Source of the DNA: a virus
Strand: one strand, 5' to 3'
IMG/VR virus record: IMGVR_UViG_3300031687_000001
Location: 1 to 64,000 of that record
Length of the DNA stretch: 64,000 nucleotides
Part shown: one piece after another, positions 1-64,000 of the stretch
Layout: each line of letters begins with the position of its first letter
How positions within the stretch are numbered: the first letter of the stretch is position 1
Position numbers and translations under genes: made by a program
Notes under the pieces: model-generated
What the model was told of the DNA's origin: nothing
The model's input: the letters and a program-made list of their open reading frames with translations, nothing else
The model's database searches: none

Positions 1-346
1 AGCCTACGTCTGGTTCAAATAGAAAGATTTCTGAATTATGATATAATTGAATATTACCTGTTCCGACAGGTGGTGCAACTGTAAACGTAACTAGAAAATT
101 ATTTGTGGTGTAATTAGTTGTCTCCACACCATCTACATATATTTTGTATGAAGTACCATGCGCCTCATCTAAATCAACACCAAAATCGTGTCCGACTGTC
201 GAGCCGTCACCATTAAGAGATGATACTGTATTACCAATGAATAATCGTTTTGCATCTAATGCATATCCTAATTCACCAGCCAGTAATATAGGAAGATCTG
301 CTAGATTTCCTTTTCGTTGTTGCTGTAATTTTGTTTCAGTTGTCAT
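1..346 (-). CDS. Virion structural protein, 5' part (runs off window start); Mtd_N-like N-terminal motif
   Basis: Hand translation, not in ORF track: MTTETKLQQQRKGNLADLPILLAGELGYALDAKRLFIGN..., open to base 1; late promoter at ~371-378. Confidence 0.75.
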   Translation of the reverse strand, partial: MTTETKLQQQRKGNLADLPILLAGELGYALDAKRLFIGNTVSSLNGDGSTVGHDFGVDLDEAHGTSYKIYVDGVETTNYTTNNFLVTFTVAPPVGTGNIQLYHNSEIFLFEPDVG

Positions 347-395
347 TGTATTAACCTTTTTTAGTATATGTATTTATTAAAATACGATCGCCAAA

Positions 396-1085
396 TCATA
401 AGAAATTGTAGTATTCTTCCAATCTTTTTGCCCATTTGAGTTCCCATTCTGCGAACTCACCAATCTGCATTTCAAACAATTGCCATTGACCTTCTCTGCT
501 ACACATGAAGATAGCAACGTCTTTTATGTCAGTTCCATACATTTCATTGTGTGCCAACGCATACGCAGTACATTGTAGAAAATAATCACCAATCCATTCA
601 CGTCTCTTAGGCTTATTAGTCTGCTTAAAATCCATTACAGTAGGCTTACCTTTCCACACGCCTAATAAATCTGCTGATCCTGCATATAATTGGGGATAGC
701 ATAGACTAACTTCTGCTCCCCATACTTCATCCAGTTCAGCATCAATATTCTTGATTACAACATCAGCCATCATACGAGATTGAAGTAATGTTTTACCAGT
801 TTCTTCATTACCCACGTATTCTTCATTTTTAACATATGATTCTAGCATAGCGTGCATCTGAGTGCCCACCATTGATGCTTCAGTCACTATTTGTTGGGCG
901 GCTTCATCACCTACACGTTTTTTCCAATCAGATAACATCTTTCGATCGCGTGCTGGTTTTGTTGCAGACAAGACTGTAGTGACACTGGGGACAGGTTCAC
1001 CATAGGGGTTCTTATATAAACGTTGACCGTTTACAGAAGTTCGGATTAATTCGCTATAAGCGTAAGGGGTTTTAATATTTACCAT
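396..1085 (-). CDS. PD-(D/E)XK exonuclease
   Basis: PSVTTVL, GTQMH, YAGSADL, MDFKQ, YFLQCTAYA motifs. Confidence 0.85.
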   Translation of the reverse strand: MVNIKTPYAYSELIRTSVNGQRLYKNPYGEPVPSVTTVLSATKPARDRKMLSDWKKRVGDEAAQQIVTEASMVGTQMHAMLESYVKNEEYVGNEETGKTLLQSRMMADVVIKNIDAELDEVWGAEVSLCYPQLYAGSADLLGVWKGKPTVMDFKQTNKPKRREWIGDYFLQCTAYALAHNEMYGTDIKDVAIFMCSREGQWQLFEMQIGEFAEWELKWAKRLEEYYNFL

Positions 1086-1091
1086 AGAGAT

Positions 1092-1120
1092 ATTATACTA
1101 TCATAATACCCCTATGTCAA
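1092..1120 (-). promoter_or_regulatory. sigma70 promoter (leaderless arrangement)
   Basis: TTGACA-17nt-TATAAT, followed by only 6 nt before the ATG at 1085. Confidence 0.85.
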
Positions 1121-1134
1121 GTGTTATTTACTGA

Positions 1135-1752
1135 TTACCAGTAAATATACCACGAAAATGTGTTACTTGTTACCGTATTTGTGATACGCTCGATCTTATA
1201 ACCGAGGTTGCTGAAATGCTTGATGACTGAATCCATATCTGAGTATGTTGCGCGATTCGTTTCAGTACCTTGCCATACATTAAAGTAACTAACACTTGAT
1301 GGATTAGTTGCTGTTGACGTACCTGCTGCTAATCCCAAACTAGTATTGGCAGTACCTGCACCAATTGTATATTGCCAATCGGTAGTACCAGAAACAGTTA
1401 TCTTTAATCGCAGTTGATCGCTTTCTTTATATGCAAGAACATTTGGAATTGCTGCATCATTTATGTCTGCAATTACCGCATTCAGACTTGTACCAGTTGT
1501 ACCTAATACAACAGTTACTCCCTCAATGATGACAGTAGTAGAATTAACAATTGTGGGAGTCGTAACTGTTCCCGACACAACTACATCTGGTGTAGATTCT
1601 GTCATAACTGTCCCATCAGACACAGTTGTTTCATATAGCCCAGAAACCGAATCTGCAATAATTGCTTTCATTATTGATTCAGTCTCATTGAAGATAGTTA
1701 AATCTTGATTGCTGTTTGCTCTTGCCTGGGATGCATTTAATCCTACACTCAT
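1135..1752 (-). CDS. Putative virion structural protein
   Basis: 205 aa, Thr/Ser-rich, in late gene cluster. Confidence 0.55.
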   Translation of the reverse strand: MSVGLNASQARANSNQDLTIFNETESIMKAIIADSVSGLYETTVSDGTVMTESTPDVVVSGTVTTPTIVNSTTVIIEGVTVVLGTTGTSLNAVIADINDAAIPNVLAYKESDQLRLKITVSGTTDWQYTIGAGTANTSLGLAAGTSTATNPSSVSYFNVWQGTETNRATYSDMDSVIKHFSNLGYKIERITNTVTSNTFSWYIYW

Positions 1753-1753
1753 G

Positions 1754-2071
1754 TTATATGTCCTTTTTAACTTGCTTTCTTGCCATTTTATCTATGTGCT
1801 TGTCTTGTTGATCTTTACTTGGTTCGGATGATGTTTTACCATCTCTGCCAAAGAATACAACATCATCTTTGATATTATCAATTATAGGAATGGTATCCAA
1901 TAAATCAAACAATACTGAATGATCGATCTCATTCCCCATATTGGCAAGAGATTTTGCCAATGTGTCGATACTCAAACTAGACATACCTTCTGCTGCTGCA
2001 ACTGAAATAATATCAATGATAATTGATTTAACATCACTGGTATCTTCAACTACGATTTCAGAAAAACGCAT
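1754..2071 (-). CDS. Hypothetical (putative head-associated) protein
   Basis: 105 aa, starts MRFSEIVVE. Confidence 0.6.
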   Translation of the reverse strand: MRFSEIVVEDTSDVKSIIIDIISVAAAEGMSSLSIDTLAKSLANMGNEIDHSVLFDLLDTIPIIDNIKDDVVFFGRDGKTSSEPSKDQQDKHIDKMARKQVKKDI

Positions 2072-2072
2072 T

Positions 2073-2870
2073 TTAGTTTCTCAACGTAGCAAATGCTTGC
2101 TTTAGCAATTCTTTGCTGACTTGTCCATCTTGTTGTGCTTCTTTAACCATGCGCATTGCAGAAATATACTTATCTTCTTTCATTTCGCGACCAATTGGAT
2201 TCTCTGCACCAGATGCTGCATCAACGCCTTCAAAGTCATCGCCAATTTCTAATTCATCATCAGCGAACTCGTCGCCCATGTCTAACTCGTCACCGAAATC
2301 AGTATCAAGTGTATCCATTGATCCACCAGATTCAACTGGCTGTCCCTGTGCAACTAGTAATGCGTTAGTAACTTCACTGTTAGCAGATTTAACCGCTTCT
2401 AGTGCTGCACCAATTGCTGCTTCTGATGCCATAGTGAATGCTTCTGCTTCTGCTGTGCCTACTTCTTCTTTCATAGCATTGGTGATGGACATAAGGTCTT
2501 CAACTTGCATACTTGCTAAGTTTTCAGCCATTTTTTGTAAGTCATCTGCCATTTGCTTAGCAGCAAGTAATACTTCTGCTTGATCTAAATCTTGTGATTC
2601 TTGTAATTTCATTTTAGTACCTTGGGTTGTTTTTGCTACTTCGCTTAGTACCATATTGATACCTTCTGATATTAGAAGTAACTTTTGAAAATCTTTCGCA
2701 CTAACATCTACGCCAGATTCGCGTAATAATGTGATACGAGTATTAGTTGTTTCTTGAATCTTAACCAGTTTTGCTGGCTGCATTCCGAAATTGAATTTAA
2801 TATCAAAAACTTCGTTCAAGGCTTTAGTTAACTTGGAAAATTTGTCTTCTTGCAAATCGTGTAAAATCAT
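2073..2870 (-). CDS. Putative prohead core/scaffold-like protein
   Basis: Acidic, helical, LQE/LRE motifs; SD GGAG and late promoter upstream. Confidence 0.5.
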   Translation of the reverse strand: MILHDLQEDKFSKLTKALNEVFDIKFNFGMQPAKLVKIQETTNTRITLLRESGVDVSAKDFQKLLLISEGINMVLSEVAKTTQGTKMKLQESQDLDQAEVLLAAKQMADDLQKMAENLASMQVEDLMSITNAMKEEVGTAEAEAFTMASEAAIGAALEAVKSANSEVTNALLVAQGQPVESGGSMDTLDTDFGDELDMGDEFADDELEIGDDFEGVDAASGAENPIGREMKEDKYISAMRMVKEAQQDGQVSKELLKQAFATLRN

Positions 2871-3028
2871 TTTAGTGCTCCATTAAAATTATATATTATA
2901 ATGTATTTATACAAAAACTAAATTACAACTTAACTTAATTAAGTTGTAACTCAGTATAATTGAATTAAAATATATTTATGTGAATTGAGGTGTGCCCTTG
3001 GGCGATATATTGGTGTTGCAGTTGTTAT

Positions 3029-3613
3029 TTATAATAATTTTTTGATTGCAATCTTCATCTTATGCATCTTATCAGTTGCAACACTATGCTTTGCGGCTGC
3101 TATGTCTGATTCAATACTTTCAGTCAATGTTTTCTGTCGTCTTTTTTGCAATGCTGCTTCTTCTAGTGCAGATGCATATCGTGCATCATAATCAATAATG
3201 GATTTAGATTTGCTTGTATCATTCTTGAATAATTCATTCTTGATGATTGCCATTGCTGACTCAAATAATGCTAAATTTTCATATTTACGAATACCATTCT
3301 CTGTAACCGTATAATAAGTCTTTGCATAACCAGATATATTGTGCTTCTCTAATACAACATTGAACTTATCAATGCCCACACTCTCTGGTGATACTTTCTT
3401 AACCGATTCAGTTACAATATTACTTGCTGCTGATTCAGTTGCATCTTGTACTTTATGTAACTTAGCCAAAATATTATACATCTCTGTAGCATCTTGACTA
3501 ATATTAGTTGGTACTGAATTGCCAGTTGCATCAATTACAGGTGCTGATTTGTTATTCGTAGCATTCTCTAAATTTTGCAATATTTTAAGCATGTCCTGCG
3601 ATTCTTGATTCAT
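3029..3613 (-). CDS. Hypothetical protein
   Basis: 194-aa ORF, TAATG-coupled to upstream gene. Confidence 0.65.
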   Translation of the reverse strand: MNQESQDMLKILQNLENATNNKSAPVIDATGNSVPTNISQDATEMYNILAKLHKVQDATESAASNIVTESVKKVSPESVGIDKFNVVLEKHNISGYAKTYYTVTENGIRKYENLALFESAMAIIKNELFKNDTSKSKSIIDYDARYASALEEAALQKRRQKTLTESIESDIAAAKHSVATDKMHKMKIAIKKLL

Positions 3614-3822
3614 TATAAACTGCCTCTAAGTCTCTTAAAATATACCTTACCTTCTCTTACTACTCTAGTAAGAACGCCTTTCGATACTAATGATTTAGCA
3701 ACAAATGCTTCACGCTCAGTAAAATCTGATTTACATGTTTCTTCAACAATCTTATCATATACTTTATATTCAGTATTTGATAATATGATTGAGATTCCTC
3801 CAGGACACTCGACAAGTTTCAT
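3613..3822 (-). CDS. Hypothetical small protein
   Basis: 69 aa, overlap-coupled on both sides. Confidence 0.6.
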   Translation of the reverse strand: MKLVECPGGISIILSNTEYKVYDKIVEETCKSDFTEREAFVAKSLVSKGVLTRVVREGKVYFKRLRGSL

Positions 3823-4742
3823 TACTTTAGACCTGCGAGTTTCTTTAATTTTTCAATAGCACTTGCATTATCACCAACTGCGCCTGCATTGCTTGCTGAT
3901 GCATCTGAGTTTGCGTCTTGCTGTACATCATCAGGATCAGTAGATGTCGTACGACCAGTAGATACCGTGTCACTGCCGTATGCTGCGTTTCCGCCGGGTG
4001 CACCTGCTACCTTACGCTCTTCAATAGTCTCTTCGTTGCGCTGAGATTTCTGATGAGCATTATACTCTTTACGACGAGCATCATGTTCTTTCTTTTCAGC
4101 AGGAGTCATTTGAGATACGAACTTCTTTGATTCGTCATACCTATCTGATGAAGTCTTTGACAGTGCGCTGGGATGACCCGCCTTTGGTGACGTAGTTGTT
4201 GTTGCAGGAGTTGATTTGCCCGCCAAACTTCTTACAGTCAAACCTAGCGCGACTCTGCCAATTGCTCCGATAATCGGTAACATTTCGTCTAATTGTTCTT
4301 CATCGTCGCGCTCATTTTTTAAATTTGCTACAACGCCAGGAGATTGCATCTCTTGCATTCTGCTATCTTTGTCATGCTGTGCGTACTCTTCATACGACAT
4401 ATAGTAATCAGTATCTGGATCATAGTATAGACCTTCTGTTGCATCATAATATACTACTTTACCAGATCGCAACATAAACGGACCTTCTAAACCATTGCGC
4501 TCTTGATAACGCTCTTTATCCATTGATGGAAGCACTGTATACCCTTCATCGAGATCTAGAGTGATATACTTAGTAAATAGATCATTGTCATTTGTCTTTA
4601 GTGCTGTAGTTAATTGCAATGTACCAGAGAAATTCAAGTCTCTTAGATCTGCACTGATCTGTTCATCAGTTAATTCTACACCAAACTGCTCTAGTGCATA
4701 ATCGCGCACTGTATGTATAATACTATTGTTCTTGATTTCCAT
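3822..4742 (-). CDS. Hypothetical head-associated protein with Tyr-repeat (OCRE-like) segment
   Basis: VYYDATEGLYYDPDTDYY segment; ends IEKLKKLAGLK. Confidence 0.55.
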   Translation of the reverse strand: MEIKNNSIIHTVRDYALEQFGVELTDEQISADLRDLNFSGTLQLTTALKTNDNDLFTKYITLDLDEGYTVLPSMDKERYQERNGLEGPFMLRSGKVVYYDATEGLYYDPDTDYYMSYEEYAQHDKDSRMQEMQSPGVVANLKNERDDEEQLDEMLPIIGAIGRVALGLTVRSLAGKSTPATTTTSPKAGHPSALSKTSSDRYDESKKFVSQMTPAEKKEHDARRKEYNAHQKSQRNEETIEERKVAGAPGGNAAYGSDTVSTGRTTSTDPDDVQQDANSDASASNAGAVGDNASAIEKLKKLAGLK

Positions 4743-5029
4743 TATCGTCTCGATTTGTTTAATTGTTTTACGATTTTACTCGTTGGATTGACGCGCTTTG
4801 TCTTTTGCGCTTTTTTCGTCATCCTAGCACCCTTAGATGCTTTTGTCTTTTTCATTAAGAATCGTTTTTTAATATCAATTGGTGCGGCACATTGCTGAGG
4901 ACTTGATACAACTCTACCTTTACGCTTCCCTACGGTACATCTAAATTTCTTAACAACCTTATTTCCTCTCTTAGCAAAGACTACCTTTGATTCGGAAATA
5001 ACTGTATTGTATGCTTCATTAAGTATCAT
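4742..5029 (-). CDS. Highly basic small protein
   Basis: 95 aa, Lys/Arg-rich, starts MILNE. Confidence 0.65.
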   Translation of the reverse strand: MILNEAYNTVISESKVVFAKRGNKVVKKFRCTVGKRKGRVVSSPQQCAAPIDIKKRFLMKKTKASKGARMTKKAQKTKRVNPTSKIVKQLNKSRR

Positions 5030-5032
5030 CTT

Positions 5033-5386
5033 CTATCCGATCCCTGCTATTGGAGTCATTGACTGTAAATTTATCATCAACATACCAACAACTGATATTA
5101 AACCTACAATAACCGTTCCTGCTGCTGCTACAATCAATCTCATATTGCTATCTTTGCCTAAACGATTTCTCTCAATCATATCAGACATATTATCTGATAT
5201 TTGATCGACTTTCTTTTCTAATCGTTCAGTACTATCATCTAACTTTTCTTCTATTCGTTTATTGGAATCGTTAACTTTCGCTTCCAAATTAGTAAATTTT
5301 TCTTCTAACACGCGATACCTCTCTGCACATAAATCCACATGGGCTTCGAGATTTTCACGCTCTAATCTTGACTGACGTATTGACAT
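5033..5386 (-). CDS. Coiled-coil protein with C-terminal transmembrane helix
   Basis: ORF track gives 5033-5470, but a late promoter lies at ~5460-5467, so the start is probably MSIRQSR at 5386. Confidence 0.55.
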   Translation of the reverse strand: MSIRQSRLERENLEAHVDLCAERYRVLEEKFTNLEAKVNDSNKRIEEKLDDSTERLEKKVDQISDNMSDMIERNRLGKDSNMRLIVAAAGTVIVGLISVVGMLMINLQSMTPIAGIG

Positions 5387-5479
5387 AATTGATTCCATAC
5401 TATCTGCGTCTTCAAAAGAGCTGATTTTCATTCTTGGGACGCTCTGCGTCTCTTCTAAGTATTTATGCAAAGACGCTTA

Positions 5480-5887
5480 TTATATAAAATAGATGTTTTT
5501 GATTTTTTTATTCTGTGTGGACATACTACTCGGATTGAATTTAATGGTTTCAGTTAATTCAGTGTGCATAGGAACATTATTGCAGTCATTTATTAAATGT
5601 GTGTATTTACCATCACCTGAACGATATGCATCTTGTGAATCTGTCGTGAATATTAATTTCCATACAGAATGAGTATCTTTGAATTTTGAACCAAATTTAT
5701 ATTCACTCATTGACGCATTTTCAAGTTTCGTCACAATTAGGTTTAATGGCTGGGTACGCATACTCAACACCTGTATCAATGAATTTAAATTTTGGGCTTG
5801 ACGGAATTCCATAGTGGAACCTTTAGGATTATTAACGCCAGTATCAGTAATATCAACCAGCGTGTATAATACATGCTCAATGCGCAT
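5480..5887 (-). CDS. Hypothetical protein
   Basis: 135-aa ORF in operon; YTLVDITDTG motif. Confidence 0.65.
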   Translation of the reverse strand: MRIEHVLYTLVDITDTGVNNPKGSTMEFRQAQNLNSLIQVLSMRTQPLNLIVTKLENASMSEYKFGSKFKDTHSVWKLIFTTDSQDAYRSGDGKYTHLINDCNNVPMHTELTETIKFNPSSMSTQNKKIKNIYFI

Positions 5888-5888
5888 G

Positions 5889-6581
5889 TTAAAGTTCTAA
5901 CGCTTTACCAGCGGCGTAACCAACTGCAAATGCAGCGGCGCCCTTTGCCAATGTGTTACCAATGCTTGATTTCTTAGCATCGTTAATCTCAAGACCTTTG
6001 TCTTTTGCAAACTTTGAATATAATGGCATCAAGTCACTACGACGAGCATTCATTCTGAAATATCTCATTAATTGAGTTGTAACCAATTGCTGTTGCTGTG
6101 TTGACAATTTAGTCCAATCTTGTGTTAGTCGACGTGCTGCACGCAACTTAGGATCTTGAATCTTTAAATCTTTTTCTAACTTAAAAAAGAACTGCTGAGC
6201 CACTGCTGGACTCATATTACCAGTTTTGATCTTTTGTAAGAATTGCTTTATCTTCGGAGTATCAATCTTTACTTTGCCCATCAACATAGTGTCTTTCTCG
6301 TCACTAAACATTTCACTTGGACGCTGAATACTAAAAATTGTTTGATATAAATCTGGACTGCTTGGACTTGGACGATTGAAATTGCCCATCGCAGTGGTTC
6401 GTTGTGCATATGCCTTTGCAACAGGTGCATAATTGTAATCATTGCTCATTGCATATAGACTCATAAGACTAACGAACAAATGATCAGTTAAACCCCTCGC
6501 TCCTGCACTAGCAATTTGATTTCTTGTTCTGAACATTCTTGCTTCGCCCAGAGTTTGCATAAATTCTAATTCATCTGACAT
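5889..6581 (-). CDS. Hypothetical protein
   Basis: 230-aa ORF, coupled to upstream gene. Confidence 0.65.
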   Translation of the reverse strand: MSDELEFMQTLGEARMFRTRNQIASAGARGLTDHLFVSLMSLYAMSNDYNYAPVAKAYAQRTTAMGNFNRPSPSSPDLYQTIFSIQRPSEMFSDEKDTMLMGKVKIDTPKIKQFLQKIKTGNMSPAVAQQFFFKLEKDLKIQDPKLRAARRLTQDWTKLSTQQQQLVTTQLMRYFRMNARRSDLMPLYSKFAKDKGLEINDAKKSSIGNTLAKGAAAFAVGYAAGKALEL

Positions 6582-7813
6582 TATCTTACCACTCCTCTAT
6601 TTGCTGCACTAAACGTTGCTCTTGGAACTAACTTCATATCACCTTTGGGATGAGCGAGTACGTAACCTTCTCCGCCTGGCTGACCGTTAATGCTTTGCTT
6701 CACTTGTCCACCTTGACTATCAAATTTACCAATGATATCGTCTTTAGTAGCCATAACTGCTGCTACTACATTCCATAATGCAACGAATGCAACTTTATGT
6801 TGACCAATATATTCTAATACTTTGACTTTCATTTTATCTGAAACTTGTTTTCTATTCTCTAACCAAGTTGGGAAATCTGCACCTAACTTAGTTAGACCCG
6901 TGTCTACCTTACTATTCATATATGCGTATAGTAATTCGGGCAATACTTTCATTTTCTGTGTGGTTAGCGTGTTGTCATTTAATAGTTCATCAACGCCTGC
7001 TGCATTCTTTTTAATTATTTGTTCAAGTTGGTCAATTGCACCTGTATCAACTTCGACAGGTTGTTCTGTGGTTACACTTGGTACTACCAATACATCTTTT
7101 TGGTTGTTAAACAAGTCGATGTTACTCAAAGGTCCTTCGTTACCATTGGCATCTTCTTCTCTATGTATCACAATACCAGATGTACTTGCACCAATGCGCT
7201 TACCTAAATCGCTTTCTACATCTACTGCATACTCAACTACGTTTGGCTTGAACACATAGTTCTTTTCGACAACTTGAGGCGTTGATTGATATAATAGATC
7301 GCCTTTAAAGAATCCTCTATAGTCAGTCGGTACTGCTTTTTCATATATAGTAAACAAATTTGATAACTGTTTTGCAAATGCCATGCGCTTTGGGTCTTCA
7401 CGGAACTTACCACCACTACGACTAAGCATAATATCTTGTAGTTGTTCTGGACTCTTTGCCTTACCATCTGTTTTAACTGCTGAAAATCCTGACTTGTCTG
7501 TGAATATAAACTCACCGTCTTGATCGCGACCAAATACCATTGCAGGACTTCCATCCCATTTAAGTGTTACTGCTTTATGATCATCTCCTGACATACTGCG
7601 AAGTGCTTCAACTGCTCTCATAGCACCATTGCTGCCTTGGAAAAATATCAAGTCTTCTACGTGCTGTATGCGACTTTCTGATAGTACTGATTCTCCCAAC
7701 TCGGATACATCAACATCGTATAAATCTGATCCAGACTTCAATCTGCGATTTCTTGCATCTCTTGCTTCACGCTTCTTCTTGCCTGTAATATTAATAATTT
7801 CTGAAATTTTCAT
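6581..7813 (-). CDS. DUF6267-like phage protein
   Basis: RIQHVEDL, TLKWDGSPA, FTDKSG, GEGYV, KLVPR motifs. Confidence 0.65.
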   Translation of the reverse strand: MKISEIINITGKKKREARDARNRRLKSGSDLYDVDVSELGESVLSESRIQHVEDLIFFQGSNGAMRAVEALRSMSGDDHKAVTLKWDGSPAMVFGRDQDGEFIFTDKSGFSAVKTDGKAKSPEQLQDIMLSRSGGKFREDPKRMAFAKQLSNLFTIYEKAVPTDYRGFFKGDLLYQSTPQVVEKNYVFKPNVVEYAVDVESDLGKRIGASTSGIVIHREEDANGNEGPLSNIDLFNNQKDVLVVPSVTTEQPVEVDTGAIDQLEQIIKKNAAGVDELLNDNTLTTQKMKVLPELLYAYMNSKVDTGLTKLGADFPTWLENRKQVSDKMKVKVLEYIGQHKVAFVALWNVVAAVMATKDDIIGKFDSQGGQVKQSINGQPGGEGYVLAHPKGDMKLVPRATFSAANRGVVR

Positions 7814-8058
7814 TTTTTGTCTCGTAGTTTTTTTACACCGCGCACAAAACGACTTGGTTCTCTATTTTTAAGATCTAATATCATACGCTTTTGTAAATCT
7901 TGCGCGATATCAGCATCATAATTCTGTTCTATCATTTCAAGAAGATTGATCATACTACTCAATACATTAATACCACGGCTTTCTATTAATTGTGCGGTAT
8001 CTCTGGCTGGTGCAATATTATTAATTTCTTCTAATAATGATGTAGTTCGTTTCTTCAC
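7810..8058 (-). CDS. Hypothetical protein (GTG start)
   Basis: SD GGAG and late promoter upstream. Confidence 0.65.
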   Translation of the reverse strand: MKKRTTSLLEEINNIAPARDTAQLIESRGINVLSSMINLLEMIEQNYDADIAQDLQKRMILDLKNREPSRFVRGVKKLRDKK

Positions 8059-8092
8059 GTCAATGTCTCCATGCTTATGTGTATTTATGCAT

Positions 8093-9487
8093 TTAATCTT
8101 GTTTTCTTAAAATACTACGTAGACGCGCTGATTGGTCTTCTGTACTAGTAGGCTCAGGCGCTGCCTCATTGGGACTTTGAACTATCGTGTTTTTCTTCTT
8201 TAATTTATCATATATTGTACTAGATTGATTCGTTATAGTATCTTGCTCATCATCAGGCAAGTCGGTAATTCGCAACCCTTCTATATCAAACGCTAAATCA
8301 ACTTTCTGTCCTACACCAGATGAACTACGTGTCTTCATAAATTGAATTTGATACCTACCACGCTCTCTCATCGCTTGACTTGTAAAGATACCAATTACGT
8401 TATCTGCTGTTTGAATCTTACTTAAACCACCAGAGATATGACTATGATCGAATTCTACTTCTTCAACTGCCGATCTATTCAACTGTGACGCAGTTGCAAA
8501 CAATACATTATTCTCTACTGCGAAGTTACGCAATTCTTCAGAAACATACTTATCTTTAATAAACAAGTCACTCGCATTGATCTTTCGTCCTGCGGGAGTC
8601 ATTAGATCTAAGTAGTCAACCAACATAGCATCGATGCGTACACCATTCTGAACTTCAAATTCTCTCATGTAACTTGTCAAATCATTTGTAGTGATACCGT
8701 TGGGTACTTGAATTATCTGTAGTTTGCCCGCAGACTTGCCTTGCATACCTACTTTCAACGCTGTACCTTCTACATCGTTGAAGATCGCTTTTGTATTCAT
8801 ACCAGTTAACATACCATCAAGTCGTAAACCTGACAATGACTCACTTAATTCTAGTGAAACATATAAAACATTCTTACCCATCAATGACCAATTAAGTGCC
8901 AAGTTTTGTAAGAATAAACTTTTACCACCACCTGATGCTGCTGCGAAGATATTCAACTCGCCTGGGTTAAATCCACCAAACAATTTATAATCAACCGACT
9001 TCCAACCAGTGCTTGTACCTGCTCGCGAATGCCTTGCTGCTTCAATACGCTCTTTAGGATCATCCCAATAGTTGATACCCATATGCTTCGCAAGACCTAC
9101 TTGCACTGCTTCTTTAATGATGCGCTCTACTTCGCCAAATTCACCTTTTTCTACAAGATCTGCACTTTGAAGAATTGCTGCTTCCAATGCTTTATGCTTG
9201 CAGAATGTTTCAAATTCATCAATAAACCAACTCTTATGCCTATCATCGACAGTATCGCCAATTCCAGCCAGTTTAATGCTAGTGAGTGCTTTGATCTGAT
9301 CTGTCGTGGGCAATGCACCATACGATGATACATGATCTTGAAGAAACTGCACTGTCTTCCTGAGTGTTCTATCGAAGTAACTTGCTTCTAAAATATTATT
9401 CACTCGTAGGAATAGATCTTTATCTTGTGCCAGGAACTCAATAAAAAGTTGCTGTAGTTCCACTGTATATTCTTTTGTTTCGCTCAT
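8093..9487 (-). CDS. 41: DnaB-like replicative helicase (T4 gp41-like)
   Basis: Walker A AASGGGKS, VSLELSE, VDYLDLM, TASQLNR, KTRSS. Confidence 0.92.
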   Translation of the reverse strand: MSETKEYTVELQQLFIEFLAQDKDLFLRVNNILEASYFDRTLRKTVQFLQDHVSSYGALPTTDQIKALTSIKLAGIGDTVDDRHKSWFIDEFETFCKHKALEAAILQSADLVEKGEFGEVERIIKEAVQVGLAKHMGINYWDDPKERIEAARHSRAGTSTGWKSVDYKLFGGFNPGELNIFAAASGGGKSLFLQNLALNWSLMGKNVLYVSLELSESLSGLRLDGMLTGMNTKAIFNDVEGTALKVGMQGKSAGKLQIIQVPNGITTNDLTSYMREFEVQNGVRIDAMLVDYLDLMTPAGRKINASDLFIKDKYVSEELRNFAVENNVLFATASQLNRSAVEEVEFDHSHISGGLSKIQTADNVIGIFTSQAMRERGRYQIQFMKTRSSSGVGQKVDLAFDIEGLRITDLPDDEQDTITNQSSTIYDKLKKKNTIVQSPNEAAPEPTSTEDQSARLRSILRKQD

Positions 9488-9515
9488 TTGGTTTCCTACT
9501 TGATTAACATGATGT

Positions 9516-9544
9516 ATTATAACATAGTTATACTATGTTGTCAC
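9516..9544 (-). promoter_or_regulatory. sigma70-like promoter with palindromic spacer
   Basis: GTGACA-17-TATAAT; contains AACATAGT-TAT-ACTATGTT. Confidence 0.65.
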
Positions 9545-9562
9545 TACCTATTTGCAGTGATT

Positions 9563-10315
9563 CTACTGTAACAGATGATCTATGTGTTGCTTGCCTGCCA
9601 CAATGTACTCTTCGTATTTTTTAACAACTGTTACATACAAATCAATATTGGGTGCCCAGATGCCCACAAAATTTCCATAATTATCATGCTCATCTCCATC
9701 CTGATTAAATTCAGATAAATCAAATATTACCATTCCATGAACGACTAATTCTTCAAACCAAATTTTGTTCTGTTCTAGATCAACTTCTTTCTGTGTGTCA
9801 CCATTACCTGTTGGAGTTTCTGTAATATAACATCCTGTAGCAGTTATTGCACGACTCCACGATGGCAGAGAGTTACGCATATCTGGCCAGCATGTTGCAC
9901 CGTCATCCAGTACAATATCAAATTTGTCAGATGATATTGCTGATAATGCTCTATCTACTGTTTCTACAAGATATCCGTCTTCGCCTAAAACATACGACAA
10001 TTTTGGATAATCTTCGAGTACTTCTCTAGCACGTATTAAATTATCAATATGAATTATTTCGTGTCGTAGTGCATAATGCTCAGCCCTGTCTGGATCATAT
10101 ACGTCAACTCCCACAATGTCGCAATCATCTGTTGTAACTTCACACCACATACGATGCTTAGATCCCTGCGATACTCCTATTTCACATAAACTCTTTATAG
10201 GCTGCTGTTGCTGTGCTGCTTCTAGTACGTCTGACACAAAAATCGTGAAGCCCCGTAACTCACATCTTAGTGATTCATCGACTGCTGTTTGTTTATATTT
10301 GATTACATCTAACAT
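9563..10315 (-). CDS. Putative class I SAM-dependent methyltransferase
   Basis: CEIGVSQG motif I, VGVD, FDIVLDDG, YITE. Confidence 0.65.
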   Translation of the reverse strand: MLDVIKYKQTAVDESLRCELRGFTIFVSDVLEAAQQQQPIKSLCEIGVSQGSKHRMWCEVTTDDCDIVGVDVYDPDRAEHYALRHEIIHIDNLIRAREVLEDYPKLSYVLGEDGYLVETVDRALSAISSDKFDIVLDDGATCWPDMRNSLPSWSRAITATGCYITETPTGNGDTQKEVDLEQNKIWFEELVVHGMVIFDLSEFNQDGDEHDNYGNFVGIWAPNIDLYVTVVKKYEEYIVAGKQHIDHLLQ

Positions 10316-10327
10316 ATTATATTCCGT

Positions 10328-11335
10328 TTATTTGCAGTAATTTTTCATCATTACTTGTATTTTTAAATTGCCGTGTATCGCACTATCTAATATAGTTTGT
10401 ATAGTGAATAATTCACCATACTTCAATGCTGCGTCTGCTGCATCTTTACAGTCATCCCATTCTGGGAATGCCACATACCAGCCTCGTTCAATTGCGGTAG
10501 ATACCAATGATTTACTTGCAGCATCTGCATCAGGCAACAATATAATTTTCTTATTCAAATTATCGATTATGTTACCTTGTTGCATGTTTATGTTATTCGA
10601 ACCAACTGCTATTCCATCTGTAAAGTATGCATCCAGTTGTCCCTCTGTCACGATAACAATCTTTTTATTAGTTTGTCTATCTAATCCATATACGAAGTCG
10701 ACTTTAGGTTGCTTAGTAAAGTATTTTGGAATTTCTTTTGAAGGAGTACCTACCCATCTAGCAGTATATCCTACTATCACACCTTGATAAGTGAATACAT
10801 GAATAAATCTATTCTTCATTCGGGCTGGTGACATAGATGGTGAATAATAGAAACGCGGATCAGTAGGATCTAATCCTCTTGATACCATGTATTCTAATAC
10901 TCTTTCAAGTTCGGGGGTTACTTCAGTATACTCAGATATAGGCTTTGCACCTTCTGGTAATTCTTGCGCTTTCCATGTGATATTTATAGGAGCATCTTTA
11001 TCTCGTTGCTTGATAAGAATAGCATCAATATCACGATCTTCAAGCAACTGTAGTTGCAATCGTTGAATGTCACTATCATCGGCACCGAATGCTTTATATA
11101 ACTTCCTTAATCGATCATCTATGCGCTTGTCGACAGACCAGCCAGTAGCGTAATTACAATTGAAACAATTGTATTGGAATTTTTCATCAGTGATAAGAAA
11201 ACCACCGCGACCTTTGGTGTCATGCGAATGTCCGTTAAGAACACACACAGGACAATTACCAGAAACCCAACCGCCCGGCGAAGACTTCCAATTGGAAGGC
11301 ACTAACGTTCTTGTAAAATCTATTATTAATCTCAT
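10328..11335 (-). CDS. 61: DNA primase (T4 gp61-like)
   Basis: Zn finger CPVC...CFNC; TOPRIM TEGQLDA and PDAD. Confidence 0.9.
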   Translation of the reverse strand: MRLIIDFTRTLVPSNWKSSPGGWVSGNCPVCVLNGHSHDTKGRGGFLITDEKFQYNCFNCNYATGWSVDKRIDDRLRKLYKAFGADDSDIQRLQLQLLEDRDIDAILIKQRDKDAPINITWKAQELPEGAKPISEYTEVTPELERVLEYMVSRGLDPTDPRFYYSPSMSPARMKNRFIHVFTYQGVIVGYTARWVGTPSKEIPKYFTKQPKVDFVYGLDRQTNKKIVIVTEGQLDAYFTDGIAVGSNNINMQQGNIIDNLNKKIILLPDADAASKSLVSTAIERGWYVAFPEWDDCKDAADAALKYGELFTIQTILDSAIHGNLKIQVMMKNYCK

Positions 11336-11341
11336 GTATAC

Positions 11342-11370
11342 ATTCTACACGATTAATACGATCTTGTCAA
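11342..11370 (-). promoter_or_regulatory. sigma70 promoter (leaderless arrangement)
   Basis: TTGACA-17-TAGAAT, then 6 nt before ATG 11335. Confidence 0.8.
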
Positions 11371-11377
11371 TAGATTT

Positions 11378-12199
11378 TTATACTCTTATTACGATTCTAT
11401 CTACAGTTCCAGATAATGTATTATCAATTTTTGCTCGTAGATATGATAAATTAGATACGATCGAAAATGGCTCAATACCAGTAAAATTATTAAACTCATG
11501 GTAATCGTAGAATGGTGTCAAATCTAAATCAAACCAATCTCCCGGTCCTGGCGATTGTGCAGTTGTTCCCTGCATATAAAAATCACCCGTGTAGTCAGTA
11601 CAATATACACCAAATGTAATCAATCCATTTGGCTTGTTGTAATACGACGGTCCCGCAATAATTGAACTATAATCAAATGCACCATCTGATGCGAATGCTG
11701 TCACAGACTGCGAAGTCAACGGTATTGCATGTGCTTCATCTGATATCTCTACTGTGAAATTTGGACGCATATTCTGATCTACGAACATAGGCAATACAAG
11801 ACCCAGATCATTAGTATATGTTAATACTAAATCACATAGCCCCATGTCTATATTCGACAAATGGGATGCACGAACTACTAATTTCACGCTTCCTAATTCG
11901 TAATCGGTGATAGAACATTTTGTACTTAATATAGTACTGTTAGTCTCTCTGTACACCAATGATGCATTAATTTCCATATTAAATAATTTAATAGGCTTAC
12001 GATCTTGATTCTTTATAAAGAAATGCAACTCGTTATCAAGTCCCTTAAATAATTTAAGACGATTGAAATTAACGGGTGCATTGACCGTTGTGCCACGTGT
12101 ACTATTGTACTGTGATGCGCCTGTTGATGTGCCGTGATCCTGTAAGATGTATAGATCGCCAGTTTGGTTTATATTGTAACTTGTGCTGTAATTGCTCAT
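11378..12199 (-). CDS. Putative virion structural protein
   Basis: 273 aa, beta-rich; late promoter upstream. Confidence 0.5.
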   Translation of the reverse strand: MSNYSTSYNINQTGDLYILQDHGTSTGASQYNSTRGTTVNAPVNFNRLKLFKGLDNELHFFIKNQDRKPIKLFNMEINASLVYRETNSTILSTKCSITDYELGSVKLVVRASHLSNIDMGLCDLVLTYTNDLGLVLPMFVDQNMRPNFTVEISDEAHAIPLTSQSVTAFASDGAFDYSSIIAGPSYYNKPNGLITFGVYCTDYTGDFYMQGTTAQSPGPGDWFDLDLTPFYDYHEFNNFTGIEPFSIVSNLSYLRAKIDNTLSGTVDRIVIRV

Positions 12200-12269
12200 T
12201 TTTATAAGTCCCTGATTATACTTATATTTATGCAGAAATGATCAAAATATTTTAGTATAAATAATAGTA

Positions 12270-12641
12270 ATGCAAAAACAATATGAAGAATTACTCGACC
12301 AATATCCATTCCTAACAGTGCTATCTTACGCTGGAAACGAATACGTCGGTGTCATGCAAAACATAGACACTCAAATCGCAAGTATGTACATGTTTGAACG
12401 ACTGGACAATGTAGATGAAAAACATTTATTTCTCATGTTAGGAGAGGAATGGTGGTGGGAAACTAATAGACAGTTACCAATCAATATTGCATTGATAAAT
12501 AGGTGGCATTTTCAACATTGTGTACAAAGTTTTAATGTAAAACAGATGACCATAATTGCTGGACCAGAAGTTAGACTCAGCAATTCTATTACAAAACGAA
12601 TAAAACGTCGAAGTATTAATCTTATGAAAAAGACTCTTTAA
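12270..12641 (+). CDS. Hypothetical protein
   Basis: 123 aa; TATAAATA at 12256-12263 directly upstream. Confidence 0.7.
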   Translation: MQKQYEELLDQYPFLTVLSYAGNEYVGVMQNIDTQIASMYMFERLDNVDEKHLFLMLGEEWWWETNRQLPINIALINRWHFQHCVQSFNVKQMTIIAGPEVRLSNSITKRIKRRSINLMKKTL

Positions 12642-13200
12642 CAATCTTATTCAATTGCATTACAATTACCATCGCGTAACTATACGAATGCGACTTTTTA
12701 AAGAAATAACCACCGTCTTCTGGCTTTACCCAAATATCATTCATCACAGTATCCCAATCTTTTCCTATTAGATAACTCTTTGCTGGTCGTATCATTGCTA
12801 ACACTGCTGCCAATTGTTCAACACTTTTGGGCTTCATCTGCTGAACAATTCCATAATGCGAATGGATATGGAAACACTGCTCTACAATCTCTCTATGTTC
12901 CAATAGATCCCACATAGGTTCCATCTCAAGTAATTCATCCAGTTCTGCTTTATTATTAATATCATTATAAACTGACACATTCAACAAATCCATTTTAAAG
13001 TAACCCATCTTCTCGGCTTCTTTATGATCTATGGTTGCCATGCCATTATATGGATTAGTCGGCATCTCGTGAAAATATACACCTGTGTTGTGCTTTTTTT
13101 CAGTGGTGTCTCGCTTGATCATTGCAGGTGTGTTTTTGATTAAAGCAAGCAATTTATCTCTGTTTGCAATATCTATATCAATATCTGTATTAACTATCAT
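12622..13200 (-). CDS. Minimal DNA polymerase III alpha (DnaE)-like catalytic protein
   Basis: DIDID, KHNTGVY, FKMDLL, AMIRP, FKKSHSYSYA match C-family polymerase motifs in order. Confidence 0.8.
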   Translation of the reverse strand: MIVNTDIDIDIANRDKLLALIKNTPAMIKRDTTEKKHNTGVYFHEMPTNPYNGMATIDHKEAEKMGYFKMDLLNVSVYNDINNKAELDELLEMEPMWDLLEHREIVEQCFHIHSHYGIVQQMKPKSVEQLAAVLAMIRPAKSYLIGKDWDTVMNDIWVKPEDGGYFFKKSHSYSYAMVIVMQLNKIVKESFS

Positions 13201-13826
13201 ACCAATCTACCAAATGCCCATTTACGCTCTTCACACCACCAACACTCACCACAGTGTGTATCATCTGTATTAACTGTGCAACTAACTGTCATTGGAAATA
13301 GTGTTTCAGTTATTCCTAAATAATCATATATTTCAGCAATTTTCGTCTTATCAACATTGAAGAATGGTAAACATATAGCGCCTTCAGCCGCCCATATATC
13401 TCGCACTACATTAGGAGATCTATCAGGCAGACCTAGTCCAAGAGTCTCGCCTGAACCAACATCTTCATCACCAAATCCAATAGATATATCATCTGGCGGA
13501 TTGCTAGTGACACCAGTATAATATACTTTAATAGTTTCATCGTCAATAAGTGATTGATCGAGATGTCTATATTGCTGTACATATGTTATACTATGCTCTA
13601 CATTAAAGTTACCAGTTAATTTTATTACTTTATTAACAACTCGCGATGCTGAAATTGAATTGATCAAAGCGAGTTCATCATCCGCCATAGTTGTTACAAT
13701 AACATCATGTTGCGTATACGTCATTAATATATAAAGCAATAATGCACTATCTGCTCCACCACTGACATTGATTGCATATTTTCCATCTGGTAAAGGGATA
13801 TCCACCCCACATAAATTGATTTTCAT
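13197..13826 (-). CDS. QueC-like PP-loop ATPase
   Basis: SGGADS PP-loop; SC...HCGECWWC; start MKINLC at 13826 via TAATG overlap. Confidence 0.7.
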   Translation of the reverse strand: MKINLCGVDIPLPDGKYAINVSGGADSALLLYILMTYTQHDVIVTTMADDELALINSISASRVVNKVIKLTGNFNVEHSITYVQQYRHLDQSLIDDETIKVYYTGVTSNPPDDISIGFGDEDVGSGETLGLGLPDRSPNVVRDIWAAEGAICLPFFNVDKTKIAEIYDYLGITETLFPMTVSCTVNTDDTHCGECWWCEERKWAFGRLV

Positions 13827-14518
13827 TATCCTATACTCGCTTGTTTCAAAATAGTTTCCACCCATTGTAAATCTTTAACTTCGTTCTTACGCTTTAATCG
13901 TATCTGCCAATATTGCGGATCAATATAATCTACGATCATTTCAATCTGCTTGTTATTCAACATATCCAACAAACTCTGTGCATCATTACTAGCATATATA
14001 ACCCATGGACTAATTCTACCAGAACATATATGAAATACCGCTAGACTAGGTGCTACCGTTTTGAAATATGTATTCCAATCATTTTCTCTATCTTCTGCCC
14101 AGTCTTGCATTGATAATATCGTGCGCTCAACTGCACGATCAACACTTTCTACTTTCAATCGCTCTTTTACCCAACCACTAAATCTTGCATCATGTGTCCA
14201 ATGATCTAATTTTACTTGATTTTTTAATAACCATGTGGTGAATCCAGTAACATCGTCTATCTTAACTTCAATACAATATTTACCAAACTTTATGAACGCA
14301 GCATAATATGAACTTTTTGCAAATTCAGTGTAAGATTTATCTTTCTTTGAATTTGTTCCAATACGGTAAAATAACTGATATGCACGATATCCCAATTGAA
14401 CATCTTTATCAGTCTCTTGCATATGTCGCTTCTTTTGCACACATAAATGCACAATAAGCGTATTCTCACGCTTAAAGTCTTTATTACAGTATTCGCACTT
14501 GTACAATATTTGTTGCAT
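13826..14518 (-). CDS. Conserved phage protein with N-terminal Zn finger
   Basis: YKCEYCNKDF...HLC. Confidence 0.65.
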   Translation of the reverse strand: MQQILYKCEYCNKDFKRENTLIVHLCVQKKRHMQETDKDVQLGYRAYQLFYRIGTNSKKDKSYTEFAKSSYYAAFIKFGKYCIEVKIDDVTGFTTWLLKNQVKLDHWTHDARFSGWVKERLKVESVDRAVERTILSMQDWAEDRENDWNTYFKTVAPSLAVFHICSGRISPWVIYASNDAQSLLDMLNNKQIEMIVDYIDPQYWQIRLKRKNEVKDLQWVETILKQASIG

Positions 14519-14587
14519 AATCTATATACTTTTATTTTCTTCTGTCGGTGTACTATTATACACTATATCAAATGACTTGCATAGTCT

Positions 14588-15046
14588 TTATTTTAGAAGA
14601 GCCGTTGCTTCTTTTTTACTTAATCCAAAATCACCTAACAGTTCTCTTAGATCAGTCTTATCATGCATTCCGATAAACAATTCTACTTCATCGTCGTTTA
14701 AGTTAAGATAGTGTTCTTTAATAAATTTAAATATCTTTGTATCCGTTCCTTTCTTGCCCGGAGAAATCCACTCGTGATATTGACTAGACCCTAATGACAG
14801 TGCTTGCAATAACTGAAACTGCAACTTAGGATGATGTCGCAGAGTATTAAAGTGAACATTGACTAATTCATTTGTCCATTCTAAATAATGCTCTGCGAAT
14901 TGTCCCTCGCATGAACTTATGAAACGTTGCTGTGTCCACATATTCTTATTGTATTTTACAGTCTCTTCATCAGTTAGACTATCGTACCAATTACGATCAC
15001 GTGTGTCTATTGCACGCATTTCACTTTTAATATTTAACTTACTCAA
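14588..15046 (-). CDS. Clamp-loader small subunit (gp62-like)
   Basis: HPKLQFQLL...WISPGKK...IKEHY pattern; replication context. Confidence 0.55.
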   Translation of the reverse strand: MSKLNIKSEMRAIDTRDRNWYDSLTDEETVKYNKNMWTQQRFISSCEGQFAEHYLEWTNELVNVHFNTLRHHPKLQFQLLQALSLGSSQYHEWISPGKKGTDTKIFKFIKEHYLNLNDDEVELFIGMHDKTDLRELLGDFGLSKKEATALLK

Positions 15047-15717
15047 ATCAAAATTCCCATTTCATGTTCTGGATCGCTGTCTTCGTTTTCAAGAAGAATT
15101 GCTTCTTTAATAGTACACGACTTAACATCAAATGTCAACCTAAACATCATCAACGCAGTTACATCATTAGTGAATAATTGAATTTCATCCCACCACACAC
15201 TTGATGAATTATCTGGTATTGCATTATCAATCCATGATTGCATATCCCAAACCAGATCCATTCTTTCGGTAATACGTGAAACTGCATCATCCAAAATAAT
15301 CTTCACACTATATACATACTTGTTATAGTAAATTTTTTTTCTAATTACCTGTGTAATTTCTTTATTTTTAATCATATCTAAATGAGCTTGATTTTTAGGA
15401 GTCTTTACTTCAAGCAATTCAAAGTTATGCGTATTCTTAGAAGTGATGTTTAATAATGCATCACATGATTCTTTATCAGATACATTGAAATATACACGCA
15501 AACTACTACCTTCATGATAACTGTGCTGGTTAACTACTTTGACGTTTTTCATAGTTTTATTAAGTACAGATTTCAATGCTTGACATCTACCATACACTGA
15601 TGCCGCAGTGCTACGATCAGATGATTTAGTTGTAGAAATAAAAGCAACTGAATCAAAACCATAACATAATTTAGTCTGCATCTTCCATGTACGATGTTTT
15701 AAAAATTCTTTGTTCAT
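15043..15717 (-). CDS. Hypothetical protein
   Basis: 224-aa ORF with SD GGAG. Confidence 0.65.
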   Translation of the reverse strand: MNKEFLKHRTWKMQTKLCYGFDSVAFISTTKSSDRSTAASVYGRCQALKSVLNKTMKNVKVVNQHSYHEGSSLRVYFNVSDKESCDALLNITSKNTHNFELLEVKTPKNQAHLDMIKNKEITQVIRKKIYYNKYVYSVKIILDDAVSRITERMDLVWDMQSWIDNAIPDNSSSVWWDEIQLFTNDVTALMMFRLTFDVKSCTIKEAILLENEDSDPEHEMGILI

Positions 15718-15725
15718 ACCTACTC

Positions 15726-16226
15726 CTAGATCAATTCACTAATGTCCAACACTTCTGGGATCTTGTTTACTTCTTTAATCAGATAGATACACTCTGGATT
15801 GTCTCCATCAGTCAACGGCACTGACAGGATATGACCAAATTTTAGTTTCGGTGCGTGCCATTTTACATCTGTGAATACATTGACAATGTTAACATCAAGA
15901 TACTTTGGACTGTAACCAGTCATTGGATTCATTGCGAGCGTAGTGAAACCTCTGTCGTTTAATCCCATTAAACTAATCACTTCTGGATTGCCCACTTCCG
16001 GATCACAAATAACAATACTCCAATCTAATGGAACATTGATTGTATATTCACCCACTTGTAGCACTGCCGCTGGACTATAAAAACTTTCCAAAAAGATCAA
16101 TGGAATAAAAAAGTAATCCACGTTCTTTGGGTCGCTGTAATCTAATACGCCATATCGTAGATCATCTACCAATTCTGGTACATCATCCAATTCATATGTT
16201 TTGTTCTCTACTGTTAAAATTTTCAT
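15726..16226 (-). CDS. Conserved hypothetical protein
   Basis: 166-aa ORF downstream of uvsW. Confidence 0.7.
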   Translation of the reverse strand: MKILTVENKTYELDDVPELVDDLRYGVLDYSDPKNVDYFFIPLIFLESFYSPAAVLQVGEYTINVPLDWSIVICDPEVGNPEVISLMGLNDRGFTTLAMNPMTGYSPKYLDVNIVNVFTDVKWHAPKLKFGHILSVPLTDGDNPECIYLIKEVNKIPEVLDISELI

Positions 16227-16251
16227 ATTTTGTTCTCTGTTTTACTCTGTT

Positions 16252-17709
16252 TTACTTGTAATCTACTTTCTCTATTGAGAATGGATAGTTTGCCTCACGA
16301 TAGAACTTTTTACGTTCAGTTAAATGTCGCTTACTGAATTTTGCTGTACTAGTGAAATCATATATCTCAACATGATCCTTGTCATCTGCCTTACGCACAC
16401 CACGACCAATTGATTGTATTACTCGTACGAAACTCTTCCCAGGCTCAATTAACACCATGTTAAATATACGCGGTATGTTAAGTCCTACTGCTGCAACACC
16501 ATATGTCGCAATAGTAATACTATTAGTCGCTTCATTAATTTCATCATATGCGTCTTTACGATCAGATGATTTCATTGCACCTTTTACGAAAGTAGTGTCA
16601 CCACCAATATGCTCTACTAACATTTCACCTGCTTTGATACGATCAACCAATACTAGAGTATTACCCGATTGCGAAATCTTCTTTATCAAATCACCCATGT
16701 AACCGATTCTATGTGAATTCGTTGTTAAGAACGTCAATTCACTTTGATAATTAGTATAGTCTGTAATTTCTTTCATTTGTACAATATTTACATGACAATT
16801 ACTCAGTACGCCCATGTCTTGCAATTCGGATGCTGCTAGACGATTTACCACATTGCCCAAACTAACCTGCAATGTCATCTGTTCATGTTCTGCTTTTGGT
16901 ATTGTACCAGTTAGTCCCCATCGTAGAGGCACATTTGCAAATTCTTTAGTGAGCATATCTTTTAGAACATCTGCTTTCGCTTGGTGAACTTCGTCAACTA
17001 TGATACAAACTACATCTTCTGCAAAATCTTGTAGTCCCCAATCTTGTTCGCCATTCTTGAATCGTTTACGAATAACGTTAAGACTCTGCCATGTACAAAT
17101 AGTATGAGTACGACCGAAATCTTTCTTATCACCAAAATATACGCCAACATCTAATCCTAAGTTAACATAATCTGCATATGTCTGATTCACCAAATCTTTG
17201 TTTGGTACAATAACAATAGAGCGACCGTACTTTTCTGCTTTGTAACTCAATGCTGCTGTGATCAATGTCTTACCAGCGCCTGTTGCAATCTCTTGTATAC
17301 ATTGGGGTGTTTCTATAAACTTGTTTACGATATCGATTTGATAATCGCGCAATGTTACGGGCTTACCTTCAAATCGATGCTTTGCGGGCCATGCTTTATG
17401 TTGAAATGTAGATTCATCTACCAAATCAAACTCAAGTTTGTTATGAGTTCGAAGATCATCAAGTTCAATCTGATAACCATCTTCAATGATAATAGGAATC
17501 GCTGTTTCTAATAGACTGACAAATGTAATACCACCGATAGTGAAATATCGCTCACATCCATCCCATCTTCCTAATTTATAGGAAGGAACGTGTCGTGCAT
17601 ATGGTAAGAAAAACTTAAACTTTGCTTCTAGTTTTTTCCTAGTAGTAAGTTCAAGACCCTCTATCTTTGCATTGACTTCGTCTTTCAATATGATTGTTGC
17701 AGTTTTAAT
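16252..17709 (-). CDS. uvsW: UvsW-like SF2 helicase (probable ATT start at 17709)
   Basis: LRDYQ, ATGAGKT, DEVH, GLTGT, QSIGRGVR; SD GGAG 7 nt before in-frame ATT. Confidence 0.9.
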   Translation of the reverse strand: MKTATIILKDEVNAKIEGLELTTRKKLEAKFKFFLPYARHVPSYKLGRWDGCERYFTIGGITFVSLLETAIPIIIEDGYQIELDDLRTHNKLEFDLVDESTFQHKAWPAKHRFEGKPVTLRDYQIDIVNKFIETPQCIQEIATGAGKTLITAALSYKAEKYGRSIVIVPNKDLVNQTYADYVNLGLDVGVYFGDKKDFGRTHTICTWQSLNVIRKRFKNGEQDWGLQDFAEDVVCIIVDEVHQAKADVLKDMLTKEFANVPLRWGLTGTIPKAEHEQMTLQVSLGNVVNRLAASELQDMGVLSNCHVNIVQMKEITDYTNYQSELTFLTTNSHRIGYMGDLIKKISQSGNTLVLVDRIKAGEMLVEHIGGDTTFVKGAMKSSDRKDAYDEINEATNSITIATYGVAAVGLNIPRIFNMVLIEPGKSFVRVIQSIGRGVRKADDKDHVEIYDFTSTAKFSKRHLTERKKFYREANYPFSIEKVDYK

Positions 17710-17734
17710 TGTTGTTCTCCAATGTGATTTACTT

Positions 17735-17763
17735 ATTATAGCATTAAACTACAGTTATGTCAA
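17735..17763 (-). promoter_or_regulatory. sigma70 promoter
   Basis: TTGACA-17-TATAAT with extended -10 TG. Confidence 0.85.
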
Positions 17764-17814
17764 TCGATTAAATCGTATAACATAACTGCGTTATATACAA
17801 CAGTCAATAATATA

Positions 17815-18702
17815 TTATACCTCTGATTTCATACAAGTGATTTCTGCCATACGCTGCCATTTATCACTCTTTGTTTTACGCAAGTCTGCAATTTTACCAA
17901 CCATACGCAAACTAATCTCGCGCATACGTAATTGATTGGCATCTACAAAATCAACGATTTCGTTTTGCTCTGCTGTTGTGAATCCATACTCTTCTAGCAT
18001 GCCATCCTTGACGACCTGACGACAGCGTAGTAGACGCTCACGAGTGCTATTCATAGTCAAATCAAGGTAGTGACAACGAGACATAATTGCATCTAAGTGA
18101 TCTTTGATCTTCCCGCGAACTTTATCAAATTTTAAGTTAGTGATGAAAATTACAGATCCTTTAAATTCAAATGACTCTGGAATTCCTTCACGACGTAATG
18201 CTGAACTTTCAGTGTTCCAAGAAATCCTACGCTTCTTTGAACTATCTAACGCTGCTTTTAATAGGTTTAATGATAATTCATCATACAGCACCGAATCACA
18301 ATCATCTAATACAAGTACATTGTTAGAGTCTGCATAACGATATAATAACTTATATAGACCAATTGCAGAAGCTGCGCCCTTCTCAATACCAAATCGTGAT
18401 ACCGCACCGCGCAACTTATCAAACAATGAATTCTTTTCAATAATATTCTCAACACCGAATGACTTGCCCACTCCTGGAGGACCTGTCACTACCATACCAC
18501 GAATATCGCCATCAACTGACATCTGTGTCATTTCATCTAAGATACCAAACCGTTCGCGCAAACGCTCAACAATCTGTTCATCAGTTTCAGTAGTCACAGT
18601 TTCAGTAGTATCTATTTCGATGATAGATGCTGCTGTACTCTTACGTGGGCGACCCGCTTTGCGTTTAGTAGTAGTAGTTAGTTGAATAGTTTGAGTAGTC
18701 AT
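17815..18702 (-). CDS. P-loop/AAA+ ATPase with N-terminal AT-hook-like motif
   Basis: GPPGVGKS, VLDDCD, IFITN, SR; KRKAGRPRK. Confidence 0.8.
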   Translation of the reverse strand: MTTQTIQLTTTTKRKAGRPRKSTAASIIEIDTTETVTTETDEQIVERLRERFGILDEMTQMSVDGDIRGMVVTGPPGVGKSFGVENIIEKNSLFDKLRGAVSRFGIEKGAASAIGLYKLLYRYADSNNVLVLDDCDSVLYDELSLNLLKAALDSSKKRRISWNTESSALRREGIPESFEFKGSVIFITNLKFDKVRGKIKDHLDAIMSRCHYLDLTMNSTRERLLRCRQVVKDGMLEEYGFTTAEQNEIVDFVDANQLRMREISLRMVGKIADLRKTKSDKWQRMAEITCMKSEV

Positions 18703-18771
18703 GGCTTAGATTCCTATCTAATTAATTAATGAAGTTTTATTATACAGTAATATACATTGGTGTGTCAAGGG

Positions 18772-18990
18772 TTATTTAAAATATAATGCAAATGATGTTG
18801 CATACTGCTTAACGATGTACGACTGTGGTCGAGTATATTCTGCATTTGAAGGACCACGGTACTTATAACGAAACTTCCCAGGATATTGACGCTGTACATC
18901 ATCTACATACATCATTGGGATGCCCTTTGCAAAACTGCTCTCATTAGGTGATGTTTCAAACATCTGCAATATTGAATCAAGTTGTGTCAT
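18772..18990 (-). CDS. Small early hypothetical protein
   Basis: 72 aa behind consensus promoter. Confidence 0.65.
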   Translation of the reverse strand: MTQLDSILQMFETSPNESSFAKGIPMMYVDDVQRQYPGKFRYKYRGPSNAEYTRPQSYIVKQYATSFALYFK

Positions 18991-19056
18991 AATCTTTCTC
19001 GCTCTTCTTTATTAACTTACTTAACTATTATAGCAAGGATCATTACTTTTGTCAAG
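18991..19056 (-). promoter_or_regulatory. Early promoter/leader cassette, copy 1
   Basis: TTGACA-17-TATAAT; 26 nt identical to 36888-36913. Confidence 0.85.
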
Positions 19057-19067
19057 CGATCATCCAT

Positions 19068-19100
19068 AAAAAAACCCACAAATGTGGGTTTTTATTTTTT
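19068..19100. terminator. Bidirectional rho-independent terminator
   Basis: AAAAAAACCCAC-AAAT-GTGGGTTTTT. Confidence 0.8.
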
Positions 19101-19107
19101 ATTGTTA

Positions 19108-19566
19108 TTATAGTGTTGCGTCTTCTAAACCTGCACATCGTAACTTAATTACGTTGGTAAGTTGCCATTGCTTAACTTCAAGTGCTTTGATAACACCCAT
19201 GAACTTATTTCTCACCATTGAAAATTCAACAATAAGATGCTGCAAATCAACTACATCAGGCTCACCATCTACAAATGCTTTCGCATCTGCTGATGTTAGT
19301 GCGCGTTGGTAATGCTCAGTGAAGTGTCTGAACTTCTGACTACGCAATTTGCGCATTTCGGTATTTAAATATTCAAGTATCGCTTCTGTTTCTTGTAGTT
19401 GATTGAAACGATGTTCAACGATGCCCGGAATATCACGACTGTGCTTTTCCAAACTACCTTTCATACCACATTCAAACTTAGCCTCTGAAACTTGTATTTC
19501 ATAGTGTGAAATAGCGTTAACTATTTCTGCCATGTTTCCAGTGACCTTACGATACCATTTACTCAT
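19108..19566 (-). CDS. uvsY: Recombination mediator UvsY-like
   Basis: Helical; AFVDGEPDV...KALEVKQWQLTNVIKLR; beside uvsX. Confidence 0.75.
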   Translation of the reverse strand: MSKWYRKVTGNMAEIVNAISHYEIQVSEAKFECGMKGSLEKHSRDIPGIVEHRFNQLQETEAILEYLNTEMRKLRSQKFRHFTEHYQRALTSADAKAFVDGEPDVVDLQHLIVEFSMVRNKFMGVIKALEVKQWQLTNVIKLRCAGLEDATL

Positions 19567-19815
19567 TTAATCCCACTCTTCTTCTTCGTCAGTGTCATCT
19601 ACTTCTTCATGTTCAATGTATTCATCGACACTCGTTTCAAGATATTTATCATGCTCACTGATCTGTTCTGCATTTCCAGCAATGTCAAAACCATACTGAT
19701 CTAATACTTGTAAAAAATGTTCTGCAAAATTACTACGTTCCTTTTCTACAACACTAGACCTAGCAGCATCGTACATAGCAATGATAAATTCTAAATCATT
19801 ATCACTCAGACTCAT
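19567..19815 (-). CDS. Small acidic hypothetical protein
   Basis: 82 aa between uvsX and uvsY. Confidence 0.65.
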   Translation of the reverse strand: MSLSDNDLEFIIAMYDAARSSVVEKERSNFAEHFLQVLDQYGFDIAGNAEQISEHDKYLETSVDEYIEHEEVDDTDEEEEWD

Positions 19816-20902
19816 TGATCATCTCCCCGATAACTGCCTCATCACCACTAGAATCCATCACCTCTTCAGGCTGTTGATCCCATTCGCGCATCATAATATC
19901 TAGACAATCGTCTGTATTCTTTGACCATGCTTTACGGAATTTCTTGATGATTTCACCAGTTACTGGGCTAATGTACTCAAGACTGTTACCAGACTTTTTC
20001 AATGCACCTTTCGCTTCAAAAAATTCAGTCAATCCACTGTAAGGACTCATACCAGTATCATACGGAATTTCTACTTGTACGCTTTCAAATGGTTTAGCAT
20101 AACGTGTCTTCATAATCTTACACGCTGCACGAATACCATTTACAGTAGTCGTTTTATTGCCATCTTCGTCAACTTTCAACTTCAATTTACGCATTGCGAT
20201 TACAATTGAACTTGCATAGATAAATCCTTGACCACCAGAGATTTTATCATCTGGATCGAACATATCTTGTGATGCATAAGTATGATTCGTCGCAAGTAAA
20301 CCTACGTTGTATTCACCCAACATATTTACAGTGTTACGCACAAGTGATGTTAGTGCTTTAGGCTTACGACCCAAGTCGCCCTTCATGTCACCTGCTTCAA
20401 ACTGCTTGACATCTGTAGGTGTTAATAACATACCTAGACTGTCTACTACAAATAAGATTTTAGGACGATCTGCTGGCTCTTTATCACCATGCTCAGTCTT
20501 GTAATCTTTCATCAAGTCAGACATGATTTTTGCAACATCGTCGATCATTGCTACGTTTAACTTCATCAATTTATCTTCACTCGTATCTACACCTAACGCA
20601 TGTAACCATGCTTCGTCTAGTGCATTTTCCGAGTCAATTAGAACAACATAAATATCTTGCTCTTGTGCATGACGAATAATATTTCCCGAAGCAATGTATG
20701 ATTTTCCTGCTCCAGATTCGCCCGCTAATACTGTTACTTTACCTAGCGGAATGCCTTTTTCAAAGTCTCCGCTAATAAGTTTGTTTAATGTAAAATTACC
20801 TGTTGAAATCCAAGTATCAGGATCGTGAAATCCAGTGCTTAGACCAGGAACCGCCTTGGTAATACTACGACGGAACTTAGACACATCAAATGGTCTTGCC
20901 AT
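19802..20902 (-). CDS. uvsX: RecA-like recombinase UvsX
   Basis: GESGAGKS, IDSENALD, VVDSLG, SGGQG. Confidence 0.93.
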   Translation of the reverse strand: MARPFDVSKFRRSITKAVPGLSTGFHDPDTWISTGNFTLNKLISGDFEKGIPLGKVTVLAGESGAGKSYIASGNIIRHAQEQDIYVVLIDSENALDEAWLHALGVDTSEDKLMKLNVAMIDDVAKIMSDLMKDYKTEHGDKEPADRPKILFVVDSLGMLLTPTDVKQFEAGDMKGDLGRKPKALTSLVRNTVNMLGEYNVGLLATNHTYASQDMFDPDDKISGGQGFIYASSIVIAMRKLKLKVDEDGNKTTTVNGIRAACKIMKTRYAKPFESVQVEIPYDTGMSPYSGLTEFFEAKGALKKSGNSLEYISPVTGEIIKKFRKAWSKNTDDCLDIMMREWDQQPEEVMDSSGDEAVIGEMINESE

Positions 20903-20919
20903 TTTATTCTCCTTGAAAA

Positions 20920-20941
20920 TGGGAGCAAAGAACTTGCTCCC
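20920..20941 (-). terminator. Hairpin (possible terminator) between gp32 and uvsX
   Basis: GGGAGCAA/TTGCTCCC stem followed by ATTTT on minus strand. Confidence 0.5.
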
Positions 20942-20951
20942 TATTGGTTAC

Positions 20952-21953
20952 TTATGCTTCTGCTTTACGATTGCGAATTGCTGCAAGAATATCTTGCGCA
21001 GTAGGCTTTGCCTCTGATCCCGCTGGTGCTGCTGCGACAGGCGCTGCGGCTACAGGAGCAGGATCTGCTTTAAAAGGGATATCGTCTGACGTGATCTCCT
21101 TCTCAGCAACAGGTGCTGATTGAACAACAGATGCAGCAGGCTTAGATGTCGGTGCATCTACACCCCAAGGACGGTAATAATTACCCCACTTCTCGGTGTC
21201 GTATAACTGACCATCTACAGATGCTTCAAACATCTCAACCATCGCATCTAAGTGCGCCTGATCTGGCTTTTTAGGAAGGAAGTCTGATAGATTAAATAAT
21301 CCATTTGTGTCGACTGCATCTAGTTCTTCTTGATTTAAACTACGCTCGCGACGAGCCCAGTTAGAAGTACTATAATCTGCCCACTTACCATTCTGACCTT
21401 TCACTACTTTGAAATCTGTACCTTGATCATAATCAGTAGGTAATGAAGTGAAATCTACATCCATCAACGCTGCGCTGATTACCTTAAAGATTTGAGGTGA
21501 AATCATGAAACGACGAATTGGGTTTGCAGGTGCTTCTTCAACTAGTTCACTTTCAGTGACGAAGCCTTGAAACAAGTAAGATTTTTTCTTCCAATATTTA
21601 CGTGCAACATCTTCCAATGAAGGATCTTTGAACCATTGACGCAATTCCGCGTGAATAGGACATGTTGTCTTTTCGTCGTCATACATTTCAATACATGGTA
21701 CTTGAATTGTTACAGGACGTGATTCATCACCACCTTTTACGCCTGGGAATTCTAAACGAATCATTTCACGCTTCAACCAAAAGAATGGGTTGTTCGTATC
21801 ACCGTCAGGTAAAAATCGTAGTGTTGCTGATGTGTTGTCTGGAATACTCCAGTGAGGGAAGACAGTATTGTCTGATTTGGTTGTTGATTTCGTTCCAGAT
21901 GAACGAGAGTCTTGTTCGAGTAATTTTGCTCGGATTTCTGCTAATGAAGCCAT
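20952..21953 (-). CDS. 32: Single-stranded DNA-binding protein (gp32-like)
   Basis: LRFLPD, PCIEMY...CPI, YWKKKSY, DYDQGTDF, ADYSTSNW. Confidence 0.9.
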   Translation of the reverse strand: MASLAEIRAKLLEQDSRSSGTKSTTKSDNTVFPHWSIPDNTSATLRFLPDGDTNNPFFWLKREMIRLEFPGVKGGDESRPVTIQVPCIEMYDDEKTTCPIHAELRQWFKDPSLEDVARKYWKKKSYLFQGFVTESELVEEAPANPIRRFMISPQIFKVISAALMDVDFTSLPTDYDQGTDFKVVKGQNGKWADYSTSNWARRERSLNQEELDAVDTNGLFNLSDFLPKKPDQAHLDAMVEMFEASVDGQLYDTEKWGNYYRPWGVDAPTSKPAASVVQSAPVAEKEITSDDIPFKADPAPVAAAPVAAAPAGSEAKPTAQDILAAIRNRKAEA

Positions 21954-22044
21954 GATGTTTTCCTTTTGCCTTAGTGTTTTTTAGATATTAAGTAGAGTAT
22001 CTACCTAATACAAGTTTGCCTTAGTTTTATTACTTAGCCTATAC

Positions 22045-22073
22045 AGTATACTTCTTTTCATGCCTACTGTCAA
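22045..22073 (-). promoter_or_regulatory. sigma70 promoter for gp32
   Basis: TTGACA-17-TATACT. Confidence 0.8.
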
Positions 22074-22170
22074 GCACTTTTTCGTTTTAATTTGATTTAA
22101 TTTTTTAGTCTTTAATTGAAGATATTACATTGATAATGCAGGCTCTCAACTGGCGCTGCTTCATTTAAAT

Positions 22171-22335
22171 TTATTCTTCTTTAATAACAGACCAGATACC
22201 ATATACAAGGGCAATCCATGCTGCTACTTTTGCCAATGGACCTAGCAATAAAATTGCTAGTCCAGTGCCGATTAATACTGCTCCATCTAACGATGTGCGT
22301 TCTGTTAAGCGATCTTTCATCCATTTAGTAAACAT
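22171..22335 (-). CDS. 54-aa membrane protein (two hydrophobic helices), absent from ORF track
   Basis: MFTKWMKDRLTERTSLDGAVLIGTGLAILLLGPLAKVAAWIALVYGIWSVIKEE. Confidence 0.75.
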   Translation of the reverse strand: MFTKWMKDRLTERTSLDGAVLIGTGLAILLLGPLAKVAAWIALVYGIWSVIKEE

Positions 22336-22337
22336 AG

Positions 22338-23609
22338 TTAACCTACCATCTTACGCAAATTAGAAACTGCTTCGCTATCCATTGATGGCGCTGCTTGTGC
22401 CACTTCTGGAACTATTTCTTCTGTTACCTTATCAAGTAAATGATCAAGTGCAGTGCGGAATGTCTTGTTCATTTTATGAACATCTACGCTAAGCATATCA
22501 AGTAAGTTAGACAATTCAAATTGCTTTACTTTAATCGCCTTCATACCAATGTATGATGCTTTATGTCCTAGTGCTGCAATCTCGCCACCATCGCCTGAGA
22601 AATCAGTAATTGCATTTTCAGGATGCTCTGGATCAGTTGCATCAATAGGAATTTTAACACCAGATTTAACGATGTTGATCAATTTTTCTAAGTTTTCAAT
22701 TGCGCTCACGGTTTTCGCCTCTTTCAATTTAGTTTCAGATACTACACGATTTACTGTAGCAAGTGCTTGTTGCATGCTCTCAGTTGATAATGCATTATAC
22801 TTGAATTTTTCAGAGATGTCAAGGGTTTCTTCAATTAAATCTTCAGTTACTTCAACTTTAAAATTATCATAACCACGCTTGGTAGCCATACGCTTAACTG
22901 ACTCTTTTAGTTGAGCAATCTTTGATTTAATAGTTTCTACGATTTCTTGATTATCTTCGTTAACTAATTTGTTCTGCTTTGTGTATTTCGTGAATTTGTT
23001 CAAATCTGAAATCTCTTCACACATTGCCAAAATCGCTTGTCCCTTAACATCGTAAGGATTTCCCTGCTCATTAACATGCATAGTCATTGCTCTCGCACCT
23101 GCCATGTACTTATGTGGGAATGCAAACTTTTCACCTGATGCATTTTCAATAAACAAACTATGAATATTTCTACTGCGAGAACCACGAATTTCTTCATTAA
23201 CACGCTTGTTGTGCTTGATGATAAGAGTTGCTTCTGGCAATCTGATATAACTTGTTTTTGTTGAACCGCCTGCCTTCGTAAAACCTTCTGTTACTTGTGC
23301 ATCTGTCTTTGGTTGTATTTTTTTGTCAAACTTTCTCATTGTGAACTCGCCTAATTTTCCATGTGCAATTGATTTGATTGCATCTAAAATATCTTTATTT
23401 CTCTGTATGTCGTAACTTTCCCCAATCTTTACAATAACTTCAAATTTATTATCTTCTTGTTTTATCGTAACAATCAAGTTTTGATCTACTGCATATAGTC
23501 GTGTTGCTTCTTCTACATTAAGTGTCTCTACACCATCAATTGTATACAAACGCATCTTGTAGCCTGCGCCTTTTAATATGTTAAAGATTTCTGTTGAAAT
23601 GTCATTCAT
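22338..23609 (-). CDS. Conserved hypothetical late protein
   Basis: 423 aa; RSRNIHSLFIENASGEKF; late promoter upstream. Confidence 0.65.
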   Translation of the reverse strand: MNDISTEIFNILKGAGYKMRLYTIDGVETLNVEEATRLYAVDQNLIVTIKQEDNKFEVIVKIGESYDIQRNKDILDAIKSIAHGKLGEFTMRKFDKKIQPKTDAQVTEGFTKAGGSTKTSYIRLPEATLIIKHNKRVNEEIRGSRSRNIHSLFIENASGEKFAFPHKYMAGARAMTMHVNEQGNPYDVKGQAILAMCEEISDLNKFTKYTKQNKLVNEDNQEIVETIKSKIAQLKESVKRMATKRGYDNFKVEVTEDLIEETLDISEKFKYNALSTESMQQALATVNRVVSETKLKEAKTVSAIENLEKLINIVKSGVKIPIDATDPEHPENAITDFSGDGGEIAALGHKASYIGMKAIKVKQFELSNLLDMLSVDVHKMNKTFRTALDHLLDKVTEEIVPEVAQAAPSMDSEAVSNLRKMVG

Positions 23610-23652
23610 CGGGTTATTCCTTTTTAATTATATATGTATTTATCTTTTTGTG

Positions 23653-25209
23653 TTATAAAAATGACATTGGCATTGGATCATCGTAGTCATTATCCAAACC
23701 TTCTTCCATCAGGTATTCATATGCAGTATCTTCGTAGTTGGTTACTTCTTGTGCCATTCGTATGATCAATACTAGTGCCATAACCAAATCATCGTTCTCG
23801 CCTTCTTTTGCGCCGTAACTATTACCACGAGAAATAAATACTTTCAATTCACGTAGTAGATTATTACTTGCTATTTCCAACTTATCAGTCTCTACCCAAT
23901 ATTTCAATTTAGCACATGCTGCTATCTTTGATTTATGTGTCGTAGTGAATCCCTTACGATACGCTTTTGTATTTCCATGCTTCTTACGCTCACTCAAGAA
24001 TGTTCCTGGGAAGAATTCTTCGCCTATCTCTTCTACACATACCAATCCCGCTTCGCCCATTGAATTGTTTTCTAGGCTATAATATATTTCCGATTGCTGC
24101 TTTGTCTCTTCATCTATGTAAATCGCTATCTTCTGTAAAATTCTTACTTGTTGCTGTATAGTTGTTTTGTTATGTTGCCATTCAGCAACTTGCTTCATAC
24201 CCGGCAATTCGTACACTTGTATCGCTGCGTTATCTCCACCAGTTCCTAAACTAGGATCTAATGCAATAAGATATAAATTACCCGATTTCAAGGGCTTATA
24301 CCAGCGTACTTGTCCTTGCATTGCCCATGCTTCTTTTGGTTCCATCATGGCTAATTTCAAACTGCTTACCAATGTCTCATCAAATGCGATGAATTCATTT
24401 TTATGCTCACGTCTGAATTTCTCTTCGCCAATCTTACCTTGCTCTATTCTTGCCCACTCTTCATCTCTATCAGGATGTCTATCCCATATCGCATCATAAG
24501 AGGCAAAACTATTAATACCTAGATCAGTTTCGTTACCGTACTCATCTGTCTTCTTTTGTGAATCTCTCCAAATCTGTGCAAATTGGTCATCATCTTGGTT
24601 GGGGGTAGATGTTATAATACATTTACCACCCGTTGCTAATGTAGGTGACAATGCTGTCCAGAAATCTCTTGCGATATTTGGGCGCACGAACGCAAACTCG
24701 TCTAAGTATGCTAGTGATATAGACATACCACGACCAGTGTTATCAGTAGTTGCTTGTGCAATAATACGACTGCCATTATCAAATTCCAATGAACCTTTGT
24801 TGTATGATGTAGCGCCCGCTCTCAGATAATCAGGCAATGTTTCATATGCAAAGCGAATACGCTGCATTATCTCTTGTGCACCACTATATTTGTGTGCTGC
24901 AATTAAGATTGTCTGATCTGGTACAAACATTGCATACCATAATAGATAGCCAGCAGCACACGTTGATTTTCCCATTTGGCGGGAGATCAATGCTACTGAG
25001 TTTCTATAATTGTGATATACATCAACCAATTCTTCTTGGAAGTCAAACAACTCAAACTTCATTCTACCCTTGGTAGGATGCTGTATCCAACAATGAGTCT
25101 TCATGAAATATTTGGGATCATTAGAACATTTTGCCAATTCTACTAATTGTTCGTGTGTGTAATTTTCTTGTTGATGTGGGGTTTTTACTAATTTAGTATC
25201 TGCTGCCAT
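23653..25209 (-). CDS. 17: Terminase large subunit (gp17-like)
   Basis: SRQMGKS, YLDEFAFV, ITSTPN, LDPSLG, NDDLVMAL. Confidence 0.95.
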   Translation of the reverse strand: MAADTKLVKTPHQQENYTHEQLVELAKCSNDPKYFMKTHCWIQHPTKGRMKFELFDFQEELVDVYHNYRNSVALISRQMGKSTCAAGYLLWYAMFVPDQTILIAAHKYSGAQEIMQRIRFAYETLPDYLRAGATSYNKGSLEFDNGSRIIAQATTDNTGRGMSISLAYLDEFAFVRPNIARDFWTALSPTLATGGKCIITSTPNQDDDQFAQIWRDSQKKTDEYGNETDLGINSFASYDAIWDRHPDRDEEWARIEQGKIGEEKFRREHKNEFIAFDETLVSSLKLAMMEPKEAWAMQGQVRWYKPLKSGNLYLIALDPSLGTGGDNAAIQVYELPGMKQVAEWQHNKTTIQQQVRILQKIAIYIDEETKQQSEIYYSLENNSMGEAGLVCVEEIGEEFFPGTFLSERKKHGNTKAYRKGFTTTHKSKIAACAKLKYWVETDKLEIASNNLLRELKVFISRGNSYGAKEGENDDLVMALVLIIRMAQEVTNYEDTAYEYLMEEGLDNDYDDPMPMSFL

Positions 25210-25227
25210 ATAGGTTAACTATTTTCT

Positions 25228-25548
25228 CTATTTTGAAATTATATTGCGCACTGATATTTCTAAATTTTCTAGAAATGTATCAATGTCAATTACTTCGTTT
25301 ACTAGTTCGTCAGCACTAACATCTACATCATCGTCTAATGATTCTATAACATCTGATTCATTAGTACTTAATTTATTAACATTAACCCATCTTTCATCGC
25401 CGGATTGTGAACGAATCATAACATCATTGAAGTCATTAGGATTGATACCAACTACTTTATAAGATTTATTCTTATATGTAATAACATCGCCCACTTGTGT
25501 AGGTGATTCTTGTAATACTGCTTCTATTAATTTTCTCATATCGTTCAT
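25228..25548 (-). CDS. Hypothetical protein
   Basis: 106 aa, SD AAGGA; starts MNDMRKLIE. Confidence 0.65.
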   Translation of the reverse strand: MNDMRKLIEAVLQESPTQVGDVITYKNKSYKVVGINPNDFNDVMIRSQSGDERWVNVNKLSTNESDVIESLDDDVDVSADELVNEVIDIDTFLENLEISVRNIISK

Positions 25549-25683
25549 AATTTCTTCCTTAAATAATTGCCGTTTTTTATATATATAGTAGCGAATTACA
25601 TATAATGGATAACGGCATCCTCTCTCCTTAGATAATAAAAACGGGCAAGCCTGTAATTATAACGGTCCTAAGGTCTAAGTTCT
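25549..25683 (-). ncRNA. Candidate structured RNA antisense to 23S rRNA H69/H70
   Basis: Plus-strand 25653-25674 equals the conserved 23S sequence at 21/22 nt; second arm 25588-25595; several internal stems. Confidence 0.55.
25577..25618 (-). CDS. Possible 13-aa leader peptide MPLSIICNSLLYI
   Basis: Strong SD TAAGGAG 5 nt before ATG, inside the candidate RNA element. Confidence 0.3.
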   Translation of the reverse strand: MPLSIICNSLLYI

Positions 25684-27024
25684 TTATAGTCCTGCGTTTT
25701 TAAGCAAGATTGCCAATTCTTTGGATTCTTCCAATGATTCTTCCACTGATGGCTCTTTCTTATCTCCATCGTACTCAGGCTCATCGTCCATTGTAGGCTC
25801 TTTCTTCTTAGATGCTAACATCTTCGCAAAAGCGGCTTTTTGTGCTGGACTCTGTGATTCTTCTAATGTATCACATTCACATGGATCACATTCACATTCA
25901 TTACAAGCAACTGCTTCTTTTACATCTTCTGCTGCATCTTTCATATCTTCATCAGTATCGCCATCTTTGTCAATGTCCAGAAAGTCTGGCTTGTTCTTAG
26001 ATGCTTCGTATAATGATTTCATGTTGTCTACAGTATGCTCAGTTACGCTAACCTTCATGTCTTCTGCATCCATATAACGCTTCAATGACAAGTTTACAGG
26101 CTGTGCAAACTCATATGGATCGCCATGTGATGTAGGTTCAGTTTCGCCCGCATTTGCTGGTGAATTTGCCCATTCGGTAATCTTCTTTTCTATCGCTTCT
26201 TCCGATAGACCTGCGCTATGTAACATACTTACTAATTGAGTAGTATCCATTGTTGGAGACTCTTCTAAATTTTTATCTTCCATATCGTTTGCCGCCTTTT
26301 TCATGTCTTCTTCTTTATCGCCATCTTTGTCTATATCTGCAAAGTCTGGTTTTGCTTCTTCTGTTACCCAGTTTTCACCTGTCATATCATTACAATCATG
26401 ACTGCAATCTGTGGTAGGCTTGTGCATTTCATCGCCACAATCTCTGCATACTTTCTTTACGTCTGCTTCGTACATTGACTCAATGAATTTCACTGGTGTC
26501 AATACTGTGCCACCAGTTTTATGATCAAGACGCAATGCCATATAAGTGTCATCTATTTTTGTCTTATAATCACGATGTATCTTAGCATAATCTGCTTTGG
26601 TCATTTCTATTTCACCAGCATCATTAATGTTTGCCATCGGACCCATTGCTTCTTCAACTGATTCAGTTTGTGATGCACTTACTAAATCGTCTGCGTCTAC
26701 GCCCATTGCTTCGCCCATCGTAAATCCGTCCATTGGAGCGAATTTAACACCATCACTAGTAATACTAACAACTTTGAATTCGCCTTCGCTTATATCACCA
26801 AATGCGTCTATTTGAATGGTAACATTCATGTCTTTGATATCAGCATTATAATCTTCTGATCCTTCGGTTGAACCAAAGCCATTTGCAGTTGCAGTGAATA
26901 CTTCACTGTCATCTGTTCTTTCGAAATTGTCCAATGTAACATTGCCATCTACTAATACGGTTGTTTCTACCAATACCTCAGTATTAGTAGTTAATGATTC
27001 CATTAATGTTCTCATTTCATGCAT
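25684..27024 (-). CDS. Acidic prohead-core/internal head protein with DxDxDG repeats
   Basis: KPDF.DIDKDGD..EDMK.AA twice; Cys clusters; many xEE/LEE sites. Confidence 0.55.
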   Translation of the reverse strand: MHEMRTLMESLTTNTEVLVETTVLVDGNVTLDNFERTDDSEVFTATANGFGSTEGSEDYNADIKDMNVTIQIDAFGDISEGEFKVVSITSDGVKFAPMDGFTMGEAMGVDADDLVSASQTESVEEAMGPMANINDAGEIEMTKADYAKIHRDYKTKIDDTYMALRLDHKTGGTVLTPVKFIESMYEADVKKVCRDCGDEMHKPTTDCSHDCNDMTGENWVTEEAKPDFADIDKDGDKEEDMKKAANDMEDKNLEESPTMDTTQLVSMLHSAGLSEEAIEKKITEWANSPANAGETEPTSHGDPYEFAQPVNLSLKRYMDAEDMKVSVTEHTVDNMKSLYEASKNKPDFLDIDKDGDTDEDMKDAAEDVKEAVACNECECDPCECDTLEESQSPAQKAAFAKMLASKKKEPTMDDEPEYDGDKKEPSVEESLEESKELAILLKNAGL

Positions 27025-27529
27025 CTTTCTTCTCCTGATCTTTTTTTAATTTCAATAAATCTTGAACAAAAGAAGTATTATACTTGTCACCAAAAAAATC
27101 TTCTGGATTTATATCTTCTGCTTCTGAATAGGTACTATCAGCCAACAAACTTGAAACTCCTTCATCATCAGATTCTGAATCCATTAATGATTGCTCTCGT
27201 TGCTCTAACGGCTCTTGGTCTGAACGAACTTTCATGTATCCGTCGCTAATTCCGATAAGGGCTTGTATTTCTGTTTGTATCTGATATGCACTTGCTGGTA
27301 AATTTGTCTCAAATTCAACAACATATATCTCGTATCCACGTAGTTGTGGGAAATCATAAGGTGTGCTTTGTAGCATCAACTTAGTTGGTGCACTTACTTT
27401 CTGCACATCGTACTTAGCTAAGTGATTCTCAATGCGAGTTAAATCATCGCCAGATAATTCCTTTGCTAACTTAATGCGGAATGTGTATGTTTTTTTTGAT
27501 TCTGTCAAATATTCTGTAAAGGACTTCAT
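27017..27529 (-). CDS. Putative internal head protein
   Basis: N-terminus MKSFTEYLTE resembles the T4 capsid-targeting sequence. Confidence 0.6.
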   Translation of the reverse strand: MKSFTEYLTESKKTYTFRIKLAKELSGDDLTRIENHLAKYDVQKVSAPTKLMLQSTPYDFPQLRGYEIYVVEFETNLPASAYQIQTEIQALIGISDGYMKVRSDQEPLEQREQSLMDSESDDEGVSSLLADSTYSEAEDINPEDFFGDKYNTSFVQDLLKLKKDQEKKDA

Positions 27530-27554
27530 TGGTTTAATTCTCCTAATATTATAA

Positions 27555-28175
27555 CTATTTATCTTTATTGTAAAAAGCGCCCGACTTAATCAGTTCTTTA
27601 CATCTCTCAAATTCATCATACAAACTGAGTTGTAGATATACTCTATCACAATCAGAATCATTTCTAACGCCATGTACCTGTGTGGCATCCATTAATGTAG
27701 GATGAACAGTTGAATACATATGTGTTCCTAAATAAAATTCTTCATCATGAGCCTCAGCGCCCGCTGAATAACCTGTTATTATCGGATTATCGCCCAGTAT
27801 AGCATAGTCATAATAATCAACCCCTACGCCACCATCTGATGGCAATATAGGTATCATTATCACACACTTTCTTGAAAAGTCAACATGTGGGTGGAATTGA
27901 AAACCAGGCCTATACACTGTTATTGCTATGTTTCCACTTTTTATCTGTTTTACTTCTGGATTGAATAATTTCACAATTTCTGATATCTCTGGATAATCTA
28001 GATATTCTTTACCTTCTAGATCTTCTACCCGAATTGAACTAAACAACCCTTTCGTGGCGTTATTTCGTATGTTTGAATAATCTTGTGCTGCATGCTTTAC
28101 TGATTCATACAATTGCTCTAATCTATTTCTGTCGAATGTGACATCAGTTAATTCAATAAATCTATCTTCTATCAT
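27555..28175 (-). CDS. Putative 2OG-Fe(II) oxygenase
   Basis: HVD...HGVRN...R facial-triad pattern. Confidence 0.6.
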   Translation of the reverse strand: MIEDRFIELTDVTFDRNRLEQLYESVKHAAQDYSNIRNNATKGLFSSIRVEDLEGKEYLDYPEISEIVKLFNPEVKQIKSGNIAITVYRPGFQFHPHVDFSRKCVIMIPILPSDGGVGVDYYDYAILGDNPIITGYSAGAEAHDEEFYLGTHMYSTVHPTLMDATQVHGVRNDSDCDRVYLQLSLYDEFERCKELIKSGAFYNKDK

Positions 28176-28729
28176 TTGTCTTCTTCCGCTTTCATGTTTT
28201 TCATTATTTCTGCTAGCATCTCTGAACGATTTCCTATTAATCTACCATCAATTGATTCTGGGTCGTCATCTGGTAAACCTTTATTGATAACATGGTTTAC
28301 TTTTCGATTATCCATATCAAGTCGTTCTTTGCGCATCTGCAACTCAATCATTTTTATTTTTTTATCCATCTTTGTTTGCTTTGCGGTTATCGCGGCTGAT
28401 AGCATTTTACTAGCACTATCAAGCAATGCAGCGGCATTTCTATCGTCTACATTCTTTGCCAAATCTACTATATCATCAAACGCAGTAATTGCTCTTTTTG
28501 CATATTCATCCATCTCTGCATCTATCGCGTCTAATCCCAACACCATAGGTAGTGCTGCGTCTACTTTCATAGACATATCCATAGTTTCTGTTTGTGTTGA
28601 TATTTGTTCTGTGAGTTGCTTTATCACTTCTTCCGATGATGGTTCTATTTCATTTTCATCATCATCAAAGTTAAATGATATATCGTCTATAGGCGGTAAA
28701 TTAAATGTATCGCTTAATTTCTGTGTCAT
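28172..28729 (-). CDS. Putative terminase small subunit
   Basis: Helical 185 aa, C-terminal IGNRSEML reminiscent of gp16; context. Confidence 0.4.
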   Translation of the reverse strand: MTQKLSDTFNLPPIDDISFNFDDDENEIEPSSEEVIKQLTEQISTQTETMDMSMKVDAALPMVLGLDAIDAEMDEYAKRAITAFDDIVDLAKNVDDRNAAALLDSASKMLSAAITAKQTKMDKKIKMIELQMRKERLDMDNRKVNHVINKGLPDDDPESIDGRLIGNRSEMLAEIMKNMKAEEDK

Positions 28730-29181
28730 TTCTTTTTCCTTTGCGCTTTTGTTCGCTTCTTTGGCTTATTGAATATCTCATGCTCAGTGATGACGCGAAA
28801 ACCTAAGCCTTTTGATCTGCACCAATGTCTTGCTGCTTCCCATTTTGCGTGATTAACTACTGCGGCTGCTTTTTGTGATTGACTTTTTGCTTCACCGAGT
28901 GTTTGTCCCGCTGGTTTTATTTCTACCATCTCTGCGTGTTGCTTACCGTTTGCATCTTGATATACCATCAATAAATCTGGCACATAATTAGAATTTTTTC
29001 CAGTAAGTGGGTTTTTGTATGGGATACGATGTGTTTCTGAGCCCCAACCTAATACGGATGGATGATTGTCACACATTCTGAAAACAACTAGTTCCCAACT
29101 TGAACGATATCGTGGTAAGCCCTTACCTAAGTATTTATCTGGATTTTTTGGCGTGTATAAGCCTTGGTGAAATTTTGCCAT
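28726..29181 (-). CDS. 4: Head completion nuclease (gp4-like, TnsA fold)
   Basis: PKNPDKY, YRSSWE, YVPD, VEIKP, KWEAA, FRVITE. Confidence 0.88.
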   Translation of the reverse strand: MAKFHQGLYTPKNPDKYLGKGLPRYRSSWELVVFRMCDNHPSVLGWGSETHRIPYKNPLTGKNSNYVPDLLMVYQDANGKQHAEMVEIKPAGQTLGEAKSQSQKAAAVVNHAKWEAARHWCRSKGLGFRVITEHEIFNKPKKRTKAQRKKK

Positions 29182-29183
29182 TT

Positions 29184-30155
29184 TTACTGACCTTTATTGT
29201 AGTCACTGACGATTTTTTCAAATTGCTCTTTTGTATGGTATAATGCTGAAAGCACACCTGTTGGTGGATTATTCGTCATTTTTTCATTGAGATTAGTATC
29301 AGGATTATAAACCTGCACTGTGTGAATGTTTCTGATTGCATCATATTCCACAGTTGGTCCTACTGGCACAAACTTTATTCCAAGGTTGCCATACATACCT
29401 GCTGCTAGATTATATACTTCTGCTTCATCTGCTGCTAGTGTCTCTTCTGCACTCAATCCAGGAACAACAATTGCTGCGGGGACAGGCGTAGACACTGTGA
29501 CTATAGTAGGCTCTGGTGTTATCGTTGGTGTCACTTCTACTTCTACACCATTGGTAGTTGTTTTATAACCTTCATATGTGAAATCTATACGATATTGTAC
29601 TGGTGCTGATTCTGAATAATTCAGTGTATCGCCCTGTATGTTGGTAATTATCGGATTATAAATTTCTATAATGTTTTTATCGCCGTCTGAAGAAGTTCTA
29701 ATTATCTCTATCTTAGTAATATAATAACGATCATTGGTTAAATTAAAACCCTTAGCACTCTGACCAGAAACTGCAAAATTTTGATTAATAACATCATCAA
29801 TCATAACATCAGAGTTATCTGACATAGGACTTGAATAATAATGATTGTTATATCCTACTAGAAATTTTTCTATCTCTGCATCACGGGTATCATACGCAGA
29901 CAATGATATAGGAGTGTAATCAATTCCAGTTTGAATTGTACGCTTCTTGTTATATTGATTTAATGTCTGAGTCTTCATAGAATGACTAGGCATTTGTATT
30001 TCGGATATACGTGTCAACTCCAGTGCCTTATTGCTACCAATGTGATAGACAACAACACGGAATTGAAACTTATTTCTAGGAACAAGTAAATTCACGGACC
30101 GATCATATTGATCTTGTCCGTAAATTTTTGATGCCGAATTTATAATATTACTCAT
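29184..30155 (-). CDS. Tail-tube-like baseplate protein (gp54/gp48-type) with C-terminal extension
   Basis: PRNKFQF, LNQYNKKR, YTPI, LNYSES...FTYE. Confidence 0.65.
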   Translation of the reverse strand: MSNIINSASKIYGQDQYDRSVNLLVPRNKFQFRVVVYHIGSNKALELTRISEIQMPSHSMKTQTLNQYNKKRTIQTGIDYTPISLSAYDTRDAEIEKFLVGYNNHYYSSPMSDNSDVMIDDVINQNFAVSGQSAKGFNLTNDRYYITKIEIIRTSSDGDKNIIEIYNPIITNIQGDTLNYSESAPVQYRIDFTYEGYKTTTNGVEVEVTPTITPEPTIVTVSTPVPAAIVVPGLSAEETLAADEAEVYNLAAGMYGNLGIKFVPVGPTVEYDAIRNIHTVQVYNPDTNLNEKMTNNPPTGVLSALYHTKEQFEKIVSDYNKGQ

Positions 30156-30169
30156 GAGTTACTAATAAA

Positions 30170-30742
30170 TTAGTTAGCACTTGAACCAGTATTAGCCATT
30201 GTACGCAATATCGCATTATCAAAACGAATAGTCATTGATACCTGCACAACATCGGATGTCGCATAGTTCAAATCACCGAATGTAGCACTTGGGATAAATG
30301 CGCCTTCAAGTTCCCAATAGTCAATAACACCATCTAGACTAGATGTGCCATGTGTTCCATCAAGTGTTTCGATTTTTACATTGAATTTATAATTTTCACC
30401 TGCTTCTGCGCTTACTTGAGAAGTATGATTTACTTGCTTGTTCAGTTGTGAACGAATTGCTTTTATAACATCATTGTTAGTATCATCTCGTAATGCTACT
30501 GTAACATCTTGCCACATGTGCTTTCCTGCAAGTCGTATCTTTGAGTTGTATGCATCAATGGTAATATCGTCATGATCAACTCCAGGTCTGGTTGCACTAA
30601 TTACATTCTGTGTAATTAACGATCCCTTTGAGTCACCTAATCCTGTAAATGTTACACGAAATCTGTATTGTAGTTTTGGCATCAGTGTCTGTGCAGTGGT
30701 AGTATCTCCTGCTGGAATACCGAAATTTGTTAAAATAGCCAT
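30170..30742 (-). CDS. 19: Tail tube protein (gp19-like)
   Basis: PKLQYRFRV, LAGKHMW, WELEGAF, LNY...IRFDNA; follows sheath. Confidence 0.85.
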   Translation of the reverse strand: MAILTNFGIPAGDTTTAQTLMPKLQYRFRVTFTGLGDSKGSLITQNVISATRPGVDHDDITIDAYNSKIRLAGKHMWQDVTVALRDDTNNDVIKAIRSQLNKQVNHTSQVSAEAGENYKFNVKIETLDGTHGTSSLDGVIDYWELEGAFIPSATFGDLNYATSDVVQVSMTIRFDNAILRTMANTGSSAN

Positions 30743-30849
30743 TTGTTCTCTCCTTAAAATTTAAATAGGCTATCCTAATGATAGACTATTATATATATAA
30801 ATGTATTTATGCTTTTTGCATTTTTATTTTGCAGCAAATATTTTGCAAT

Positions 30850-30877
30850 AAAAAACCCACACGAAGTGGGTTTTTTT
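30850..30877. terminator. Bidirectional rho-independent terminator
   Basis: AAAAAACCCAC-ACGAA-GTGGGTTTTTTT. Confidence 0.8.
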
Positions 30878-30898
30878 AAATATTAAATTTAATATTTT

Positions 30899-33295
30899 TT
30901 AACTTAAATCACCTGTATTAACAATACGAACAGGAATATAAATAAATTCTGCCGATTTGGTAGGTTCAATTGCAATATCAACGTAAATTTCATTACGATC
31001 TATACGTGCTGGTGTATTGTTAGTAGTATCACATACTACACTGAAGTCATACACACCACGATTTGCCTGAATATTAGCACAAAAACCATCAAACGTTTGC
31101 TTAACATTATCACGAATTGAATTATCATTTGGCTCAAACAAATATGGGCGCGAAATAACTGCAAAACGCTCACGTAAATATGCAACTAAACGAGCAACGT
31201 TAACACGATCTAATGCGCTTGCGCCTGCTGCCAAAGTCTTCTGACCAAATACAATAATACCTTCTGATGGGAAATTAACAATCGGATTCAATTTATTTTC
31301 ATACATTGCATCGCGATGTCCCTGTGTCAATGCTACTGCTACAAATTCGTTTTCTGAATTGATATAACCAACATTTGATGCGTTTCTTACAACACCACGA
31401 GTCAAACCTGCTGGTGCAAACCACTGGTAACTAACACTATCACTATATGCATATGTGTAAAGTGCACTGTGTGATGCTGGAGCAACTACACTTGCACCTG
31501 ATACTGGATCAGTCGTCAATACACTAGGATAATATGCTGCTGCATAAGAACTCTTGCTTACTAGTCCATCTTCACCATTTTCTACTGCGCCAGTTCCTTG
31601 AACCCAAGATACTGCATCTGCTGGAGCCAATCGTAATGGGGTATCTGCAATAACAAATGCAGTTTCATTGCGATCTGTATTCAATGTTACCATTTCATCC
31701 ATCAACTCTGGATATCCCGGTGCTGTAATTAAACGGAACTGAATAGTTTCTTCACGAAGTGCTGATCCTGATGCACTTGCTTGCATTGCTGCTGCTACAA
31801 CTTTACGCTGTGCCTTACGACCAAATGATCCTGCGCCTGTTGCTGCATTACCAGCAAGGTTACGCCATTTCCAAGTAGTTGTCAATGATGCGTCATACTT
31901 ACGTACTGTATTAGTTGAACGACACATGTTAACTGCTGATGTACCAACTGCATATAATAATGGGTTAGGACCATCTGCTAATACGTTTGCTGCTAATACG
32001 TAATCGCCTGCTGCTGAGTCTAAATCAGTGATATCACCAAATACTACACCGTTAGATGTGCTTTGATCTGTGTTATCTTTAACAACCCATGCTGTTCCAT
32101 TGCTACGATAGATAACTGGATAGTTATCTGCGTCTGTATCAATCCAATAATCACCGTCTGCTCCAACTGTTGGTGCTGCTGAAGTATAAGTTACATTAGT
32201 TGCTTTCTGCCATTTCTGTACACCACCGTCGATTGCTACTTCAAAAATAGCCAAATCATTTACTGCGGTATCAAACCAAATAGTATCAGTAAGTGGTGCG
32301 CCAGTTGGTGCAGTTGTTTGTACTGATGAAATCATGTCTACGAATGCTAGAGTAGTTGAATTGTAACGATGAATAGATACAAAACCATCATCTATATCAA
32401 ACCAAAGATCGCCTTCTGTTAATGTACGCGCTGTTGCTGCTGTGCCATCTTGGAAAGTATCACCAACTACACCAGTAGGTGCTGTTGTCTGTGCGTAAAT
32501 TGCTGTCTGTGCTACGAATGAACCCGCTGTGCTAGTGAACAATGAAATATCATAATCAATACCTGCGCCAGGAGTTGTTGTCTTAATCCAAACATCACCT
32601 ACTTCTGCGCCAACTGGTGCTGAGTAATGTGGTGCTAATGTTGATGTACCAGTTATCCATAGTTGATCTAATGCAACCCATGCACCACCTTCACCAATCC
32701 AATAATGAACGTGTGTTGATGTTACTGTCTCTTCGATAGTAACTAGATAGGTTCCGTCTACAACTACAGTCGTAGGAACGCCAACGTGAGTGGCTACAAT
32801 TTCAACACTAGGTGTTACTGCTGTCCATCCACTTGCTGTGAATTCAAAGATACCATACGCTGATGATGTTGGGTTTACCCAGTAAGTATTATTTGCTGGT
32901 AAGCCAACTGGCTCAACTGTCTGTGGGCGAAGTGCTGTTAAATCTACGTCTGCACGAACAACATATGCTGCTGATGCTTGACCTAAGAATGAATATGCTG
33001 CTAATAGACCGTAATCATTAGTTTCATCACCTTGTTGTACTGTTCCACTTACTGAACGGAAATCTACGTTTCCGAAGTATTGAGTTAGTTCACGTTGTGA
33101 TGTTACTAAGATCGGACTTCCCGATGCTGCTGATTTGGTATATTTTGCAATACCATCTACTTCTGTTCCGGTCGGGTCAACTTTGTCTTGACCTGTCGCG
33201 ATAAAAATCATTGGTACAGTACCTGCTCCCGCTGGTCCGTATACCGACTCGTCTGTTATTTGTACCTGTGTTCCAGGCGATACAAGATTTGCCAT
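30899..33295 (-). CDS. 18: Tail sheath protein (gp18-like)
   Basis: LVSPG...DES, WFAPAGLTRG, LDRVNVARL, FEPND, EFIYI. Confidence 0.95.
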   Translation of the reverse strand: MANLVSPGTQVQITDESVYGPAGAGTVPMIFIATGQDKVDPTGTEVDGIAKYTKSAASGSPILVTSQRELTQYFGNVDFRSVSGTVQQGDETNDYGLLAAYSFLGQASAAYVVRADVDLTALRPQTVEPVGLPANNTYWVNPTSSAYGIFEFTASGWTAVTPSVEIVATHVGVPTTVVVDGTYLVTIEETVTSTHVHYWIGEGGAWVALDQLWITGTSTLAPHYSAPVGAEVGDVWIKTTTPGAGIDYDISLFTSTAGSFVAQTAIYAQTTAPTGVVGDTFQDGTAATARTLTEGDLWFDIDDGFVSIHRYNSTTLAFVDMISSVQTTAPTGAPLTDTIWFDTAVNDLAIFEVAIDGGVQKWQKATNVTYTSAAPTVGADGDYWIDTDADNYPVIYRSNGTAWVVKDNTDQSTSNGVVFGDITDLDSAAGDYVLAANVLADGPNPLLYAVGTSAVNMCRSTNTVRKYDASLTTTWKWRNLAGNAATGAGSFGRKAQRKVVAAAMQASASGSALREETIQFRLITAPGYPELMDEMVTLNTDRNETAFVIADTPLRLAPADAVSWVQGTGAVENGEDGLVSKSSYAAAYYPSVLTTDPVSGASVVAPASHSALYTYAYSDSVSYQWFAPAGLTRGVVRNASNVGYINSENEFVAVALTQGHRDAMYENKLNPIVNFPSEGIIVFGQKTLAAGASALDRVNVARLVAYLRERFAVISRPYLFEPNDNSIRDNVKQTFDGFCANIQANRGVYDFSVVCDTTNNTPARIDRNEIYVDIAIEPTKSAEFIYIPVRIVNTGDLS

Positions 33296-33399
33296 TTTTG
33301 GAGTTCTCCTTTATTTTATTTTACATGTAATTACTAGTTTATGAATCTATATCATTGTTAGTATTTAGCGTAAGTTAAAGAAAAGACCTGATTACAGCG

Positions 33400-34050
33400 T
33401 TAACATAGCAGTTTAATAGTGATATTTCTGAATTCTTCTAATGTCGATTTATTATCAATAGCATGGTCAAATTCCCATCCCGCCCAACTAGATTCACTTG
33501 TATGAATATCTGGGAATTTCACTTCCATATGATTGCCTTCATCATATATTTGATATTGTTCTTCTTCTGATGTAGTGTTCGTGGTAACGGCGACATCCCA
33601 CCATTCTGGTACATCATATCGCCACACAGATGCAGTAGTTCCACCCAATCGCTTGATTACGGCTAACTCGTTGAAGAACCGACAATCAGAAATAACAATA
33701 TTATTATCAATTTGTAGAATCTTGCGTTCTGCTGCTGCTACCCATATATCTGGATTAAAATGTGTTCGCATGACATCTGTGCCGATATACTGTAATGCAT
33801 ATCTAGGTGTAAAATTAGGTATTCCTAATCTATTAGACCACCATGTGTCTACTCGCTCTCTCCAAACCCTACTCTCAGACGTATTACCTTCTAATAGAGT
33901 ACGATCCCAACTAAAAATATTCGCAACAGCATCTTTCAATACTCCTGCGAAACTAACTCTCTGAAATCCCTCTTCAATTAAAAACCCTGCTGCTGTGTCT
34001 TTACCATGACCGATTAATCCACATATACCTATTACTTTCTTTGTCATCAT
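33400..34050 (-). CDS. 1: Deoxynucleoside monophosphate kinase (gp1-like)
   Basis: GLIGHGKDT, SFAGVLKD, PRYALQYIGT, SDCRFFNE. Confidence 0.88.
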   Translation of the reverse strand: MMTKKVIGICGLIGHGKDTAAGFLIEEGFQRVSFAGVLKDAVANIFSWDRTLLEGNTSESRVWRERVDTWWSNRLGIPNFTPRYALQYIGTDVMRTHFNPDIWVAAAERKILQIDNNIVISDCRFFNELAVIKRLGGTTASVWRYDVPEWWDVAVTTNTTSEEEQYQIYDEGNHMEVKFPDIHTSESSWAGWEFDHAIDNKSTLEEFRNITIKLLC

Positions 34051-34067
34051 TACCTTCGTTTATTATG

Positions 34068-34805
34068 TTATCCAATAACGAAACCTAATCCCGAAGAGCC
34101 GTCATTGTAAAGTGTAAGTTCTGTTTCTAGTTTATCAATTTCTGCTTCTGCTGAGGCTTGTAGTTCACCAGCGTTCATTGTAGTGCCACCCTGTGGACCC
34201 GCAATTTGTGCAAACTTACCACGCGCTTGTGCAAGCATTAATTTAGCATGACATAATGCAAAATCCTTAATCCAAGGTCCTGCATATATATCTTTTAATA
34301 ATAATTCCAATGGACGATGATTATACACATGGAGAATACATAAATCATCTGCTTTCATCATACGATGCAAAATTAATTTGTTGTCAGATTTGCGCCAAGT
34401 GAACATGATCTCTGCGCCAAATAAACGACCCATTGTTTCTCTATTCTGTTGTAGGAAATCGAAACTTGCTAAACCACCACTACGACTCGAACCTAATAAA
34501 TAAGTATTCAAGTAATTTGCTTGAAATGGTTCAAAATCATTACCCGTTCCAGATGATACACCAGTTGTGCGGCGATATATATCAGTTACTTCATCTATTT
34601 CACTAGGTAATGTATATTCTGCAACATCTTTTACCAAATCCAGTGAAACAAAACTTTCTTCTACAGAATTTTCTGAGCGTTGACGATATTTTTCTACTGC
34701 CTTCTTGATCGCTAATTCATAGTGTTCTGGATCTAATTCCACATCCACCATTTGACCACCTAAGCGTAGTTCTATTTCTTTGATTAATTCAGATTGTGCT
34801 GACAT
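34068..34805 (-). CDS. 13: Neck protein (gp13-like)
   Basis: RLGGQMVDVELD, WIKDF, KFAQIAGPQGGTTMN. Confidence 0.85.
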   Translation of the reverse strand: MSAQSELIKEIELRLGGQMVDVELDPEHYELAIKKAVEKYRQRSENSVEESFVSLDLVKDVAEYTLPSEIDEVTDIYRRTTGVSSGTGNDFEPFQANYLNTYLLGSSRSGGLASFDFLQQNRETMGRLFGAEIMFTWRKSDNKLILHRMMKADDLCILHVYNHRPLELLLKDIYAGPWIKDFALCHAKLMLAQARGKFAQIAGPQGGTTMNAGELQASAEAEIDKLETELTLYNDGSSGLGFVIG

Positions 34806-34866
34806 AATTATATTCTCCTATTAGGTATATTTATGCTTTTACTGCACGCAAGTCTGTGTTCAAAAA

Positions 34867-36126
34867 CTACTTGAACACTGCAAGAATAATAATCTCAGAA
34901 TTGAATCTACCGTTCATCTTAGTATCAGTCGTAGTCAATGCATTAAATGTCTTCAATGCCTTAGGCTTTGTAATCTTCTTGAATTCTGGTAACACATCGC
35001 CTGGCTTTCGTAATGTCTTCTGTGTACTAACCTCTTCGTTAAAGTTTAATAACGTAGTTCCCTTAACTTTGAAACCATCTGCATCAATTGCTACATATAA
35101 TCCTAGTTTTCGGTTCTTACAATTAAATACTACTGCTGCTACTGCTCCAATTAATCCACTTGGTGCTACACTCGCAATACCATACGAAGAATCATTTGAT
35201 TTAAATTTCAATTTAGATACTAACTGATCTGCCGACTTCTGCTTTACTTTACGAGGAGCCTTTGTTGCTTTCTGTTCAATGATAACAATATCACATGCAT
35301 CAATTATCTTCTTATGCATCGCAATTATAGCCACTAACTGCTTTGCATTGAAATGCGAATATGCTTCTGCTAATTGTTCACATGCATCTTGCTCTTCTTC
35401 GCTTAATTTCTTAAATGCTGCTGGTTTTGGGATTGCAGCAACTTCTAACAATTCTTCATATACATCATTATAAAAACCTTTGATGATACGAGCATGATTT
35501 GCCTTTGCTTCTGCTACAATCAAAATTGTATGGGGTTCAAAATTCGCTACCAACTTAATATCACGCGATACTACAAATTCTTCAATTCCATCATCAATCG
35601 GTTCGCACATCGCAGTGGCTGCTTTACGCATGATATCTTGAATGCTAGGAACGACACTAATTACTGGTTTCGCTTCTTCGATTGTATCATCTGCTCCAAC
35701 AATGCGTGAACCAATTGCAATAACATCTGCAATACCACCAGTTACAAACTCACTAACAGGTTTTAGTTCAGATGAAGTGCCTTTAAGATTGCGCCACATG
35801 TCTGCATGATTTTGCTGCAAATCAGGCATACCCGTAGTCAACAATTTTGCATAAATTCCAACTTGTACTGGAATATGCGACACTGCCTTTGCTGCTTTGA
35901 TATCTGCTGAACTGTATTTGTGTTGCTTCATATAGTCATACACATAACCACGCAAATCTGCCGTCTTTACATTCTGATAATACAATCGTGCAAATGCAGT
36001 TCGCTCTTTATGAAATTTATCACCAGACCAAGTTTCTGCCGAAGACCAATCTGGATCAGTAAATCCAGTTTTACGATTAATTTTTGCCCTAGGCTTCTTG
36101 CGAGGGACTTTTATGCTAATAGCCAT
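34867..36126 (-). CDS. Conserved hypothetical early/middle protein
   Basis: 419 aa; TTGACA-17-TATAGT promoter at 36152-36180. Confidence 0.7.
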   Translation of the reverse strand: MAISIKVPRKKPRAKINRKTGFTDPDWSSAETWSGDKFHKERTAFARLYYQNVKTADLRGYVYDYMKQHKYSSADIKAAKAVSHIPVQVGIYAKLLTTGMPDLQQNHADMWRNLKGTSSELKPVSEFVTGGIADVIAIGSRIVGADDTIEEAKPVISVVPSIQDIMRKAATAMCEPIDDGIEEFVVSRDIKLVANFEPHTILIVAEAKANHARIIKGFYNDVYEELLEVAAIPKPAAFKKLSEEEQDACEQLAEAYSHFNAKQLVAIIAMHKKIIDACDIVIIEQKATKAPRKVKQKSADQLVSKLKFKSNDSSYGIASVAPSGLIGAVAAVVFNCKNRKLGLYVAIDADGFKVKGTTLLNFNEEVSTQKTLRKPGDVLPEFKKITKPKALKTFNALTTTDTKMNGRFNSEIIILAVFK

Positions 36127-36183
36127 GTTGTATTTCCTTTGATTTAAATATACTATACACTACTTATAGTTTTTTGTCAAATA

Positions 36184-36495
36184 TTATAGTGGAATCGCTT
36201 CATATAATCGTTTTTGCTTGATATCCCACTTCTCAATGACAGGATTGCCCTCGTCATCTTCGTCAACTACAATGTACGCAATACCTTTCTTGACATTCGC
36301 ATAGCGATAACCACTATCAAACGCAGACGGACTCGTAACCCATACTAAATGCGGATACTCAGAAACATCGACAAATGGGGTATCATTTAAATTCTTAGAA
36401 AATTCAAATATCCCACCTTCTGACTTTTCAAAAAATGAACCAAGAATAGAACTGTCACCAGTGTTGAAATAAACAGACGAATCGGCAAATGCCAT
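36184..36495 (-). CDS. Early hypothetical protein
   Basis: 103 aa with SD GGGAG. Confidence 0.7.
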   Translation of the reverse strand: MAFADSSVYFNTGDSSILGSFFEKSEGGIFEFSKNLNDTPFVDVSEYPHLVWVTSPSAFDSGYRYANVKKGIAYIVVDEDDEGNPVIEKWDIKQKRLYEAIPL

Positions 36496-36579
36496 AATTA
36501 TACTCCCATTGTATTGTATGCCTCTTCATCGACGCTTAGAGGAGACATTTAGCGTACTGTAGCGACTATATAAGCCCTA

Positions 36580-36867
36580 CTACAGTGACAAATATAAACC
36601 AGTTTCTTTTTCAATTAAATCGTGCATCATATCACAGTAAATGCCATCATGCGATGCAACTACATTGAATTTCATACCCCAAATCTTACCGAATGTGATG
36701 TCATATGTGTCGCTCGCATTAAGAGCAATCTTAACGTGGTTGACACGCTTGCTACCACGAACACGAAAAGAAAGATCGTCGCCACCAGTGGCTAAATTCT
36801 TTGCACCCATCATATACAATGCTTTGTTACCGATTTGGTTCTTGATAATAGTAGCAACTTGTGACAT
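36580..36867 (-). CDS. Early hypothetical protein
   Basis: 95 aa behind consensus promoter. Confidence 0.7.
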   Translation of the reverse strand: MSQVATIIKNQIGNKALYMMGAKNLATGGDDLSFRVRGSKRVNHVKIALNASDTYDITFGKIWGMKFNVVASHDGIYCDMMHDLIEKETGLYLSL

Positions 36868-36933
36868 AATTTTTCTCGCTTTGATTAATTAACTTACTTA
36901 ACTATTATAGCAACATGTCTTACTATTGTCAAG
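36868..36933 (-). promoter_or_regulatory. Early promoter/leader cassette, copy 2
   Basis: TTGACA-17-TATAAT; shares 26 identical nt and AGCGAGAAA with copy 1. Confidence 0.85.
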
Positions 36934-36982
36934 AGTTTTTCAAATCTTTTTGCATAAATACTCTATATATAAGGAGTAATCT

Positions 36983-38047
36983 ATGCCTCGTTTAAGTCTC
37001 TATCGTGCGACAAAAACCAATGACTTTAACTTTCATGACAGAACCATCAGAGAACAGTTTGATATCGGTGGTACTGCCATACATGTTCATAAATATCTTG
37101 GACCCAAAGAAACTATCAATAGTGATGACCCCACTGAACCAAATTATGGTTCTGGTCTTGAACTTGATCCCACTTTAGGCATTGAGATCAATCCTGAAGG
37201 ATTTATTAATGAAACTAAGATACAAGACTTGTTGTTTATGGAAAACCGTGATCGTAAGTATGATCCAGACATTTTTGAATTACGTGGTGTATACAACGTA
37301 ACAGACAATGACTTTGATTTAACACAATTTGGTCTATTCTTAACTAATGATACAATGTTCATCACATTTCACACAAACGATATGGTAGCAAAGGTCGGAA
37401 GAAAACTAATGCCGGGCGATGTACTAGAATTACCCCATTTACGCGATGATCTTTTACTAAATCATGACAGAACTGCTATTAATAAATTTTATGTCGTTCA
37501 AGATGCTAACCGTGGTAGTGAAGGATATAGTCAGACATGGTATAGTCATATCTGGCGTGTTAAAGTAACACCGCTAACCGATACACAAGAATACGCAGAC
37601 ATACTAGGAACAGCCGATGATCCAAATAGTTTGAAACAAGATCTAAGTTCATATAAAACAGAGATTAATATTTCTAATGCTATCATACAAAGTGCTGAAC
37701 TTGACGATCCGCTAGGAATACCATTGGTAGATCATTTATTTGGTCAACCAACAACAGATGATGAATACGATCATGGCGAAGTACTAGACAAAGGTGATCA
37801 ATTCCCGCAAATGCCAAACGATGGTGATTATTTCGTAAGAGAAGATTTCTCTCCTAATCGTTTATTCGTTTATCGAGGTAGTCGCTGGCAAAGATTGTAT
37901 GACAATGTCAATGACACCACTTGGACTGATAGAACATTCAACGCAAGCGGCTTCATAGAAAACCTAGCAACAACTGTTGTAGACAATAAAGAAGTGCCCG
38001 AAAGACAGGCATTATCAGATGTAATCAAACCAAAGAGTGATTTTTAA
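36983..38047 (+). CDS. 14: Neck/head-closure protein (gp14-like)
   Basis: DLLFMENRDRKY, LTQFGLFL, GDVLELPH; late promoter CATAAATA and SD AAGGAG. Confidence 0.75.
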   Translation: MPRLSLYRATKTNDFNFHDRTIREQFDIGGTAIHVHKYLGPKETINSDDPTEPNYGSGLELDPTLGIEINPEGFINETKIQDLLFMENRDRKYDPDIFELRGVYNVTDNDFDLTQFGLFLTNDTMFITFHTNDMVAKVGRKLMPGDVLELPHLRDDLLLNHDRTAINKFYVVQDANRGSEGYSQTWYSHIWRVKVTPLTDTQEYADILGTADDPNSLKQDLSSYKTEINISNAIIQSAELDDPLGIPLVDHLFGQPTTDDEYDHGEVLDKGDQFPQMPNDGDYFVREDFSPNRLFVYRGSRWQRLYDNVNDTTWTDRTFNASGFIENLATTVVDNKEVPERQALSDVIKPKSDF

Positions 38048-38049
38048 TT

Positions 38050-39405
38050 ATGGCACAATATTTTTATGATAGACAAGTTCGTCGATATATACAACAGTTC
38101 ATCAGATTGTTTGGTGGATTTGATGTACAAATGGGAGTCAATGACCAAAAGATGCCCATCTACCAAACTGTACCAGTTCGCTATGGCGACACAAATCGCA
38201 TGGCTGCGCATATTACTCGCGAAAACAGTGAAAATATAATAAACACTGTTCCATTCATATCTTGTTATGTTACGGCACTTGAAATGGCTCCAGAACGTAG
38301 GATGCACCAAGGACATGTAGACAAAGTACAAGTTTATGAAAAAGCAATAGATGATACAACTGGCGAATACACGAACGAGGTCGGAAATCGATATACGGTT
38401 GAACGTCATATGCCAGTTCCATATAACTTAACTATGAATTGCGACATCTGGACTTCAAACACAGATCAGAAATTGCAATTGCTTGAGCAAATTATGGTAT
38501 TATTCAATCCTACATTAAATATCCACACAACGGACAATCCACTTGATTGGTCAAGTCTTGCTTATGTAGAAATGAAAAGTTCGCAATGGTCGAGTCGTAG
38601 TGTAGGCGCAAGTGTCGATGATATTATTGATGTTAGTACACTCACGTTTGAAATGCCGATATTTATTAATCCCCCTGCCAAATTAAAACAGCAAAAATTG
38701 ATTTATACCGTAATCAACCAATTATATAATTTAGATGATGTCAATTTAGATGCATTTGATGCAAAGGAACCATTTGACACATCATCGCTGCAATATATAA
38801 CTGTTACATTGGATGATATGAAAATTAAATTTGAAAATGACATAGCATACTTGTTTAATGATTCTGGTACTAATCTAGATGAAAATGGCGCTCAACTTGA
38901 TTGGTCTAAATTCTTGACTCCCTTCGGTGAATTACGAGAAGGTATTAGTCAGATGCGTATAAGAAAATCAAATGCACCTAACGACACAGATAATGATATT
39001 ATTGGTAGACTTAGTTTTAATACAGGCAATGTAAATGCGTTAAATGTAGATGTAGACACTAGCACTCTGCCCACGAATACATTGACTGCGGTTAATGGTG
39101 TTTTAAACCCATTACAGAATTATCCAGGCGATGGTTCGGTAGATGCTGCCGTTATCGGCACTAGATATATTATTACGAATGATATCCCGAATGGTGGCGA
39201 ATGGGCTGGGTTAAATGCGTATACCAATGACATCATTGAATACAATGGCTCAATATGGACAGTATCATTTGACCATAGTGCGGTGACTACTCAACAATAT
39301 GTAGAAAATATCTTATCCGATGACCAATTAGAATGGACAGGATCAGAATGGATTAATAGCCATGAAGGGATATATAACGCTGGGTTCTGGCGGCTTTATA
39401 TATGA
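38050..39405 (+). CDS. 15: Tail terminator/sheath stabiliser (gp15-like) with C-terminal extension
   Basis: YFYD..RRYI, VPVRYGD, PVPYNL, QLLEQIMVLFNP. Confidence 0.85.
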   Translation: MAQYFYDRQVRRYIQQFIRLFGGFDVQMGVNDQKMPIYQTVPVRYGDTNRMAAHITRENSENIINTVPFISCYVTALEMAPERRMHQGHVDKVQVYEKAIDDTTGEYTNEVGNRYTVERHMPVPYNLTMNCDIWTSNTDQKLQLLEQIMVLFNPTLNIHTTDNPLDWSSLAYVEMKSSQWSSRSVGASVDDIIDVSTLTFEMPIFINPPAKLKQQKLIYTVINQLYNLDDVNLDAFDAKEPFDTSSLQYITVTLDDMKIKFENDIAYLFNDSGTNLDENGAQLDWSKFLTPFGELREGISQMRIRKSNAPNDTDNDIIGRLSFNTGNVNALNVDVDTSTLPTNTLTAVNGVLNPLQNYPGDGSVDAAVIGTRYIITNDIPNGGEWAGLNAYTNDIIEYNGSIWTVSFDHSAVTTQQYVENILSDDQLEWTGSEWINSHEGIYNAGFWRLYI

Positions 39406-40001
39406 TAAAATATGATGCACATATGTGCCACCATGAAACGTCAAATCATGTGGGTGAGACTCCGATACATTCTCAAAATTGGCTAGAACACATGCTGCCA
39501 ATGCAGTACTCTATCACAATGGAACTTACCCTATTATCAATTTATACGTTTGCAAATCATATCGAATGCTTGCTTAATGAATATCCTAATATAAAAGTAG
39601 TACACATATATGTTAGCACTAGACTAGATCCTAGATATTCCAATCAACAAACAATTGATGAGTTTTACGAGTATATTGATCACTATAAAGATAAAATATA
39701 CTTTAAGTATGACAATACCGTTTTATCCCTAGTTAAACACAAAAAAATGCCGAAAAGTGTTTTTAATAATTACTTAACACAATTTGCAAAATTTGCATGG
39801 CGGGACAAAGATCGTGATATGTATCTAGAATATAATGGAGAAGAATATAACGCATTATGGAGTCCGTTGAATGAATATCATGAAGGATTTACATGGAATG
39901 ACTTTAAGTACATAGTAACGACCAATTTAAAACCACAGAATAATTGTATTAAATATTTTAGTAATACATTAATATCAATCGAACATTTGAAACGTGGATA
40001 A
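39402..40001 (+). CDS. Hypothetical protein
   Basis: 199-aa AT-rich ORF, ATGA overlap. Confidence 0.55.
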   Translation: MIKYDAHMCHHETSNHVGETPIHSQNWLEHMLPMQYSITMELTLLSIYTFANHIECLLNEYPNIKVVHIYVSTRLDPRYSNQQTIDEFYEYIDHYKDKIYFKYDNTVLSLVKHKKMPKSVFNNYLTQFAKFAWRDKDRDMYLEYNGEEYNALWSPLNEYHEGFTWNDFKYIVTTNLKPQNNCIKYFSNTLISIEHLKRG

Positions 40002-40452
40002 ATTGAACGCGAGTGGCTGTATATTTTTAAGTATCGATACTGGTAGAGTATTACTACAACAGCGTAGTGAGAAATCTAGTCATCCTCGTACTTGGGGTTT
40101 CTTCGGAGGCAAGGGAGAGGTAGGTGAGCGTCCATTGGAAACATTACTTCGCGAACTTGAAGAAGAGGTCGGAATGTTACCCGATGTTGAAAAGATATAC
40201 CCACTGCATAAATTTATATCACCTGACAATAGGTTTGAATATAATACATTCGCAGTTGCAGTATTTGAAGAATTTATTCCACAACTCAATAATGAAAGTG
40301 ATGGGTTTTGCTGGGTTAAGATAGGTAACTGGCCACGTCCTTTGCATCCAGGAACTAAAGCACAATTATATAATAAAGAGATTGTAAAGAAAATTAGAAC
40401 CATACACGAAACTAGTTCAATGAATGGTTCTAATTGGTTAGATACGCTTTAA
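39994..40452 (+). CDS. Nudix hydrolase
   Basis: Nudix box GGKGEVGERPLETLLRELEEEVG. Confidence 0.88.
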   Translation: MDKLNASGCIFLSIDTGRVLLQQRSEKSSHPRTWGFFGGKGEVGERPLETLLRELEEEVGMLPDVEKIYPLHKFISPDNRFEYNTFAVAVFEEFIPQLNNESDGFCWVKIGNWPRPLHPGTKAQLYNKEIVKKIRTIHETSSMNGSNWLDTL

Positions 40453-41543
40453 TCTGCGCTGATTCGTTTTTTCATACTTGCGATAAATTGCTCACGCAAC
40501 CATTCAAAATCATTGATTTTGTGTAACAATTCTACGTTATCTTTATGTTCGATACCGTACGCCTTTCCTTCTAATGCACCTTTAACACAATAACGTCCAA
40601 AACGTGCGCCATTATCTACTGTACACCAAGTCTCTAAGCGACTACTTGCCTCTTCATTAACTCGTGGGTTTTCACTAACATTAGATGCCAATTTAACACA
40701 TTCACGAAATGCTGAACGCCAAGTTCTGAACGGATCTTTATTAAACATTGTAGTATTAGATACATCTGATACTGGTTGATAAAATGATACACCTTGTGAG
40801 AAATCTGGCAAATCATGACCCATCTCTATTAGTTGTTCACGAGGGAATAACTTAACTGCACCATAACCATACTCCAAATCATTGATAGGATTAAGTGCCG
40901 ACCATACATACGTAGTATTCTTACGCTTGCTCATAGGTGGTATATAATCAAATTTGAAAGTTGAATGTATATCTGCGTCTGCGTCTACAATATAGACCAT
41001 TTCAGTGTTACATATAGATGCTGCTTCTTTATGTGCATTCGCAATACCTTCTACATTTTTTACATGTAGTGCATCTGGGAATACTTGCTTCAATTTCTGA
41101 TAATTCTGGTCTGCTTCTGCTTCATGGAAACTAATCATAACTACTGCAAAATCAGCATCATGATATGAACAAACAATTTTATTGTTCAATACACCATGTG
41201 CAATGCCAGAAGTGGGTACTAATTTTATATCACCCCAAGTAGTATCACGACCTGTTCGTCTTACTATTCTAGGGAAAAAGTGAATGAAATCGTGTGCGAT
41301 GTCACTCGGTTTATAGTGCCAAGGGAAGTCTGGATTAATATTTTTAGAATCATCTACTATCCAAATCATATCACTGATGTTTTCATATTCACGTGCAATT
41401 AATAACAAATCTTCGGTGTCATTGGTGCTAGGTGTTACGTGAACTGGATATGATTGGAATACATGTTTTTTTAATCTGTCCCAAGGCGAAATAATTGTCT
41501 GACCTTTAAAATCAAACAATGTTGATTGTGTTAAATTAATCAT
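40449..41543 (-). CDS. Glycosyltransferase-like protein (tandem GT-A-like halves)
   Basis: WIVDDS and YIVDAD DxD-type motifs; GYGAVKLFP; AFRECVKL. Confidence 0.6.
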   Translation of the reverse strand: MINLTQSTLFDFKGQTIISPWDRLKKHVFQSYPVHVTPSTNDTEDLLLIAREYENISDMIWIVDDSKNINPDFPWHYKPSDIAHDFIHFFPRIVRRTGRDTTWGDIKLVPTSGIAHGVLNNKIVCSYHDADFAVVMISFHEAEADQNYQKLKQVFPDALHVKNVEGIANAHKEAASICNTEMVYIVDADADIHSTFKFDYIPPMSKRKNTTYVWSALNPINDLEYGYGAVKLFPREQLIEMGHDLPDFSQGVSFYQPVSDVSNTTMFNKDPFRTWRSAFRECVKLASNVSENPRVNEEASSRLETWCTVDNGARFGRYCVKGALEGKAYGIEHKDNVELLHKINDFEWLREQFIASMKKRISAD

Positions 41544-42186
41544 TGCAATTGCCTTTTATTGTAAATGCGGTTGTACCAACATGACTTATTTGCATACTGA
41601 TATCATTGTCAACCCACACTTCGTAGCCATTATCTGCTGCTTTTTTACAGAAAAACATATCTTCGCCTATTAGGCTAGTATAATCATTATTCCATTCTAC
41701 TCCGAAATGAGGTTTTTGTATAGTTTCGTATACCGATCTTTTTACTAACATTGCACCCATTCCGACAGCATCTACGGTTTCTATGCCCGTTTGACTGAAT
41801 ACTCTCTTATCTAAATCACCAAATGTCTTAAATGCGACTGGGCGATGTGGTGGTACACGTGTGCTATAATTACACGCCATAATATCTTTATCATGCGACA
41901 TTAGTGCTTCAATAATAACTGTAGGGAATATCATATCGCTGTCAAGCCATAAAATATGTGTACAATCTGTATCTAATGCAGTGTTAACAAGTTCTTGTCG
42001 TTGCATTGCAACTTCGCTTCCTATATTCATATGAATCGTAATTGACTTATTATCTCGCCCGCATTTATTAGTTAACATAGCAAGACTATGTGTAAATGCG
42101 GAAGTGACTAAATCACGAACTGGAATACAAATTGCTACTTTTGCGTTAAGATTTTCTTTGTAGTAAAATTTGGGTATACTTACCAT
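41536..42186 (-). CDS. GT2-family glycosyltransferase
   Basis: ICIP, LWLDSDM, VGMGAMLV, GEDMFFC, HVG. Confidence 0.8.
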   Translation of the reverse strand: MVSIPKFYYKENLNAKVAICIPVRDLVTSAFTHSLAMLTNKCGRDNKSITIHMNIGSEVAMQRQELVNTALDTDCTHILWLDSDMIFPTVIIEALMSHDKDIMACNYSTRVPPHRPVAFKTFGDLDKRVFSQTGIETVDAVGMGAMLVKRSVYETIQKPHFGVEWNNDYTSLIGEDMFFCKKAADNGYEVWVDNDISMQISHVGTTAFTIKGNCND

Positions 42187-42191
42187 AGTTG

Positions 42192-42611
42192 TTAGATCAT
42201 ACCAGCATCAAGTTCGGCTTCAACAGTCTTGAATTCTTCATTCAAAGTCTTTGCCAATGTTGCTGTTGTCTTTACACATGCAGCAAATGCGGTATCATTT
42301 AATGATACCATATAATTCATATGCTCTGGTTGTACTTTACCGATAGTAAGGATATGAATTGCTGCTAATTTAGCAAGACGTTGAATCCAATATTCCTCTT
42401 CGGAATCTTCAATGTTTTCAAGTAATGCAGTAACATCGTGCTTTGCAGAAAAATCATCATATACCGCTTGCAATACTGCTTGATCAGGATGACCACTTTG
42501 CGTTGCTGCTGATAATTCTACTGTCAATGCCTGTGCTTGGCGTGCTGGGGTAGGGTGTGATCCTAATAGAAATGTTTCCACTTCAAATCTGGTGCGGATG
42601 CCTGTACTCAT
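42192..42611 (-). CDS. Hypothetical protein
   Basis: Likely start MSTGIR at 42611 (SD GGAG 9 nt upstream). Confidence 0.65.
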   Translation of the reverse strand: MSTGIRTRFEVETFLLGSHPTPARQAQALTVELSAATQSGHPDQAVLQAVYDDFSAKHDVTALLENIEDSEEEYWIQRLAKLAAIHILTIGKVQPEHMNYMVSLNDTAFAACVKTTATLAKTLNEEFKTVEAELDAGMI

Positions 42612-42706
42612 AGTTGTTTTCTCCATGTTGAGTTTACAAAATTTTAGTAAATTTATGTGTGATAAGTAGCATGAGGACTATTAATCCTCATGCTGATGCT
42701 AGATGG

Positions 42707-42892
42707 TTACGGTGACGTACCACCCGCATTAGGGTTCTGCCAACCACCGAAGGTTGCTGACAATGATATATTTGATGTTACACTTGGCGAAATAAATGCA
42801 CCTAGTTGTGACAATGATACTGTTCCAGATAATCCGAAATAGTTACGTACTGTGCCCATTGTAATGGTTACACCTGTTGCTGGTAATGCCAT
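42707..42892 (-). CDS. 61-aa putative fibre-tip/virion peptide
   Basis: MALPATG...VSLSQL...ISLSATFGG; SD AAGGAG, late promoter; resembles N-terminus of the 56417 gene. Confidence 0.7.
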   Translation of the reverse strand: MALPATGVTITMGTVRNYFGLSGTVSLSQLGAFISPSVTSNISLSATFGGWQNPNAGGTSP

Positions 42893-42993
42893 GAGTTATT
42901 CTCCTTTTTTTGCTGATAACTAGTATCTGCTTTATATATTTATCTTTATATAATATAGTTTAACATAGTTTTAATACTATGTCAATAACCATA

Positions 42994-45900
42994 TTATCCT
43001 TTCTTTAATATATTTATCTCTTCTTGTAGTGAGTTTATTTGTAATTGTTGCTCTTTAACTGCTTCAATTAATAATCCAACCATGTTGCCATATGCTACTG
43101 ACTTCAATCCTTCGTCATTTGTATGAACTACTTCTGGGAACACTGATTCAACTTCTTGTGCAATAACACCAGTACTTTGTCTATTGTCCTTCTCAAACAT
43201 AACACCTCTGAGATTATTAACAGTGTCTACTGCGTTAGTGATTGTTTCCACATTATGCTTAAATCTAATATCGGAATATGCAGTCACATCGCCCGATGCC
43301 ACAATACTTCCAGTAACCGTTAAACCATTGGCACAATGCCACAAACCAGCGTCAGTACTATATGCCGACCAGGCATTAGCAGAGTTTAAAAACCCAATGT
43401 TGTTAGAATTACAGTGTATTGCCCTATTACCGTGATCGGTGTCGACCATGAATATATAAGAAGAAGTACCTGCTCCTACCGTCAAGTTTCCTGAAATACT
43501 ATCAGCCGTATCACTTCTTAAATACTGTGAACCTTGTAAACCATCAAGTAAGTCAGCATCTAAGCCTGAACCTGAACCATCTACTGTTTTAACTGCTGTC
43601 AATATCTGTGCTGCTGATTGGTCTGCTGTAGCACCGTTCTCTACGTTTAATAGAGTTCTTGCTCCTGCTGCTGTGTAACTTCTACCAAAAGTATCAGTTC
43701 CGTTTGTTCCAGTGAACAGACCCATTCCACTAGATGTACCACTAGTACTAAACGTACCTGTGCCGTTATAGAAGTTAGCGTATATGTAACCACTGGCACT
43801 TCTCTCTACGATGGTACTATTAGATTGATCCTGACTAGGTAACGCACCTCCTAAAGTACCAGCATTGATACCTCCTGTGCCATTTATGTCAACAGTCTTA
43901 ATAGCAGCAAGTATCTGTGACGCAGATTGATCTGCGGTTGCACCAGTTTCAATGCCGTTTAACTTGCTGTGATCTGCTGAAGTAAAGTTAATCTGCGAAA
44001 GACCACCATCACCTACAGAATAAGTCGTATCAGTAAATACTGCTGCCGCTGGTACATTAGTCAATACCTGACTATCATCTACCTTGCCATTTAACGATGT
44101 TTGCAATCCCGTGATAAACGAGATAGGGTGACTTGAAGGGTGAACATAATTGTTGGCACTCGTTGCGATGCCATCTAACTTAGTATTATCTGCTGTAGTG
44201 AAGTTTACTTGAGTTAAACCACCATTACCTACTGAGTAGGTAGTGTCAGTGAATAAAGCGCCAGATGGTACATTAGTCAATACTTGACTGTCGTCTACTT
44301 TGGCATTTAATGCTGTTTGCAATCCCGTGATAAACGAGATAGCGTGACTTGACGGGTGAACATAATTATTGGCACTCGTTGCGATGCCATCTAACTTAGT
44401 ATTATCTGCTGTAGTGAAGTTCTTTTCAGTTAAACCACCATCACCTACCAAATAAGTCGTATCAGTGTCTGCTGCCAATGCCGAAGACAACGCTGCATCT
44501 GCTTTACTAGTTGCATCTAATGCTGCTGCCGAAATTGCATCTGCTTCTGCGGTGTCTGCATATGATTGGTACGCTGTTGTTATTGCTGTTTCACGACCAT
44601 CTGTATACGAGTTCGCATTAGATTCTGCTGTGTTTGCCTTTGTAGTCGCATCTAAACTTGCAGTTGCAATTGCATCTGCTTCTGCGGTATCTGCATATGA
44701 TTGGTACGCTGTTGTAATTGCTGTTTCACGACCATCTGTATACGAGTTCGCATTAGATTCTGCTGTGTTTGCTTTAGTGGTCGCATCCAATGCTGCTGTT
44801 GCAATTGCAACTGCTTCTGCTGCATCTACATATGCTTTATGTGTTGCATGATTAGCATTTGTTATAGGACCGTTGATATCAACATCATTTGCAATGAAGC
44901 AATCTGCTTCCATTTTTCCTAATACAAAACTTGCATCTCCCGTGTTAATATCACCATTTGGTTCTGGATCATATTCACTAAACACTTTCCATGTCAATGC
45001 ACTTGCATCATAAAATACACCAATGTGAGTGTATCCCGGCGCTGATGTGCCAGTGTTAATGTTACTAAAAATACCACTGTCAATGGCTATCGGAGCAGCG
45101 AGTCCACTCCAAACATCGCCAATTGTGTGACCAGTGGTAGCAGAGAACTTAATTGTAATGTTATTGTCCAGTGCTTGATCTGTTCCGTCGATCGCAATAC
45201 CCGTTGCTACTGTTGTTGCAAAGTTATCCTTTGACCATTCAAATGTATCTGGAGTACTATTGGCATCTATTCGTACGTAATAAGTGACTGAGGTGGTACC
45301 TTCAAAGTACCCCCCAAGAACACCATCGTCTAATCCAGCACCAGTGAATATAGTGTTTGCTGCACCAATTGCATCACCTTGATTCAAGTAAATAAAACTA
45401 TCATCAACACTCAAGTTTGCTGAACCAACACTGACAGTAGATCCGGTAACAAATAAATCTCCACCAACCGTCAAATCGTTTGTTATATTTACATCGGTAG
45501 CGAGACCTACTGTAACTGCTGAAGTTTCACTGCCACTTCCCGTTACGACTATTTCATTAACTGTTCCTGCTACGGTAGCAATATAATTACCAGTGGTATC
45601 TGTTCCTAATGCAACACTGTTTGCATCAACACTTGCTGATTGTATATTTAATGAATCTATATATGCCTTTGTTGTCTTTCCATCAGTGTATGCGGTTGAT
45701 GCATTGATTGCATCTGCTTCTGAGATATCTGCATATGATTGATAAGCAGTTGTTATTGCCGTTTCACGACCATCTGTATATGAATTTGATGATGTGATTG
45801 CATCTGCTTCTGCTTGATCTGCATATGATTGGTACGCTGTTGTTATTGCTGTTTCACGACCATCTGTATATGAATTTGATGATGTGATTGCATCTGCTTC

Positions 45901-46941
45901 TGCTGTATCTGTATATGATTGGTACGCTGTTGTTATTGCTGTTTCACGACCATCTGTATATGAATTTGATGATGTGATTGCATCTGCTTCTGCGGTATCT
46001 GCATATGATTGGTACGCGGTTGTTATTGCTGTCTCACGACCATCTGTATATGAGTTTGATGCATTGATTGCATCTGCTTCTGCGGTATCTGCATATGATT
46101 GGTACGCGGTTGTTATTGCTGTCTCACGACCATCTGTATATGAGTTTGATGCATTGATTGCATCTGCTTCTGCAACATCCGTATAACCTTGTAGTGCTGT
46201 AGTTTGTAGTTCATCTGCTGCGATATATGCATCTGTGACAACGGTATCTGCTGCGATATATGCATCTGTGACAACGGTATCTGCTGCGATATATGCATCT
46301 GTGACAACCACGTCTGCTGCGACATATGCATCTGTGACAACCACGTCTGCGTCGTCTGCGTACAATTGGTACGCCGTGGTTATTGCTGTTTCACGACCAT
46401 CTGTATACAAGTTTGATGATGCGATTGCATCAAGTTCTGCTTGATCTGTATACGATTGGTACGCCGTGGTTATTGCTGTTTCACGACCATCTGTATACAA
46501 GTTTGATGATGCGATTGCATCAAGTTCTGCTTGATCTGTATAACCTTGTAGTTCTGTAGTTTGTAGTTCATCTGCATCGATATATGCAGTTGTTGTTGCC
46601 GCGATGAGATCATCTACATACGTTGCAATATCACCTCTTGGGAATAAAGTGACATCAAGTACTGCTATCATACCCTGCGATTCACCACCACCTGATACTT
46701 CGTACAAATGATCTGGTAACGTATACTCTCTATCGGCAGTCAATGTAGTCGCTTTTAATCTCCCCTCAAAATCATCAGGAGGAGATGAACCTTCAAATGT
46801 AAGAGAGGTGTTAGCAGGAATATATATTTCTCCACCATCGCCTGGATATAATACAAGATCCTTATCTAGTGCAGATTCAACTCTTGTTCCACCACCTATG
46901 TCTATATCTATTACTGTTTGATTACCTACTTTAAAAGCCAC
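42994..46941 (-). CDS. Tail fibre with C-terminal intramolecular chaperone (peptidase S74)
   Basis: GTG start; GSGLDADLLDG; TAYSDIRFK...GVIAQEVE...VAYGNMVGLLIEAVKE. Confidence 0.88.
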   Translation of the reverse strand: MAFKVGNQTVIDIDIGGGTRVESALDKDLVLYPGDGGEIYIPANTSLTFEGSSPPDDFEGRLKATTLTADREYTLPDHLYEVSGGGESQGMIAVLDVTLFPRGDIATYVDDLIAATTTAYIDADELQTTELQGYTDQAELDAIASSNLYTDGRETAITTAYQSYTDQAELDAIASSNLYTDGRETAITTAYQLYADDADVVVTDAYVAADVVVTDAYIAADTVVTDAYIAADTVVTDAYIAADELQTTALQGYTDVAEADAINASNSYTDGRETAITTAYQSYADTAEADAINASNSYTDGRETAITTAYQSYADTAEADAITSSNSYTDGRETAITTAYQSYTDTAEADAITSSNSYTDGRETAITTAYQSYADQAEADAITSSNSYTDGRETAITTAYQSYADISEADAINASTAYTDGKTTKAYIDSLNIQSASVDANSVALGTDTTGNYIATVAGTVNEIVVTGSGSETSAVTVGLATDVNITNDLTVGGDLFVTGSTVSVGSANLSVDDSFIYLNQGDAIGAANTIFTGAGLDDGVLGGYFEGTTSVTYYVRIDANSTPDTFEWSKDNFATTVATGIAIDGTDQALDNNITIKFSATTGHTIGDVWSGLAAPIAIDSGIFSNINTGTSAPGYTHIGVFYDASALTWKVFSEYDPEPNGDINTGDASFVLGKMEADCFIANDVDINGPITNANHATHKAYVDAAEAVAIATAALDATTKANTAESNANSYTDGRETAITTAYQSYADTAEADAIATASLDATTKANTAESNANSYTDGRETAITTAYQSYADTAEADAISAAALDATSKADAALSSALAADTDTTYLVGDGGLTEKNFTTADNTKLDGIATSANNYVHPSSHAISFITGLQTALNAKVDDSQVLTNVPSGALFTDTTYSVGNGGLTQVNFTTADNTKLDGIATSANNYVHPSSHPISFITGLQTSLNGKVDDSQVLTNVPAAAVFTDTTYSVGDGGLSQINFTSADHSKLNGIETGATADQSASQILAAIKTVDINGTGGINAGTLGGALPSQDQSNSTIVERSASGYIYANFYNGTGTFSTSGTSSGMGLFTGTNGTDTFGRSYTAAGARTLLNVENGATADQSAAQILTAVKTVDGSGSGLDADLLDGLQGSQYLRSDTADSISGNLTVGAGTSSYIFMVDTDHGNRAIHCNSNNIGFLNSANAWSAYSTDAGLWHCANGLTVTGSIVASGDVTAYSDIRFKHNVETITNAVDTVNNLRGVMFEKDNRQSTGVIAQEVESVFPEVVHTNDEGLKSVAYGNMVGLLIEAVKEQQLQINSLQEEINILKKG
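44020..44460. repeat. ~210-nt coding tandem duplication
   Basis: GGLT..NFTTADNTKLDGIATSANNYVHPSSH...KVDDSQVLTNVP twice. Confidence 0.8.
45670..46545. repeat. 90-nt (30-aa) and 33-nt (11-aa) coding tandem repeats
   Basis: YTDGRETAITTAYQSYAD.AEADAI..SNS repeated; D.VVTDAY.AA x4. Confidence 0.85.
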
Positions 46942-47066
46942 TTTATATCTCCCTTATATTTACTACCATGGGACATCTAGTCTGTCCCTATATGAATGTT
47001 GTTTACTGTTAGTATTTATCTTTTTTAAATTATATACATAGTTAATATGTTACCTTTATTTAGAGC

Positions 47067-47094
47067 AAAAAAAAGACCCCCGAAGGAGTCTTTT
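47067..47094 (-). terminator. Rho-independent terminator with UUCG loop
   Basis: GACUCC-UUCG-GGGGUC-U8. Confidence 0.9.
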
Positions 47095-47121
47095 ATAAGT
47101 GTTTTATAAGTGTTTTATAAT

Positions 47122-49131
47122 TTACTTACTTTTCAATACATCAATTTCTGCTTTCAATTCCTTGACTGCTTCAATTAATAGTGCTACGATATTTCCGTAA
47201 GCCACCGAGTAATGATCATCTTCTGATCCAGGTGTGCTATTTGGTCCACCAGTAACTGCTTCAGGTAATACTTTTAGTACTTCCTGTGCAATAACACCGA
47301 CATGTCTGTCAGTAGGATTATGTGCGTATACAGTAGGCACTTCTTCCGGTGTTGCCGGAGTAAGGTCTGTTCTATCATACGTATAACCATTTAGTTGACA
47401 TACTTTGTCCAATGCATCTGGAATTATCTCAAGATTTTCCTTAACACGTTCGTCTGAGTATGCAGTAACGTTACCTGAAGTCCAGATACTATCACCAATT
47501 GCAGAACGAGTAGTACCAGCAGACATATATGCTGCGTGATGACCTGCGATCTTGCGTCCGTTTGCGTTTGTGTTATTAGAATGAGTCCATGCTATTCCGT
47601 AGAAATTGCCTGGCGCTACACCATTATCATCTAATGTATACGCTGCGCCCATACTATAAACTTGTTGGAATTTAGTAGCTGAATATAATCCAGTTACACC
47701 GTGTCCGTAGTTTGAACCGAATGTGATATTGTTAGATACATTACCACCACTCGTTGGCAAATATGCGTGAGTATGTGAGTTCTTAGTTGATCCTTGATTC
47801 AAGATATAAGGAGCCAATGAAGCTGGCGTCATATATCTCAAATAAGAATCATTTGATGCATATATACGAGCTGGTGCTGATGTACTTGCGCCCGATGCAG
47901 TGTTAATCCAACCGAAGTTAGCGTAACCATTGGCATCTGTGCGAACGACTTTGTTGGCAGCATTGTTAGTTGTACCATTCAATGTCAATCCATCTACTGT
48001 TCCAGCGTTCAATCCAGCAGTACCGTTACTATCAACTGTTTTAAGAGATGCTAATAATTGTGCCGAAGTTTGATCTGCTGTTGCACCTGACTCAATGCCG
48101 TTTAACTTAGTATGATCTGTTGATGTAAAGTTGATCTGTGAAAGACCACCATCGCCTACTGAATAAGTAGTGTTAGGCCAAGACCTGTCATAAGCCGCTT
48201 TAACTGCTGCTGATGATGCAGATACAGATGTGCTTGTTGATGTTACGCTATTTGAAATTGCGCGATGAGTATTGGTGTCCTGTGCATCTGCATAAACCTT
48301 TGCTGATGCCAATGCTGCGTTTGCTTTAGTAGTCGCATCTGCTGCTGCCGTAGAAGCCGCTGATGATGTAACACTTGCGATTGCTGAACTTAGTTCTGAA
48401 TCAGTTGCCATTGCATCTTGGATTTCTTTAAGCGTATTAAATGCTGCGCCTGCGCCATTAGTTACGTCTGCAACTGCACCTGCTCTTGCTGCGTTTGCTT
48501 TACTAGTTGCGTCTGCTGCTGCTGCTGAGATTGCTTGTGACTTTGCATTATTTGCTTTAGTAGTTGCATCAGAACTTGCTGCTGATTCTGCATCTGCTTC
48601 TGCTTGATCTGCATATGCCTTTGCTGATACCAATGCTGCGTTCGCTTTGGTAGTCGCATCACTTGCTGCTGCTGAGATTGCTTGTGACTTTGCATTATTT
48701 GCTTTAGTAGTTGCATCAGAACTTGCTGCTGAGATTGCTTGTGACTTTGCATTATTTGCTTTAGTAGTTGCATCAGAACTTGCTGCTGATTCTGCATCTG
48801 CTTCTGCTTGATCTGCATATGCCTTTGCTGATACCAATGCTGCGTTCGCTTTACTAGTTGCATCACTTGCTGCTGCTGCTTTTACTTCTGCTGGCGAATC
48901 AACACCTGAGCCATTATCGGTTGTCAACATGGTAGTTGCTAAGATAGAAATGTTACGTTCCATATCTGCTGCTCTACGAAGCGATGACTTGGAACCAGAC
49001 ATAGAAATCTCGTTATCACCTAATGTTCCAGTTGATTCAACTAAATCACCTGTTGGACTGTACTTATATTTTTTGTTTTTGTCTAATGACACACTTGTCA
49101 TTACACCATTCTTTTTAATTTTTCTTGACAT
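47122..49131 (-). CDS. Tail fibre paralogue D, S74 chaperone
   Basis: MSRKIKKNG N-terminus, Ala-rich repeats, TAYSDERVK. Confidence 0.88.
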   Translation of the reverse strand: MSRKIKKNGVMTSVSLDKNKKYKYSPTGDLVESTGTLGDNEISMSGSKSSLRRAADMERNISILATTMLTTDNGSGVDSPAEVKAAAASDATSKANAALVSAKAYADQAEADAESAASSDATTKANNAKSQAISAASSDATTKANNAKSQAISAAASDATTKANAALVSAKAYADQAEADAESAASSDATTKANNAKSQAISAAAADATSKANAARAGAVADVTNGAGAAFNTLKEIQDAMATDSELSSAIASVTSSAASTAAADATTKANAALASAKVYADAQDTNTHRAISNSVTSTSTSVSASSAAVKAAYDRSWPNTTYSVGDGGLSQINFTSTDHTKLNGIESGATADQTSAQLLASLKTVDSNGTAGLNAGTVDGLTLNGTTNNAANKVVRTDANGYANFGWINTASGASTSAPARIYASNDSYLRYMTPASLAPYILNQGSTKNSHTHAYLPTSGGNVSNNITFGSNYGHGVTGLYSATKFQQVYSMGAAYTLDDNGVAPGNFYGIAWTHSNNTNANGRKIAGHHAAYMSAGTTRSAIGDSIWTSGNVTAYSDERVKENLEIIPDALDKVCQLNGYTYDRTDLTPATPEEVPTVYAHNPTDRHVGVIAQEVLKVLPEAVTGGPNSTPGSEDDHYSVAYGNIVALLIEAVKELKAEIDVLKSK

Positions 49132-49154
49132 TATTTTATCTCCTTAAAGATATT

Positions 49155-49259
49155 GATTGATACGAAGAATATACTCTGTATATTCCAGTGTTTATGATAA
49201 TCATAACTTTTATGATAATCATAAACTAAGCAGGGAGTTAAACTCCCTACGTTTGATCA
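49155..49259 (-). ncRNA. Structured intergenic RNA element Y, copy 1
   Basis: Three hairpins with conserved junctions; covaries with 53452-53543. Confidence 0.7.
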
Positions 49260-49266
49260 ATTTATA

Positions 49267-51117
49267 CTACTTTTTTAATTTAGCAATTTCCGCTGCTTGA
49301 CTTTCTACCATTGATTTTAGTTCTTTTATAGACTCAATCAATAACGGAACCATACGCTCATATTGTACAGTTTTATAATCTGTACCATTGTCGCTATTAA
49401 TCGGTGCTGATTTAACAACCTCTGGCATTACTGCTTCAACTTCTTGTGCTGATACACCAACTTGCTGAACATCAGTATCATACCCAAGTTCGCCTGCTAC
49501 ATCATTACCAGTGTAATGATAGCCATTTAGTTGCGATACCTTGTCTAATGCATTCTCGATCTTACCACTAAAGTTCTTTAGACGCTCATCTGAGTAGTAT
49601 GCTGTTACTTCACCAGTTGCAGATATATTGGCAGCTCTAAAATTTTCATAGCCAGTGCCTGGATTGTTTCGTATTGTTATCGTACCGTCCGTCTCCATAG
49701 AGATATTTGATGCGACAACGCCGCCCCAATGCATACCGATTCTAGGAGCTGACATTCCAACACCCGATCCATATCCACCTTCTCTAACCTCAATTCCCGC
49801 GTCACCGTATCCAGTAGATGTTTGTGATGCTGATGCAAACTCATGGTTTCCTAAATGATTACCACCTGCTCGCAAACTTAAATGACCCGATGCAGTATCA
49901 GTAGCATCTGATCGTAGGAATTGCGAACCTTGAACTCCATCTAATAAATCAGCATCTAAGCCAGAGCCAGAACCGTCGTTTTGGTTATCCCAAATCTTGC
50001 GCCATGAACCCCAAGTACCGCTATTCATGCCACGTGACGATAATTCGCCTGTTCTAAAGTTACTGAATATCTGAGATACCCATGATGTGCTATGAGCTGC
50101 TACAAACATACCGCCATCTGAGAAACCTGCTGCGCTTGCAGCGTTGCAATAACCAATTGTGTTTGCGGTGGCGGAGTCAATTGCTAAAGCATTGCCAGTG
50201 TTGCGAGATGTAAACGTAGACCCCGCAAAGTTATAAGTCGTGTTAGGCCATGATCTATCATATGCTGCTTTAACTGCCGCTGATGATGCAGATATAGACG
50301 TGCTAGTTGATGTTACACTATTTGAAATACCACGCCATGTATTAGTATCTGTGTCATTTGCATCTGCATAAACCTTTGCTGCTGCCAATGCTGCGTTTGC
50401 TTTAGTAGTTGCATCTGCTGATGCTGTCGCCGCTGCTGATGATGTAACACTTGAGATCGCTGAACTTAGTTCCGAATCGGTTGCCATTGCATTTTGGATT
50501 TCAACTAAAGTATCAAATGCCGCCCCTGCGCCATTAGTTACTGCTGCAATTGCTGCTGTCTTTGCTGCGTTTGCTTTTGTAGTCGCATCACTTGCTGCTG
50601 CTGAAATTGCTTGTGACTTTGCATTATTTGCTTTGGTAGTCGCATCACTTGCTGCTGATGAAATTGCTTGTGACTTTGCATTATTTGCTTTGGTAGTCGC
50701 ATCACTTGCTGCTGATGAAATTGCTTGTGATTTTGCATTATTTGCTTTACTAGTTGCATCTGAACTTGCTGCTGATTCTGCATCTGCTTCTGCTTGATCT
50801 GCATATGCTTTTGCTGATACTAATGCTGCGTTTGCTTTAGTAGTTGCATCACTTGCTGCTGCTGCTTTTACTTCTGCTGGCGAATCAACACCTGCGCCGT
50901 TATCGGTTGTCAACATGGTAGTTGCTAATATGGAAATATTACGTTCCATATCTGCTGCTCTACGAAGCGATGACTTGGAACCAGACATAGAAATCTCGTT
51001 ATCGCCTAATGTTCCAGTTGATTCAACTAAATCACCTGTTGCATCATACTTATATTTTTTGTTTTTGTCTAATGACACACTTGTCATTACACCATTCTTT
51101 TTAATTTTTCTTGACAT
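49267..51117 (-). CDS. Tail fibre paralogue C, S74 chaperone
   Basis: Same N-terminus; TAYYSDERLK. Confidence 0.88.
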   Translation of the reverse strand: MSRKIKKNGVMTSVSLDKNKKYKYDATGDLVESTGTLGDNEISMSGSKSSLRRAADMERNISILATTMLTTDNGAGVDSPAEVKAAAASDATTKANAALVSAKAYADQAEADAESAASSDATSKANNAKSQAISSAASDATTKANNAKSQAISSAASDATTKANNAKSQAISAAASDATTKANAAKTAAIAAVTNGAGAAFDTLVEIQNAMATDSELSSAISSVTSSAAATASADATTKANAALAAAKVYADANDTDTNTWRGISNSVTSTSTSISASSAAVKAAYDRSWPNTTYNFAGSTFTSRNTGNALAIDSATANTIGYCNAASAAGFSDGGMFVAAHSTSWVSQIFSNFRTGELSSRGMNSGTWGSWRKIWDNQNDGSGSGLDADLLDGVQGSQFLRSDATDTASGHLSLRAGGNHLGNHEFASASQTSTGYGDAGIEVREGGYGSGVGMSAPRIGMHWGGVVASNISMETDGTITIRNNPGTGYENFRAANISATGEVTAYYSDERLKNFSGKIENALDKVSQLNGYHYTGNDVAGELGYDTDVQQVGVSAQEVEAVMPEVVKSAPINSDNGTDYKTVQYERMVPLLIESIKELKSMVESQAAEIAKLKK

Positions 51118-51144
51118 GGTTTGGAATTCCTTTATTTAACATCT

Positions 51145-51183
51145 CGTCAGATCTTACTAACGCAGTGCTTATTGGTATTTATG
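51145..51183 (-). promoter_or_regulatory. Late promoter plus leader hairpin X
   Basis: CATAAATA then CGUUAG-UAAGAU-CUGACG. Confidence 0.7.
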
Positions 51184-51231
51184 CCATATTTATGAAAGTT
51201 AACAACCTATATTCATAAATAAAATCCAAAT

Positions 51232-51256
51232 AAAAACGCCCACTGTGGGCGTTTTT
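51232..51256. terminator. Bidirectional rho-independent terminator
   Basis: AAAAACGCCCAC-T-GTGGGCGTTTTT. Confidence 0.85.
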
Positions 51257-51284
51257 CTTCTTATAGTACTAAGTACTTTATAGA

Positions 51285-53402
51285 CTAGCGATTTGCTTTT
51301 AACTCATCAATTTGAACTTGTTGTTCTTTGATTGCTTCAATAAGCAATGCAACTAGATTACCGTATGCTACAGAGTAATGATCATCTTCTGATCCTTCAT
51401 TGCTGTTAGGACCGCCAGAAACTGCTTCTGGTAGTACAGCAAGAACTTCTTGTGCTATAACGCCAACATATCTATTTTTAGGATTATGAGCGTAAATAGT
51501 ACCTTCTTCCTCTGGAGTTGCTGGTTGCTTATCAGTTCTGTCGTATGTGTAACCATTTAACTGCTTGACTTTATCAATAGCGTTAGGTATTACTTCTAGG
51601 TTGTCTTTAACCCTTGCATCTGAATATGCAATCACATCGCCAGAAGTCCAAACATTAGAACCCATAGCTGATGTTGGGCCACCATTCTGACACCAAACCA
51701 TCTGATGTCCACTAGCCAACGCACCACCAGTAGCATTGTTAGTATGCTTATAGGCTAGACCATAAAGGTTTCCGAAGTTAACTCCAGTTGCGCTAGATTT
51801 ATAAGCAGTTCCCATAGACCAGATGTGGGTAGGGTTGGTTGAGTCATAATGTCCGTAAACACCTCTGTCACGATAAGCAGTTTCGTTTACTAAGTAACCA
51901 CGTTGGTAGATAGTGTTGTTCTGATAGTCAGTTGCGTCACTACGCATATAACTAGCACCATTGACACCGTCTAATAAGTTTGCATCGGCAGCCTTGGCAG
52001 TTAAACCTAAGTAGCTATGAGTGTGTCCATCAACACTAACGCCAACAGAATCACAGTACGACTTAAATGCACCGCTAGTCATAAACCTTGTGTAGTTATC
52101 AGAAGTGGAGTTGTTTCTGAACGCAATATCCGCAGTTGTTGCTGGTGCAGTACTTTGCTCCGCATAGTTTGATCGAAATAGTCTGGCAGTTATATCCGCT
52201 GCGCTATCTCGCTCTGCTACTGTATTAGCGGTTGCTGCTGAAGTAAGAGCATGACCATCTAATCTACCAGCGTTAATACCACCAGAGCCGTCAACATCTA
52301 CTGTCTTAATAGACGCTAATAGTTGAGCTGCTGATTGATCTGCTGTTGCTCCTGATTCAATGCCGTTTAACTTGCTGTGATCAGCCGAAGTAAAGTTAAT
52401 CTGTGAAAGACCACCATCACCTACAGAATAGGTTGTGTTAGGCCAAGATCTATCGTAAGCAGCCTTTACTGCTGCTGATGATGCTGATACAGATGTGCTA
52501 GTCGATGACGTGCTATTTGAAATACCGCGCCATGTATTAGTATTGGCATCATTTGCGTCTGCATAAACTTTTGCTGCTGCTAATGCTGCGTTTGCTTTAG
52601 TAGTCGCGTCTGCTGATGCAGTTGCTGCTGCTGACGAAGTAACACTTGAGATTGCTGAACTTAGTTCTGAATCAGTTGCCATTGCATTTTGGATTTCAAC
52701 TAAAGTATCAAATGCTGCGCCTGCGCCATTAGTTACTGCTGCAATTGCTGCTGCTTGTGCTGCATTTGCTTTGGTAGTCGCATCACTTGCTGCTGCTGAG
52801 ATCGCCTGTGATTTTGCATTATTTGCTTTAGTAGTCGCATCTGATGCTGCTGCTGATTCTGCATCTGCTTCTGCTTGATCTGCATATGACTTTGCTGATG
52901 CCAATGCTGCGTTTGCTTTTGTAGTCGCATCACTTGCTGCTGCTGAGATCGCCTGTGACTTTGCATTGTTTGCTTTAGTAGTCGCATCTGAACTTGCTGC
53001 TGATTCTGCATCTGCTTCTGCTTGATCTGCATATGCTTTTGCTGATACCAATGCTGCGTTTGCTTTAGTAGTCGCATCACTTGCTGCTGCCGAGATTGCT
53101 TGTGACTTTGCATTGTTTGCTTTAGTCGTTGCATCTGTTGCTGCTGCTGCTTTTACTTCTGCTGGCGAATCTATACCTGCGCCATTATCGGTTGTCAACA
53201 TGGTAGTTGCTAAGATAGAAATGTTACGTTCCATATCTGCTGCTCTACGAAGCGATGACTTAGAACCAGATATAGAAATCTCGTTATCACCTAATTCACC
53301 AGTTGATTCAACTAAATCACCTGTTGGGCTGTACTTATATTTTTTGTTTTTGTCTAATGACACACTTGTCATTACACCATTCTTTTTAATTTTTCTTGAC
53401 AT
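51285..53402 (-). CDS. Tail fibre paralogue B, S74 chaperone
   Basis: Same N-terminus; IAYSDARVK. Confidence 0.88.
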   Translation of the reverse strand: MSRKIKKNGVMTSVSLDKNKKYKYSPTGDLVESTGELGDNEISISGSKSSLRRAADMERNISILATTMLTTDNGAGIDSPAEVKAAAATDATTKANNAKSQAISAAASDATTKANAALVSAKAYADQAEADAESAASSDATTKANNAKSQAISAAASDATTKANAALASAKSYADQAEADAESAAASDATTKANNAKSQAISAAASDATTKANAAQAAAIAAVTNGAGAAFDTLVEIQNAMATDSELSSAISSVTSSAAATASADATTKANAALAAAKVYADANDANTNTWRGISNSTSSTSTSVSASSAAVKAAYDRSWPNTTYSVGDGGLSQINFTSADHSKLNGIESGATADQSAAQLLASIKTVDVDGSGGINAGRLDGHALTSAATANTVAERDSAADITARLFRSNYAEQSTAPATTADIAFRNNSTSDNYTRFMTSGAFKSYCDSVGVSVDGHTHSYLGLTAKAADANLLDGVNGASYMRSDATDYQNNTIYQRGYLVNETAYRDRGVYGHYDSTNPTHIWSMGTAYKSSATGVNFGNLYGLAYKHTNNATGGALASGHQMVWCQNGGPTSAMGSNVWTSGDVIAYSDARVKDNLEVIPNAIDKVKQLNGYTYDRTDKQPATPEEEGTIYAHNPKNRYVGVIAQEVLAVLPEAVSGGPNSNEGSEDDHYSVAYGNLVALLIEAIKEQQVQIDELKANR

Positions 53403-53420
53403 TTTTACATCTCCTAAATG

Positions 53421-53450
53421 AAAATACCGTCAATGAATCATTGACGGTAT
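53421..53450 (-). terminator. 13-bp perfect inverted repeat, terminator/attenuator-like
   Basis: ATACCGTCAATGA-A-TCATTGACGGTAT, followed by a short U run on the minus strand. Confidence 0.5.
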
Positions 53451-53451
53451 C

Positions 53452-53543
53452 GATTGATACGAAGGATATAACTCAGTATATCCCAGTGTTTATGATTATC
53501 ATAAACTAAGTAGAGAGTTATGACAACTATCTACGTTTGATCA
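53452..53543 (-). ncRNA. Structured intergenic RNA element Y, copy 2
   Basis: See copy 1. Confidence 0.7.
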
Positions 53544-53550
53544 GTCTATA

Positions 53551-55803
53551 TTATGAACTTAATCCTGTTACTTCAATTTCGTCGTCTTCTGCAATAATAC
53601 CTTGTGAGATAGTTACAGTTGTGCCTGATACTGAATACTCGCTTGCACGTAGAAACAATCTGTTAACTAAAACAACATAATGCTTCGCACTTGACAATTC
53701 ACTAAACGTAAAGTTAGTTGTCGAAGTCGTGTTATTAGTTTCTTGTGATGCTGTAACATTCTGAACTGCACTGTGGAAGTGACTAAGTTGTGCAATTGCG
53801 CCTGCTTGTGCTGCGTTTGCTTTAGTAGTTGCATCACTCGCTGCTGCTGATTCTGCATCTGCTTCTGCTTGATCTGCATATGCTTTTGCTGATACTAATG
53901 CTGCGTTTGCTTTAGTAGTTGCATCACTCGCTGCTGCTGATTCTGCATCTGCTTCTGCTTGATCTGCATATGCTTTTGCTGATACTAATGCTGCGTTTGC
54001 TTTAGTAGTTGCATCTGTTGCTGCTGCTGATTGTGCTGCGTTAGCCTTTGAAGTAGCGTCTGCTGATGCTGTAGAAGCCGCTGATGATGTAACACTTGCG
54101 ATCGCTGAACTTAGTTCTGAATCAGTTGCCATTGCATCTTGGATTTCTTTAAGCGTATTAAATGCCGCCCCTGCGCCATTAGTTACGTCTGCAACTGCAC
54201 CTGCTCTTGCTGCGTTTGCTTTACTAGTTGCGTCTGCTGCTGCTGCTGATTGGGCTGCGTTAGCTTTAGTAGTTGCATCTGCTGATGCTGTTGCTGCACG
54301 AGTAGCGTCTTTAGATTCTGCTGCATTAATTGCTGCTAGTTCTGCTGCGTCTGCATATGAGTTTGCTGCTGATGCACGTACTACGTCTTTTGCTTCTGCT
54401 GATGCAATTGCTGCTAGTTCTGCTGCGTCTGCTTTAGTAGTCGCGTCTGCTGATGCTGTTGCTGCACGAGTAGCGTCTTTAGATTCTGCTGCATTAATTG
54501 CTGCTAGTTCTGCTGCGTCTGCTTTAGTAGTCGCGTCTGCTGATGCTGTTGCTGCTGCTGATGAAGTAACACTTGAGATTGCTGAACTTAGTTCTGCGTC
54601 GGTTGCCATTGCATTCTGAATTTCAACTAGAGTATCAAATGCTGCGCCTGCGCCATTAGTTACTGCTGCAATTGCTGCTGCTTGTGCTGCATTTGCTTTG
54701 GTAGTCGCATCACTTGCTGCTGTTGCTTCTGCTGTATCTGCGTATGATTTTGCTGATACTAATGCTGCGTCTGCTTTAGTAGTTGCATCTGTTGCTGCTG
54801 CTGATTGTGCTGCGTCTGCTTTAGTTGTTGCATCTGTTGCTGCTGCTGATTGTGCTGCGTCTGCTTTAGTTGTTGCATCTGTTGCTGCTGCTGATTGTGC
54901 TGCATCTGCTTTAGTAGTTGCATCTGTTGCTGCTGCTGATACTGCGTCTGCTTCTGCTGTGTCTACATATGATTCTTGTGCGTAACCAGTGAAGTCAACA
55001 TTGTTAGTAATTGCTGTATCTGTATAAGATGCTGCTGCTGCTATTGCTGCTGCTTCTGCTGCGTCTGCTTTAATTGTTGCGCCGTCTGCCGCTACTGAGA
55101 TGCTATTGGTGATTGTAGCAGCGAAGTTAGCATCATCGCCAAGTGCGGTAGCCAATTCGTTTAGTGTATCTAATGCGCCAGGTGCGCCGTTAATAAGACC
55201 ATTGATTGCTGCGTCTACATAAGTTTTGTTGGTTGCATGTCCATCTTCAGTTGGTGCTGCTAAGTTGATGATTTGGTTATTATCCATATCAACTTTATCG
55301 CCAAACTTAACTGCTGTTCCGTCTGCATCTGTAATTTTCTTACCAGAAGCCATTTGTAGAGTTGCTGCAACGTTAACAGTTGATGCAGATGCTAGTGTCA
55401 ATACACCAGTTCCTGTTACCTGTGTAGTCAACGATTGGTTAACATCAGCCTGAACAACGATCGTACCTGAATTAGATTCGATAACTTTCTGTCCATCAAT
55501 ATAAAGTGAACCTTCTGATAGGTAAAGGTCACGCCATTTCATTGTTGGTGAACCTAAGTCATAACCAGTAGTTCCGTCTGAATCTATTGAAGGTATGATA
55601 TGAGCAGACATAGTTAGATCACCTGTCATGGTGTCGCCTGATTTGCTTACTGATTGTGCTACTGCGCCGCCTGATGCTGATGCAATTGCTGATGCTAAGT
55701 CTTGTCCGTCTAATAAAACCGTATCAACTGTTAAATTACCAGTGATTACTGAATCTGCATTAGTTTCAAAACCTGCATCTATTAAAAATCTTTTTTGTGC
55801 CAT
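53551..55803 (-). CDS. Ala-rich fibre/adaptor protein without S74 chaperone
   Basis: APGALDTLNELATAL motif; 15-aa tandem repeats; small beta C-terminal domain. Confidence 0.75.
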   Translation of the reverse strand: MAQKRFLIDAGFETNADSVITGNLTVDTVLLDGQDLASAIASASGGAVAQSVSKSGDTMTGDLTMSAHIIPSIDSDGTTGYDLGSPTMKWRDLYLSEGSLYIDGQKVIESNSGTIVVQADVNQSLTTQVTGTGVLTLASASTVNVAATLQMASGKKITDADGTAVKFGDKVDMDNNQIINLAAPTEDGHATNKTYVDAAINGLINGAPGALDTLNELATALGDDANFAATITNSISVAADGATIKADAAEAAAIAAAASYTDTAITNNVDFTGYAQESYVDTAEADAVSAAATDATTKADAAQSAAATDATTKADAAQSAAATDATTKADAAQSAAATDATTKADAALVSAKSYADTAEATAASDATTKANAAQAAAIAAVTNGAGAAFDTLVEIQNAMATDAELSSAISSVTSSAAATASADATTKADAAELAAINAAESKDATRAATASADATTKADAAELAAIASAEAKDVVRASAANSYADAAELAAINAAESKDATRAATASADATTKANAAQSAAAADATSKANAARAGAVADVTNGAGAAFNTLKEIQDAMATDSELSSAIASVTSSAASTASADATSKANAAQSAAATDATTKANAALVSAKAYADQAEADAESAAASDATTKANAALVSAKAYADQAEADAESAAASDATTKANAAQAGAIAQLSHFHSAVQNVTASQETNNTTSTTNFTFSELSSAKHYVVLVNRLFLRASEYSVSGTTVTISQGIIAEDDEIEVTGLSS

Positions 55804-55832
55804 TATATTATGTTTCCTTTTTCGCGAAAAAA

Positions 55833-55865
55833 ACGTTAGATCTTACTAACGTAATGGTATTTATG
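55833..55865 (-). promoter_or_regulatory. Late promoter plus leader hairpin X
   Basis: CATAAATA then ACGUUAG-UAAGAU-CUAACGU. Confidence 0.7.
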
Positions 55866-55893
55866 CATTATTTATATATGTTAACAACTTAGT

Positions 55894-56417
55894 TTAAGTT
55901 GAAATCTGTGCTGTGGTGGTTTGATTCTGGTAGCCTGAAGTGTCTACCCAAGAGGTTACATAATCAGACACTCTTAACCAGTATACATTGGTTCCAGACC
56001 CTATCTGATAAGCGTAAGAACCTCTTTGATAGAGACGAGTTCCTATCGTATGTGAGTAAACTCTTAAAGAACCTGAAACGTTATTTCTGTGGTAACTAAC
56101 GTTTGCAACTCCAGGATAGTCCCATATGGCAAAAGAATACATATCCTTAGCCCACGTCCAGTAACCTTGTGTATATGGGTTTGTATACGCAAGCTCTTGG
56201 AAAGTGGACTCATTATGCCCACTACTAACCCAAACGCTTGTAGTCACCTGATTACTCTTGCCGTGGAAATTATTGAATCTAATAGAACCAGATGATGGTA
56301 TACCTGAGACACCTTTACCTGCTAAGGCATGGTACTCAGATAACGAGTGGGAACCTACGCCTCCAAAGTGAGCAGCAATCTGTAGAATCTAATTTCTCCA
56401 GAGGTTTGTAAAGCCAT
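55894..56417 (-). pseudogene. Frameshifted fibre-tip/adhesin-like gene (~174 aa if repaired)
   Basis: TAATG-coupled MALQTSGEIRF, 2 extra nt, then QIAAHFGGVGSHSLSEYH... in the frame of ORF 55894-56247. Confidence 0.75.
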
Positions 56418-58312
56418 TACGCACCTCCTACTAGAGCCTTGAGTTCATCTATCTGAACTTGCTGTTCATCTATCTGAGTCTGTTGTTCTTTAATAGATTC
56501 GATGAGTAGAGGTACAAGTTTGTCGTATTGGACGGTCTTATACCCTTCACCAATAGCTGCATCCACTACGATCTCTGGTAACACCGCTTCAACTTCTTGG
56601 GCTGATACACCTACCTGACGCTCTTCAGTGTCGTAACCGAACGTTGCTGCTACATCGTTTCCTTTGTAGTAGTAACCGTTAAGTTGCTTAACCTTATCTA
56701 GGGCGTTAGGTATAGTTCCCTCAAAGTCCTTTAGGCGTTCATCTGAGTAATACGCAGTAACGTTACCTGTAAACAAGCCAGTTCCAGCAACATGAAAGCT
56801 CATTGAGGCTTCCGTACCGTATACCTTGAATGCATTACCAGATCCGTAACTACTGCCGTCTGAGTGAACGTATGCTATAGTTCCGTTCTGGCCTTCTGCT
56901 GGTATATTATCGGAGAAGTTTATTAAGCAAGGGCCAGCGTTAGATGTAGCTCGTAGGTTTATAACACCCGTATCACTACGGAAGTAACTTGAACCATGAA
57001 CTCCATCTAATAAATCAGCATCTAAGCCAGAGCCAGAACCGTCGTTATCGGGGTGCCAGTATTCAGCACCACCAGTGTATTTGTAGACCCCGCCATTAAT
57101 ATGAACGCTTTTGTTCATGTAGAACAGGCCACGGTCAGTTTGTATATGCCCCCAAGAGGAATTTCCAGGACCAAGGGTGATATTACCGTGTGGGGTAGTG
57201 AAAGTATGTGCAGATGAGGAAGTGGTAAAGTACCCCGGACTATTGACTGTTCCAGTAAGTGTTGGGCTAGCCTTTGGTGCTAGTGCTGACAAATCTTGAT
57301 CTGCTGTAGCTCCTGTCTCTATACCATTTAACTTAGTATGATCAGCAGATGTAAAGTTGATCTGCGTTAAGCCTCCGTCACCCACAGAGTAAGTGGTGTT
57401 GGTATCAGGCCAAGACCGATCATAAGCTGCTTTCACAGCGGCAGATGATGCAGATATAGACGTGCTAGTTGATGTTACACTATTTGAAATACCACGCCAT
57501 GTATTAGTATTTGCGTCATTTGCATCTGCGTATACTTTAGCTGCTGCCAATGCTGCGTTTGCTTTAGAAGTTGCATCTGCCGATGCTGTTGCCGCTGCTG
57601 ATGATGTAACACTTGAGATCGCTGAACTTAGTTCCGAATCGGTTGCCATTGCATTCTGAATTTCAACTAAAGTATCAAATGCTGCGCCTGCGCCATTAGT
57701 TACTGCTGCAATTGCTGCTGTCTTTGCTGCGTTTGCTTTAGTAGTCGCATCACTCGCTGCTGCTGAAATTGCTTGTGATTTTGCATTATTTGCTTTAGTA
57801 GTCGCATCTGATGCTGCTGCTGATTCTGCATCTGCTTCTGCTTGATCTGCATATGCTTTTGCTGATACCAATGCTGCGTTTGCTTTAGTAGTCGCATCAC
57901 TTGCTGCTGATGAAATTGCTTGTGATTTTGCATTATTTGCTTTACTAGTCGCATCTGAACTTGCTGCTGATTCTGCATCTGCTTCTGCTTGATCTGCATA
58001 TGCTTTTGCTGATACCAATGCATTATTTGCTTTAGTCGTTGCATCTGTTGCTGCTGCTGCTTTTACTTCTGCTGGCGAATCTATACCTGCGCCATTATCG
58101 GTTGTCAACATCGTAGTCGCTAAGATAGAAATGTTACGTTCCATATCTGCTGCTCTACGAAGCGATGACTTAGACCCAGATATAGAAATCTCGTTATCGC
58201 CTAATGTTCCAGTTGATTCAACTAAATCACCTGTTGCATCGTACTTATATTTTTTGTTCTTATCTAATGACACACTTGTCATTACACCATTCTTTTTAAT
58301 TTTTCTTGACAT
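56417..58312 (-). CDS. Tail fibre paralogue A, S74 chaperone
   Basis: Same N-terminus; TAYYSDERLK. Confidence 0.88.
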   Translation of the reverse strand: MSRKIKKNGVMTSVSLDKNKKYKYDATGDLVESTGTLGDNEISISGSKSSLRRAADMERNISILATTMLTTDNGAGIDSPAEVKAAAATDATTKANNALVSAKAYADQAEADAESAASSDATSKANNAKSQAISSAASDATTKANAALVSAKAYADQAEADAESAAASDATTKANNAKSQAISAAASDATTKANAAKTAAIAAVTNGAGAAFDTLVEIQNAMATDSELSSAISSVTSSAAATASADATSKANAALAAAKVYADANDANTNTWRGISNSVTSTSTSISASSAAVKAAYDRSWPDTNTTYSVGDGGLTQINFTSADHTKLNGIETGATADQDLSALAPKASPTLTGTVNSPGYFTTSSSAHTFTTPHGNITLGPGNSSWGHIQTDRGLFYMNKSVHINGGVYKYTGGAEYWHPDNDGSGSGLDADLLDGVHGSSYFRSDTGVINLRATSNAGPCLINFSDNIPAEGQNGTIAYVHSDGSSYGSGNAFKVYGTEASMSFHVAGTGLFTGNVTAYYSDERLKDFEGTIPNALDKVKQLNGYYYKGNDVAATFGYDTEERQVGVSAQEVEAVLPEIVVDAAIGEGYKTVQYDKLVPLLIESIKEQQTQIDEQQVQIDELKALVGGA

Positions 58313-58337
58313 ATTGAAATTCCTTTGTTTAACAACT

Positions 58338-58376
58338 CGCTAGATCTTACTAACATTTGTAGTAGTAGTATTTATA
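58338..58376 (-). promoter_or_regulatory. Late promoter plus leader hairpin X
   Basis: TATAAATA then UGUUAG-UAAGAU-CUAGCG. Confidence 0.7.
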
Positions 58377-58423
58377 CCATGTTAATTGTTATTTACAAAT
58401 AAAATTTACAAATAAAAACGCCC

Positions 58424-58442
58424 ACGTTATGCGGGCGTTTTT
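58424..58442. terminator. Bidirectional rho-independent terminator
   Basis: AAAAACGCCCAC-GTTAT-GCGGGCGTTTTT, closely similar to 51232. Confidence 0.8.
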
Positions 58443-58481
58443 CTTCTTTCAGTCGTAGTATTTAAACTACTACATTAACGA

Positions 58482-61400
58482 TTATACGTCGATGTAAGTA
58501 GAGATCACTTTAACCGATGCAGTAACTGAATCAGTAGTATATGTCAATTCAACGTTAGTTCCGTTCATTGCCACAGAAGCATCACCAATCAATGAAGCGC
58601 CAGTGTAAACCATTGCGAATTCAGTGATATATGCTGATGTACCGTCATGAATAACTAATGCTTCACGAGTCTCGTATTCACCTGATACGCTATCACTAAC
58701 TTGGATAACATACTTAGCTGAACGATGAGCAGTACCGTCAAACGTATCTACAACATTACCAGATGTTCCTGCTGAAACGTCTATTCCTTGTGTGAAGGCT
58801 TTGATGTTTCCTGCAAGTTTCTCAGAAGTAACCTGACCATCTATCAATACTGGATCTAATCCAGCCTGTGGTGAAACTACAACTACCTGTGTGTCAGTTG
58901 GAATTGCTGATACGAAAGTAATTGTTGATGCACTATCATCGATAGTATAGTGAGTAGATGGATCTTGAATAACACCGCCTACGAATACCATTGCTTGCGC
59001 TTGTGACGCGTCAATAGTTAATGCGTATGTAGTTGCAACACCGTCACCAGCGATAGTCTGACGACCATTGCTTACGAAGATTGTTAGTGGATCTACAAGT
59101 TCCATACCAGATAAGTCTTGCTTAACTGCTAGAACGTATTCTGCCTTACCAGTGTAATCAACATCTGATACATCTGTTAAGTCTAATACTGATTCGTTAG
59201 TATCAATAGTGATAACACCTGTTGCCGAATCATATGCTGCTAATCCGTTACCAGCCGTATCTACAACACTCAATGCTGCGCGTGCGCGTGCATCTGTGAA
59301 GTATAATGATGAACCTTCAGTTAGATCGTCTGTTGTATAAAGAGACATATCTTGTGCTGATATAGCTGCATCTAGTACTGCTTTAGATACTGCATCACCC
59401 GGAAGTGTTGCTGTTCCTAATCCAGTTACCAATCCGCCTGACATAGCAACGTTGCCAGTCATTGTTCCACCAGATAATGCCAACTTAGTATCAATGTTAG
59501 ATTGTAGAGTTGTATCTGCTGTTGCAAATTCACTACGAATTGCTCCACGATCGGTAGTTGCTGCTGAATCACCTGCGATACGGTCATCAACTTCTGTTGA
59601 TAATGCACTCGACAAAGCGCCTTCTGCTGCTAATGCACGAACTTCTTCGTCTGAGATTGCTGTTGCGTTGCCAGTTACTAACGTAGTTAGATCAGTGTCT
59701 GCGTCTTGGAATGCACTTACGATTTCTGTAAGTGAATCAAGTGCTGCTGCATCAGTGTTAGAGATAACATTGTTTACAGTTGCTGTCAACGAGTCAATAT
59801 TACCCTGTAGAGTAGTATCATCTGCTAAACGTGTTGCTGCTTCTGTTACTAGATCATCTGCTACACCACTAATTGCGTTCGCGTTAACTAACTCTGCATT
59901 GGCTGCACGAGTTGCTTCTGCTGTGATATTGCCTGCGTTTGCAAGTTCTGCTGCACGGGCTGTAGTTGCTTCTGCTGCCAAGTTAGATGTTAGAGTTGAA
60001 TCTGCTGCAATGCGTGCAACTTCTTCTGCTTTAACTGCTGCATCAATCTTCATATCTGCATCTGCAAGAGATGTAGCTGTATCGTGGAAGTTTGATGTAG
60101 TTGGAGCAACATAAGTACCGTCAGTTGCTAAACCAGCACCTGATTGTGTAGATGTCATTTCAACTAAGTTAGCTGCTGATACCGCTGCGTTTGCAAGTTC
60201 TGCTGCACGTGCTGTAGTTGCTTCTGCTGATATAGCATTTGCGTTTGCAAGTTCTGCTGCACGAGATGTTACTGCTTCTGCGTTAATGTTATCTTGTAAT
60301 GTATTATCATTCGCTAAACGCGTTGCTGCTTCTGCTACGTCTGCTGCGTCTGATGTTACTGCACGAGCAACGTCCTTAGCTTCTGCTGATGCAATCGCCG
60401 CTACCTGAGCTTCATTTGCTTTAGTAGTTGCATCTAATGTAGCACGAATTTCTTCGTCTGAGATTGCTGTTGCGTTAGTTGCTGCTGCTGCTGCGTTAAC
60501 GCCTTCTGCTGCACGAGATGTTACTGCTTCTGCTGCTACTGCGTCAGTTAGAACAAGTTCTGCTGCACGTGCTGTAGTTGCTTCTGCTGATATAGCATTT
60601 ACGTTTGCAAGTTCTGCTGCACGAGCGGTTACTGCTTCTGCTGCGATCGCTGTTTCGTTAGTTGCAATATCTGTTACATTTGCTGCGATATCTGTTACAT
60701 TTGCTGCGATAGCCGATGCGTTAGATGCTACTGCTGTTGTAAGAACACCTTCTGCTGCTATTGCACGAGTTTCTTCGTCTGAAATTGCTGTTGCATTTGC
60801 AGATTCTGCTGCGCGGGCTGTAGATGCTTCAGTTGAGATCGCTGTTGCGTTAGATGCTACTGCTGTTGTAAGAACACCTTCTGCTGCTACTGCACGAGAT
60901 TCTTCAGTTGAGATTGCTGTTGCATTTGCAGATTCTGCTGCGCGGGCTGTAGATGCTTCAGTTGAGATCGCTGTTGCGTTTGCAAGTTCTGCTGCACGTG
61001 CTGTAGTTGCTTCTGCTGATATAGCATTTGCGTTTGCAAGTTCTGCTGCACGAGATGTTACTGCTTCTGCTGCTACTGCTGATGTAAGAACACCTTCAGC
61101 TGCTACTGCACGAGATACTTCAGTTGCTAAGTTAGTTGTTAGTACACCATCTGCTGATGCGAACTCAGTACGAATCGCTGCGCGATCTGTTGAAGCCGTT
61201 GCTGCCAATGCAGTAATTGCACCATTGATATCTGAATCAGCATCCTGGAATGCAGTTACGATTTCAGTCAATGAATCCAATGCGTCTGGATCAGTATTAC
61301 TAATAATGCTGTTGATAGATGCTAAGTTAGCGTCAACATCTGTACGTAAACCAGATTCAATTCCAGTTGCACGAGTTTCTTCATCTGATATTGCTGTTGC

Positions 61401-64000
61401 GTTTGCAAGTTCTGCTGCGCGAGATGTTACTGCTTCTGCTGCTACTGCGTCAGTTAGAACAAGTTCTGCTGCACGTGCTGTAGTTGCTTCTGCTGCTACT
61501 GCGTCAGTTAGAACACCTTCTGCTGCACGTGCTGTAGTTGCTTCAGTTGAGATCGCTGTTACGTTAGATGCGATATCTGATGCGTTAGTTGCGATATCTG
61601 AATCATTTGCTGCGATATCTGATGCGTTAGTTGCTACTGCTGTTGTAAGAACACCTTCTGCTGCTATTGCACGAGTTTCTTCGTCTGATACTGCTGTTGC
61701 GTTTACACCTTCTGCTGTTGTTGCACGTGTAACTTCTGCTGCTACTGCGTCAGTTAGAACACCTTCTGCTGTTACTGCACGAGTTTCTTCATCTGAGATT
61801 GCAGTTGCGTTTGCAGATTCTGCTGCTCTTGCGATGCCTGCTTCGGTGATGATTGCTGATGCGTTAATTGCGATATTGCCAACGTTAGTTGAGATTGCAG
61901 TGTCATGTGCGTTGTCTTTATCTGTTGCACGAGATACTTCGTTTGAAATAGATGTTGCATTTGCAAGTTCTGCTGCACGGGCTGCTGATGCTTCTGCTGC
62001 TAAACCATTAGTTAGAACAAGTTCTGCTGCTGTTGCACGTGTAACTTCTGCTGCTAAGTTAGTAGTTAAAGTTAAATCTGCCGCTGCGCGATCGGTTGCT
62101 TCTTGTGAAATATCTGATGCGTTAGTTACGATATCAGATTGTGCAGTTTCCATGTCGCCTTCAAGTGCTGTTGCACGCAAAGATAATGCGTCATCTGCTG
62201 CGTCTGATGTAACTGCACGAGCTACGTCTTTTGCTTCTGCTGATGCAATTGCATCTGCTTCTGCTGCGTCTGCTTTAGTTGTTGCATCTGTACTTGCTGT
62301 TGCAATTGCACCTGCTTCTGCTGCGTCTGCTTTAGTAGTCGCGTCTGCTGATGCTGTTGCTGCACGTACTACGTCTTTTGCTTCTGCTGCTAATAGTGCT
62401 GCGTCTGCCTTAGATGTTGCGTCTGCTGATGCTGTTGCAACTGATGCTGAATCACCTGCGATACGGTTAGCAACTTCTGTTGAATCTGCTGTCTGCAATG
62501 CTGCGATTTCGCCGCCTGTAGTTGCAATTTCTTCATTCAATGCTGTTGTGATCAAACCTTCAGAAATACCTACTTCTGTACGGATCAATGCACGATCAGT
62601 TGCTGCTGCGTTGATTGCTGCTGTGTGAGCAGAATCAGCTGTTTCAAATGCTGAAACAATCTCAGTCAATGAATCAAGTGCTGCTGCGTCTGTGTTGCTG
62701 ATAATGTTAGCAATTGCTGATGCGTTAGATGCAATATCTGCTTCTGCATCTGTTACACGAACTTCTACTGCATTTGTGTCAGTGTGTAGTTCGTTGATAC
62801 CGCCTGCAAATGTTTGCGCGATTGTATCTAGTGGATCAGTACCGTTGCCTTCTTCTAGTAATGTTAGACGTGATTCTGCATCGTCCATTTCAGTTTCTAG
62901 GGTAGTTGCACGACCATCTAGTGCTGTGTCAGCTGCGTCTGATGTAACTGCACGAGCTACGTCTTTTGCTTCTGCTGATGCAATTGCATCTGCTTCTGCT
63001 GTGTCTGCTTTTGAAGTTGCGTCTGCTGCTGCTGTTGCAATTGCGTCTGCTTCTGCTGTATCTGCATAACCCTGTAGTGCTGTAGTTTGTAGTGCGTCTG
63101 CTGCTGCAAATTCTGAACGTACTGCTGTGTCTGCGTTTGCACGAGCTGTCATTTCGTCAGAAATAGAGTCTGCGTTTGCAAGTTCTGCTGCACGGGCTGT
63201 AGATGCTTCAGTTGAGATCGCTGTTGTTAGAGTAGTAACATCAGCGTTTGTTGCTGAGATTTCTGCTGCCAAACCTGAAGTCAATGTAACAATATCACCT
63301 TCGTTTGCTGTTACACGTGCGTCAAGATCGTTGTCGCCCGCGATGCGTGCTGCTGTCTCAGTTGATACTGCTGATGTAAGAACACCTTCAGCTGCTTGTG
63401 CGCGAGAAATTTCTGCTGCTATATCATCAGCGTTAACACCTTCTGCTGCTGTTGCACGTACCACTTCATTTGAGATAGCAGTTGCGTTAGCCGTGATAGA
63501 TGCTGACAATGCACTATCTGATGACTGAAATTCTGCAACAATTTCTGCTAATGAATCCAATGCTGCTGGATCAACGTTAGCGAGGATGTTTGTTATTTGT
63601 GTTTGCAATGCCAAATCAGCTGATTGATAAGCTGTTTCGATTGCATTCTCACGTGTTGTTGCACGAGTTGCTTCTGCTGAAATATCGCCTGCGAGTACGA
63701 TTTCTGCTGCTAATGCGCGTTCTGCTTCTGCTGAAATATCGCCTGCGTTTGCAAGTTCTGCTGCACGAGCGATCTGTGCTTCTGCTGCTACTGCATTTGA
63801 AATATCAGTTGCTACTGCTGCCTGTGCACGGGCGTCAGTAAAGTACTTGTTAGTACCTTCTGCTAAATCATTAGTTGAATATGAACCGATAAGGTCTGCT
63901 GCTGTTACTTTGCGCAATGATGCGTCCGACGCGCTGTGTAATAAGAAGGTGTCTAGCGATGCTACCGACTCAGAACCAGTTTGACCTGATACTGATGATG
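58482..64000 (-). CDS. Giant Ala-rich coiled-coil fibre protein (>1830 aa, start beyond window)
   Basis: Frame stays open past the TTG at 63917 to the window end; 18-aa AEATTARAAE repeats; LDSL.EIV motif x4; C-terminal RSAKYVIQV domain. Confidence 0.8.
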   Translation of the reverse strand, partial: SSVSGQTGSESVASLDTFLLHSASDASLRKVTAADLIGSYSTNDLAEGTNKYFTDARAQAAVATDISNAVAAEAQIARAAELANAGDISAEAERALAAEIVLAGDISAEATRATTRENAIETAYQSADLALQTQITNILANVDPAALDSLAEIVAEFQSSDSALSASITANATAISNEVVRATAAEGVNADDIAAEISRAQAAEGVLTSAVSTETAARIAGDNDLDARVTANEGDIVTLTSGLAAEISATNADVTTLTTAISTEASTARAAELANADSISDEMTARANADTAVRSEFAAADALQTTALQGYADTAEADAIATAAADATSKADTAEADAIASAEAKDVARAVTSDAADTALDGRATTLETEMDDAESRLTLLEEGNGTDPLDTIAQTFAGGINELHTDTNAVEVRVTDAEADIASNASAIANIISNTDAAALDSLTEIVSAFETADSAHTAAINAAATDRALIRTEVGISEGLITTALNEEIATTGGEIAALQTADSTEVANRIAGDSASVATASADATSKADAALLAAEAKDVVRAATASADATTKADAAEAGAIATASTDATTKADAAEADAIASAEAKDVARAVTSDAADDALSLRATALEGDMETAQSDIVTNASDISQEATDRAAADLTLTTNLAAEVTRATAAELVLTNGLAAEASAARAAELANATSISNEVSRATDKDNAHDTAISTNVGNIAINASAIITEAGIARAAESANATAISDEETRAVTAEGVLTDAVAAEVTRATTAEGVNATAVSDEETRAIAAEGVLTTAVATNASDIAANDSDIATNASDIASNVTAISTEATTARAAEGVLTDAVAAEATTARAAELVLTDAVAAEAVTSRAAELANATAISDEETRATGIESGLRTDVDANLASINSIISNTDPDALDSLTEIVTAFQDADSDINGAITALAATASTDRAAIRTEFASADGVLTTNLATEVSRAVAAEGVLTSAVAAEAVTSRAAELANANAISAEATTARAAELANATAISTEASTARAAESANATAISTEESRAVAAEGVLTTAVASNATAISTEASTARAAESANATAISDEETRAIAAEGVLTTAVASNASAIAANVTDIAANVTDIATNETAIAAEAVTARAAELANVNAISAEATTARAAELVLTDAVAAEAVTSRAAEGVNAAAAATNATAISDEEIRATLDATTKANEAQVAAIASAEAKDVARAVTSDAADVAEAATRLANDNTLQDNINAEAVTSRAAELANANAISAEATTARAAELANAAVSAANLVEMTSTQSGAGLATDGTYVAPTTSNFHDTATSLADADMKIDAAVKAEEVARIAADSTLTSNLAAEATTARAAELANAGNITAEATRAANAELVNANAISGVADDLVTEAATRLADDTTLQGNIDSLTATVNNVISNTDAAALDSLTEIVSAFQDADTDLTTLVTGNATAISDEEVRALAAEGALSSALSTEVDDRIAGDSAATTDRGAIRSEFATADTTLQSNIDTKLALSGGTMTGNVAMSGGLVTGLGTATLPGDAVSKAVLDAAISAQDMSLYTTDDLTEGSSLYFTDARARAALSVVDTAGNGLAAYDSATGVITIDTNESVLDLTDVSDVDYTGKAEYVLAVKQDLSGMELVDPLTIFVSNGRQTIAGDGVATTYALTIDASQAQAMVFVGGVIQDPSTHYTIDDSASTITFVSAIPTDTQVVVVSPQAGLDPVLIDGQVTSEKLAGNIKAFTQGIDVSAGTSGNVVDTFDGTAHRSAKYVIQVSDSVSGEYETREALVIHDGTSAYITEFAMVYTGASLIGDASVAMNGTNVELTYTTDSVTASVKVISTYIDV

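Follow-up and report, generated by a model that had tools for sequence, protein, structure and literature searches.

A phage-specific family of structured RNAs complementary to the helix 69/70 region of 23S rRNA

Why does a phage carry, in the gap between two of its genes, the antisense of a segment of 23S rRNA? The question arises from an analyzed window of 64 kb, the first part of a 148.9-kb phage record in IMG/VR, to which unlabeled coordinates below refer. Plus-strand positions 25653-25674 match residues 1910-1931 of 23S rRNA at 21/22 positions, with the sole difference at C1914, and GTAGCGAA at 25588-25595 (plus) equals residues 1930-1937. As the 23S reference, we used residues 1-2486 of L106, a genuine 23S gene from the viral collection whose identity Rfam supports; the 22-mer named in the original prediction was confirmed against it, and the 8-mer was likewise recovered from the plus strand. 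The genes on either side, ORFs 25684-27024 and 25228-25548, are both read from the minus strand. The antisense of 23S helices 69 and 70 (H69/H70) therefore lies in mRNA sense, as had been proposed, and the antisense arm begins 9 nt past the stop codon at 25684-25686 (minus).

The upstream ORF encodes an acidic 446-aa protein that falls in PHROG 24078 and has no Pfam match, and the structured RNA described below starts 2-9 nt downstream of its stop codon. The downstream ORF (106 aa) has no family match, and its ribosome-binding site lies directly 3′ of the structured RNA. Farther along the minus strand is the gene for the large terminase subunit, of the T4-like type (23653-25209), which served as the query for relatives. 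The neighboring ORFs of the window encode terminase, virion proteins, and proteins without assigned function.

The rRNA match is neither a chance occurrence nor a scrap of rDNA. The 148.9-kb record contains its exact 17-mer core a single time, and 2.9 million viral contigs contain it 31 times, 30 of these outside rDNA; control 17-mers from two further universally conserved parts of 23S were found in 1 and 3 viral contigs. The predicted duplex between the 22-nt arm and 23S rRNA has an energy of -31.2 kcal/mol, compared to -16.9 ± 2.0 for shuffled arms placed at any site in 23S, and the best site of the arm across all of 23S is 1909-1931. The 8-nt duplex at the adjoining site, formed by the loop of the hairpin that we call P4, is no better on its own than shuffles (-12.8 versus -10.8 ± 1.5). 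The enrichment over control 17-mers, the duplex energy, and the retention of both arms in relatives bear out the earlier claim that the match exceeds chance. An rRNA gene fragment or contamination was considered and rejected, as the region has no Rfam rRNA match and its flanks are unrelated to 23S, unlike those of the rDNA locus L106.

Relatives of the locus were fetched by similarity to the large terminase. In contig L002 (terminase 97% identical), the same spacer is present with two substitutions; compared with the window, L002 shows 98.3% identity in the RNA, 91.7% at the end of the upstream ORF, and 76.6% in the downstream ORF. Contigs L021 and L025 (terminase 72% identical) have a shorter spacer in which both rRNA-like blocks are kept and all sequence between them is changed, the stems with compensatory changes. 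The single substitution in the arm, a C to U opposite G1921, retains a G-U pair. A search of relatives for the motif had been suggested in the original prediction, and it found both arms in L002, L021, L025, and many members of the wider family.

Most other terminase relatives have, at the position of the RNA, a plain terminator followed by a late-promoter-like box. An ATAAATA/ATAAGTA box is conserved 10-25 nt before the terminase start codon in most relatives (L004-L053); it resembles a T4-type late promoter, which places the element at a late-operon boundary. Several terminase relatives without the full RNA (L039/L048 at ~3915-3960, L031, L033/L034/L040, L035-L037, and L053) carry fragments of the 5′ domain before a plain terminator, of the types CUACCUUAGGACC, CCUUAA-loop-UUAAGG, or AAUUACAGG; their sequences suggest reduced or decaying versions of the element.

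The window RNA is a member of a large, phage-specific family of structured RNAs, hereafter the phage anti-23S family, with at least 153 distinct members in IMG/VR. The two-block pattern occurs in at least 118 viral contigs, and about 70 of the 80 that were fetched have one architecture. In this main class the elements follow one another, in RNA sense, as helix P1, an unpaired UUAGGAC, the hairpin P2, a short P3, and P4 with a 9-nt loop, and the P3 loop pairs with the 3′ tail to form the family pseudoknot. A covariance model built from 70 main-class members (R1) recovers all 74 manually recognized members and none of 10 chance pattern matches. Run against the window, it finds 25567-25681 (minus) at 22.1 bits (E 5e-4 over 64 kb), and it has no second significant match in the 148.9-kb record, which thus holds one copy. 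The close relatives L021, L002, and L025 score 24, 19.4, and 18.6 bits, respectively; the low score of the window RNA is attributable to the model having been built from the main class.

In the alignment fitted to the R1 structure, P1-P4 are 86.7% paired versus 59.7% in shuffles, and in that same fitted alignment the covariation score is 0.625, compared to 0.186 in shuffles (0/500 reaching it) and 0.05-0.12 with slid partners. RNAalifold on an independent MAFFT alignment recovered P3 and P4 only, with many double changes, and P1 and P2 required realignment to the model. Across the family, P3 is 98.5% paired with compensatory changes, and the P4 pairs are 93-99% paired, again with many double changes. 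The pseudoknot covaries over 16 loop types; its longest Watson-Crick run averages 5.19, versus 3.03 ± 0.26 when tails are permuted (0/20,000).

Nothing relevant was found in Rfam 15 using the window region, 12 family loci, or a permissive scan of a main-class member, and a literature search that included the core motif itself did not turn up a description of the family. The statement in the original prediction that no such system had been described therefore holds for Rfam 15 and the searched literature, and the covariance model and Rfam comparison that it had proposed yielded a model that matches the members and a database without such a family.

Within the window, the whole structured RNA is ~115 nt long (25567-25681, minus; all features that follow are on this strand) and represents a divergent member of the family. 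Its 22-nt 5′ arm (A′, 25653-25674) is antisense to 23S 1910-1931 except for a single mismatch at C1914. The first 12 nt of the arm are its family-wide core and are kept in L002, L021, and L025; the family core CCUUAGGACC lies near the 5′ end at 25664-25673. The invariant CCUUAGG (25667-25673) is here the 5′ strand of P1 and is predicted by the minimum-energy fold to be paired internally, in a 7-bp helix, with UCUAAGG (25626-25632), the 3′ strand of P1. The latter is a 23S-like copy that masks the core, as CCUAAGG does in members that we call class 2. The position of P2 is taken by an AU-rich arm extension and a 20-nt lineage-specific insert with a weak predicted hairpin (25633-25652, between the arm and the P1 3′ strand), common to L002 and partly to L136.

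P3 (25607-25620), placed by analogy with the family P3, is a short GGA/UCC stem with an 8-nt loop. From this loop, UGCCGUU (25611-25617) pairs with AACGGCA in the A-rich tail (25568-25574) through 7 Watson-Crick pairs. This pairing had been predicted and is real, being the family's covarying pseudoknot. The P4 hairpin (25580-25604) has an 8-bp stem (25597-25604/25580-25587) and the 9-nt loop AUUCGCUAC (25588-25596), which contains B′ (UUCGCUAC, 25588-25595), antisense to 23S 1930-1937. The AAUUACA/UGUAAUU stem that was expected to bring the two arms together is absent from the minimum-energy fold and is not kept in L021, L025, or the wider family. The idea of a bipartite, permuted pair of arms survives as a conserved 5′ arm plus a hairpin loop, both set on the P1-P4/pseudoknot scaffold and not brought together by that stem. 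As a single sequence, the window RNA does not have an unusually stable fold (z = -1.15). The RNA also contains a strong AAGGAG ribosome-binding site and, after it, a 13-codon mini-ORF (25577-25618) that runs through P3 and P4. L002 has the same mini-ORF without any change, whereas L021 and L025 lack it; its translation would unfold the 3′ half of the RNA.

Because the first retrieval demanded rRNA-like bases, members were refetched by the P3 loop and tail only. In this unselected set, the CCUUAGG core is present in 77/79 distinct members (73 exact), and the two matches without it are also without the family's other features. Conservation per column is 0.99-1.0 in the core and does not exceed 0.74 in the flanking columns, and the majority bases at 16 consecutive positions spell the antisense of 23S 1918-1933. 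The invariant CCUUAGG is unpaired in the main class.

The P4 loop points to the same part of 23S. Antisense matches of at least 7 nt in the P4 region fall at 1928-1937 in 38/256, compared to 5-9 in the fullest shuffle bin, and at 1966-1979 in 11. In about 45% of unselected members, the loop is antisense to 1929-1937; other loops, of the UUACGCCA and AACGCCAUUC types, are antisense to 1971-1979 and 1966-1976, respectively. The AGUCGUG and CCGGGAAU loop classes have only 5-6-nt 23S matches nearby, and in many AGUCGUG members the 5′ arm is lengthened by CUA, which makes it contiguous antisense to 1921-1933. Folding of the real 23S segment pairs 1930-1941 with 1968-1979, in agreement with the established helix 70. 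The alternative P4 loops thus map to both strands of helix 70 without having been selected to do so, which is the strongest internal argument for 23S domain IV as the partner.

The conserved target core, 1920-1937, comprises the 3′ strand of H69, the junction, and the 5′ strand of H70. An H69/70 target had been predicted, and it stands for these three elements; the conserved core does not include the H69 loop. The extension of the arm to 1910 is limited to this lineage and a few others (e.g., L136). The exposed conserved bases of the family RNA are tailored to 23S 1920-1937. In the mature 50S subunit, the target region is base-paired or buried, and the m3-pseudouridine at 1915 cannot pair, which makes access to finished ribosomes doubtful. 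Given the known behavior of RlmH, full pairing across 1915 would need unmethylated, immature 23S.

Antisense versions of this segment also exist outside the main architecture. In 30 non-rDNA viral contigs, contiguous versions of 17-30 nt, with identity often of 22-30 nt, lie within at least 7 different surrounding sequences (L082-L112) and are antisense to parts of 23S 1910-1942. Read in the antisense orientation, the copies in some of these contexts lead into a hairpin and a U run, and in some a -10-like box lies ahead of the copy as well; several, with a TATACT-like -10 box, seed, hairpin, and U run in order, look like free-standing small RNA genes.

Among cultured phages, a divergent member was found after an unannotated small ORF in Vibrio phage PWH3a-P1 (host Vibrio natriegens) and in four V. 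parahaemolyticus phages related to it. In PWH3a-P1, it occupies positions 80879-80988 of HQ634156. These surfaced from a 51-nt query of real 23S sequence, whose other matches were mostly rDNA contamination. The 1.2-kb locus had no near-identical counterpart among cultured phages, and a distant search with a main-class member gave one chance match and nothing else. T4 has no convincing member: a 17.7-bit match between b-gt and segA contains many mispairs. We also scanned bacteria and archaea using one representative genome per species (185,579 species), which gave 58 pattern matches. Of these, 41 are 23S genes with a second GTAGCGAA ~50 nt upstream, and the rest are mostly coding or chance matches; the sole true member, L372, is a contig of a Haliscomenobacter metagenome-assembled genome.

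What might such an RNA do? Our leading explanation, which we hold to be somewhat more probable than not, is that it base-pairs with domain IV of the host 23S rRNA, most plausibly before H69/H70 form or in the free 50S subunit, and thereby impairs 50S maturation or subunit joining. The ~115-nt RNA would most likely form the 3′ end of the transcript that comes from the late gene upstream. Its P1-P4 and pseudoknot scaffold would present two segments, the 5′ arm core CCUUAGGACCG and the P4 loop segment B′, that together complement a continuous stretch of host 23S, 1920-1937 (to 1910 in this phage). Pairing would most plausibly occur while this stretch is single-stranded in nascent or immature 23S, or in the free 50S after strand invasion, and would stop H69/H70 from forming or working, with 50S maturation, subunit joining, or recycling disturbed as a result.

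A synthetic PNA against H69 blocks E. coli translation and growth (Kulik et al. 2017, as summarized in PMC12828698), so the site is vulnerable, and the PNA addresses the same rRNA neighborhood by Watson-Crick pairing. Unlike the phage RNA, which is folded and centered on 1920-1937, the PNA is man-made and aimed at the H69 stem-loop. Its target is reportedly about 1907-1919. In a bolder version of our proposal, which we offer tentatively and regard as plausible short of probable, many large phages would carry a natural "antisense antibiotic" RNA whose two cooperating arms strand-invade or pre-empt 23S H69/70 and block 50S maturation or subunit joining, with the seed of some members, this one included, unmasked only by termination of translation upstream. 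A ribosome terminating 9 nt upstream would presumably open the 7-bp helix that masks the core.

Gene orientation across the family favors the antisense strand. Both neighboring ORFs (at least 100 aa) are on the strand of the RNA in 112/153 distinct members and on the opposite strand in 4, and the upstream ORF is co-oriented with the RNA in 133/144. The core begins a median of 9 nt past the upstream stop codon (153 distinct members), and in 16 members the TAG within the motif is the stop codon itself. This constant placement past a stop codon would suit a cis role no less well. The element could be a cis-acting 3′-UTR element instead of a diffusible sRNA, one that ends or stabilizes the upstream mRNA, as a terminator or exonuclease block, or works on a ribosome that finished translation a few nucleotides upstream; in a variant, it would hold or release the 50S subunit and so couple translation to the next gene. 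This reading, which we consider unlikely but worth keeping in view, also draws on the next gene's ribosome-binding site or the late-promoter-like ATAAATA box directly after the RNA, on the U run right after the pseudoknot tail in a subset of members, and on the plain terminator found at the same place in relatives without the RNA. In the window, moreover, no promoter-like site was found between the upstream stop codon and the RNA.

However, a stabilizer or terminator has no need of invariant rRNA complementarity, many members are without a U run, and certain of the contiguous versions in other contexts resemble free-standing genes, with a -10-like box and a terminator. H69 and H70 are also distant from the mRNA entry channel in the established ribosome structure, and tight spacing is common in compact phage genomes. 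The counts of G-U versus A-C in helices (61 versus 44) favor the antisense strand weakly, and we rejected them as too weak for use in strand assignment.

A guide RNA is another alternative, and we regard it as distinctly improbable. The arms would position a protein, either host RNase III or a phage enzyme, to cleave or modify 23S rRNA or rrl DNA. At 11 + 8 bp (~19 bp), the composite duplex nears the length of an RNase III substrate, and the contiguous versions reach 25-30 nt. The two-part reading of a continuous target also has the strand order of group II intron EBS2/EBS1 with IBS2/IBS1: there, too, two separated guides read one target in the same 5′-to-3′ order and the second guide segment sits in a terminal hairpin loop, a likeness that is topological only. 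In contrast to a group II intron, the phage RNA is ~115 nt long and has no intron core, reverse transcriptase, or splice sites. Small guide RNAs such as snoRNAs and archaeal sRNAs share conserved complementarity to functionally important rRNA positions, yet no C/D or H/ACA boxes were seen on reading the sequences, no partner-protein genes lie nearby, the genome is that of a bacterial virus, and, compared to an H/ACA pocket, the order of the arms is reversed. The guide reading is further opposed by the lack of a conserved neighboring protein gene: neighbors vary among polynucleotide kinase, nuclease, radical SAM protein, tail-fiber-like proteins, and terminase, and none recurs as a fixed partner. 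Reasoning from strand order also led us to reject the guide layouts of RNase P external-guide, hammerhead, H/ACA, and group I type.

The rRNA complementarity could also be irrelevant, the conserved unpaired bases instead binding a protein, an mRNA of phage or host, or Shine-Dalgarno-like UAAGG sites, or making tertiary contacts inside the RNA. CCUUA can indeed pair with UAAGG ribosome-binding sites, the core pairs internally in class 2 members and in the window RNA, and about a quarter of main-class members are without a clear 23S match in the P4 loop. We nevertheless find this explanation very improbable, given that 16 consecutive consensus positions are 23S antisense, that the two sites are adjacent on 23S and the opposite strand of that helix is where the alternative loops match, and that contigs with different surroundings have only the anti-23S stretch in common. 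Shine-Dalgarno pairing would leave the conserved GGACC unexplained, and an anti-Shine-Dalgarno mimic, in which only 5 bp would form, was rejected as a candidate.

Least credible is a relic or artefact at the DNA level (rDNA capture, a remnant of an endonuclease or intron site, an assembly chimera, or a plus-strand 23S decoy), which we consider largely refuted: the matched sequence does overlap the classical I-CeuI site, and introns insert nearby (e.g., in L330), but the two halves are ~60 nt apart and permuted, so that no endonuclease site exists, no endonuclease gene is near the locus, the element is kept with compensatory changes across many independent contigs, conservation is limited to the complementary bases and absent from flanking rDNA, gene orientation favors the antisense strand by 112 to 4, and, rDNA and chance matches aside, a single member turned up in the scan of bacteria and archaea. 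The I-CeuI site and the 23S intron sites L1917-L1931 occupy the same 23S positions as the phage match; in the phage, by contrast, the site is split and permuted, it is the antisense RNA strand that matters, and there is no endonuclease or intron. An I-CeuI-type endonuclease target, which would call for ~19-26 contiguous bp, or a group I intron relic was accordingly rejected, the order of the halves being reversed and no intron match having been found.

The phage RNA may be compared with several known systems. Base-pairing sRNAs, whether 3′-UTR-derived (CpxQ, SroC) or of the seed-plus-terminator kind (RybB, OmrA/B), also carry a short conserved segment on a structured scaffold. Like them, the phage RNA is located at an mRNA 3′ end, and some phage members and contiguous versions end in a hairpin and U run. 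Unlike these trans-acting sRNAs, the phage RNA has 23S rRNA and not an mRNA as its complementary partner, bears two separate recognition segments, and has a four-helix pseudoknotted scaffold; its processing and trans action are putative. The spacer has no promoter-like or canonical terminator-like site, only a weak U-rich run after the tail. We know of no link between the phage anti-23S RNA and Hfq or ProQ. The calicivirus TURBS is similarly an mRNA element beside a stop codon that complements rRNA, but it pairs with small-subunit 18S rRNA and lies upstream of the stop, whereas the phage element complements the large subunit and lies downstream.

If the pairing is real, phages would act on host ribosomes by RNA as well as by proteins, a new layer of takeover, and the family would represent a new RNA fold with a two-arm recognition design. 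Its aim would be among the most conserved and least mutable pieces of rRNA, in a region that forms the intersubunit bridges B2a, B2b, and B3, and it would demonstrate in nature that H69/H70 can be targeted by antisense. To our knowledge, it would be the first viral RNA to target the RNA core of the bacterial ribosome by base pairing. The family is abundant in uncultured large phages of water and soil and is absent from Rfam, and thousands of phage genomes should thus carry an unannotated gene. Since PWH3a-P1 and the V. parahaemolyticus phages carry a member, the question is directly testable in a laboratory host that grows fast.

Several further sequences drew our attention. The R1 model has a second match in the window, at 56295-56375 (plus), with 12.5 bits and an E-value of 0.15-0.36; it ends in the main-class tail AAAGUGAGCA, is without P3 and the core, and falls, on the strand opposite to its neighbors, within the 169 nt that separate two minus-strand ORFs. 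This match is probably due to chance. In T4, rnaD (species 2 RNA; L316 2054-2172, minus, equal to NC_000866 71053-71171), a stable RNA without known function, starts with a hairpin, ACCGG/GUCGCUA/CCGGU, in which the loop plus its closing bases (UCGCUACC) form an antisense match to 23S 1929-1936 similar to that of the family's P4 loop; the adjoining rnaC has GAGUAGCG twice. The resemblance of rnaD and rnaC may be a coincidence. In a Pseudohongiella genome (L330, ~404-493) and a Minisyncoccia genome (L324), the 23S match stops right after the 3′ strand of H69 and unrelated sequence follows; the position of this break is consistent with an intron or insertion near 1917-1920. Finally, the viral contigs L311 (2855-2871) and L312 (2636-2652) contain, in identical non-rDNA sequence, the conserved 17-mer GGGATAACAGGCTGATA from the peptidyl-transferase region of 23S; this shared sequence is possibly another rRNA-like element in phages.

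Follow-up and report, generated by a model that had tools for sequence, protein, structure and literature searches.

A Covarying Four-Way-Junction RNA between Tail-Fibre Genes of Uncultured Marine Jumbo Myoviruses

Structured RNA near phage and viral cistrons is known in several forms. Autogenous control operates on T4 genes 32 and 43, T7-type phages offer well-known examples of structured processing sites between cistrons, and small ribozymes and orphan aptamers are frequent in phage and marine metagenome DNA. In the Caulimovirus 35S leader shunt, an upstream ORF stops 5–10 nt before a stable structure and re-initiation occurs just beyond it. Translational coupling via RNA structure has been described for MS2 coat–lysis/replicase, E. 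coli rpmI–rplT, and f1 gene VII–IX (review PMC12548453). PeSL cassettes are composites of promoter and terminator that lie at module borders, with many copies in each genome (PMC4122927).

The locus considered here lies in a 64,000-nt window of IMG/VR record IMGVR_UViG_3300031687_000001, the full record being 148.9 kb and about 40% complete. Two look-alike spacers are found on the minus strand of the window where the original prediction had placed them, and these are the only two copies of the element, termed Y, in the full record (Table 1).

Two copies of Y in a duplicated fibre module

As had been proposed, UGAUCAAAC begins in both copies exactly 7 nt past the upstream stop codon, which is the TAG of a 616-aa gene (49267–49269) for copy 1 and the TAA of a 750-aa gene (53551–53553) for copy 2. 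The C-termini of these upstream genes are unrelated, as first reported, and the fibre genes that follow, of 669 and 705 aa, are mutual closest paralogues with 64% full-length identity. The module of Y and fibre gene has been duplicated in the window phage and set behind a second fibre gene.

Table 1. Coordinates of the Y copies, their parts, and the surrounding operon features
Feature	Position	Strand	Remark
Y copy 1, entire four-way junction	49156..49261	−	Model R2, 77.1 bits; family alignment A8
Copy 1 P1	49256–49261 with 49156–49161	−	
Copy 1 J12	49251–49255	−	
Copy 1 P2	49230–49250	−	
Copy 1 J23	49227–49229	−	
Copy 1 P3	49190–49226	−	
Copy 1 J34	49186–49189	−	
Copy 1 P4	49167–49185	−	
Copy 1 J41	49162–49166	−	
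P5 of copy 1, weak hairpin	49137..49152	−	UAUCU/AGAUA immediately 3′ of P1; family-wide covariation
Y copy 2, entire four-way junction	53453..53545	−	Model R2, 71.1 bits; family alignment A8
Copy 2 P1	53540–53545 with 53453–53458	−	
Copy 2 J12	53535–53539	−	CAAAC
Copy 2 P2	53510–53534	−	
Copy 2 J23	53507–53509	−	UUA
Copy 2 P3	53488–53506	−	
Copy 2 J34	53484–53487	−	ACUG
Copy 2 P4	53464–53483	−	
Copy 2 J41	53459–53463	−	UUCGU
Extra 13-bp hairpin of copy 2, then UUUUCAUUU	53423..53451	−	Terminator-like; between Y copy 2 and SD (53411–53415)
750-aa fibre-type gene	53551..55803	−	Upstream of copy 2
705-aa distal fibre gene	51285..53402	−	Downstream of copy 2; MSRKIKKNG.. anchor; C-terminal Peptidase_S74 chaperone
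616-aa fibre paralogue	49267..51117	−	Upstream of copy 1
669-aa distal fibre gene	47122..49131	−	Downstream of copy 1
ATAAATAC late-promoter-type motif	55857..55864	−	Upstream of 750-aa gene; start of operon 750-Y2-705
ATAAATAC late-promoter-type motif	51175..51182	−	Upstream of 616-aa gene; start of operon 616-Y1-669
Terminator-like hairpin and T run (intrinsic type)	51232..51256	−	After 705-aa gene; ends first bicistronic unit
Terminator-like hairpin and T run (intrinsic type)	47071..47094	−	After 669-aa gene; ends second bicistronic unit

Each copy folds into a closing stem and three hairpins (z = −7.8 and −3.1 versus dinucleotide shuffles). The suggestion that UGAU/AUCA could close a four-way junction is supported by covariation of this stem, P1, across the family, but the true stem is longer: AUUGAU/AUCAAU, 6 bp starting 5 nt past the stop, with one pair in copy 2 being a C-A mismatch. 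Of the compensation originally described for stem 1, the G-C to A-U change is compensated, but copy 2 also has one uncompensated U-C mismatch. The middle stem (P3) is indeed longer in copy 1, the cause being a tandem duplication of an 18-nt palindromic unit. The junctions are invariant between the copies as stated; however, the copies are 90% identical compared with 94–99% in the adjoining coding DNA, and thus invariance within this genome is uninformative and no proof of constraint. Evidence of constraint on Y comes from relatives, not from the window's own two copies. Downstream of P1, the Shine-Dalgarno (SD) sequence AAGGAG of copy 1 (49140–49145) lies in the loop and 3′ arm of P5. In copy 2, the extra hairpin accounts for a P1-to-AUG distance of 50 nt; of the 48 other versions measured, 46 have a distance of 18–31 nt.

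The ATAAATAC motif occurs 13 times in the window versus 4.9 expected, with sites upstream of the 631-, 750-, 616-, and 1315-aa genes; none of the 13 falls in either Y spacer. Coupling calls for a single transcript, and the motifs are arranged accordingly, with late-promoter motifs only before the first gene of each pair and terminator-like sites only after the second. From these motifs, the fibre gene pair around Y appears to be a bicistronic late operon with no promoter between the cistrons. A T4-type late promoter within Y (TATAAATA-type, here NATAAATAC) was considered and rejected, as neither spacer contains such a motif. Intrinsic termination by Y was also rejected because P2 is followed in the family by UUA, CUA, or CUG and then by P3. 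No family-wide terminator was found in Y, and a terminator scan flags P2 of copy 1 solely via the AT-rich beginning of P3.

Fold, conservation, and genomic position of the family

A covariance-model search, which the original prediction had suggested, gathered about 50 distinct versions of Y, drawn from contigs of IMG/VR and of marine metagenomes. The family is a four-way junction of 81–106 nt, composed of a 6-bp closing stem (P1), a P2 hairpin of 9–10 bp with a G-rich 5′ side, a hypervariable P3 hairpin, and a P4 hairpin of 7–8 bp with a loop near ACAGAGU. The G-rich strand of P2 is never flipped across the family, and the P2 loop is conserved (..GACA). The junction strands YAAN, UUA, CANUG, and YYCGN (4–5/3/4/5 nt) are also conserved, with about 15 conserved unpaired nucleotides. 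AU-rich unpaired flanks are kept on either side, UAAUAUA before P1 and AAAACU after it, with the 5′ flank varying among relatives.

In 44 distinct sequences, 91% of the pairing cells are paired versus 42–50% with partners slid, and the covariation score is 0.63 versus 0.09–0.15 in the slid controls, alignments made by a covariance model being biased toward the model's own structure. An earlier set of 29 sequences gave the same covariation picture, and an independent MAFFT/RNAalifold analysis recovered P1, P2, and the base of P4, compensation being present at 17 of 18 pairs. A lack of significant covariation in a larger alignment had been named at the outset as the result that would speak against the element; the opposite is observed. 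Indeed, two-sided compensatory changes occur in all 27 modelled pairs (44 distinct sequences), which together with the lack of an Rfam match supports the original proposal of a novel structured cis-acting RNA. Paired cells hold 53 G-U/U-G compared with 11 A-C/C-A, about five to one. With long-range covariation in P1 and this one-strand G-U excess as RNA signatures, Y is a folded RNA of the sense strand.

Y is an RNA family absent from Rfam 15. A cmscan of the whole window with its 4227 models gave no match at gathering score, and the search for which the original prediction had asked thus matches Y to no family. At E up to 10, only sub-threshold chance matches appear around copy 1, the best being sraA on the opposite strand (29 bits versus 56), and at the Y of six relatives cmscan returned nothing. 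The hammerhead core CUGANGA...GAAA is missing from Y, as had been noted, and the hammerhead model is unmatched even at E up to 10. Twister-sister, hatchet, pistol, and hairpin ribozymes were likewise rejected, their models being unmatched at the same limit and the core of Y being different. A tRNA or tRNA-like element was rejected as ARAGORN detected neither kind of gene, tRNA or tmRNA, in the window; compared with the cloverleaf, Y has a 6-bp P1 versus a 7-bp acceptor, junctions of 4–5/3/4/5 versus 2/1/4–5/0 nt, and a P2 of 9–10 bp. A PeSL-type cassette was rejected because Y has neither a late-promoter motif nor a family-wide terminator and is present in one copy in each of four large relatives and in two here. 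The target hairpin of a diversity-generating retroelement was rejected as well, with no RVT_1 match in the 148.9-kb record (about 40% complete).

The hosts of Y are uncultured marine jumbo (giant) myoviruses, in many of which it sits between two tail-fibre genes. Its place is after the stop of a fibre gene ending ...DDE(I/L)EVTG.. and before the SD and AUG of a fibre gene beginning MSRK.... Both protein ends, the upstream C-terminal and the downstream N-terminal, are conserved wherever checked except at copy 1 of the window, where the upstream gene is the 616-aa paralogue; all other upstream genes in the family are of the 750-aa type. The last 80 residues of the 750-aa gene product (..FHS..LNR..LRP.EYSVSG..DDEIEVTGLSS) constitute the conserved domain that precedes Y in all relatives. 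Across the versions, the flanking proteins are only 40–70% identical. The upstream stop codon is UAA in 48 of 49 distinct versions, the stop-to-P1 gap is 4–6 nt in 37 of 49 and 0–8 nt in 42 of 49 (16–33 nt in seven variants), and the SD lies about 10–15 nt past P1. The conserved C-terminal domain is encoded at 77 marine loci; model R2 matches 52 of them and model R3 a further 12, and four divergent ones were spotted by eye. In eight relatives without Y, the stop overlaps or abuts the SD (e.g. AGGAGATAAaacATG). A single copy is present in each of four large relatives, including one of 342 kb that is 92% complete.

A proposed role in distal fibre translation

The bicistronic operon and the eight Y-less relatives with stop/SD overlap lead us to read Y as a cis-acting translational element, and genomic context favours a translation regulator within a bicistronic mRNA. 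Our preferred reading, held with middling confidence, is that Y would set translation of the distal fibre from its intercistronic position, most likely at initiation. Because the stop is only 4–6 nt before P1, a terminating ribosome would be expected to open this stem, and P1 pairing would put the stop codon beside the SD. The SD itself would be held in P5, a weak covarying hairpin that could stack on P1. Distal fibre output would thus be tied to, or scaled to, how much the upstream fibre gene is translated. In P5, the tail covaries with the segment after the SD (AACUC/GAGUU, AAAUCU/AGAUUU, UAUCU/AGAUA, AGCUC/GAGCU, and CACU/AGUG; permutation p = 0.007; letter shuffles p < 5e-5), with a stem of 4–6 AU-rich pairs; in roughly one third of tail classes this stem is missing or has only 2–3 bp.

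Several features count against coupling. With its strong, normally spaced SD, the downstream gene could initiate independently. The seven variants with a 16–33-nt gap indicate that stop–P1 closeness is not universal, and this closeness may be a mere consequence of compact phage spacers. A plain coupling device needs no specific partner; the conserved junction, P4 loop, and unflipped G-rich P2 thus argue against it and suggest a specific partner or chemistry. The model also leaves unexplained the terminator-like hairpin between Y and the SD in copy 2.

An RNA processing or stability element, a less probable explanation, would have a host or phage nuclease cut the single-stranded AU-rich flanks while the compact junction shields either the upstream message at its 3′ end or the downstream message at its 5′ end, so that the cistrons would differ in lifetime. 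Y is intercistronic in a polycistronic late mRNA, its fold is compact and stable, AU-rich unpaired flanks are kept on both sides, and the T7-type sites provide a precedent. However, classical RNase III substrates have longer arms than the 6–10 bp of Y, RNase P needs a tRNA-like geometry that ARAGORN does not find and that junction strands of 4–5/3/4/5 nt do not offer, and the conserved junction nucleotides are left unaccounted for. Those junction strands, the P4 loop (ACAGAGU), the P2 loop (..GACA), and the asymmetric G-rich P2 exceed pairing needs, which would suit a translational operator on which a phage protein represses or activates the adjacent SD. The binder might be the unassembled distal fibre, via its basic MSRKIKK N-terminus, or the protein of the upstream fibre gene, or else a regulator dedicated to the task; such control would be autogenous, as for T4 genes 32 and 43. 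Y did move together with the downstream gene in the window duplication, and the downstream N-terminus is basic and conserved; however, a relative (L274) has the same basic N-terminus but lacks Y, and this N-terminus is more simply an anchor to the partner fibre. We consider such an operator unlikely, slightly more so than processing.

The clustering of about 15 conserved unpaired nucleotides at a multi-helix junction, the frequency of small ribozymes and orphan aptamers in such DNA, and an expression region directly after P1, as in translational riboswitches, might suggest a new self-cleaving ribozyme or small-ligand riboswitch with the four-way junction as its core. This seems improbable given that hammerhead, twister, twister-sister, pistol, hatchet, HDV, and riboswitch models are unmatched at E up to 10, that no alternative pairing competing with P1 was found near the SD (P1 and P5 are compatible neighbours), and that it is hard to see why a fibre gene should respond to a ligand. 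A DNA-level element, whether a Fur-box-controlled sigma-70 promoter serving the two downstream fibres or a cassette swapping fibre modules by recombination in the PeSL manner, is more improbable again. P3 of both window copies, doubled in copy 1, matches 15 of 19 positions of the E. coli Fur consensus, a 19-bp palindrome near GATAATGATAATCATTATC, and copy 2 has a 10/12 promoter-like site (TTGTCA-17-TATGAT) overlapped by its P3 palindrome TTATGATAATCATAA. But P3 is the hypervariable arm, in which relatives retain the hairpin and not the sequence, the nearest relatives have other half-site spacing (TGATTAAATCA, TGTTAACA), and promoter-like matches in the region are no commoner than in shuffles (25 versus 30). 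The Y family supports neither the Fur-box reading nor one as a 16S complement. Repeated intergenic cassettes do shuffle modules in T4-like phages (PMC4122927); a single Y in each of four large relatives, however, indicates that Y is not in general a repeat-mediated cassette, and P1 covariation and the one-strand G-U excess are signatures of RNA. Least credible of all, to the point of near dismissal, is a non-functional spacer that a recent duplication carried along with the fibre gene, its palindromes due to chance. Within the window genome, conservation of the copies does not exceed that of the coding DNA beside them, but in about 50 distinct versions the fold has survived dozens of compensatory changes despite the divergence of the flanking proteins.

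Y in relation to known systems

Orphan Rfam motifs (manA, wcaG, and PhotoRC-II) and four-way-junction ribozymes (twister-sister and hairpin) share with Y a multi-stem junction with conserved unpaired nucleotides, and the orphan marine and phage motifs likewise came to light through comparative analysis of marine phage DNA, but none matches Y in cmscan even at E up to 10. The short stop-to-structure distance recalls the Caulimovirus 35S shunt by analogy only, as that system is eukaryotic, belonging to another domain of life with another initiation mechanism. T7-type RNase III sites are also folded elements between a stop and the next ribosome-binding site of a polycistronic phage mRNA; however, each consists of one irregular hairpin about two helical turns long, whereas Y has arms of 6–10 bp around a conserved junction. 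The T4 translational operators (gene 32, gene 43, and RegA) resemble Y as structured mRNA by a ribosome-binding site, in a T4-type myovirus, with a proposed control of output. They are a pseudoknot (gene 32 leader), a single hairpin (gene 43), or unstructured AU-rich sites (RegA) with known protein partners, whereas Y, lying between two cistrons, is a four-way junction for which no partner is known.

Compared with the coupling systems, Y is distinguished as an autonomous, sequence-conserved four-way junction of 81–106 nt between stop and SD, with a linear spacing of about 110–150 nt, well past the usual efficient range, and a weak SD hairpin. It shares with them two apparently co-transcribed cistrons, a downstream SD in a putative hairpin, and an upstream stop at the foot of a structure that a terminating ribosome would open; where relatives lack Y, a simple overlap of stop and SD takes its place.

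The Y fold in the window and in relatives

The minus-strand layout of stems and short junctions that the original prediction described for the two copies of Y is present in both. As had been stated, it starts 7 nt past the stop codon of the upstream gene (616 aa for copy 1, 750 aa for copy 2) and precedes a fibre gene; the distance from its end to the ATG is 24 nt for copy 1 (669-aa gene) and 50 nt for copy 2 (705-aa gene). Folding gives a closing stem, P1, and three hairpins, P2 to P4, in each copy, with z values of −7.8 and −3.1 relative to dinucleotide shuffles. The predicted closing stem thus exists, but its extent is corrected to 6 bp, beginning 5 nt after the stop codon. The middle arm is longer in copy 1, as noted originally, and the cause is a tandem duplication of an 18-nt palindromic unit. 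The compensation between copies claimed for stem 1 is incomplete, with one mismatch left uncompensated in copy 2. Copy 1 has P3 doubled and most of the P2 loop gone, and in copy 2 the stretch from P1 to the SD contains a 13-bp hairpin and a U-rich run in place of the P5 of other members, a weak hairpin that would hold the SD.

These two copies are the only ones in the whole 148.9-kb record. They are 90% identical, compared with 94–99% over the initial 270 nt of the genes next to them, so that their likeness is expected from duplication and gives no evidence of constraint. The likeness between the two loci starts at the stop codon; the second copy arose with duplication of a module comprising Y and its fibre gene.

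Scans of IMG/VR for exact matches to two core patterns gave none, the relatives being too divergent in sequence. Against cultured phages, megablast and blastn returned chance matches only, and tblastn with the fibre anchor and the C terminus of the 750-aa protein returned none; the flanking domains are absent from all cultured phages in the collection, and there is thus no cultured model phage. PDB sequence searches with two proteins gave nothing useful. Protein-guided searches succeeded: in IMG/VR contigs encoding the fibre anchor, the upstream gene ends in ...DDE(I/L)EVTG.., like the 750-aa gene, and the spacer between the two genes has the same four-helix layout with different helix sequences. 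R1, a covariance model of the two window copies plus their flanks, was superseded by R2, built from 12 IMG/VR spacers trimmed from P1 to P1, and by a refined model, R3. R2 found Y in further IMG/VR loci and matched 52 of 77 marine metagenome loci, which had been fetched through the conserved C-terminal domain with a 7-sequence alignment. A further 12 loci, of a variant in which P1 lies farther from the stop codon, came from R3; four more divergent members were recognised by eye and folding, and eight loci are without any Y element. Weak matches to the covariance model in L082, L110/L232, L185 and L294 and on the minus strand of L177 lie by unrelated ORFs; they are G+C hairpins with T runs and were not counted as members. 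Four large relatives (one of 342 kb, 92% complete) carry exactly one Y copy each, indicating that Y is a single-copy, position-locked element and leading us to reject a multi-copy PeSL-type cassette.

The covariation in a larger alignment that the original prediction had named as a check is present. Among 44 distinct sequences aligned to the covariance model, standard pairs fill 91% of cells, compared with 42–50% with the 3' partners shifted by 1–3 columns; changes occur on both sides in 27/27 pairs, and the covariation score is 0.63, compared with 0.09–0.15 in the shifted versions. P1 is paired in 95% of cells and all six of its pairs covary (UUGAU/AUCAA, UAGUC/GGCUA, UUGGC/GCCAA, CUAG/CUAG and UUAAU/AUUAA are examples). 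Because such alignments lean towards the model, MAFFT and RNAalifold were also run on 25 sequences; P1, P2 and the base of P4 were recovered, with 17 of 18 pairs compensated. G-U/U-G combinations outnumber A-C/C-A ones among paired cells (53 vs 11), indicating that the folded molecule is the sense-strand RNA rather than the antisense strand or a DNA cruciform. The junction strands are conserved, as YAAN (J12), UUA/CUA (J23), CA.UG (J34) and YYCGN with a nearly invariant CG (J41), as is the P4 loop, near ACAGAGU. The P2 loop often contains ..GACA, and P2 invariably has its G-rich strand on the 5' side. Every member forms a hairpin at P3, unconserved in sequence and length, with GNRA loops in several. 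We consider it very probable that Y is a structural RNA family.

The position of Y is similarly constant. The preceding stop codon is UAA in 48 of 49 distinct versions, and the gap from stop to P1 is 4–6 nt in 37 and 0–8 nt in 42 of the 49; seven members, all of one variant, have 16–33 nt. From the end of P1 to the AUG there are 18–31 nt in 46/48 versions. A gene of the 750-aa type lies upstream in all members but window copy 1, and the downstream gene always begins with the basic anchor start (MSRK.., MGRK.., MARK..). In one subfamily of marine metagenome loci (L266, L268, L275, L283 and L290, ~1429–1470), stop and P1 are separated by an additional small hairpin (UCAAAUAAUUGAUUGA) and a spacer rich in A, and the P4 loop also differs.

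The fibre cluster around Y

The window comes from an uncultured myovirus with a tail sheath that shares 42% identity with its counterpart in the PA5oct group of jumbo phages. Its minus-strand fibre cluster holds four paralogues of 631, 705, 616 and 669 aa with a common N-terminal anchor of ~340 residues (80–88% identity) and differing tips, each with a Peptidase_S74 chaperone at its end. A terminator, a ATAAATAC motif of T4 late-promoter type (13 in the window vs 4.9 expected) and a small leader hairpin precede each of the 631-, 750- and 616-aa genes. Upstream of the 705- and 669-aa genes, Y takes the place of this set, and terminator-like sites lie 3' of both genes. On this motif evidence, the cluster appears to contain two bicistronic late units, 750-Y2-705 and 616-Y1-669. 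Duplication of the RNA-plus-fibre module behind another fibre gene in this phage indicates that the RNA moves with its gene.

Coordinates of Y, the fibre genes and neighbouring features
Feature	Position	Strand	Remark
Y copy 1 (Y1)	49156–49261	minus	layout originally placed at 49155–49259
Y copy 2 (Y2)	53453–53545	minus	layout originally placed at 53452–53543
669-aa gene	47122–49131	minus	downstream of Y1
616-aa gene	49267–51117	minus	upstream of Y1; stop 49267–49269
705-aa gene	51285–53402	minus	downstream of Y2
750-aa gene	53551–55803		upstream of Y2; stop 53551–53553
Fibre paralogues	47122–58312	minus	
P3 palindromes	49190–49226, 53488–53506		TTATGATAATCATAA
Hairpin and U-rich run, copy 2	53423–53451		
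Fibre-leader hairpins	51140–51170, 55833–55852, 58335–58365	minus	
Duplicated spacer	58313–58481, 51118–51284	minus	GAAGAAAAACGCCC...GGGCGTTTTTATTTG...
20-codon frame and 117-aa ORF	55894–56421	minus	
26-nt segment	54284–54309, 54452–54477		

Several other features of the cluster were observed. The three fibre-leader hairpins, of 6 bp and just downstream of ATAAATAC, have an invariant UAAGAU loop (CGUUAG-UAAGAU-CUAACG) and stems that vary through G-U wobbles. A whole spacer of terminator, late promoter and leader is duplicated; this cassette recalls PeSLs (PMC4122927) but differs in its late-type promoter. The first 270 nt of the four paralogues are 90–99% identical (third codon positions, 84–93%) and the tips are far more diverged, a pattern suggestive of continuing gene conversion in the common anchor. 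Within the 750-aa gene, identical 26-nt copies 168 nt apart point to internal tandem repeats in the shaft. At the end of the 631-aa gene, an ATG that overlaps the stop codon (TAATG) opens a 20-codon frame, and after this closes another frame runs on as a 117-aa ORF. A single gene split by a frameshift or by an error in sequencing could account for the two, which would mean tight coupling to the 631-aa gene.

Candidate functions of Y

We infer that Y controls the downstream fibre gene in cis. The sense-strand fold is conserved, its intercistronic place is fixed, and it contains neither a late-promoter motif nor a family-wide terminator. Translational control has roughly an even chance of being correct; the alternatives that share our remaining confidence are an element for RNA processing or stability, an operator bound by protein, and a ribozyme or riboswitch. 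The eight relatives without Y join the same two genes by stop/SD overlap or abutment, for example AGGAGATAAaacATG and TAGGAGTAGA..ATG, and stop/SD overlap is the classical arrangement for translational coupling (PMC12548453), which points to translation as the level at which Y acts. The covariation of P5 points to the same level. The 5–6 nt right after P1 pair with a segment just past the SD core, and the two segments covary (AACUC/GAGUU, AAAUCU/AGAUUU, UAUCU/AGAUA, AGCUC/GAGCU, CACU/AGUG, AAAACU/AGUUUU); native pairings are in excess over permutations (p about 0.007) and over letter shuffles (p < 5e-5). Hairpin P5 could stack on P1, and closure of P1 would bring the stop codon beside the SD. 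A ribosome reaches ~9–12 nt beyond its A-site codon and P1 lies 4–6 nt past the stop in most members, so termination on the upstream fibre gene should open P1. Against translational control, the SD of the distal gene is strong, with ordinary spacing, about one tail class in three has a weak P5 or none, and one variant has a long post-stop gap. The conserved junction, moreover, suggests a partner or chemistry superfluous to coupling.

Y could also, less probably, be a new ribozyme class; the Rfam 15 search, also named as a check originally, gave no family at gathering score and, with E allowed up to 10, no model of a ribozyme or riboswitch. It is improbable that Y is a bacterial-virus counterpart of the ribosome shunt, in which the compact four-way junction would pass the terminating ribosome over ~90 nt straight to the SD of the next cistron. 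Such a mechanism would enforce a fixed ratio of the two fibre segments; to our knowledge, a shunt-like mode of termination-reinitiation has not been described in bacteria. A pseudoknot in which the P4 loop pairs with the 3' tail (GAGU/ACUC) would suit some subfamilies and was rejected: pairing of the tail with the post-SD segment is better and shows covariation, and L300- and L263-type members have a different P4 loop. Pairing of an arm with the 5' end of 16S rRNA was likewise rejected. The arm, UGAUCAAAC, overlaps J12 and the 5' strand of P1, which varies (UAGUC, UGGC, CUAG, UUAAU); because P1 covaries freely and the 16S 5' end is invariant, 16S rRNA cannot be the partner. Stop-codon readthrough was discarded since the frame closes again 7 codons on, as was bypassing of the T4 gene-60 type, since the take-off/landing match (UCA) occurs only in the clade ending ..SS and not with AGC, GCG, GCA or AAG. 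ARAGORN detected no tRNA-like gene, and no reverse transcriptase was found in the record, which is ~40% complete (CheckV).

The P3 palindrome of the window copies, doubled in copy 1, resembles a Fur box at 15/19 positions of the consensus, and in copy 2 it overlaps a promoter-like site, TTGTCA-17-TATGAT. This likeness is confined to the window copies; the hairpin has other spacing in the nearest relatives (TGATTAAATCA, TGTTAACA) and unrelated arms in distant ones. It would be at best a lineage-specific overlay.

Y is absent from Rfam 15, and no description of it was found in the literature searched. It is a strongly covarying, position-locked fold at a fibre-gene junction across a clade of uncultured marine jumbo phages. 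Host range is set by the tail fibres, whose segments are needed in matched amounts. At under 110 nt, Y is a compact, testable RNA for long-range translational coupling, RNA-protein operators and new catalytic RNAs, and, set against the stop/SD overlap of some relatives, it offers a natural comparison for how phages set subunit ratios.
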